From the NCBI GenBank assembly GCA_965371605.1, contig CBDUZB010000001.1, forward strand, positions 1 to 34,489: a stretch of DNA of 34,489 nt, read 5' to 3'. The notes beneath the pieces were generated by a model, which saw only the letters and a program-made list of their open reading frames with translations, ran no database searches and was not told the DNA's origin. The translations under genes and the position numbers were made by a program. This DNA comes from an uncultured bacterium (GTDB taxonomy: Bacteria > CBDUZB01 > JAGLHV01). Numbering within the stretch: the stretch's first letter is position 1; each line of letters starts with the position of its first letter. This document shows, one piece after another, positions 1 to 34,489 of the stretch.

Positions 1-68
1 AAAAGTTATAATGTTCACGAAAATTTAAAATATTCTATTCTTTCTCTTTTCACTACTTTAAAGGGTTC

Positions 69-1001
69 ATGATGACTATGTGTAAAAAACTATTATCTCT
101 TTTTCTCTTTTTAATTCTTTGCCGAAATTTGTCCCTTGAGGCAACAACAGACAGTAATTCAACTAACTGCTCCCGGATTTGTCCAATTGGCTGCAATGGG
201 GAATTTATTTATTATTTGATTAAAAGTGTTAAACGAAATGAAGATTCTGTTTCTCTAGACAAATTACAATTGGATTTTTCCAAAATAGAAGTCAATACGA
301 ATCTGGCAACTATAATTACCCCTTCGGATATACCTCATAATTTAGAATATTCTGGAATCCAAATCAATATACTCAACCAATTTTTTCCGCAAAATTTGTC
401 AACATTCCCCTTAAAATGGACACTCGAAACAAATATCAAGGAAAATACATACAGTTTATTCTTATCCTCACAAATAGTGGACAAAAAAATTGCCGTAATT
501 GATTTTCCCCTTACGGAATATGAAAAAAACCTTAACCCTTCCGTAACGATTGAACAGTTTTCTTCCTACTTATTTCAGCCTCATAATTTCGTAATGCTTT
601 CTCTGATTAAAGTACTTAAAGACCCTGATTTTGCAGAAGAAACACCTATAATCCAAAGCTACTCATGGGATACCTTTTACAATACTATTCTTCTAAAAAT
701 TTGTAAATTATTAAACAGCGTAGGAATGTCTCTTTATAGAAAGGGAAATTATCAAAAAGCCTATGATTATTTTTTTTCCGCTCAACATGAAAAACTCCCT
801 ATAGCTTACTACAACACTGCTTGTATGAGTTCTCTTCTTGGCGATATTTCCGGTGCTATAGAAAATCTAAAAAATTATATCCCTACGGCACCGGATACAT
901 GGAAAGATAAAATAAAAAAAGATAAAGATTTTGATGGAATCAGAAAAACGCTGGAATTTCAGGAGTTTCTGGAAATTCACGAAACTCTTTCCTCTTTTTA
1001 G
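69..1001 (+). CDS. secreted hypothetical protein with C-terminal TPR-like helices
   Basis: 310-aa ORF with a hydrophobic N-terminal signal-like segment (KKLLSLFLFLILC). The C-terminal GNYQKAYDYFFSAQ...AYYNTACMSSLLGDISGAIENL looks like TPR repeats. No specific family recognised. Confidence 0.5.
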   Translation: MMTMCKKLLSLFLFLILCRNLSLEATTDSNSTNCSRICPIGCNGEFIYYLIKSVKRNEDSVSLDKLQLDFSKIEVNTNLATIITPSDIPHNLEYSGIQINILNQFFPQNLSTFPLKWTLETNIKENTYSLFLSSQIVDKKIAVIDFPLTEYEKNLNPSVTIEQFSSYLFQPHNFVMLSLIKVLKDPDFAEETPIIQSYSWDTFYNTILLKICKLLNSVGMSLYRKGNYQKAYDYFFSAQHEKLPIAYYNTACMSSLLGDISGAIENLKNYIPTAPDTWKDKIKKDKDFDGIRKTLEFQEFLEIHETLSSF

Positions 1002-1014
1002 CCCCCTCAACCCT

Positions 1015-1998
1015 TTATGCTTTTTGGGCACTACCTAAAACCTTTTCATTTTTATGCATATACATTTTAATCAATTCTTCCCGGGCCGGACCTAAATATT
1101 TACGAGGGTCAAATTCTCCCGGTTTCTCCGCAAAAACTCGGCGAATGGTAGCAGTCATTGCTAACCGGCCGTCCGAATCAATATTTATTTTACATACAGC
1201 ACTTTTTGTTGCTTTTCTTAACTGCTCTTCGGGAACACCCACGGCATTTTCCATCTTTCCCCCGAATTTATTAATCATTTCTACATATTCCGGAAGTACT
1301 GAAGAAGCCCCATGCAGTACAATAGGAAATCCGGGAATTCTTTTTTCAATTTCTTCCAAAATATCAAAACGCAACGGAGGAACGCTCTCTCCCGGTTGAA
1401 GCTTAAATTTATAAGCCCCATGGCTGGTTCCTATGGATATAGCCAGGGAATCCACATTCGTTCTTTTCACAAAATCATCCACTTGCTCCGGCTGAGTATA
1501 ATGTGTTACTTCGCTGGAAACATCATCTTCTATCCCTGCCAATACTCCCAGCTCCCCTTCCACTGTTACATCGAGAGGATGGGCATACTCTACGACTTGT
1601 TTGGTTAATTTTATATTCTCTTCATAAGAAAGGGAAGAACCATCTATCATTACAGAAGAAAATCCTGAATCTATACAAGACTTGGCCAATTCAAAACTAT
1701 CCCCATGATCAAGATGTAATGCGATAGGAACATTTTCCCCCATTTCTTTAGCCATTTCTACAACTCCCCCAGCCATATAACGCAAAAGAATTTGATTGGC
1801 ATAGTTTCGTGCCCCTTTGGAAATCTGCAAAATTACCGGTGATTTACTTTTTACACAAGCGGTAATAATAGCCTGTAATTGCTCCATATTGTTGAAATTA
1901 TAAGCAGGAATAGCATATCCTCCTTTATTTGCCTTTTCGAACATTTCCTTAGTATTTACTAAACCTAATTCCTTATACGACACTTTTTTATCCGACAT
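1015..1998 (-). CDS. fba: class II fructose-1,6-bisphosphate aldolase
   Basis: 327-aa ORF with GYAIPAYNFNNMEQLQAII N-terminus and the HLDHG and GTSHGAYKF motifs typical of the zinc-dependent class II aldolase family. Confidence 0.92.
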   Translation of the reverse strand: MSDKKVSYKELGLVNTKEMFEKANKGGYAIPAYNFNNMEQLQAIITACVKSKSPVILQISKGARNYANQILLRYMAGGVVEMAKEMGENVPIALHLDHGDSFELAKSCIDSGFSSVMIDGSSLSYEENIKLTKQVVEYAHPLDVTVEGELGVLAGIEDDVSSEVTHYTQPEQVDDFVKRTNVDSLAISIGTSHGAYKFKLQPGESVPPLRFDILEEIEKRIPGFPIVLHGASSVLPEYVEMINKFGGKMENAVGVPEEQLRKATKSAVCKINIDSDGRLAMTATIRRVFAEKPGEFDPRKYLGPAREELIKMYMHKNEKVLGSAQKA

Positions 1999-2084
1999 TT
2001 CTTCCTCCCTTGTTATAAACTTTTTAGAGTTACATAAAATAATCTTTTTTGTCCTTTGTTTTTTGCAGAACTCTTAAAAAATTT

Positions 2085-3653
2085 TTATTTAGTTACCTGT
2101 ATAAGCTCCTTCTCCCGGCTTTGCCTAATTATTATTAATTGCACACTCAAATTAAAAATGTTATTTATGAACCAGTACAATACCAACCCTGACGGAAATT
2201 TTAAAAATAAAACAACAAACAAAACCGGCATAAAAACTACCATTTTTGCCTGCTGAGGATCCGTAGTTGTCATTTTCTGCTGTAAAAACATAACGATACC
2301 CATAAGTACAGGCAAAATATATAACGGATCATAGGAAGAAAGATCCTTTATCCAGAAAATAAAGGGTGCAAATCTTAATTCCACCGTATTCCGTAAAGTA
2401 GTAAATAGCGCCCAAAAAATGGGAATTTGTAGAATCATAGGTAAACAACCGCCAAAAGGATTGACCTTTCTGGTTTTATAAAGACTCATCATTTCTACAT
2501 TTAGCCGCTTAGGATCTTCTTTATACTTTTCTCTCAACATATTTATTTGCGGTTGTATCCTTTTTAACGATTGCATAGATTTAAAACTTTTCATCGTAAG
2601 CGGCAATAGAACAACCTGTAAAACCATTGTCAAGAACACTATTGACCAACCAAAATTACCGGTAATTTTGTAGAAAAATTTTAAAATAAACAAAACCCCT
2701 TTTCCAATGCTTCCGAAAAATCCAAATTCTACCGTTTCTTCTAACTTTTTTTCTGCCTTTTTCAACCGCTCATACTCTTTGGGGCCTAAATACATATGCA
2801 CCTTGATGTCTTTGTTTTCCCCCGGCCTCAGATTTAAAGAAGTGCTTAACTTTATCTGAGGAATAATTTCCTCTTTTTTTATGTTTGCTTTGGAAAAAAT
2901 ATTTTCTTCCGGAATTATAGCAATTAAAAAATAACTATTATCCACTCCTATCCATTTAATGTCTCCGGTATAGTCGTTGCTTTCTCCTTCTTTTATTTTT
3001 ATCTTTTTTAATAACTTTCCTTCGTGAAATAATAAAGGTTTGATTCCTTGTACACCCCGCCCTTTTTTTATCGCTACATCTTCCGGCCCTACCCCTGCTT
3101 TCCATCCCAGGGTAAATGGTTCTATTCTTTTTTCCACCCCTGAGTTATTAGTTATTTTCATATCTAGTTCTATTAAATAACTATCCCTTTTGAATTTATA
3201 TGTTTTACTAATGGATATGTCCCCGTCCGGAGGATTATATGTAAAGGTAATGCTTCCTTCCGGATAAGACTCATCTAATATTAGATTTTCCTTGTTTACA
3301 GTAAAAATAGCCTCTTTGTAAAAATCCACCGGGGCAGCTGTCTGTTCTTCTAAAAATAAACTGGTCCAGTCTCCTTTTTCTTTTATGCTCCAACCATTTA
3401 TTCCACCACCCAGTGTTGATAAGGAAGCTAAGATTTTATCTGTTTCGACAATTATTTCTTTTCCCTTAGCCCCTACCTTTATTTCCTCCACCTTTTCTAT
3501 TTCCTTATCTCTAATGGTTACCGTCTCTTTTTTTTGCTCCGTTTTTACTGCACTTTCCTTAATCATCACTTTTTTTGTAGGAGAAAAAAACTTAACCCAG
3601 ACACTCAGAACCAACATTGACAAAATTATAGCAACTACTGCTCTTTTTTCCAT
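2085..3653 (-). CDS. yidC: membrane protein insertase YidC (long, diderm-type with periplasmic domain)
   Basis: 522 aa with an N-terminal TM, a large soluble domain and a C-terminal multi-TM core (NPFGGCLPMILQIPIFWALF). Canonical position after rnpA-yidD. Confidence 0.93.
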   Translation of the reverse strand: MEKRAVVAIILSMLVLSVWVKFFSPTKKVMIKESAVKTEQKKETVTIRDKEIEKVEEIKVGAKGKEIIVETDKILASLSTLGGGINGWSIKEKGDWTSLFLEEQTAAPVDFYKEAIFTVNKENLILDESYPEGSITFTYNPPDGDISISKTYKFKRDSYLIELDMKITNNSGVEKRIEPFTLGWKAGVGPEDVAIKKGRGVQGIKPLLFHEGKLLKKIKIKEGESNDYTGDIKWIGVDNSYFLIAIIPEENIFSKANIKKEEIIPQIKLSTSLNLRPGENKDIKVHMYLGPKEYERLKKAEKKLEETVEFGFFGSIGKGVLFILKFFYKITGNFGWSIVFLTMVLQVVLLPLTMKSFKSMQSLKRIQPQINMLREKYKEDPKRLNVEMMSLYKTRKVNPFGGCLPMILQIPIFWALFTTLRNTVELRFAPFIFWIKDLSSYDPLYILPVLMGIVMFLQQKMTTTDPQQAKMVVFMPVLFVVLFLKFPSGLVLYWFINNIFNLSVQLIIIRQSREKELIQVTK

Positions 3654-3689
3654 AATATTCTTTCCTTCTCTTTTTTTTATATTTACAAG

Positions 3690-3905
3690 TCATCCCTTGT
3701 CCAGCGGATCATATCCTCCCGGAGAAAAAGGATGACACTTAACAATCCGTTTTATTCCTAAAAAAAACCCTTTCATCACCCCGTATTTTTGTACTGCTTC
3801 AGATGTATATGCCGAGCATGTTGGATAAAAACGGCAGGTTTTAGGCCAAAAAGAGGATACTTTTTGATATATTTTGATTATTTTTAAAACAATTTTTCTA
3901 CTCAT
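3690..3905 (-). CDS. yidD: membrane protein insertion efficiency factor YidD
   Basis: 71 aa with the [19 protein letters not shown]...[12 protein letters not shown] signature of the YidD/DUF37 family. Lies between rnpA and yidC. Confidence 0.9.
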
Positions 3906-3939
3906 TTACAGTTTTTTAGTTAACTAATTTTTTTCTCGC

Positions 3940-4335
3940 TTAAATTATATTTGCTTTTTTCCACAGGTCAAAAACATCTTTTTCCATTTCTTTATATTCC
4001 ATTTCCTGATATTTAATCTCTTTCATATTTAACCTGGCAATCAGAATCATATCCACTACTACAACTAATTTTTCTTTATTTAACCTAAAAACTTCCCTAA
4101 TCAATCTTTTAATCCGGTTTCTTTTTACGGCGTTCCCTATTTTCTTTTTTACAACAATTCCTATCCGCGAATTTAACGGTTTTTCCCCGCTTCCTTTTCC
4201 GGATAAAGAATTTCTTCCTTTCACATACATTACTATTTGCTTATTGGCATACGATTCTTTTCCCCGAAAAACAGCATCAAACTCTTTTCTTAACTTTAGG
4301 TGTTCTTCTCTTTTGAAAGATCTTTCTTTCTTCAT
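3940..4335 (-). CDS. rnpA: ribonuclease P protein component
   Basis: 131-aa basic protein with an RNR-type motif (KKKIGNAVKRNRIKRLIRE). Located immediately downstream of rpmH. Confidence 0.85.
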   Translation of the reverse strand: MKKERSFKREEHLKLRKEFDAVFRGKESYANKQIVMYVKGRNSLSGKGSGEKPLNSRIGIVVKKKIGNAVKRNRIKRLIREVFRLNKEKLVVVVDMILIARLNMKEIKYQEMEYKEMEKDVFDLWKKANII

Positions 4336-4352
4336 TTTTTCTTATCTACTGT

Positions 4353-4487
4353 TTATGCCGTTAATTTTTTTCTTCCCTTTTTTCTTCTCCGGCTTATTAT
4401 TTCTTGTCCTTCTTTTGTAATCATTCTTTTTCTAAATCAGTGGTTCTTTTTTCTTTTCCTTGTGTTTGGCTGAAACGTCCTTTTCAT
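4353..4487 (-). CDS. rpmH: 50S ribosomal protein L34, interrupted by an in-frame TGA at codon 17 (conserved Gly position)
   Basis: Manual reverse-strand translation gives [16 protein letters not shown][TGA][30 protein letters not shown]. It is colinear, gap-free and of the right length (44 codons) for the L34 family, with canonical synteny rpmH-rnpA. The SD GGGAG and a consensus promoter lie upstream. Not in the ORF track because it is under 60 aa. Confidence 0.85.
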
Positions 4488-4538
4488 CTTCTTCTCCCAA
4501 AATACTAAAATTTTTATAATCCCTGGAATTTGAGCCCG

Positions 4539-4567
4539 ATTATACTTTATCGGCCATCCTTTGTCAA
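4539..4567 (-). promoter_or_regulatory. rpmH promoter P1, perfect sigma70 consensus
   Basis: The minus strand reads TTGACA (4567-4562), a 17-nt spacer, then TATAAT (4544-4539), about 50 nt upstream of the rpmH ATG. Confidence 0.6.
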
Positions 4568-4627
4568 GAAAATAAATAAGTGACACTCAATGAAAAATAC
4601 TTGCCTTTTTATTTTTTTTCTTTATTC

Positions 4628-4655
4628 TTTATAATTTATGAAAGAGTTTTGTCAA
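4628..4655 (-). promoter_or_regulatory. candidate second rpmH promoter P2
   Basis: The minus strand reads TTGACA (4655-4650), a 16-nt spacer, then TATAAA (4633-4628). It shares the CTTGACAA context with P1. Confidence 0.4.
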
Positions 4656-4807
4656 GTAAATTTTTTTCCGCTTCCCATTGGAAAATTTCTTTTCCCTTTT
4701 TCTGTCCATTTTGATGGCCAACATTAAGAACTTAAGCTTTTCGCTAAAATGTTAATTCAGTTATTATCTGCCCTGGAATTTTTTTTGGCGACAATTATTT
4801 TTTTTTC

Positions 4808-4836
4808 TTGACTTTTTGCTTTTTTTTGATTAGACT
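4808..4836 (+). promoter_or_regulatory. candidate dnaA promoter
   Basis: TTGACT (4808-4813), a 17-nt spacer, then TAGACT (4831-4836), upstream of the DnaA-box pair and of dnaA. Confidence 0.4.
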
Positions 4837-4929
4837 TTGGATGTCTTTCTTTTTGTTTTGTTTTTTTATTCTCTATTCCTCGCTAAGACTAAAAGCACCT
4901 CAGGTAAAAATGGCTGGAGAAAGAACAGA

Positions 4930-4963
4930 CTTATCCACAATTGTTAGTAAGTTTGTGGATAAG
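4930..4963. promoter_or_regulatory. inverted pair of perfect DnaA boxes (dnaA autoregulation and/or oriC element)
   Basis: TTATCCACA at 4931-4939 and TGTGGATAA at 4954-4962, both 9/9 to the consensus. They form an 11-bp inverted repeat, CTTATCCACAA / TTGTGGATAAG, separated by 12 nt. Confidence 0.75.
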
Positions 4964-5058
4964 TTTTCTTATTCCCTTTTTTCCTTTTATTTTAATACAC
5001 TTTTCGTTTTCCATTGCGGGCGAAAAACATCTCTTCAATCAAAGGAACCTTAAAAATT

Positions 5059-6426
5059 ATGCTTACACCCATGGACAAATTATGGCCTCAAATCTTAGAC
5101 TCTATCAAAAAGGACATAAACGAAGAAAGTTTTTCTTTATGGTTCAGTCCATTAAAGCCGTTATCCTATGACAAAGAAACTCTTCTTATTCAGGTACCAA
5201 ATAAATTTTTTTCCGATTGGTTACAGCAGCATTATTTGGAAAAATTGGAAACTATTTTAACCGCTCTTGTTGACAAAAAAATTATAGTCCGTTTTTCAAT
5301 TTCAAATGCCTCTTCCTCCCATTCCCCTGATGTAGTTGATGCCCCAATAAAAGAAACTGTGGTACAAACACCTGTTTTTAAAGATAATTCTTTTAATCCG
5401 AAGAATACTTTTTCCAGTTTTGTTGTCGGTCCTTCCAATCGTTTTGCCCAGGCTGCTGCCGAAGCAGTAGCAAAATCCCCCGGCCGGGCGTATAATCCAT
5501 TATTTTTTTATGGAGGAGTAGGGCTTGGAAAAACTCATTTACTACATGCAATTGGATATTACATAAAAGAACAAAACCCTCGGGCAAATATTTGTTACCT
5601 AAGTAGTGAACAATTTACAAATGAAATGATAGATTCCCTTCGTAATGACCGTATGGGTAAATTTCATCAAAAATTCAGGGGTTTAGACGCCCTATTAATT
5701 GACGATATTCAGTTTTTAGCCGGAAAGGAGAGTACCCAAGAAATTTTCTTTCACACGTTCAATGCTCTCTATGATGCTCATAAACAGATTGTTATTACTT
5801 CCGATGCCGTTCCTAAAGAAATTCCTACTATTGAAGAACGCCTTCGTTCCCGGTTTGAATGGGGAGTTATTGCCGATATTCAACCACCGGATTTAGAAAC
5901 CAGAATAGCAATTTTAAGGAAAAAAGCTGAAAATGAAAGGCTTTTTGTCCCGGAGGATGTCATCCTCTTTATTGCCTCTCAAATAAAGTCAAATATTAGA
6001 AAATTAGAAGGTTCTTTAATTCGAATAGTAGCTTTTGCTTCCCTTACCGGAAGTGATATTACCGTAGAAAAAACGAAAGAAATACTGAAAGATATTATTA
6101 CTAAAGAAGAAATTTTAATTCCAATTACTCTTACTTCTATACAGAAAGTAATTTGCAGACATTTTAATTTGGCCGTTGCGGATATAAAAAGCAAGAAAAG
6201 GACTGATGCTATTGCTTTTCCCCGTCAAATTGCTATGTACCTGGCTCGTTCACTTACAGAATTATCTACTACGGAAATAGGTGATTTCTTTGGAAAAAGA
6301 GACCACACAACAGTAATGTATGCCTGTGAAAAAATAAAAAATAAATTATGTAAAGATCCTTATTTTACTGCTTTGGTTAATAAAATTATTAATGAAGTAA
6401 AAACAGGTAAAAGTTCTCCTGTATAA
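5059..6426 (+). CDS. dnaA: chromosomal replication initiator DnaA
   Basis: AAA+ Walker A GGVGLGKTHLLHAIG and a C-terminal DNA-binding HTH (AFPRQIAMYLARSLT, DHTTVMYA). The start is placed at ATG 5059 (MLTPMDKLW, AGGAA upstream) rather than the track's TTG at 5014. ATG 5071 is also possible. Confidence 0.93.
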   Translation: MLTPMDKLWPQILDSIKKDINEESFSLWFSPLKPLSYDKETLLIQVPNKFFSDWLQQHYLEKLETILTALVDKKIIVRFSISNASSSHSPDVVDAPIKETVVQTPVFKDNSFNPKNTFSSFVVGPSNRFAQAAAEAVAKSPGRAYNPLFFYGGVGLGKTHLLHAIGYYIKEQNPRANICYLSSEQFTNEMIDSLRNDRMGKFHQKFRGLDALLIDDIQFLAGKESTQEIFFHTFNALYDAHKQIVITSDAVPKEIPTIEERLRSRFEWGVIADIQPPDLETRIAILRKKAENERLFVPEDVILFIASQIKSNIRKLEGSLIRIVAFASLTGSDITVEKTKEILKDIITKEEILIPITLTSIQKVICRHFNLAVADIKSKKRTDAIAFPRQIAMYLARSLTELSTTEIGDFFGKRDHTTVMYACEKIKNKLCKDPYFTALVNKIINEVKTGKSSPV

Positions 6427-6682
6427 CATGTGGATAGTAATAAAATAACTTTCTCTTTTTGTTAATAAGTTTAATTTTCCTTTTTTTTTCTTAGTAGTGT
6501 TAATATTTTTTTATTTCTTTCCTCAGGATATTAGACTTTTTATTTTTGTTTTTTCTTTTATTTTTTATGACATATTTTAAACTTTTTTTTTTTACTAACA
6601 TACTAACACCCCTTATTATGATGATGATTAATTCTTTATATTAGTATTTAATAATAACCCAGCTGTAAAAAAGGAGAAACAA
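6427..6682. other. candidate oriC / DNA-unwinding region in the dnaA-dnaN spacer
   Basis: Near-consensus DnaA box TGTGGATAG at 6429-6437 and a weaker TGTTAATAA at 6460-6468, followed by about 200 bp of very AT-rich DNA with long T tracts. The dnaA-dnaN spacer is a common oriC location. Confidence 0.45.
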
Positions 6683-7798
6683 ATGAAAATTATCTGTTCT
6701 AAAGATGAATTATTAAAAGGTATTCAAATTGCGCAACTAGCAATAAGTAGTAAAACCAATCTTCCTATTTTAACTAATTTTTTATTAGAAACTCAAAAAG
6801 ATAAAATAAAAATGGCAGCCACCGATCTTGAAATAGGAATTAAATGTTATATAAAAGGGGAAATTGTAGAAAAGGGTTCTATTTCCGTTCCTGCCAGAAA
6901 ATTTATTGATATTGTAAAAGAATTACCGGAAGACGAAACCAGTATAAAGGTGAAAGACAATCAAATAAATATAACCAGTGGGAAAGCTAAATTTTCTATT
7001 ACCGGACTCTCCAGTGAAGAATTTCCTGTTTTACCTGAATTTACTCAAAAGGAATATATCGAAATAAATGCAGCCCTTTTAAAGGAAATGATTCAGAAGA
7101 CAGTTTTTGCTGTTTCCCGTGATGAAAGCCGTTATGTATTAAATGGTATTTATTTTATGATAGAGGAAAATAGAATGAAAATGGTAGCAACTGATGGAAG
7201 GAGGTTATGTTTTATTACTAAAGAAATTAGCAATTTAATAACTAAAAAAGAAAAGATAGAAATAATTGTTCCCAGTAAAGCATTAAATGAATTAAAAAAT
7301 TTATTGAATACTGTTGCTGATGAAAAAGAAAAGAAAATAAAGATGGCTATAAGTGAGAATCAAATAATTTTTAAAATAGATGAAACTATTCTTATTTCGA
7401 GATTAATAGAGGGAAGATTTCCAAATTATGAACAGGTAATTCCTCCTTCCAGTAAAATGAAAGTGAAAATAGATGTTCAGCAACTGTTTAAATCAACAAA
7501 AAGGGTTGCTGTTTTAACCAATGAGAGAAGTAATTCTGTAAAGTATATATTAGAAAAAAATAAGCTGAGAATTTTGGCAAATACAGTCGGTTTAGGAGAA
7601 GCAGAGGATGAAATTAGTATAGATTATGATGAGGAACAAATGGAAATAGCCTATAATCCTAATTATGTGATGGATATTCTAAAAAATATTGATACTCCTG
7701 AAATATATTTAGAACTAAATGAACCGCTTAGCCCCGGGGTAATTAAACCAGTGGAAAAAAATGAGTATCTCTGCGTAATAATGCCGATGAAAATATAA
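6683..7798 (+). CDS. dnaN: DNA polymerase III beta sliding clamp
   Basis: 371 aa with a typical beta-clamp N-terminus (MKIICSKDELLKGIQ...LPIL) and three-domain length. Position after dnaA, with SD AAGGAG. Confidence 0.92.
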   Translation: MKIICSKDELLKGIQIAQLAISSKTNLPILTNFLLETQKDKIKMAATDLEIGIKCYIKGEIVEKGSISVPARKFIDIVKELPEDETSIKVKDNQINITSGKAKFSITGLSSEEFPVLPEFTQKEYIEINAALLKEMIQKTVFAVSRDESRYVLNGIYFMIEENRMKMVATDGRRLCFITKEISNLITKKEKIEIIVPSKALNELKNLLNTVADEKEKKIKMAISENQIIFKIDETILISRLIEGRFPNYEQVIPPSSKMKVKIDVQQLFKSTKRVAVLTNERSNSVKYILEKNKLRILANTVGLGEAEDEISIDYDEEQMEIAYNPNYVMDILKNIDTPEIYLELNEPLSPGVIKPVEKNEYLCVIMPMKI

Positions 7799-7824
7799 AA
7801 TGAATGTAAAGAAAGAGAAATAAT

Positions 7825-8109
7825 ATGGGGTTTTCTTCCGCAAGGGAAATTATAAAAGTAATAAAAAGAAGAATAGGATTAAAAGAAGAAAATTATAAGA
7901 TTCATCGGATATGGAAGGAAGTATCCGGGGAAATCGCTCAGCATGCTCAAGTTATTAAAGTACAGCAAGAAAAGATATGGGTAACAGTAGAGTCACCGGT
8001 CTATCTTCAGGAAATTTTTCTTAGGAAAAAAGAACTTGTAGAAAAAATAAATAAAGCTATTGGGGAAGAAAAAATAAAAGATATTAAATTAACAATAAAA
8101 AACATTTGA
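7825..8109 (+). CDS. DUF721 domain protein (DciA-like)
   Basis: 94 aa with the pattern W..V.G.IA.H......Q..K.WV.VES.V.LQE characteristic of DUF721. It sits between dnaN and gyrB, where recF or DUF721 genes usually lie. Confidence 0.6.
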   Translation: MGFSSAREIIKVIKRRIGLKEENYKIHRIWKEVSGEIAQHAQVIKVQQEKIWVTVESPVYLQEIFLRKKELVEKINKAIGEEKIKDIKLTIKNI

Positions 8110-10539
<2,430 letters not shown>

Positions 10540-10602
10540 ATTTTAGGTAGTGTCAAAAATAAAACATGTTTAAAATTAAAAATTTTAAAGGAGGAAAGAA
10601 TT

Positions 10603-11601
10603 ATGAAAAAAAAGATTCTTTTGGGTGTCCTGGGAAGTTTATTTCTTCTGGGAGGAGTAGGGGCGGTTGTTTTTGCTGCTGTTGCTGATGATTGGGAGAA
10701 TGCCAGAAATTATATAGAGGGAGATTATAAAGTTCTTAGCCAATGGATAGGAAATGAACTAAGCAGCCCGTTATCCTTTTTACCCGGAATAGGCCCTGAT
10801 TTACCGGCAAATGTTCTTTCTCTGCCTGGTTTTGAAATAGGGCTTATGTTGGGTACAAGTATGGGAAAGTTAGATGCGGGTGCTTTTAATAATCTTTCTA
10901 CAGATACGATTGAGCCCGGACAAATAGATATTCCAAAAACAGTTGCCATTCCCATGCCTATTCTCCATGCTAAGGTAGGGCTTCCTTCCCTGCCCGTCGT
11001 TGGAAAGACGGATATCGGAATAAAACTCGGAACTTTATCGTATGAAATAAAGGATTGTGATTTTGACTACACTGTTTATGGAATTCAGCTGAGAAAAGAA
11101 ATATTAGAGGATGGGATTGCCAGTCCCGGTGCTCTTTCTTTAAATTTGTCTTTTAATAAAATGAGTGGAAAGATAGAAATTAGCCGGGATTATGAGTATG
11201 TTTCCCAGGAGTCATATAGTGGAGTTACTTATGACCAGAATATCGCTTCTGTTTCTTCTTTTGAAACAGAGTGGGATATAAATTCCATTGGTCTGATGGC
11301 GATGTATAGTAAAAAGGTGGCTATAATTAATTTGTTTTTAGGGGTTGGAGTAGATCAAAATTCAGGAGATATAGATACTACATTAGAGACAACAGGAACG
11401 CTTACCCTGACCGAAACACCAATGGTTACTTTTTCCGATACTATTCTCATTAGTGGGGCTTCTTCCTGTGATCCGGAAAAGTCTATTGTTCGTTTAGTCG
11501 GCGGAGTGGAATTGGGGCTTACATTGTTTAAGTTAGGCCTTTCCGGGGAGTATAGCGAGGAAAATTATGCCGTAGCTGGGAATATTCGCCTGCAGTTTTA
11601 A
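10603..11601 (+). CDS. putative outer-membrane beta-barrel protein (hypothetical)
   Basis: 332 aa with a signal peptide (KKKILLGVLGSLFLLGGVGAVVFA), alternating beta-strand-like composition and a C-terminal ...NIRLQF ending in Phe, as in OMP sorting signals. Confidence 0.55.
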   Translation: MKKKILLGVLGSLFLLGGVGAVVFAAVADDWENARNYIEGDYKVLSQWIGNELSSPLSFLPGIGPDLPANVLSLPGFEIGLMLGTSMGKLDAGAFNNLSTDTIEPGQIDIPKTVAIPMPILHAKVGLPSLPVVGKTDIGIKLGTLSYEIKDCDFDYTVYGIQLRKEILEDGIASPGALSLNLSFNKMSGKIEISRDYEYVSQESYSGVTYDQNIASVSSFETEWDINSIGLMAMYSKKVAIINLFLGVGVDQNSGDIDTTLETTGTLTLTETPMVTFSDTILISGASSCDPEKSIVRLVGGVELGLTLFKLGLSGEYSEENYAVAGNIRLQF

Positions 11602-11607
11602 TTTTTA

Positions 11608-11680
11608 GGGGCAGTAGCTCAGTTGGGAGAGTGCACCCCTCGCACGGGTGAGGCCGCGGGTTCGACTCCCGCCTGCTCCA
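11608..11680 (+). tRNA. tRNA-Ala (anticodon CGC)
   Basis: Manual cloverleaf fold of 73 nt: acceptor GGGGCAG/CTGCTCC with the G3:U70 Ala identity pair, D arm GCTC..GAGT, anticodon stem CACCC/GGGTG with loop CTCGCAC, and T arm GCGGG-TTCGACT-CCCGC. No encoded CCA. Confidence 0.9.
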
Positions 11681-11709
11681 CAAAAAAATTTGTTTTAAAG
11701 GAAAAAGAA

Positions 11710-13341
11710 ATGTCTTATTTGGTTTTAGCCCGGAAATATAGGCCGCAGAAATTTGAGGAAGTGATAGGGCAAACACACATTGCCCGGGTTCTGAAAAACA
11801 GTATTGCTACAAAAAGGATTGCTCATGCTTTTTTGTTTTCAGGGTCCAGGGGTGTTGGAAAAACAACTATGGCCAGGATTTTAGCCAAAGCCGTAAATTG
11901 TAAGAAAGGGCCCACTCCTCAACCTTGTACTGACTGTACATCCTGCCGGGAAATAGCCGAAGGGAGATCGTTAGATGTTTTAGAAATAGATGGTGCTTCT
12001 AATCGGGGAATTGACGAAATCAGGAGTTTAAAGGAAAATGTAAAATTTGCTCCCAGCGGGAACAAATATAAAGTATATATTATCGACGAAGTACATATGT
12101 TAACTACAGATGCTTTTAACGCCTTACTCAAGACGTTGGAAGAACCTCCCGGGCATGTTATTTTTATTTTAGCAACTACTGAACCTCATAAAATTCCGGC
12201 AACTATTTTATCACGATGCCAGCGATTTAATTTTAAGCTACTTTCCTTCAATGAAATAAAAAAACACTTGGAATTTATAGTAGACAAGGAAAAAATCCTA
12301 ATAGAACAAAGCGCTCTTAGTTTGGTTGCCAAGCAAGGAGCAGGAAGTTTAAGGGATGCGTTGAGTGTTTTTGAGCAGGTTATTTCATTAGAAGGAGAGG
12401 AAAAAAAAGAGGAGGACATAATTGCCTTGCTGGGTATTTTACCCGATGAAATTTTGAGTAAATTTTTTGATTTAATTGCAGGAAACAGTCCTCGGGAATT
12501 GCTTTCTTTTTTAAAGGAAATAGTAACTTCAGGATATGATGTTCACCAGTTAAATGCAGAAGTAAAACAATATTTCCGTGATTTATTAATGGCTAAAATA
12601 GCAGGCGAAGAAAGTGTTCTCTTTACGGAAAAGTCAGATAAAGAGAGAGAAAGCTTAAACGAAAGGAAAGAGGTTTTTTCTATTGAACGGTTTTTGTTTA
12701 TTATAGAGTTACTCTCCGGAGCTCAGGAGAGAATGAAATGGAGTGAAGATCCTCAATTGGTTTTGGAAATAGCACTGATTAAATTAAGCAGGCCCTATGT
12801 AGAGATCGATGAGATTATTAACAAAATTAGTGTTTTACAACGGGAAATTAGTGAAATATCCGGGGAAACAAGCGAAAACGACGAAAATAATGAAGAAGAG
12901 AAAAAATGCTCTTTCAAAGAAGAAAAAAAAGAAACATTAAAAAGCGAAAAGACGGAAAAGACGGAAAAGACAACTGCAGAGGCGGAATTTTTAAATACTG
13001 GATGGGATGAAATTATAAAAGAAATTAATTTAAAGAAACAATCGGTAGGAGCTTTTTTATCCATAGCGAAAATTGGAAAAACAGAAGGGAATAATTATGT
13101 TCTTGAATTTTCAAAGGAAGAAATGTTTTATTTAAAAGGGGTAGAAAATAATTCGAAGATGATTGTAAAAGTAATTGAAAAGGTAACCGGAAAAAAAGCA
13201 AAAATAACCTGTATCGTAAACGAAAAAAAAGAGGATTCTTCCATGTTGCCCGAAGAAAAAGAAGAAAAAGAGGAAATACATCCCTATACCCAAAAAGTAA
13301 TAGATCTTTTTGATGGCAGAATAACGAACGGAGTAAACTAG
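11710..13341 (+). CDS. dnaX: DNA polymerase III subunit tau/gamma
   Basis: LARKYRPQKFEEVIGQ N-terminus, Walker A GSRGVGKTT, a Cys-rich zinc module (CKKGPTPQPCTDCTSC), IIDEVHML and SRCQRF. The start is moved to ATG 11710 because the track ORF start (11623) lies inside tRNA-Ala. Confidence 0.92.
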   Translation: MSYLVLARKYRPQKFEEVIGQTHIARVLKNSIATKRIAHAFLFSGSRGVGKTTMARILAKAVNCKKGPTPQPCTDCTSCREIAEGRSLDVLEIDGASNRGIDEIRSLKENVKFAPSGNKYKVYIIDEVHMLTTDAFNALLKTLEEPPGHVIFILATTEPHKIPATILSRCQRFNFKLLSFNEIKKHLEFIVDKEKILIEQSALSLVAKQGAGSLRDALSVFEQVISLEGEEKKEEDIIALLGILPDEILSKFFDLIAGNSPRELLSFLKEIVTSGYDVHQLNAEVKQYFRDLLMAKIAGEESVLFTEKSDKERESLNERKEVFSIERFLFIIELLSGAQERMKWSEDPQLVLEIALIKLSRPYVEIDEIINKISVLQREISEISGETSENDENNEEEKKCSFKEEKKETLKSEKTEKTEKTTAEAEFLNTGWDEIIKEINLKKQSVGAFLSIAKIGKTEGNNYVLEFSKEEMFYLKGVENNSKMIVKVIEKVTGKKAKITCIVNEKKEDSSMLPEEKEEKEEIHPYTQKVIDLFDGRITNGVN

Positions 13342-13941
13342 ATGAGCTCTAATATTCCCTCTATGGAAAAGTTGATAAAAAAACTGCGCGGCTTACCCGG
13401 GATTGGGTCCCGGATGGCTGAAAGAATAGGAATTCATATTTTTAAAATGTCGTTGCAAGAGACAGAGGAAATCATTAGCGCAATAAAGGAAGTAAAGAGT
13501 AAAATACGTTACTGTTCTCTTTGTTATAATATAACGGAAAAAGAAGTATGTTCTATTTGTCGGGATTCCAGGCGGGACGAAAAAGTTCTTTGTGTTGTAG
13601 AAAGAACACATGATATTCCGGCAATAGAAAAAGGGGGAAGCTATAACGGAAGGTATCATGTTTTAATGGGAGCTCTTTCTCCTTTGGATGCAATAGGACC
13701 GGACGACCTTAAGATAACAGCTTTAATGAAGAGGATTCAAACGGAACAAATTTCAGAAGTAATTATCGCGACGAATCCTAATGTGACAGGAGAAGCAACT
13801 GCAACGTATCTGTCCGGATTGATAAAACCACTGGGAGTGAAAGTTACCCGTTTAGCCCAGGGGATTTCGATAGGAAGTGCTTTGGAATATACCGATGCAA
13901 GGACGTTAGCAAGATCAATTGAGGGGAGAAGAGAGATGTAA
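13342..13941 (+). CDS. recR: recombination protein RecR
   Basis: 199 aa with LPGIGSRMAERI (HhH), a C4 zinc finger CSLC...CSIC and a Toprim domain. Immediately follows dnaX; there is no ybaB between them. Confidence 0.92.
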   Translation: MSSNIPSMEKLIKKLRGLPGIGSRMAERIGIHIFKMSLQETEEIISAIKEVKSKIRYCSLCYNITEKEVCSICRDSRRDEKVLCVVERTHDIPAIEKGGSYNGRYHVLMGALSPLDAIGPDDLKITALMKRIQTEQISEVIIATNPNVTGEATATYLSGLIKPLGVKVTRLAQGISIGSALEYTDARTLARSIEGRREM

Positions 13942-13958
13942 AAAAAATAAACCCAAGG

Positions 13959-13988
13959 TTGACAGATGGAATAGAAATATTGTAGAAT
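13959..13988 (+). promoter_or_regulatory. candidate promoter for the membrane protein gene
   Basis: TTGACA (13959-13964), an 18-nt spacer, then TAGAAT (13983-13988) with TG immediately upstream. Confidence 0.35.
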
Positions 13989-14098
13989 ACCTCCTTTGAA
14001 GAATAATCTTTAAGAAAGGGTTTTTTTGAGAAAGGGGGAAGTGTCCTAAAAGCAAAATTTTAAAAGAATAAAGAAATTAATTTGAAAGGAGGAAGAAA

Positions 14099-14914
14099 AT
14101 GAAAGTAGGAGAAGCGATTAAAAAAGGGTTTGTTATTGGAAAGCAAAATATGGGGTTAGTTATTTTGCTATTTGGTATTAACGTAATGATGAGTGGTGTA
14201 GGTTTTTTGTTTGGGTTAGGACCTACGGCGACGGTTAGGCCTTTGGAGGAAATAAACTTTTTGCCGGTGATAGCATTTGTTCTTCTTGCTATGGGAATAG
14301 GTATTTTTGTTCAGGGTGGAGTATTAGGTGTAGTCAGGGATTTTGTTAAATGGAAAGAACATGTAAAATTGAGTAAATTTTTTATAAGTTATGCCAGGAA
14401 GTTTTTCTTTCGGTTATTAGGTTTAGGCTTTTTAATGATGGGAATAGTTGTAGGTCTTTTGGTAATAACAGGTGGAATTAGTGCATTAATTACTTTGATT
14501 GCCGGAGCAACAATAGGAAACATTCTTGCTACTATTTTCTTGCTTTTGGGAGTAGTCGCTATTGTCATGGTTATGTTTTTTCTTTTTCCCGCGTATTTTA
14601 TTTTGGTGGTAGAAGAAACAGGGGTTATCCCGGCAGCGAAAAGTAGTATTTCGTTTGTAAAAAAGTTTTTTGGTAAAACTTTAGGTTTATTGGTTTTGTG
14701 GTTACTTATTTATGTAGGGATTTCTTTGGTTGTTGGATTAATAGCTTGGCTTATAGGGAATGTGGGAAATCTTGTAATACAGAGAATTGTCGGGGCGATA
14801 TTAAATGGAGCAATAGGTAGTTTCATGATGGTTTGTATAACCGGGTCCTGGATAAGTTTTTATTTGGATTTAAGTGGTGGCAACCAAGAAACAACTACCG
14901 TTATTCCAGAGTAA
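14099..14914 (+). CDS. polytopic inner-membrane protein (hypothetical)
   Basis: 271 aa with about 6 long hydrophobic segments and a strong SD (GGAGGAAG). No family recognised. Confidence 0.6.
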   Translation: MKVGEAIKKGFVIGKQNMGLVILLFGINVMMSGVGFLFGLGPTATVRPLEEINFLPVIAFVLLAMGIGIFVQGGVLGVVRDFVKWKEHVKLSKFFISYARKFFFRLLGLGFLMMGIVVGLLVITGGISALITLIAGATIGNILATIFLLLGVVAIVMVMFFLFPAYFILVVEETGVIPAAKSSISFVKKFFGKTLGLLVLWLLIYVGISLVVGLIAWLIGNVGNLVIQRIVGAILNGAIGSFMMVCITGSWISFYLDLSGGNQETTTVIPE

Positions 14915-15049
14915 CAGTAGTTTAAATTTGGGTTTGTTGAAAAACAAGAAACTTTGCAATTATTACAGATATAAATGAATTACTCAGGTTTCGCCGAGGC
15001 GAGACTGAACATTTTTGATGTTGCTCTATAGGGTGAGGGGAAAAAAAGA

Positions 15050-15628
15050 ATGAAAGACTTGATAGAAATTAGATGGCATGGCCGGGGAGGGCAGGGGGCA
15101 AAGACAGTAGCTTTGCTTTTTGCGGAAGCAGCTTTATCTACAGGAAAATATGTGCAGGCTTTTCCGGAATATGGGCCGGAAAGAATGGGTGCACCGGTGC
15201 AATCATTTAACCGGTTAAGCGATAATCCGATAACGTTACATTGTGGGGTGACAGACCCGAAAGTGGTAGTGATATTGGATGAAACGTTGATTGGCCAGGT
15301 AGAGGTTACTGCAGGGCTGGGGGAAGAAGGGACGATAATTGTAAATACCAACCATACTCCTCAGGAAATGCGGGAAACATTAGGTATAAAAAAGGGAAAG
15401 GTTTATACGGTAGATGCCGGGCGTATTGCTAAAGAATGTTTTGGTTTAAATAAACCGAATACTCCGATGATGGGAGCGTTGGTAAAAGCAACGAATATAT
15501 TAGCTCTCGAAGGAGTATTAAATGACACCCGAAAGAAACTGGAAAAAAAGTTTGCACGTAAACCGGAAGTTATAGACGGAAACATTCAATCAATTAAAAA
15601 AGCATACGAAGAGGTTCAGAGCGAATAA
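15050..15628 (+). CDS. porG: pyruvate/2-oxoacid:ferredoxin oxidoreductase gamma subunit
   Basis: 192 aa with IRWHGRGGQGAKT...FPEYGPERMGAPV, typical of the gamma subunit. First gene of a 4-gene operon. Confidence 0.88.
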   Translation: MKDLIEIRWHGRGGQGAKTVALLFAEAALSTGKYVQAFPEYGPERMGAPVQSFNRLSDNPITLHCGVTDPKVVVILDETLIGQVEVTAGLGEEGTIIVNTNHTPQEMRETLGIKKGKVYTVDAGRIAKECFGLNKPNTPMMGALVKATNILALEGVLNDTRKKLEKKFARKPEVIDGNIQSIKKAYEEVQSE

Positions 15629-15699
15629 ATTCTTTTATTTTTTTTTAGGGTGTCACAAAAAAAAGAATGATAAAGAAGGTTGGGAGGTAAAAACCAAGA

Positions 15700-15999
15700 G
15701 TGAATAAAAAGAAATTAGGGTATAAGGAGTTACCTGCAGGGGATTTACTGGAAGCAGGAACGGCATTGGATTTTGAAACGGGGAGCTGGCGCAGCGAGCG
15801 GCCCATTCACGATGAGGAAAAGTGTATTAATTGTCTTATTTGCTGGGCTTATTGTCCTGATTCTGCTATCAAAGTAGAAGACGGCAAGATTAAAGAGATA
15901 GATTTGAGGTATTGTAAGGGTTGCGGTATTTGTGCTAAGGTTTGTCCTCCGAAAATAAAAGCAATAACGATGGTTGAAGAAAATGAGGCAGAAAAATAG
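15700..15999 (+). CDS. porD: pyruvate/2-oxoacid:ferredoxin oxidoreductase delta subunit (2x[4Fe-4S])
   Basis: 99 aa with a GTG start and two ferredoxin motifs, CINCLICWAYCP and CKGCGICAKVCP. Confidence 0.88.
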   Translation: MNKKKLGYKELPAGDLLEAGTALDFETGSWRSERPIHDEEKCINCLICWAYCPDSAIKVEDGKIKEIDLRYCKGCGICAKVCPPKIKAITMVEENEAEK

Positions 16000-16040
16000 A
16001 AAATAAATTTTTTACCAAAGAAAGGACGTAAAGATAAAAA

Positions 16041-17225
16041 ATGTCTAAAAATATAGTTGCTAAAACCGGAAATGAGGCAATGGCAGAAGCAATGCGTCAG
16101 ATAAATCCTGATGTTGTCGCTGCATATCCTATTACTCCGGCGACAGAAGTTGTTCAGCTTTTTTCCCAATTTGTAGCGGACGGCAAGGTTAAAACGGATT
16201 TTGTCACTGTTGAATCGGAACATAGTGCAATGAGTGCCACTATAGGATCTTCAGCCGCTGGGGTAAGGGCGATGACCGTTACTTCTTCCCAAGGTTTGGC
16301 TTTGATGAATGAAATGCTTTATATTGCTGCCGGTTTGCGGTTACCCATCGTAATGCCCGAAGTAAACAGAGCCCTTTCTTCACCGATAAATATACATTGC
16401 GACCATAGTGATACAATGGGAGCAAGGGATACCGGGTGGCTCCAGATTTTCTCGGAGAATTCCCAGGAAGCATATGATAATGTCCTTCAGGCAGTGCGTA
16501 TTTGTGAACATGCCCAGGTAAAAATTCCCGGGATGGTTACCACCGATGGGTTTATTATCAGCCATTGCATGGAAAGAATGGAAATGCTTGCGGATAACGA
16601 GGTAAAAAATTTTATTGGCGAGTATAAACCGGAACGGTATCTTTTGGATATAAAAAGGCCTTATACGTTAGGGTCTTTGGATTTACAGGATTATTATTTT
16701 GAACATAGAATGCAGTTAGCTCAGGCAATGTGCAATACCGGTAAAATTATTTTGGAAATAGGTAAAGAATTTGGTGATAAATTCGGTAGAGAATATGGGT
16801 TTTACGAAAAGTACCACTTAGATGATGCGGAAATTGCTATTTTAGTATTGGGTTCTACGGCCGGTACGGCTAAAGTAGTTGTTGATCAATTAAGAGAAAA
16901 AGGGATAAAAGCCGGATTACTGAAACTAAGGGTTTTCAGGCCTTTTCCTTATCAGGAATTAGCGCAGGAATTAGCACATCTTAAAGTTTTAGCGGTATTG
17001 GATAGATCTGATTCTATCGATTCTTTTGGCGGGCCGCTTTTTGATGAAGTACGGTCGGCAATGTATGATTTAAAAACCAGGCCGCAAACAGTCAATTATA
17101 TTTTTGGGCTGGGTGGGAGAGAGATAAACTTAGCAATGATTGAAGGGGTTTATACCCAGATGCAGGATATAGCTAAAACGGGGGAAATTCCCCAAAGGGT
17201 AAATTATCTAGGCGTAAGAGAGTAA
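16041..17225 (+). CDS. porA: pyruvate/2-oxoacid:ferredoxin oxidoreductase alpha subunit
   Basis: 394 aa with GNEAMAEAM...AAYPITPATE, an N-terminus typical of the alpha subunit. Confidence 0.9.
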   Translation: MSKNIVAKTGNEAMAEAMRQINPDVVAAYPITPATEVVQLFSQFVADGKVKTDFVTVESEHSAMSATIGSSAAGVRAMTVTSSQGLALMNEMLYIAAGLRLPIVMPEVNRALSSPINIHCDHSDTMGARDTGWLQIFSENSQEAYDNVLQAVRICEHAQVKIPGMVTTDGFIISHCMERMEMLADNEVKNFIGEYKPERYLLDIKRPYTLGSLDLQDYYFEHRMQLAQAMCNTGKIILEIGKEFGDKFGREYGFYEKYHLDDAEIAILVLGSTAGTAKVVVDQLREKGIKAGLLKLRVFRPFPYQELAQELAHLKVLAVLDRSDSIDSFGGPLFDEVRSAMYDLKTRPQTVNYIFGLGGREINLAMIEGVYTQMQDIAKTGEIPQRVNYLGVRE

Positions 17226-17260
17226 TTTTTATTAAAAAAACATTTGGGGGTTATAGATTT

Positions 17261-18184
17261 ATGGCTAATTTGAAGGAGCTGGCAAAAAAAGAAGAACTTT
17301 TTACCGGTGGGCATCGGCTTTGCGCCGGTTGCGGAGCAGGTATTGTTGCCCGGCAGGTATTGATGGCAGCCAAAGAACCGGTAATAGTGACCAGTTCTAC
17401 CGGATGCCTGGAAGTAGCTTCCACCATTTTTCCTTATACTGCCTGGAAAGTGCCTTTTTTTCATAGTGCATTTGAAAATTCGGCTGCTACATGTAGTGGA
17501 ATAGAATCTGCATATCGTTCTTTGAGAAAACAAGGAAAAATAAAAGAAGATATAAGATTTATTGCTTTTGGTGGTGATGGCGGTACTTATGATATTGGAT
17601 TTCAATCCCTTTCCGGGGCAATGGAAAGAGGACATCGGATGCTCTATGTTTGTTACAACAACGAAGCTTATATGAATACGGGAATACAACGCTCTTCAGC
17701 TACGACCAAAGGAGCTCATACAACTACTTCCCCGGCAGGTTCGGTAATTCCGGGAAAGGCACAATTTGCCAAGGATTTAACCGCTTGTATGATTGCCCAT
17801 AATATTCCTTATGTTGCACAAACTATCGTTGGAGACTGGAAGGATTTAACCACTAAAGTAGAAAAAGCATTAGCAACAGATGGTCCAACATTTATTAATA
17901 TACTTCAGCCCTGCCGGTTGGGATGGGGCTATCCCCCGGAAGAGACAATAGCTTTAGGCAAATTGGCTGCAGACACTTGTTTTTGGCCTCTGTACGAAGT
18001 AGAAAATGGGAAATATAAATTAAATTATAAACCTAAGGAAAAGAAGCCATTTAAAGAATGGTTAAAGAAACAAACTCGTTTTAGACATCTTTTTAAACCC
18101 GGACAAGAAGGTTTACTGGAAGAATTGCAGACAGAAGTTGACCGTCGATGGGAAAAAATGTTAAAACTTTGCAGTGCGGAGTAA
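17261..18184 (+). CDS. porB: pyruvate/2-oxoacid:ferredoxin oxidoreductase beta subunit (TPP-binding)
   Basis: 307 aa with CAGCG near the N-terminus and the TPP motif GGDGGTYDIGFQSLSGA...NNEAYMNTG. Confidence 0.9.
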   Translation: MANLKELAKKEELFTGGHRLCAGCGAGIVARQVLMAAKEPVIVTSSTGCLEVASTIFPYTAWKVPFFHSAFENSAATCSGIESAYRSLRKQGKIKEDIRFIAFGGDGGTYDIGFQSLSGAMERGHRMLYVCYNNEAYMNTGIQRSSATTKGAHTTTSPAGSVIPGKAQFAKDLTACMIAHNIPYVAQTIVGDWKDLTTKVEKALATDGPTFINILQPCRLGWGYPPEETIALGKLAADTCFWPLYEVENGKYKLNYKPKEKKPFKEWLKKQTRFRHLFKPGQEGLLEELQTEVDRRWEKMLKLCSAE

Positions 18185-18234
18185 AAATATTTATTGCCAA
18201 TAAGGCTTTTTAAAAATAAAAAATATTAAACCGA

Positions 18235-18270
18235 CCCGCCAAAAGCTTTGCATTTTTTGGCGGGTTTGTT
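18235..18270 (+). terminator. rho-independent terminator of the por operon
   Basis: Perfect 10-bp stem CCCGCCAAAA (18235-18244) / TTTTGGCGGG (18255-18264) followed by TTTGTT. Confidence 0.8.
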
Positions 18271-18299
18271 AAGTATGCAAAGAAAAAAATAATTGATAT

Positions 18300-18371
18300 T
18301 CCCTGGTAGCTCAATGGTGGAGCGAGCGACTGTTAATCGCTAGGTTGTAGGTTCGAGTCCTACCCGGGGAG
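18300..18371 (+). tRNA. tRNA-Asn (anticodon GTT)
   Basis: Manual cloverleaf fold of 72 nt: acceptor TCCCTGG/CCGGGGA, D arm GCTC-AATGGTG-GAGC, anticodon stem AGCGA/TCGCT with loop CTGTTAA, T arm GTAGG-TTCGAGT-CCTAC and discriminator G. Confidence 0.9.
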
Positions 18372-18470
18372 TTTTTCTTTTTCTTGAAGGAATTTTATTC
18401 CCTCAAGAAAAAGAAACTCTTCAGTCTCAGGCGAGAGACAATGTGAGTTTATCCTCTTTCTTTTTCCTCC
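18359..18470 (+). repeat. att-like composite repeat, copy 1 (tRNA-Asn 3' end + hairpin + conserved arm)
   Basis: Core CCTACCCGGGGAG, then a 16/17-bp hairpin at 18374-18416, then CTCTTCAGTCTCAGGCGAGAGACAATGTGAG..TCCTCTTTC, which is shared with copies 2 and 3. Confidence 0.7.
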
Positions 18471-18593
18471 ACAATTAACAATTTTTAAAATAACGTTAAA
18501 TATATTCCTTTCTGAAAAAATCTATTACATATTTTTTGATAAGATAAATCTATTACGAAATATTAGCAATTTAATTGTTCATATCTTTTTACC

Positions 18594-18622
18594 TTGACAC
18601 TTAAATAAAATAAAAATATAAT
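18594..18622 (+). promoter_or_regulatory. perfect sigma70 consensus promoter inside the island leader
   Basis: TTGACA (18594-18599), a 17-nt spacer, then TATAAT (18617-18622). There is no ORF in the next ~200 nt. Confidence 0.5.
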
Positions 18623-18770
18623 TAAAAACAATAAGAAAACTTTTGTGTAAAAAATTATAGATTATGAACTTTGTTTATTAATTATTATTCAAAAAAATGG
18701 GTCAATAAATTAAAACTTTAAGCAATGTTTCGTATATTCCACAAGTTTTTAATAAAATTTTATTATAGCC

Positions 18771-18799
18771 TTGACATTCAATAATGAATAATGTAAAAT
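18771..18799 (+). promoter_or_regulatory. abiEi-abiEii promoter
   Basis: TTGACA (18771-18776), a 17-nt spacer, then TAAAAT (18794-18799), about 30 nt upstream of the abiEi ATG. Tandem AATAATG repeats lie in the spacer and a 16-bp palindrome TAATAAAATTTTATTA lies just upstream. Confidence 0.55.
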
Positions 18800-18830
18800 A
18801 TGTCTGTAATAATAATGTGTGAGGTTATTT

Positions 18831-19631
18831 ATGGATAAAAATTATACATTCAAAGGATTGGGACCAAAAGAGACAGAATTAGTTGCTCGTTTGTCTTATG
18901 AGAAGAAAACTATTATATCTATAGAGGAAATTGATAGTTTTTTACCTTCCGAGTATAAGTATCGCAATCAATTAGTATACAATCTAAAACAGAAAAAAAT
19001 ACTTACCTCAATTAAGCGAGGTTTTTACATATTTACGCCGATAGAGTCATTTCCATCAGGTGTAAGAGCTAACGAATTATTAATTCCTTCGGTATTTTTC
19101 CCAAGAAAAAATTATTACATTGGGTATTCCACAATGTTCAATTACTACGGTTTTAGCAACCAACTTTTCCAGACTGTTTATGTCCTTAATACATCTTTAT
19201 TTGAAGAACGGGTGATTTGCGGTGTCACCTATAAATTTCTAAAAATTTCCGATAAACGGATGTATGGTATCGAGGTAATAAAAGTGCAAAATACTGATGT
19301 TAGAGTCAGTTCCAAAGAAAGGACAATAATTGATCTTATTTATTTCAGTAAGCCGGTTGGCGGTATTGCTTCAGCAAGTGGAATACTAGAAAAAATAGTT
19401 GAACAAAAGAATTGTGATATAAATATGTTGATTGAATATTCAGCCCGTTTCCCGAATGTAACCGTGCGCAAACGCATCGGAGTTGTTTTGGGAAATCTCG
19501 GCATATCAAAATCTGTTTTACGCCCTTTAATCAAAAGCATAGAAGATACCTCCATCAGCTCGTTGACTGGATCACGTAAAGGAACTTTGAATAAAATATG
19601 GAGAGTAATCGTTAATGATACACAAAAATAA
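18831..19631 (+). CDS. abiEi: AbiEi-family antitoxin / transcriptional regulator (type IV TA, abortive infection)
   Basis: About 266 aa with an N-terminal wHTH-like region and the overall pattern of the AbiEi (COG5340) family. It overlaps the downstream DUF1814 gene by 17 nt. The start is placed at ATG 18831 (SD GAGG) rather than the track's GTG at 18819. Confidence 0.75.
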   Translation: MDKNYTFKGLGPKETELVARLSYEKKTIISIEEIDSFLPSEYKYRNQLVYNLKQKKILTSIKRGFYIFTPIESFPSGVRANELLIPSVFFPRKNYYIGYSTMFNYYGFSNQLFQTVYVLNTSLFEERVICGVTYKFLKISDKRMYGIEVIKVQNTDVRVSSKERTIIDLIYFSKPVGGIASASGILEKIVEQKNCDINMLIEYSARFPNVTVRKRIGVVLGNLGISKSVLRPLIKSIEDTSISSLTGSRKGTLNKIWRVIVNDTQK

Positions 19632-20514
19632 GGAAAACTTTCTTCGGGTGATAAATCAAGTTGCTATGCAGACAGGTTTCCTTTTATCCTTGGTTGAGAA
19701 AGACTATTATTTGACCCTTATTCTTTCCCGATTACATGAATTATGCCCGGACCTTGTTTTTAAGGGTGGAACGTGCTTAAACAAGATTTATTTTTCCTAT
19801 TATCGTTTAAGCGAAGACTTGGATTTTAGCATGCGTCTTCCTACATATACTGCAACGCGTGGCATACGAAGGAAAAGTATTCAGATAGTTAAAGACAACA
19901 TAGAGTCTTTTGCCAAGAAGATAGATATGCGAATTGAAGATACCGAAAGTACAGGACGAAATGAATCTAGGCAGTATGTCTATCATTTTCTTTATCAATC
20001 AGTAATTTTGCCTATTGAAGCAAAAATTAAATTTGAAATAGGACTTAGATTTGATCCTATCTGTCCGGTAGAAAAGAATAAAGTTAAGCATAAATTTATG
20101 CATCCTTTTACGGGTAATATTTTGTTTGATGGTGGTGAAGTGAATTGTTTTGCGTTAAAAGAGCTAATTGCTGAAAAATTGCGGGCGGGGGCAATTCGCA
20201 AAATCATTGCTCCGCGGGATTTCTATGATATTGACTTTGTTATCAGGAATGATATTAACCTTATGGATCCAGAAATCCAACACTTATTTCAGAAAAAACT
20301 TGAAGAAGACGGCGCAGATACCGATATTACCAAGTATTGCATCAATCTTGGAAGGGGAGATGAAGAAATAAAGGATATGCGATCGCGTATCAAAGAAGAA
20401 CTCCTTGAAGTGCTTATTCCTGATGAACGCAATAATTTTGATATTGATTTGGCGATTGCAAGAATAAACAGTGTATTTAGAAATATAAATAAAAATAAAG
20501 GGGATGGGGGTTAA
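19615..20514 (+). CDS. abiEii: AbiEii/AbiGii-family nucleotidyltransferase toxin (DUF1814)
   Basis: 299 aa with FKGGTCLNKIY...RLSEDLDF, matching the nucleotidyltransferase motif of the family. Operonic with abiEi. Confidence 0.8.
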   Translation: MIHKNKENFLRVINQVAMQTGFLLSLVEKDYYLTLILSRLHELCPDLVFKGGTCLNKIYFSYYRLSEDLDFSMRLPTYTATRGIRRKSIQIVKDNIESFAKKIDMRIEDTESTGRNESRQYVYHFLYQSVILPIEAKIKFEIGLRFDPICPVEKNKVKHKFMHPFTGNILFDGGEVNCFALKELIAEKLRAGAIRKIIAPRDFYDIDFVIRNDINLMDPEIQHLFQKKLEEDGADTDITKYCINLGRGDEEIKDMRSRIKEELLEVLIPDERNNFDIDLAIARINSVFRNINKNKGDGG

Positions 20515-20526
20515 CATAAGGGGCTA

Positions 20527-20680
20527 TTTTTTAATTTAAAAGATGTTTTTTTGTTATCAACATTGACCTACCCGGGGAGTTTATTTTTCAGGAGGGATAC
20601 AATCCCCCTTTGAAAAATAACTCTTCAGTCGCAGGAGAGAGACAAGTGAGCTTGTCCTCTTTCTTCCTTTCTTTTTCCCC
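20527..20680 (+). repeat. att-like composite repeat, copy 2
   Basis: Upstream arm TTTAAAAGATGTTTTTTTGTTATCAACATTGA, core CCTACCCGGGGAG (20567-20579), a hairpin at 20581-20620, then CTCTTCAGTCGCAGGAGAGAGACAAGTGAGCTTGTCCTCTTTC. Confidence 0.7.
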
Positions 20681-20942
20681 TAACAAACCGGTTTTTTATT
20701 AATTCTACCAGATCCTCATAATAGTCTTTTCTTATACATAACATTTTACTTATTTTTATATCAGGGGGTGTCATCTGTATTGTAGTATTCCCATTCTTTA
20801 AGGTAAGTATTTAAATGTACATTGGATAATGAGCTGACTTGAGGGACAATACTTCAAGTTTTAAAGTTTAGCAAGATAGAGAGAATACTTCTATTTTTTT
20901 GTTTAAAAGATTTTTGTTATTAACCTTGGTTTACCCGGGGAG
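20580..20942 (+). mobile_element. second, ~0.36-kb island remnant between att-like copies 2 and 3
   Basis: Flanked by copies 2 and 3 of the composite repeat. It holds no ORF of 60 aa or more, only a 41-codon minus-strand ORF. Confidence 0.3.
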
Positions 20943-20990
20943 TTTTTCTTTTTCTTGGTTTCAGGCAAGAGACAATGTGCCTTTATTCTG
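20894..20990 (+). repeat. att-like composite repeat, copy 3 (hairpin half deleted)
   Basis: The upstream arm TTTAAAAGATTTTTGTTATTAACCTTGG is homologous to copy 2. TACCCGGGGAGTTTTTCTTTTTCTTG (20932-20957) is identical to 18361-18386. It is followed by TCAGGCAAGAGACAATGTG. Confidence 0.65.
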
Positions 20991-21234
20991 AGAAGAGAGG
21001 CGACGAAGGAAGTCTTCCCCGTATGATTGCCTATTCCAATAGTTTTTACCACTGATTTTAGAAAATTTTTAATAGTCATTCCAGTTAACTTTTAACAATT
21101 TAAAAGCGTGTGAAATATTTTAATTTCCTTTTGGGTCTAATTCCCCGCAGCTTGCTGTGGGGAAATTCATTGTTAAAAAATAATATAATTAAGTTATTCA
21201 AAATTACCTCTAAGAGCTAACCCATTCATTTCTG

Positions 21235-21261
21235 TTAAATTTAATTCACAAAGAATTTACA
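21235..21261 (+). promoter_or_regulatory. candidate Pho-box-like direct repeats upstream of the HAD-phn cluster
   Basis: TTCACA (21245-21250), 5 nt, then TTTACA (21256-21261), i.e. an 11-bp register of TT(A/T/C)ACA hexamers as in PhoP/PhoB-type boxes. A weaker TTAAAT lies at 21235-21240. Confidence 0.25.
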
Positions 21262-21332
21262 TTCCCGCCATTTTTTCGGCACATTCAAAATGTACACTTA
21301 TCAATTGAAAACAGAAAGGAGATATTAAGAAT

Positions 21333-22115
21333 ATGAAAAAGTATCTATTTATTTGTGATTTTGATAAGACTCTAAGTTTTAACGATTCAGGGGTTCTCTT
21401 GAGCGAACAGATTGGAATTAAGGAAGAAGAGTTTGAGAGAAAAATTACTGAAGTAAGAAAAAGAAACATTATTCCGTTGGGTGGAGAATTAGCTTATCTT
21501 ATTGCAAACGACCCGGATTATAAAGGCAGGGTTACGAAACAACTTTTTAAAGAAGTTGGAAAGCAAATGAAATTAAAGAAGAATGTTTTTAAATTAATGA
21601 AAATTTTGAATAAAGGAATAGGCGGAAATAAATTTTGTTGTTATGTCCTTTCTGCCGGACCTTCTGAAATTATCATTACTGCTTTAAAAAATATTCTATC
21701 TCCTGAGCATATTTATGGAACTATTTTTACGTATGATGAAAAAGAAAGAGTTTGTAGCATAATACGCACAGGTGCCGGACAGGGAAAGGTAGCCAGAGTG
21801 GATTATTTAAAAGAAAAAGAAAAAGTTCCACGGGACAGGATAATTTATGTGGGAGACGGTTCCTCTGATTTACATGTAATGCTTCATGTTAACGCCTATG
21901 GAGGATACCCTATAGCCGTTTCTTCTACACCATATTTAGGGCATATTTCTAAAAGAACTGTTCTTTCGGATAATGCCTTAAGTATTATAGCTCCTATTTT
22001 GGAAGACATAATGGCTTACGATGAGAATAAAATTAAATCCTTTTTTTCTGATATTAGTCATACAATTTCGGAGTGGAGTAGAGTAAAGACCGACTGGATG
22101 AGTCTGGAGGACTAA
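21333..22115 (+). CDS. HAD-superfamily (subfamily IB-like) phosphatase
   Basis: 260 aa with motif I FICDFDKT, motif II VLSAG, a Lys in GQGKVARV and motif IV YVGDGSSD. SD AAAGGAG. Confidence 0.75.
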   Translation: MKKYLFICDFDKTLSFNDSGVLLSEQIGIKEEEFERKITEVRKRNIIPLGGELAYLIANDPDYKGRVTKQLFKEVGKQMKLKKNVFKLMKILNKGIGGNKFCCYVLSAGPSEIIITALKNILSPEHIYGTIFTYDEKERVCSIIRTGAGQGKVARVDYLKEKEKVPRDRIIYVGDGSSDLHVMLHVNAYGGYPIAVSSTPYLGHISKRTVLSDNALSIIAPILEDIMAYDENKIKSFFSDISHTISEWSRVKTDWMSLED

Positions 22116-22172
22116 GTGAAGCTCGGATTAAATTGAAAAACGGAAAAGAATCTTTGAAGATGAGTTTTACAT

Positions 22173-23033
22173 ATGTTGAAGCTGAAAAAATTAAGTAAAA
22201 TTTATGGAGATGGAATAAAAGCTCTTGATGAAGTAGATCTAGAGGTTAAAGAAGGTGAGTTTGTGGTTATTTTAGGACCGAGTGGTGCAGGAAAATCTAC
22301 ATTTTTGAGATGTATTAACAGACTTATTGAGCCGACAAAGGGAAAGATTTTTTTAAACGGGGAAGAAATTACTTCTCTTTGCGGAAAAAAGTTACATAAG
22401 ATGAGGCAGAAAATAGGAATGATATTCCAGCATTTCAATTTGGTAAAGAGACTTTCCGTACTGCAAAATGTTTTGTCCGGAAGATTGGGAGATGTTTCCA
22501 CTGTACGCAGTCTTTTTTATTCTTTTTGTAACGAAGATATTCAATTCGCCTTAGAGTGTTTGGACAGAGTGAATTTAAAAGGTTATGCCTCAAAAAGAGC
22601 TGATACCTTAAGCGGAGGGCAACAACAGAGGGTAGCTATTGCCCGAGCCCTGGCTCAAAGGCCAAGGGTTATTTTAGCTGATGAGCCTATGGCCAGCCTT
22701 GATCCACGCACAGCAAGGGTAATTATGGATTTACTTAAAAAGATAAACAGGGAAGAGAAAATTATTGTTATCGTTAATTTGCATGTAGTGGAGTTAGCCA
22801 AAGAATATGCTGACCGCATTATCGGACTAACAAAAGGGAAGGTTGTTTTTGATGGGACCCCATCTTTATTAGATGAGCATTTTAAGACCATTTACTATGA
22901 AGAAGAAACGAGAGTGGTTAATGCAGATATGATTGTGTCTAATAAGGCAAAACGGGTTTGGGTATTGGAATCAGGAAAGATTGCTTATGCCCGCTGGCAA
23001 ATAGGAGGTGATGGCAAAAGAGAAAAAAAGTAG
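22173..23033 (+). CDS. phnC: phosphonate ABC transporter ATP-binding protein
   Basis: Walker A GPSGAGKST, signature LSGGQQQR, Walker B ILADEP, and the PhnC-like segment FLRCINRLIEPTKG. It carries a ~30-aa C-terminal extension relative to typical PhnC. Confidence 0.88.
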   Translation: MLKLKKLSKIYGDGIKALDEVDLEVKEGEFVVILGPSGAGKSTFLRCINRLIEPTKGKIFLNGEEITSLCGKKLHKMRQKIGMIFQHFNLVKRLSVLQNVLSGRLGDVSTVRSLFYSFCNEDIQFALECLDRVNLKGYASKRADTLSGGQQQRVAIARALAQRPRVILADEPMASLDPRTARVIMDLLKKINREEKIIVIVNLHVVELAKEYADRIIGLTKGKVVFDGTPSLLDEHFKTIYYEEETRVVNADMIVSNKAKRVWVLESGKIAYARWQIGGDGKREKK

Positions 23034-23164
23034 GAATATGGTTTGTCCCTGTCCGTATGGAATTAACAGATTAAATCATTACTATGGCAAATAAACGGGT
23101 AACTGCAAAGATTACCTTTACATTAAATTCCATAATTAATTTATTTTAAAAGGAGAGAAAGAAG

Positions 23165-24061
23165 ATGTTGAAAAAAATAAGAGTAAGGGGATTAAGAAAA
23201 CTAATAATCAGCCTGTTGTGTTTAGTTACATTGGGTGCTATAAGTGCAGCATCTGTTTTTGCCGGAGAACAACCGAAGGTTTTAAGATTTGGACTTATTC
23301 CCACAGAATCCGGTGCCCAGATAACTGATCGGTGGCAGTTACTTTTTGATCACATTGAACACTGTTTGGATATAAAAATTAAGGCATATACCGCTTCTGA
23401 TTATGCAGGAATTATTGAAGCAATGAGGTTTAAAAAAATCGAAGTGGCCTATCTTGGACCGAAATCTTATACCGAAGCGAATAAAAGGTCAAATGGGTGG
23501 GCTATTGTCCGGGAGCAGAAGTTAGATGGCGCTAGTGGATACTATGGGGTGATTATTACCAAAAAAGGAAGTGGATTAAAGACAATAAAGGATATAAAAG
23601 GAAAAACCTTTGCCTTTAATGATCCTAATTCTACGTCAGGGTATCTTGTGCCAATGACTTATTTTTTAAGGGATGCAGGAATTGTTCCTAAGGAATATTT
23701 TAGCCGGGTAATTTTTTCAGGTTCTCATGAGGCAAGCATTATGACAGTAAAAATGGGAAAAGTAGATGCTGCCTCTACTAATGACTTAGATATGGATAGA
23801 ATGATTGAAGCTGGAAGGATATCCAAAAATGATTTTAATATCATCTGGAAATCAGCTATTATTCCCGGTTCTCCTTTAGTGGTAAGGGGTGATTTGCCCG
23901 ATAGTCTTAAAGAAAGACTTAAAGAAGCGATTCTTTCTTTTAACGACCCTGAGGGGTTAAGAAAACTTCAACTCAAAGGATTTGTTGAAACTAAAGACAG
24001 TGACTACGATTGCATAAGAGAGATGAAAAAAATAAAAGAAACGTTAGGAAAGAAAAAATAA
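23165..24061 (+). CDS. phnD: phosphonate ABC transporter substrate-binding protein
   Basis: 298 aa with a signal peptide and a PhnD-like pattern (LRFGLIPTE..., YAGIIEAMRFKKIEVAYLGPKSY, NDPNSTSGYLVP). Confidence 0.88.
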   Translation: MLKKIRVRGLRKLIISLLCLVTLGAISAASVFAGEQPKVLRFGLIPTESGAQITDRWQLLFDHIEHCLDIKIKAYTASDYAGIIEAMRFKKIEVAYLGPKSYTEANKRSNGWAIVREQKLDGASGYYGVIITKKGSGLKTIKDIKGKTFAFNDPNSTSGYLVPMTYFLRDAGIVPKEYFSRVIFSGSHEASIMTVKMGKVDAASTNDLDMDRMIEAGRISKNDFNIIWKSAIIPGSPLVVRGDLPDSLKERLKEAILSFNDPEGLRKLQLKGFVETKDSDYDCIREMKKIKETLGKKK

Positions 24062-24063
24062 AA

Positions 24064-24843
24064 ATGAAAAACGGCATAATCAAAGAGCACGAAAAATCTA
24101 AAAAATGGGGATGGTTTGTAATTACTATAAGTGTCCTCATTTGGTCATGGAGAGGGGCGGAGATGAATCTTTTCCATCTTTTTGGAGGAACAAAAAATAT
24201 CCTCATCTATTTAAAGGACTATTTTCCTCCGGATTTCAGACGGATAGGCTTGTATCTTAAAGAAAGCGTAGTTTGTTTGCATATTGCTATTTGGGGAACA
24301 ATAATAGCTACTGTCCTTTCTTTCCCTTTAGGGCTTATTGCTGCCAGAAATATCGTGGGAAATCTAATCATCCATCAGCTTGTTAGGAGATTTTTAGATT
24401 TATTGCGGGCAGTCAATGAGTTTATCTTTGCTCTTATCTTTGTTTGTGCTGTGGGCCTGGGTCCTTTTGCCGGAGTACTTGCTATTGCTGTCCATACTAC
24501 AGGAGTTTTGGGTAAATTAATTTCTGAAATAGTAGAAAGCATCGACTCCGGCCAGGTGGAAGCAGTAACCTCTACGGGAGCTAATAAGTTTCAGGTGATT
24601 GCTTTTTCTGTCTTACCTCAAATTATGCCTCTTTGGGTTTCTAATGTTCTTTACCGGTTTGAAGTAAGTCTGAGATCATCCACAATTATAGGACTTTGTG
24701 GTGCAGGAGGAATAGGATTTTTACTCTGGGAAGCAATGAGGTCTTTTAAATCAAAAGAGGTGTGCGCGATGCTTATCATAATAGTTGTCATGGTCAGCAT
24801 TATTGATCTTGCGTGTTCAAAAATAAGGAAGAAGGTAATATGA
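24064..24843 (+). CDS. phnE: phosphonate ABC transporter permease
   Basis: Multi-TM protein with the motif EAVTSTGANKFQVIAFSVLPQIMP typical of PhnE. The start is placed at ATG 24064, 3 nt after the phnD stop; the track start at 24010 overlaps phnD. Confidence 0.88.
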   Translation: MKNGIIKEHEKSKKWGWFVITISVLIWSWRGAEMNLFHLFGGTKNILIYLKDYFPPDFRRIGLYLKESVVCLHIAIWGTIIATVLSFPLGLIAARNIVGNLIIHQLVRRFLDLLRAVNEFIFALIFVCAVGLGPFAGVLAIAVHTTGVLGKLISEIVESIDSGQVEAVTSTGANKFQVIAFSVLPQIMPLWVSNVLYRFEVSLRSSTIIGLCGAGGIGFLLWEAMRSFKSKEVCAMLIIIVVMVSIIDLACSKIRKKVI

Positions 24844-25262
24844 TCAGGGAAGAACGGTTTGAAATAATTGCTATATCCCGCAAAGAGGTTATTCTCCCTT
24901 TGGGAGAGAAAGTTCGTGAGTGTTTGGAAGTAAAGGTAATAAAGCAAAATACCGCATTGGTTATGATGCAGGCAATAGATTCGGTAGAAAAAGAAATTTT
25001 TAATTTGGGAGAAGTTTTGGTTAGTGAAGCTGAGGTAGAAATTAATGGGGAGATGGGGTATTCTCAGATTTTAGGAGATGATACCGAGAAGGCTTTGATA
25101 GGAGCGATTCTGGATGCAGTTTGTGAGATAAAGCATTTTCTTAAAGAAAAGGTAATAAAAATGTTAAATCAGGAAAAAATTTATTATAAAAAAGAGAAAG
25201 CTCAAGAGTACGCAAAAATAAAATCCACAAAAGTAGAATTTGAGGCTATGGCGAAAAAATGA
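24840..25262 (+). CDS. phnG: C-P lyase core complex subunit PhnG
   Basis: About 140 aa that is PhnG-like (R..EIIA......L....V......V.Q.TALVMMQA.DSV....FNLGEVLV.EAEV). ATGA start/stop overlap with phnE. The track start at 24813 is probably too long. Confidence 0.82.
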   Translation: MIREERFEIIAISRKEVILPLGEKVRECLEVKVIKQNTALVMMQAIDSVEKEIFNLGEVLVSEAEVEINGEMGYSQILGDDTEKALIGAILDAVCEIKHFLKEKVIKMLNQEKIYYKKEKAQEYAKIKSTKVEFEAMAKK

Positions 25263-25870
25263 AAGAGACAAAGTTTGATACGATATTTGATTCCCAGAAA
25301 ATTTTCCGCATTCTTTTAGATGCCTTTGCTCATCCGGGAAAAGTGGTTAAGATTTCCGACTTAAAAATCACGCCTCCCTCAAGTATTAGTAAGATTTCTG
25401 CAGGAGTCCTATTTACCCTGCTTGATCTTGAAGTGGGGTTTGCGGTGAGTGCTTCAGACAAAGAACAAAGGGAAGAAATAGAGGAATATTTTATTATAAA
25501 TACAGGAAGCAAATTAAAAAATTTAGAGTCTGCCGATTTTATTTTGGTGTTTGGAGAATTCCCTCAACTTGAGAAGATGAAAAAAGGGAGTTTGGAGTAT
25601 CCTGACGAAGGGGCAACGGTAGTTTATAGTGTAGAGGAAGTTAATGAAAATTTATCGGGAGTAGATTCTGTAAACTTAACTTTAACCGGGCCGGGAATTA
25701 ACGGGAAAAGAAAGTTGTCACTGAAAGGATTAAAGAAGCAAGAGTTTATAAAAATTATGGAAATAAATAAAGAATTTCCCTTGGGGATAGATTTCGTGTT
25801 TATGGATAGAAAAGGAAAATTTTTTGCCCTTCCGCGTTCTACAAAAATAATAGAAGTTAAGGAGATTTAG
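25259..25870 (+). CDS. phnH: C-P lyase core complex subunit PhnH
   Basis: 203 aa with FDSQKIFRILLDAFAHPGK, an N-terminus typical of PhnH. ATGA overlap with phnG. Confidence 0.85.
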   Translation: MKETKFDTIFDSQKIFRILLDAFAHPGKVVKISDLKITPPSSISKISAGVLFTLLDLEVGFAVSASDKEQREEIEEYFIINTGSKLKNLESADFILVFGEFPQLEKMKKGSLEYPDEGATVVYSVEEVNENLSGVDSVNLTLTGPGINGKRKLSLKGLKKQEFIKIMEINKEFPLGIDFVFMDRKGKFFALPRSTKIIEVKEI

Positions 25871-25872
25871 AT

Positions 25873-26958
25873 ATGGGATATGTGGCGGCAAAAGGTGGCA
25901 GAGAAGCAATTTTTAATGCCGAGGAATTAGTAAATTGTTTCAGGTTAAAAGGAAAAACTTTGCCTTTAAATGTAAAAGCAATAGAAGAACAGTTTCGTCT
26001 TGCTTGCGATAAGGTAATGAGCGAGGGGTCGTTATATGCTCCACGCTTGGCGGCTTTAGCTTTAAAGCAGGCAGAAGGAGATGCAATTGAAGCCTCCTTT
26101 CTTTTACGCGCTTATCGTTCCACTCTTTCCAGAATTAGATACTCTGAACCTGTAGATACTGAAGGAATGTCTATTTTAAGGCGTATTTCCAGTGCTTTTA
26201 AGGATATTCCCGGCGGGCAGATTTTAGGTCCTACAAGGGATTATATTCAGAGGATTTTGAGGTTTGATTTAATGGAGGAAAAAGAGAAGAAAAAGGAATA
26301 CTTTCCTCTGATTAAAGAACATGAGTTTAGGCAAAAAGTTCCCAAAGTGATTAATTTACTCAGAAAGGAAGGGCTTATTTCCCAACCGGTAGTAAAAAGA
26401 AAAGAGGAACCCTATGACATTACACGATGCGCTTTAGCATTCCCTCTTCCCCGTTCAGGGGTTTTGCAGGCTATGGCCAGGGGGGAGGAAGGAGGAATGA
26501 TGGCTATTGCCTACAGTAGTATGCGCGGCTATGGCGATACGCATCCTACTTTGGCTGAATTAAGAGTCGGGTATGTTTTTTTAAAGATAAAGCATCCCCT
26601 TACCGGGAAACCAGTTAAAGTAGGAGAAGTTTTAGTTACAGAAGCGGAGGTTATTGCCGGCAAGCCGACGGAAACTGACGATGAGGTGCCACAGTTTACT
26701 TTAGGGTATGGTTTGGTTTTTGGGCATAACGAAAGAAAGTCTATTTGTATGGCAATGCTTGATATTACAATGAAAGCCCACGGGCCAAAACATCCGGCGG
26801 AGGATCAGGAATTTGTTATCTCTCATATCGATAGTATTGAATCGAGTGGATTTACCGCTCACTGGAAATTACCTCACTATGTAACCTTTCAATCAGATTT
26901 AGATAGATTGCGAAAAATTCAAAAAGGGAGAGAGTTTAGAAATGAAACGGATAAATAG
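25873..26958 (+). CDS. phnI: C-P lyase subunit PhnI (ribosyl-triphosphate-forming nucleosidase component)
   Basis: 361 aa with MGYVAAKGGREAIFNAEEL matching the PhnI N-terminus (YVAVKGGE.AI). Conserved synteny. Confidence 0.88.
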   Translation: MGYVAAKGGREAIFNAEELVNCFRLKGKTLPLNVKAIEEQFRLACDKVMSEGSLYAPRLAALALKQAEGDAIEASFLLRAYRSTLSRIRYSEPVDTEGMSILRRISSAFKDIPGGQILGPTRDYIQRILRFDLMEEKEKKKEYFPLIKEHEFRQKVPKVINLLRKEGLISQPVVKRKEEPYDITRCALAFPLPRSGVLQAMARGEEGGMMAIAYSSMRGYGDTHPTLAELRVGYVFLKIKHPLTGKPVKVGEVLVTEAEVIAGKPTETDDEVPQFTLGYGLVFGHNERKSICMAMLDITMKAHGPKHPAEDQEFVISHIDSIESSGFTAHWKLPHYVTFQSDLDRLRKIQKGREFRNETDK

Positions 26959-27133
26959 AGAAGAAAACAATAAGATAGATGAAAAAAATAACCTATTTTC
27001 GGATAAAGAAAAAAGGCTTGCTCTGGAGAGAAACAAGCTGGCAAGGGTTAGAATACACTTGGCTGTAATGGGGCCTATTTTAGCATTTGTAGTTTTTATT
27101 GTTGTTATGTTTAAGATGATGAAAATTTGGTAG
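26942..27133 (+). CDS. small tail-anchored membrane protein inserted between phnI and phnJ (hypothetical)
   Basis: 63 aa with a charged N-terminal ~40 aa and one C-terminal TM (HLAVMGPILAFVVFIVVMF). The SD GGGAGAG lies 9 nt upstream. It overlaps the phnI stop by 17 nt and ends 6 nt before phnJ. Confidence 0.5.
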   Translation: MKRINREENNKIDEKNNLFSDKEKRLALERNKLARVRIHLAVMGPILAFVVFIVVMFKMMKIW

Positions 27134-27139
27134 GGGGTA

Positions 27140-28000
27140 ATGATGACAGAAATGGTTAAAGGGTATAATTTTGCCTTTATTGATGAATATGCAAAAAGAG
27201 AGATTCGGCGAAAAATTTTAAAAGCAGTAAGTATTCCCGGATATCAAGTTCCTTTTGGTTCAAGAGAACTTCCTATTGCCCGGGGTTGGGGCACAGGGGC
27301 TTTGCAAATAACTCTTTCTTTAATAGGGAAAAAGGATATTTTGAAAATTATTGACCAGGGCTGTGACGATAGCGTGAATGCAGTTAATATTAAAAGGTTT
27401 GTTAAATCTACAACAGGGGTTTCTATCGTTTCCGATACCTTAAAAGCGACTATCATTCAAACACGGCACAGAATACCGGAAGAAGAGATGGGGGATGAGC
27501 AGATATTAGTCTTTCAGGTTCCTTATCCTGAGCCTTTACGCATAGTGGAACCCCAAGAATCTCAAACAAGAAGGATGCATGGGGAAATGGATTATGCAAA
27601 AATCTGGGTTTTTCTTTATGAAAATATTGTCCAGTGGGAGGAGGTTACCATAGGTGCTCGTTATCCGGTTATGGTGGAGGATAGATACATTATGGATCCT
27701 TCTCCCATCCCCCGGTATGATGTGCCGAGATTAAATAACGCTTCTACCTTGTATCTTTTTGGGGCTGGTAGGGAAAAAAGGATTTATGCAGTACCGCCTT
27801 TTACAAAGGTTAAACCTTTGGAGTTTGAGGACTACAAGTTTAGAACAGAAAATTTTGAAGGTAAGAGGTGTGAACATTGTAAAAGTACAGATACTTTTTT
27901 GGATGAAATCGTCACAGGTGATAAACGGATTTATTCTTGTTCAGATACTTCTTTTTGTAAAAAAAGAAGAAACAATTCCCGGACGAAAAAGCGAATTTAG
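27140..28000 (+). CDS. phnJ: radical-SAM C-P lyase PhnJ
   Basis: Strongly colinear with E. coli PhnJ as recalled: YNFAFIDE, IPGYQVPFGSRE (glycyl-radical Gly conserved), GWGTGALQ, IQTRHRIPE, LFGAGREKRIYAVPPFT, and the Cys cluster CEHC...LDE...CSDTSFC. Confidence 0.93.
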   Translation: MMTEMVKGYNFAFIDEYAKREIRRKILKAVSIPGYQVPFGSRELPIARGWGTGALQITLSLIGKKDILKIIDQGCDDSVNAVNIKRFVKSTTGVSIVSDTLKATIIQTRHRIPEEEMGDEQILVFQVPYPEPLRIVEPQESQTRRMHGEMDYAKIWVFLYENIVQWEEVTIGARYPVMVEDRYIMDPSPIPRYDVPRLNNASTLYLFGAGREKRIYAVPPFTKVKPLEFEDYKFRTENFEGKRCEHCKSTDTFLDEIVTGDKRIYSCSDTSFCKKRRNNSRTKKRI

Positions 28001-28012
28001 TAGGAGTTAGCA

Positions 28013-28825
28013 ATGAGAGAAACGATATTAGAGGTTGAAGAATTAACTAAAATTTATGGAAGAATTTGCCCAAGATGTCTAAACTCAACGGTTAGTAAAT
28101 GTGTCTCTTGTGGCTCAACAATTGCTGTAGCTGCAGCGTCTTTTGTCCTTTATCAAGGGGAAATATTAGGTGTTATGGGGGAGAGTGGTTCCGGTAAGAG
28201 TACCCTTGTTCGCAGTTTATATTTTGATATTACCCCAACTTTCGGCGAGGCGTATTTGAATAAAGAAGGAAGAAATATATTTAAACTCAACTCACAGGAG
28301 AAAAGAAAAATAAAAAATTTCAAAATGGGAATAGTTTATCAAAATCCTCACCTGGGACTAAATTTTGATATTAGTGCAGGAGGAAATGTTGCCGAAAAAT
28401 TGCTTATGGCAAATTGGAGAAACTATTCTATTATTCGCGAGCGGCTAATGTATCTTTTTGAAAAAACAGAGCTTCCTTTAAATCGGGTGGATGATTTTCC
28501 TTCTACTTTAAGCGGGGGAATGCAGCAGAGGATTCAGATAGCCAAAGCCTTAGCCAATAATCCGGATGTTCTTTTTTTGGATGAACCTACTTCAGGATTA
28601 GATTTATCTGTCCAGGCGCGGCTTTTGGATTTAATCAAAAAAATTCAACAGGAACTTAAAATATCTATAATTCTCGTTTCTCATGATTTAGGAGTACTTA
28701 GATTATTAGCAGACAGGGTTTTGGTGATGAAAGAAGGCAGGATTATTGAATCAGGAATAACAGACCAGATATTAGAAGATCCTCAACACCATTATACACA
28801 ATTATTAGTTAATTCGATGTTATGA
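28013..28825 (+). CDS. phnK: C-P lyase ATP-binding protein PhnK (with N-terminal Cys4 insertion)
   Basis: GESGSGKST, LSGGMQQR, LFLDEP, VQARLLDL and a C-terminal DPQHHYTQLLVNS as in PhnK. It has an extra CPRC-x7-CVSC segment before the Walker A. Confidence 0.9.
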   Translation: MRETILEVEELTKIYGRICPRCLNSTVSKCVSCGSTIAVAAASFVLYQGEILGVMGESGSGKSTLVRSLYFDITPTFGEAYLNKEGRNIFKLNSQEKRKIKNFKMGIVYQNPHLGLNFDISAGGNVAEKLLMANWRNYSIIRERLMYLFEKTELPLNRVDDFPSTLSGGMQQRIQIAKALANNPDVLFLDEPTSGLDLSVQARLLDLIKKIQQELKISIILVSHDLGVLRLLADRVLVMKEGRIIESGITDQILEDPQHHYTQLLVNSML

Positions 28826-29562
28826 GGAAGGCAATGAAAGATATAATTCTTGAGGTAAAAAATTTAAGTAAAAATTTTAATCTTCACCTGTTGGGGGAAA
28901 AGAAAATAACTGCGTTTCAAAATATCTCTTTTACTCTCAAAAGAGGAGAATTTTTAGGTATCGCCGGAAAAAGCGGTTCAGGGAAATCTTCGCTTATTAA
29001 ATGTATTTATCGTACATATTTGTCAACACAAGGTAAGATTATTTATTACTCTAAAAATGGGAATTCGAGAGATTTAGCAGTGTGTTCTGATGAAGCAATT
29101 ATTGATTTAAGGGAGAGAAAGATAGGATATGTGAGCCAATTTTTACAGGTTATTCCCAGGGTTAGTTGCTTAGATATAGTAATACAGGCCCTTATTCAAC
29201 AAGGAATAGATAAATATGAGGCAAAAAGAGCAGCTGGAAAAATGCTTTCACGCCTTTTAATTTCTGATAAATTATTTGATGCGTATCCCTCTACTTTTAG
29301 CGGTGGAGAAAAGCAAAGGGTAAATATTGCTCACGCTCTTGTTAAGGAGGTAGAACTTCTTCTCATTGATGAGCCAACTGCCAGTTTGGATAAGGCAGCG
29401 AGAGAGATTGTATTAGAAGAGATTTTTGAATTGAAGAAAAGAGGAACATCGGTGATTGGTATTTTTCATAATGATAAGGAATTGAAAAGGTTTGCTGATA
29501 AAATTTTGGTTATGGGAACGGGGAAAGAGGAAAAAATATATGAAAATGATAAAAATAATTAA
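28822..29562 (+). CDS. phnL: C-P lyase ATP-binding protein PhnL
   Basis: GKSGSGKSS, FSGGEKQRVNIA and LLIDEP. ATGA overlap with phnK. ATG 28834 is an alternative start. Confidence 0.85.
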   Translation: MRKAMKDIILEVKNLSKNFNLHLLGEKKITAFQNISFTLKRGEFLGIAGKSGSGKSSLIKCIYRTYLSTQGKIIYYSKNGNSRDLAVCSDEAIIDLRERKIGYVSQFLQVIPRVSCLDIVIQALIQQGIDKYEAKRAAGKMLSRLLISDKLFDAYPSTFSGGEKQRVNIAHALVKEVELLLIDEPTASLDKAAREIVLEEIFELKKRGTSVIGIFHNDKELKRFADKILVMGTGKEEKIYENDKNN

Positions 29563-30703
29563 TGGTAAAATTGTTACTCCTAAAAAAGTGGATGACAAAA
29601 AAGTTCTTTTGATTAGGGATGGAAAAATCCTGGATATGTGTTCTGCACAGAATGTATCCGATAGTAAATTTGAGATTATTGATGCGAAGGGTAATTATGT
29701 CATTCCCGGGTTGGTTGATATGCATAGCGATGCTTTGGAATTCAAAATATCTCCCCGTCCTAATGTAACAATTCCATCATCGCTGGCGTTATCCTATTAT
29801 GAGAAAGAACTCCTTTGCTGTGGAATAACTACTCAATTTCATGGGATTTATTGGGGTGATGTGCTTGAGAAACACAGAAGTCTTAAATTAGCTCAGGAAA
29901 TGATTAAGAAGATTTTAAATTATCGTGGAATTGGAGTTTTGAACCATAAGATATTCATTCGTTTTGATATCGTCAATTGTGAAGAAAAAGAGAAACTTTT
30001 GCATTTAATGAATAATGGAATTGTAGATTTGCTTTCCTTTCAGTATCATCTCCCCGGCCAAGCCCAATTTAAGGACATTAAGGCATTTAGAGATTATTAT
30101 TCAAAAGTGAGAGGATGGACAAAGCAAGAGCTAAAAGAGTTTATGAGGAATCCTCTGGTTTTTGATTTTAAAGACAAAAATAAAAAAAGCGTATTAAATA
30201 AGATTTCGCAAACAGCGAATAAGGTTAAAATACCTCTTATTTCGCATGATGATGATGGACAAAAGAAAATTCAAACGATGAAAAAATTAGGAGCAAAAAT
30301 ATCAGAATTTCCCGTAAGCCATGAAGCTGCCCGTTGTGCCAAAAAAAATAATATGTGCGTAGTAGTAGGTGGGCCAAATATTGTCCAGGGAAAATCATCG
30401 TGTGGCAACATTAGTGCTATAACGTTAATAAAAGAAAAAGCAGCTGATGTTATCTGTTCAGATTATCATCTGCCGACAATGTTTTGTGCAGCTATAAAAC
30501 TTCATCAAGAAAAAATTTTAAGCTTGCCCGAGGCAATTAATATGATAACTCTCAATCCGGCTAAAGCTACGGGATTGAAGGAAACGGGAGCTATTCTTCC
30601 CGGTAAAACAGCAGATATAGTTGTTTTTAGGCTAAAAAACAGGGTGCCGGAGGTAACCAGAGTGTTTATTAAAGGAAGGAGTGTTTATCGTTATGAAAGC
30701 TGA
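29540..30703 (+). CDS. phnM: alpha-D-ribose 1-methylphosphonate 5-triphosphate diphosphatase PhnM (amidohydrolase)
   Basis: IPGLVDMHSD, LLSFQYHLPGQAQF, SHDDD, EFP, GGPNIVQGKSSCGN and SDYHLPTM are colinear with E. coli PhnM. The start is placed at ATG 29540 (MKMIKIINGKI); the track start at 29492 lies deep inside phnL. Confidence 0.88.
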   Translation: MKMIKIINGKIVTPKKVDDKKVLLIRDGKILDMCSAQNVSDSKFEIIDAKGNYVIPGLVDMHSDALEFKISPRPNVTIPSSLALSYYEKELLCCGITTQFHGIYWGDVLEKHRSLKLAQEMIKKILNYRGIGVLNHKIFIRFDIVNCEEKEKLLHLMNNGIVDLLSFQYHLPGQAQFKDIKAFRDYYSKVRGWTKQELKEFMRNPLVFDFKDKNKKSVLNKISQTANKVKIPLISHDDDGQKKIQTMKKLGAKISEFPVSHEAARCAKKNNMCVVVGGPNIVQGKSSCGNISAITLIKEKAADVICSDYHLPTMFCAAIKLHQEKILSLPEAINMITLNPAKATGLKETGAILPGKTADIVVFRLKNRVPEVTRVFIKGRSVYRYES

Positions 30704-31655
30704 TTTTTTTATAGGTAATACAATTGGGATAGGAATTAATGTAAAACTTATCAATGGGAGTTTAAGGTTGCTTAGGAATGCATTGGATAAAGCAAAAGAG
30801 GCTAATTTTGATGTAGTAGAACTTCCTCTTCACGGGTTGGATGTGATTATAGGAGGAAGAATTAGAGACAAAAGACTAAAAGAAATAAAAAATATTCTTA
30901 AAGATTATCCTTTCTGTTATTCTGTCCATTGTCCGGAAAGTCTTAATTTAATGAATCTTGAGGAATTAAAAATGGAAAAGGCAATTCTTAAATCATCTAT
31001 TGAGTTTTCATACGAGATAGGGTCACACATTTTAGTTTACCATCCGGGAAGGTACAAGTCAGAAAGTAAAATTTTACTAAGAAAGCAAGAAAGATTGAAT
31101 CAGAAAGAATTGGGAAGATTAAAAAAGATTGAGCAAGATATCTTAAAAAATTTCTCTTCAACTTTAAAAGAAGCAAATGTATTTCTCTGTATGGAAAATG
31201 CCCGGCCTTTTATCGGGGAAAAGGAGTACACTTATGCGGACGATATTGAGGAGTTAGTAGAACAGGTAAATGAAATAGATAGCGAAAATATAAGAATTAA
31301 CCTTGATTTTGGACATGCATATCTGTCGGCAAATTATTATAATAAGGATTTTTTAAAGACAATTTCTAAAGTGAACCCTTATGTAAAACATTTTCATTTG
31401 CATGATAATTTTGGACATCCTTGTTTTTTTCAGGAAAAAGACCAGAATCTTCTTATCGTAAACGGCAGAGGGGATATGCATATGCCGCTCGGATGGGGGG
31501 ATATTCCCTTTCAGGAAGCTATTAAAATATTGAACTCTGATGGTTGTTTTTTTGTGATTGAAATAAGACCTCGCTATTTTGAATATATGACAGAAAGCAA
31601 GCAGCTTATAGAATCCTTAATTACAGACTGTGTCATAACCCTAACAAAAAATTGA
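30681..31655 (+). CDS. xylose-isomerase-like TIM-barrel protein (sugar phosphate isomerase/epimerase family)
   Basis: About 320 aa with family-typical motifs: SVHCP, LVYHPG, CMEN, NLDFGHA and HFHLHDN. It overlaps the phnM 3' end. The start is either GTG 30681 or ATG 30693. Confidence 0.7.
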   Translation: MFIVMKADFFIGNTIGIGINVKLINGSLRLLRNALDKAKEANFDVVELPLHGLDVIIGGRIRDKRLKEIKNILKDYPFCYSVHCPESLNLMNLEELKMEKAILKSSIEFSYEIGSHILVYHPGRYKSESKILLRKQERLNQKELGRLKKIEQDILKNFSSTLKEANVFLCMENARPFIGEKEYTYADDIEELVEQVNEIDSENIRINLDFGHAYLSANYYNKDFLKTISKVNPYVKHFHLHDNFGHPCFFQEKDQNLLIVNGRGDMHMPLGWGDIPFQEAIKILNSDGCFFVIEIRPRYFEYMTESKQLIESLITDCVITLTKN

Positions 31656-31768
31656 ATGGGGGCTTTGTTAGCAATAGATGTTGATTAAAAGTTTATGAAA
31701 AATTAACTTTTTCGTAATTTTCTTTTCATAAGTAAAATAGATGCTTTTAATTGAAAAAAGAGAAAAAA

Positions 31769-31912
31769 ATGAAAATTATTTTGTCACTGACGGGTTTAAT
31801 CTGTTTTCCTTTAATGGGGTTTCTGTATTATGACTTTTGTAAAAAGATTTCTCATAAAGTTTTAGATATGTTGAACGAGGAGAAAGAAAAAAATAAAAAC
31901 GAAAGGAGGTGA
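31769..31912 (+). CDS. possible small hydrophobic peptide (47 aa)
   Basis: Manual translation gives MKIILSLTGLICFPLMGFLYYDFCKKISHKVLDMLNEEKEKNKNERR-TGA: one N-terminal TM plus a charged tail. The SD is weak. Below the ORF-track cutoff. Confidence 0.25.
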   Translation: MKIILSLTGLICFPLMGFLYYDFCKKISHKVLDMLNEEKEKNKNERR

Positions 31913-32006
31913 AAATAATATACAGGATATAAGAACACTGTCAACCTTGCATAAGGATTTCGTTGATAATTATCTTCGCACTTAGCTTACTAATTTACAG
32001 AGTATC

Positions 32007-32198
32007 TTGAAAACAATGAAATATTCAGACACGATGGAAGAAGATTATGTGAAAAAATCCTTAAAGTGGGTAGAAAAGAATTATATAAAATTCAGGAAAA
32101 TATTTATCAATAATTTAGACTTCTGCAAAATAGCCTTTTTACATTTATTGTCATTCCTGCGGAAGCAGGAAGCTATTGATATTTTAAGCACATTATAG
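32007..32198 (+). CDS. hypothetical small protein (questionable)
   Basis: 63-codon ORF (TTG start; internal ATG at 32016) with no recognisable family. Its 3' end is built from a palindromic element, which argues against real coding. Confidence 0.2.
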   Translation: MKTMKYSDTMEEDYVKKSLKWVEKNYIKFRKIFINNLDFCKIAFLHLLSFLRKQEAIDILSTL

Positions 32199-32276
32199 AT
32201 TCTGCATCAAGTGTGGAATGACTGAATGTGTTATTTTGCACAACTCTTATCAATAATTAAGAAAGGAGATGAAAAA

Positions 32277-33494
32277 ATGATGTATAAAAAATGGAAGTTA
32301 ATAGGTTTATTGTTACTAGTAGCAATTTTTGTTTTACCAACCAGGGAATATGTGTGTTTTGCTGAAGACGCAGAAACAATTGGAGATGCATTCAAAAATG
32401 GTAAAGTTAAAGGGACAATAGGGTCATACTGTGAATTCACAAAAGCAGACGCTGACGAGTCGGATTATGGTTGGGGTACAAGTTATTTTACTCTTAAATA
32501 TGAAACGCAAAAATGGAATTGTTTAAGTTTGGGTGCTCGTTTTTTTGTCCATGGTCGACTGTATTCCGAGCATGATAACAGTACGCGTGATCCATTTGAA
32601 TCAGATGTAGAAACCCAAAATACGTTACCCGAACTTTATTTGAATTATAGTTTTGCTGAAAAATCAAGGATAACTGTTGGTCGTTGGAATCATAAAAAAA
32701 TTAGCCATATTGACGATGCTCAGAGTGAAGGAGCATATGTGACTATTAAAGAAATTTCTGATTGGGAATTTATTGTTGGGGTTATGACGCGGTTTGCAGA
32801 AATTGACTATGATGATGGAGAGGATTTTGGACGGACTAATAATTCTCAGGATTTAGATTCAGAAAATAAGTATGGCTCTGATTCAAAACCGTATCTTTTT
32901 TTCATTGAAAGTAAATGTAAACCCTTGGATATGATAAAATGTAATCCTTATATTATGAGTCAAAACGGGTATGCTACTGTTTATGGGTTAGATACAAAAA
33001 TTGAAAAAAAGGTGGAAGATTTTGAGTTGACTTATGGTGGAAAAGTTAATTATTATCATGTTTCTACGGATATTTTGAGTAAAAGAGATTCTAATAACTT
33101 TGCTGTCTTTCCATATATAAGTAAAGGACCTATTGAAGTAACCATAGGTTATGCAAAATTTGATAATGATGATTCTTTCAACAAACCGGCATGGTTGAGG
33201 GATTACTTTTCCATATTAGATCAACAAAAAGAATACGGTAAAGCAGGCAGCGAGGAATATTTTGCTAAATTGAAACTTACTATCGATAAATTTTGGATGC
33301 ACGTTGCTTACGGTGACAATAACTACGATTTTACCTCCAGTAAAGGAGATAACGTCCAAGAATATGAACTTCAATTTGGGTATAAGTTTGCAAAAAATCT
33401 GGATATTAATATTCGTTTATTTGATGTTCGGTATGATAATGTTGATGAAAGAGATTATCAGAAAGGCGAAAGTCGTCTTCGCTTTAAATTTTAA
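32277..33494 (+). CDS. porin-like outer-membrane beta-barrel protein
   Basis: SD AGGAG lies 8 nt before ATG 32277. Signal peptide MMYKKWKLIGLLLLVAIFVLP...AEDA, Y/G/D/N/F-rich alternating sequence, and a C-terminal ...SRLRFKF with terminal Phe. Confidence 0.6.
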   Translation: MMYKKWKLIGLLLLVAIFVLPTREYVCFAEDAETIGDAFKNGKVKGTIGSYCEFTKADADESDYGWGTSYFTLKYETQKWNCLSLGARFFVHGRLYSEHDNSTRDPFESDVETQNTLPELYLNYSFAEKSRITVGRWNHKKISHIDDAQSEGAYVTIKEISDWEFIVGVMTRFAEIDYDDGEDFGRTNNSQDLDSENKYGSDSKPYLFFIESKCKPLDMIKCNPYIMSQNGYATVYGLDTKIEKKVEDFELTYGGKVNYYHVSTDILSKRDSNNFAVFPYISKGPIEVTIGYAKFDNDDSFNKPAWLRDYFSILDQQKEYGKAGSEEYFAKLKLTIDKFWMHVAYGDNNYDFTSSKGDNVQEYELQFGYKFAKNLDINIRLFDVRYDNVDERDYQKGESRLRFKF

Positions 33495-33791
33495 TTAAAA
33501 TTTAAAGGAAATATAATGTGGGGACAATGAAGGGAACAAAGTTAACCTGGGTAACATAAAAAGAAGATAAAGTGGGGGTGGTTCTATCAGGGGATAGTTT
33601 GCGAAATAATTGTTTCCGCAATAAAGCAAGATAGGGAGTAGGGTCTATAATATTTTTGAGTAATTGAGCTAAAAAAGAAGGGTATTGTCTATCGTATAAA
33701 GGGGAAGGTTTAAATAAGGGAGGTGATGATTTAAGGAACGAAGGGAGTGAAAAAAAAAGTTGTTAAAAAAAATATTTTATAAGGAGAAATC

Positions 33792-34439
33792 ATGAAACGA
33801 AAAGTTTTTTGTGGAATGATATTAAATTTATTCTTGTTTTTGTTCTCTGTAAATGCCTATGCCATAGTTATGTATATTGGTGATGTAGATGGATTTGGCT
33901 TTGGTGGGGCAGCAATTTATAATGGAGCTTATGGGGGACCGGCAGACAGAGATGGTGATGGGTTATTGAATGCCGGAGATGTTTTACCCGATTTGACCGG
34001 CAATGGAAATGTTTGTACAAGAGGCAAAGATGATTTTGACCATAGGTCTATTGCAGAGAAAATGGATAGTATGGGTGCACAATGGACTGATGTTGCTTTA
34101 TCCACCAGTTTTGGTGGAAGGCCGGGTTTGGCCAATGATGTTTTTTTCACTTTTAATTTTACACTTCCCGTCTTGGGAGACATGGATTATGGGGAAAATC
34201 ATTTTATCAACTTTGTTTATGGTGATTATGATGTCAGTCCGATGGATGCTATCGTAGAAGGTGTGACTGTGAGTCTCTTGGGAAATTCCGATGGTGGAGG
34301 ACTGGATGGTTTTATTTGGAGAGCGTATGCTCCTGTGTTGTGGAATGATATGTTAGATGGAAAGGTAACTATAAAGATTATTGCTCCAAATGAACCCTAC
34401 GTTGCTTTTGACTATGCTTTATTGGATATTAAACGGTGA
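33792..34439 (+). CDS. secreted hypothetical protein with a Ca-binding-like DxDxDG motif
   Basis: 215 aa with a signal peptide (FLFLFSVNAYA) and a DRDGDGLLNAGD loop resembling EF-hand/dockerin-type calcium sites. SD AAGGAG. Confidence 0.55.
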   Translation: MKRKVFCGMILNLFLFLFSVNAYAIVMYIGDVDGFGFGGAAIYNGAYGGPADRDGDGLLNAGDVLPDLTGNGNVCTRGKDDFDHRSIAEKMDSMGAQWTDVALSTSFGGRPGLANDVFFTFNFTLPVLGDMDYGENHFINFVYGDYDVSPMDAIVEGVTVSLLGNSDGGGLDGFIWRAYAPVLWNDMLDGKVTIKIIAPNEPYVAFDYALLDIKR

Positions 34440-34489
34440 ATTGTAACTCTTATTGCGAAAAAAATCAACCCAAACCCTTCTTGTTACTT

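What the first reader, a model, noticed from the sequence alone, without database searches (positions are those of the whole stretch)
4353..4487. rpmH (ribosomal protein L34) carries an in-frame TGA exactly at the invariant glycine of the HGFR motif
The gene is missing from the ORF track because it is under 60 aa. The reverse strand 4487->4353 reads [49 protein letters not shown]. That is a full-length, gap-free match to the L34 pattern MKRTFQP..RKR...HGFR.RM.T..G..(V/I)(L/I).RRR.KGRK.L, in the canonical slot upstream of rnpA. Codon 17 (4439-4437) is TGA where L34 proteins have Gly. Homology continues in frame 0 after the TGA, so a frameshift does not explain it. The gene keeps a perfect TTGACA-17-TATAAT promoter and a GGGAG SD, so it does not look like a decaying pseudogene. 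TGA is a genuine stop elsewhere in the window, for example in the ATGA start/stop overlaps at phnE/phnG, phnG/phnH and phnK/phnL. Roughly 9,000 codons of conserved genes here contain no internal TGA, so a genome-wide UGA=Gly code (table 25, Gracilibacteria/Absconditabacteria) is unlikely. I see no SECIS-like hairpin in the A-rich sequence downstream. Three options remain: a single-base consensus error (GGA->TGA), a real nonsense allele giving a truncated or split L34, or site-specific UGA read-through or recoding in a ribosomal protein gene. The last would be novel.
Basis: partly seen in the sequence, partly recalled or inferred. Interest (0 to 1): 0.75.

Follow-up and report, generated by a model that had tools for sequence, protein, structure and literature searches.

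The report
Sequencing error in ribosomal gene rpmH
The stop codon inside this ribosomal protein L34 gene is almost certainly a base error in this one assembly, because every other assembly of the same organism and all its relatives read an ordinary glycine codon there.

Summary
Window 4487->4353 (- strand) encodes a full-length L34 with TGA at codon 17, where L34 proteins have an invariant Gly. It sits behind a perfect TTGACA-17-TATAAT promoter and a GGGAG SD, upstream of rnpA. It is not recoding. Three independent public assemblies of the same organism (identical RnpA and YidD, 99.2-99.9% DNA identity) all read GGA. So do or similar the sister species (GGA, GGT) and 48/48 other rpmH genes fetched (GGN). 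Over about 23 kb the window differs from its nearest twin assembly at only 11 positions. Eight of these are G:C->T:A transversions packed into three clusters of 38 bp or less. One cluster is the three changes inside rpmH (G17*, S23I, A29E), and all eight are window-only where a second assembly was available to check. The other three differences are transitions. That clustering was never reached in 200,000 random placements. TGA is a normal stop here (8 of 35 genes; no other internal TGA in about 10,100 codons). No hairpin follows the TGA, and the window has no tRNA(UCA) or tRNA-Sec. Best reading: a consensus error from low-coverage or low-quality reads (about 0.85). A real private nonsense allele is possible (about 0.12). 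Programmed recoding is about 0.02.

The parts
4353..4487 (-). rpmH (ribosomal protein L34), 44 codons plus TAA, interrupted at codon 17 in this assembly only
   Evidence: Translation. Pfam PF00468 E=2.3e-21 with Gly restored. Intact orthologues in L045/L047, L046, L048, L002 and L003.
4437..4439 (-). In-frame TGA at the invariant Gly17. The + strand base 4439 is A here and C in every other assembly (GGA)
   Evidence: C>A at 4439 relative to L045, L046 and L048. L002 has GGA and L003 has GGT.
4402..4439 (.). Cluster 1 of window-private G:C->T:A transversions (4402 G>T = A29E; 4420 C>A = S23I; 4439 C>A = G17*). Read here as a 38-bp patch of erroneous consensus
   Evidence: All three derived states are absent from 3 conspecific assemblies and 2 sister species.
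4539..4567 (-). Sigma-70-type promoter TTGACA-17-TATAAT of rpmH, conserved in the sister species
   Evidence: 12/12 match. Alignment.
4494..4498 (-). Shine-Dalgarno GGGAG, 6 nt upstream of the ATG
   Evidence: Read from the sequence. GGAG is conserved in L002 and L003.
13972..14004 (.). Cluster 2 of G:C->T:A transversions (13972 G>T, 13973 C>A, 14004 G>T), intergenic after recR. Same signature as the rpmH patch
   Evidence: window against ERZ23498918 scaffold_415. Only one comparison assembly was available, so the direction of change is not confirmed.
22165..22191 (.). Cluster 3 of window-private G>T transversions (22165 upstream of the ABC-ATPase gene; 22191 inside it, V7L)
   Evidence: Private against two independent samples, L133 and L134. 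The variant protein is not on record anywhere.

Best explanation
The TGA is a wrong base in this particular assembly and not a feature of the organism. The real codon is GGA (Gly), and the real gene encodes an ordinary 44-aa L34, [44 protein letters not shown]. The error belongs to a 38-bp patch with three wrong bases. That patch is one of at least three such patches in the window, all made only of G->T / C->A substitutions. The likely cause (inferred, not shown) is that this low-abundance organism was covered by very few reads at these spots, so low-quality read stretches or damaged templates set the consensus. G->T is a typical four-colour Illumina miscall and also the typical product of oxidised guanine in library preparation.
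For: (1) Three independent assemblies of the same species read GGA at codon 17. They were found through exact RnpA/YidD protein identity: ENA ERZ23498918 scaffold_181, ENA ERZ25746724 NODE_5859 and Logan SRR22302362. (2) The sister species L002 (89% DnaA) has GGA and L003 (83%) has GGT. Eight more distant relatives have GGN, and 48/48 distinct rpmH genes in all fetched loci have Gly. (3) The window and ERZ23498918 are 99.92-100% identical over window 940-23941, with 11 differences in all. Eight are G:C->T:A transversions in three clusters spanning 38, 33 and 27 bp, and three are transitions. (4) Eight pairs of differences lie within 40 bp of each other. None of 200,000 random placements reached that number; the maximum was 6. 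(5) The spectrum is abnormal. The clustered sites are 8/8 G>T or C>A, against 7/35 for the remaining substitutions between assemblies, of which 23/35 are transitions (Fisher p = 4e-5). (6) Cluster 3 is also private against a second independent sample (L134). (7) All three rpmH changes alter the protein, while the flanking RnpA and YidD proteins are 100% identical. (8) Conspecific contigs carry coverage tags of 3.7-4.4x, so the organism is rare in such samples. [quoted passage not shown] C>A/G>T artefacts arise from 8-oxoG during shearing, most often as CCG>CAG (PMC3616734), and the TGA-creating change is CCG>CAG on the + strand.
Against: No reads or coverage for the window's own assembly could be inspected, so the error is inferred from comparison and not observed. 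Only 1 of the 8 sites has the full CCG>CAG context. Clusters 1 and 2 mix G>T and C>A on one strand, which a single damaged template strand would not produce, so the exact physical cause stays open. One pair of transitions (1911, 1939) is also only 28 bp apart, so some clustering may reflect real recombination patches. Cluster 2 was compared with only one other assembly.
Confidence: 0.85

Rival explanations
1. It is a real, very recent private allele. The strain captured in this assembly carries a true mutation cluster in rpmH (G17*, S23I, A29E), for example from an oxidative-damage or MutY/MutM-type mutator background. It therefore makes only a 16-aa stub, or no L34, and survives with a growth defect.
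For: All private changes are G:C->T:A, which is also the spectrum of unrepaired 8-oxoG in vivo (established knowledge; mechanism described in PMC3616734). L34 is dispensable in B. subtilis and is among the non-essential ribosomal proteins, with a severe 70S-formation and growth defect that Mg2+ can suppress (bioRxiv 10.1101/300103). No reads were available to rule it out.
Against: A mutator would scatter changes across the genome and would not place 8 of them in three patches of 38 bp or less (0/200,000 simulations). The promoter, SD, start, stop and reading frame are untouched and identical to those of the intact alleles. Three of three changes being non-synonymous in one of the most conserved small proteins, in a genome otherwise 99.9% identical to its twin, does not fit a lineage that persisted long enough to dominate a population consensus. 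No other assembly carries the allele.
Confidence: 0.12
2. It is programmed recoding of UGA in rpmH: site-specific read-through, selenocysteine insertion, or Gly insertion by a suppressor tRNA. This would yield full-length L34 from the TGA-containing gene.
For: Homology continues in frame across the TGA, and the expression signals are intact. UGA=Gly exists in nature as code 25 in Gracilibacteria/Absconditabacteria (PMC8629427, listed).
Against: A programmed site would be conserved, yet genomes 99.2-99.9% identical have GGA, as do all relatives. No hairpin follows the UGA. TGA ends 8 of 35 genes, and there is no other in-frame TGA in about 10,100 codons. The window has no tRNA with a UCA anticodon and no tRNA-Sec. 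The TGA comes together with two other private damaging substitutions within 38 bp. From general knowledge, a U after the UGA is not a leaky context.
Confidence: 0.02
3. It is a decaying pseudogene, made redundant by a second intact rpmH elsewhere in the genome.
For: There are three non-synonymous changes in 135 nt, including a nonsense codon.
Against: The changes are private to one assembly of a species whose other assemblies have the intact gene at the same locus. There are no indels, the signals are intact, and the window has no second copy. The same substitution signature occurs in intergenic DNA and in an unrelated gene.
Confidence: 0.01

Closest known systems
G>T / C>A sequencing artefacts: 8-oxoguanine damage during library preparation (Costello et al. 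2013, PMC3616734) and G/T channel confusion in four-colour Illumina base calling (Dohm et al. 2008, PMC2532726)
   Same: The changes are exclusively G:C->T:A. The TGA-creating change is CCG>CAG. The changes are confined to one data set and absent from independent data on the same organism.
   Different: Those artefacts are normally low-allele-fraction events that a consensus outvotes. Here they reached the consensus, which requires very low local coverage (inferred). Seven of the eight sites lack the CCG context, and G>T and C>A are mixed within a cluster.
Genetic code 25 (UGA = Gly) of Gracilibacteria/Absconditabacteria
   Same: A UGA stands exactly where a Gly is expected.
   Different: In code 25 UGA is never a stop and appears at Gly positions throughout the proteome. 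Here it ends 8 of 35 genes and appears in frame once in about 10,100 codons. Conspecifics have GGA.
Bacterial selenocysteine insertion (UGA plus a downstream SECIS hairpin)
   Same: An in-frame UGA in an otherwise intact, expressed gene.
   Different: There is no hairpin downstream. The position is Gly, not Cys/Sec, in all homologues. The UGA is not conserved even within the species.
rpmH null mutants of Bacillus subtilis (L34 non-essential; Mg2+-suppressible 70S defect; bioRxiv 10.1101/300103 and work cited there)
   Same: They show that a cell can live without L34, so a real nonsense allele is not impossible.
   Different: Those are laboratory deletions with a severe growth defect. Nothing here shows that the environmental strain lacks L34.

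Membership tests
Ribosomal protein L34 (rpmH, Pfam PF00468) | Full-length match to the 44-position L34 profile | tested here: met
   Positions 1-44 of 44, E=2.3e-21, 75.9 bits (cut-off 25) with Gly at codon 17.
Ribosomal protein L34 (rpmH, Pfam PF00468) | Conserved position directly upstream of rnpA, near dnaA | tested here: met
   Order rpmH-rnpA-yidD-yidC on the - strand, with dnaA divergent. The order is the same in L002, L003 and L045.
Ribosomal protein L34 (rpmH, Pfam PF00468) | Uninterrupted reading frame | tested here: not met
   TGA at codon 17 in the window. The feature is met in all three conspecific assemblies, so the organism's gene is a normal member and only the window's copy of the sequence fails.
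Genome-wide UGA=Gly code (table 25) | TGA not used as a terminator, and in-frame TGA common at conserved Gly positions | tested here: not met
   TGA ends 8 of 35 genes. There is one internal TGA in about 10,100 codons.
Genome-wide UGA=Gly code (table 25) | A tRNA-Gly with anticodon UCA | not testable with these tools
   The window holds only tRNA-Ala(CGC) and tRNA-Asn(GTT). The rest of the genome was not available.
Selenocysteine recoding (bacterial SECIS) | A stable stem-loop shortly downstream of the UGA | tested here: not met
   MFE -5.5 kcal/mol, z = -1.3, and the only helix is 4 bp far downstream.
Selenocysteine recoding (bacterial SECIS) | UGA, or Cys, conserved at the site in orthologues | tested here: not met
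   GGN (Gly) in 48/48 rpmH genes and in all conspecifics.
Selenocysteine recoding (bacterial SECIS) | selA/selB/selC/selD present in the genome | not testable with these tools
   Only a 34.5-kb window was available. It has no tRNA-Sec.
Programmed stop-codon read-through | The stop codon and its context conserved among close relatives | tested here: not met
   The stop is absent from genomes 99.2-99.9% identical.
Assembly or sequencing artefact | Variant private to one assembly and contradicted by independent assemblies of the same organism | tested here: met
Assembly or sequencing artefact | Non-biological pattern: tight clustering and a single substitution class | tested here: met
   Eight of eight are G:C->T:A in three patches of 38 bp or less. 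0/200,000 simulations reach the clustering. Fisher p = 4e-5 against the other substitutions.
Assembly or sequencing artefact | Low depth or low base quality at the site in the raw reads | not testable with these tools
   No reads were available. The window's own record was not found in the indexed collections.

The most novel reading that the evidence does not exclude
The TGA is real in this strain and full-length L34 is still made, by near-cognate read-through or a suppressor tRNA. That would be a natural case of a ribosomal protein gene depending on stop-codon suppression. A more modest version is a free-living environmental strain that has truly lost L34.
Probability: 0.03. Interest if true: 0.6.

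Novelty: not a real feature. Interest (0 to 1): 0.05.

Why it matters
It matters mainly as a caution. A single wrong base in a low-coverage metagenome assembly produced what looks like recoding in a universal ribosomal protein gene. It also removed rpmH from gene calls, which affects completeness and marker-gene statistics for this MAG. The practical lesson is the signature: clustered, assembly-private G:C->T:A changes can be detected without reads by comparing near-identical public assemblies. If the allele were real, it would be a modest curiosity, the natural loss of a dispensable ribosomal protein. Only confirmed suppression would be of broad interest.

Tried and rejected
(1) Genome-wide UGA=Gly was rejected: TGA ends 8 of 35 genes and there is one internal TGA in about 10,100 codons.

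(2) Selenocysteine was rejected: no downstream hairpin, Gly in all homologues, and no tRNA-Sec in the window.

(3) A frameshift or indel was rejected: the alignment with L002 and L003 is gap-free through the gene.

(4) A second rpmH copy in the window was not found.

(5) I scanned JGI metagenome contigs for either allele with a 28-nt pattern that left the first codon base free. It gave 0 hits, so it adds no evidence either way.

(6) An RnpA-based scan of metagenome contigs returned only distant relatives (41% identity or less), useful only as background for the invariant Gly.

(7) I tried to identify the window's own record and coverage through its variant proteins. Nothing was on record, and the 203-aa protein encoded at 25259-25870 also gave no exact match.

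(8) I considered attributing all eight errors specifically to 8-oxoG. Only 1 of 8 sites is in the CCG context and the strands are mixed, so I leave the physical cause as low-coverage or low-quality consensus.

(9) The closest GTDB relative, L001 (95% DnaA), could not be used because its contig has no rpmH in the 921 nt upstream of the homologous region.

(10) The Rfam gathering-threshold scan found only the two tRNAs.

Full report
OBSERVATION. The reverse strand of window 4487->4353 reads [43 protein letters not shown], with TGA at 4439-4437. With Gly at codon 17 the peptide matches Pfam Ribosomal_L34 over all 44 profile positions (E = 2.3e-21). The neighbours are the canonical ones: rnpA (3940-4335), yidD (3690-3905) and yidC (2085-3653) downstream on the same strand. 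dnaA, dnaN, dciA and gyrB run divergently on the + strand. The promoter TTGACA-17-TATAAT is a 12/12 match at 4567->4539, and GGGAG sits 6 nt before the ATG. In 35 genes of the window the stops are TAA 19, TAG 8 and TGA 8, and the rpmH TGA is the only internal stop in about 10,100 codons. The 93 nt from the TGA onward fold no better than shuffles (-5.5 kcal/mol, z = -1.3). The window's only tRNAs are Ala(CGC) and Asn(GTT).

RELATIVES. A DnaA-based scan of one genome per GTDB species found an uncultured lineage. Its MAGs are variously labelled Clostridia, Elusimicrobiota or just 'bacterium', with DnaA identities of 95, 89, 83 and about 63%. At rpmH codon 17, L002 (89%) has GGA, L003 (83%) has GGT, and eight more distant members have GGT or GGC. 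The promoter, SD, start, stop and frame align without gaps between the window, L002 and L003.

THE SAME ORGANISM, ASSEMBLED INDEPENDENTLY. Exact-sequence look-ups of the adjacent RnpA and YidD proteins returned three other assemblies:
- ENA ERZ23498918 scaffold_181 (38 kb)
- ENA ERZ25746724 NODE_5859 (7.6 kb, coverage tag 3.7)
- Logan SRR22302362 (1.3 kb)

All three read AAC CAC GGA TTT and encode [44 protein letters not shown]. The window differs from them at three positions in the 135-nt gene. These are G17* (GGA->TGA), S23I (AGT->ATT) and A29E (GCA->GAA), and in each case the window's state is absent from the conspecifics and from both sister species.

HOW UNUSUAL THE PATCH IS. I extended the comparison with further look-ups. 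Against ERZ23498918 (scaffold_181 plus scaffold_415) the window aligns without gaps over 940-23941, with 11 differences in all:
- 1911 C>T and 1939 A>G
- 4402 G>T, 4420 C>A and 4439 C>A
- 13972 G>T, 13973 C>A and 14004 G>T
- 19364 C>T
- 22165 G>T and 22191 G>T

Eight of the eleven are G:C->T:A transversions, and they sit in three patches spanning 38, 33 and 27 bp. The other three are transitions. Eight pairs of differences lie within 40 bp of each other, and none of 200,000 random placements of 11 sites reached that number; the maximum was 6. The 22165/22191 pair is also contradicted by an independent sample (ERZ25746724 NODE_14676, L134), whereas the sites that separate that sample from the others are transitions. 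Among the 35 remaining substitutions between the window and the other assemblies, 23 are transitions and 7 are G>T or C>A. For the clustered sites the figure is 8 of 8 (Fisher p = 4e-5). The three patches fall in a ribosomal gene, in intergenic DNA and at the 5' end of an ABC-ATPase gene, so they ignore function. The variant ABC protein (V7L) is not on record in the 153-billion-gene index.

INTERPRETATION. A programmed recoding site must be a heritable, conserved feature. This TGA is absent from genomes 99.2-99.9% identical to the window and from every relative. It also arrives together with two other damaging private substitutions within 38 bp. The same odd signature, short patches of pure G:C->T:A change, recurs elsewhere in the same contig. 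The economical explanation is that the window's consensus is wrong at these patches. Conspecific contigs carry coverage tags of 3.7-4.4x, so the organism is rare in such samples. Local depth of one or two reads is therefore plausible, though I could not see the window's own reads. G>T is among the most frequent four-colour Illumina miscalls because G and T share a laser (PMC2532726). C>A/G>T is also the hallmark of guanine oxidation during shearing, most often as CCG>CAG (PMC3616734). The TGA-creating change is CCG>CAG on the + strand, but the other seven sites are not in that context, and G>T and C>A are mixed within patches. I therefore commit to 'erroneous consensus from low-coverage or low-quality sequence' and not to one chemistry. 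A comparable patch (three A/T differences in 28 bp at the very start of a 4.4x contig, L136 against window 32124-32151) shows that such noise is not unique to the window's assembly.

RIVALS. A real private allele cannot be excluded without reads. L34 is dispensable in B. subtilis, at the cost of a severe 70S-formation and growth defect (bioRxiv 10.1101/300103), and unrepaired 8-oxoG in vivo gives the same substitution class. But a mutator scatters changes instead of concentrating them in patches of 38 bp or less. A lineage carrying a nonsense codon plus two further amino-acid changes in L34, yet otherwise 99.9% identical to its twin, is also unlikely to dominate a population consensus. I give this 0.12. 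Recoding (read-through, Sec, or Gly suppression) gets 0.02, and a redundant pseudogene 0.01.

COMPARISON WITH KNOWN SYSTEMS. The gene is an ordinary member of the L34 family, and only this copy of the sequence fails the intact-frame criterion. It fails the defining features of code 25 (TGA is a stop here), of bacterial Sec insertion (no SECIS, no conservation) and of programmed read-through (no conservation). It meets the two testable criteria of an assembly artefact: it is private to one assembly, and it shows a non-biological clustering and spectrum. The third criterion, low depth or quality in the reads, could not be tested.

VERDICT. The feature is best regarded as not real. Interest is 0.05. 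The most novel reading still open is that the TGA is real and suppressed, or that L34 is truly lost (probability about 0.03).

Noticed in passing
window 13972-14004 and 22165-22191: There are two further short patches of G:C->T:A transversions relative to near-identical assemblies: GC->TA at 13972-13973 plus G>T at 14004 (intergenic after recR), and G>T at 22165 and 22191 (the latter gives V7L in an ABC ATPase). They are probably consensus errors like the rpmH patch, so other genes of this assembly may carry similar silent damage.
   Followed up: yes
L136 1-61 = window 32124-32151: Three A/T differences lie within 28 bp at the extreme start of a 4.4x-coverage contig (ERZ25746724 NODE_95501). 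The rest of that contig is identical to the window. The direction of change is unknown, because the only other assembly (L137) starts at 32221. This looks like contig-end noise in a low-coverage assembly.
   Followed up: partly
L001 1-921: The closest GTDB relative (95% DnaA; JAGLYT010000220.1, a 3.1-kb contig) has no rpmH upstream of dnaA. Its first 921 nt are C/T-rich (G only 10%) and match nothing in any related locus. Homology to the window starts only at window 4615. This could be a chimeric contig end or a rearrangement.
   Followed up: partly
window 4931-4939 (+) and 4954-4962 (-); GC skew sign change near 6000: Two perfect DnaA boxes (TTATCCACA) in inverted orientation lie 15 bp apart in the rpmH-dnaA intergenic region. 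A one-mismatch box lies at 6429-6437, just after dnaA, and the GC skew changes sign around 6 kb. The window therefore very likely spans the replication origin.
   Followed up: partly
window 11608-11681 and 11623: tRNA-Ala(CGC) overlaps the first 59 nt of the longest dnaX ORF (TTG start at 11623, also the start called in ERZ23498918). The true dnaX start is probably further downstream.
   Followed up: no
window 18299-20514: An AbiEi/AbiEii (type IV toxin-antitoxin / abortive-infection) gene pair at 18819-20514 sits about 450 bp downstream of tRNA-Asn(GTT) (18299-18372), in a stretch of lower GC. It may be a small integrated island.
   Followed up: no
window 10532-10586: In ERZ23498918 the assembly breaks here: scaffold_181 ends at window 10586 and scaffold_415 starts at 10532, a 55-bp overlap typical of a k-mer graph end. 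The window bridges the break, so it comes from a different assembly run or sample.
   Followed up: no
window 2085-3653, 7825-8109; loci L002-L012: MAGs of this lineage are labelled inconsistently in public records (Clostridia, Elusimicrobiota, 'bacterium'). The window encodes a YidC with the long periplasmic domain and a DciA, features more typical of diderm, non-Bacillota lineages. The 'Clostridia' label is doubtful.
   Followed up: no
L040 (JBHHZW010000002.1): A Bacteroidota MAG contig returned by the DnaA scan has exactly the window's length (34,489 nt). It shares no sequence with the window (no megablast hit), so this is a coincidence and not the window's source.
   Followed up: yes
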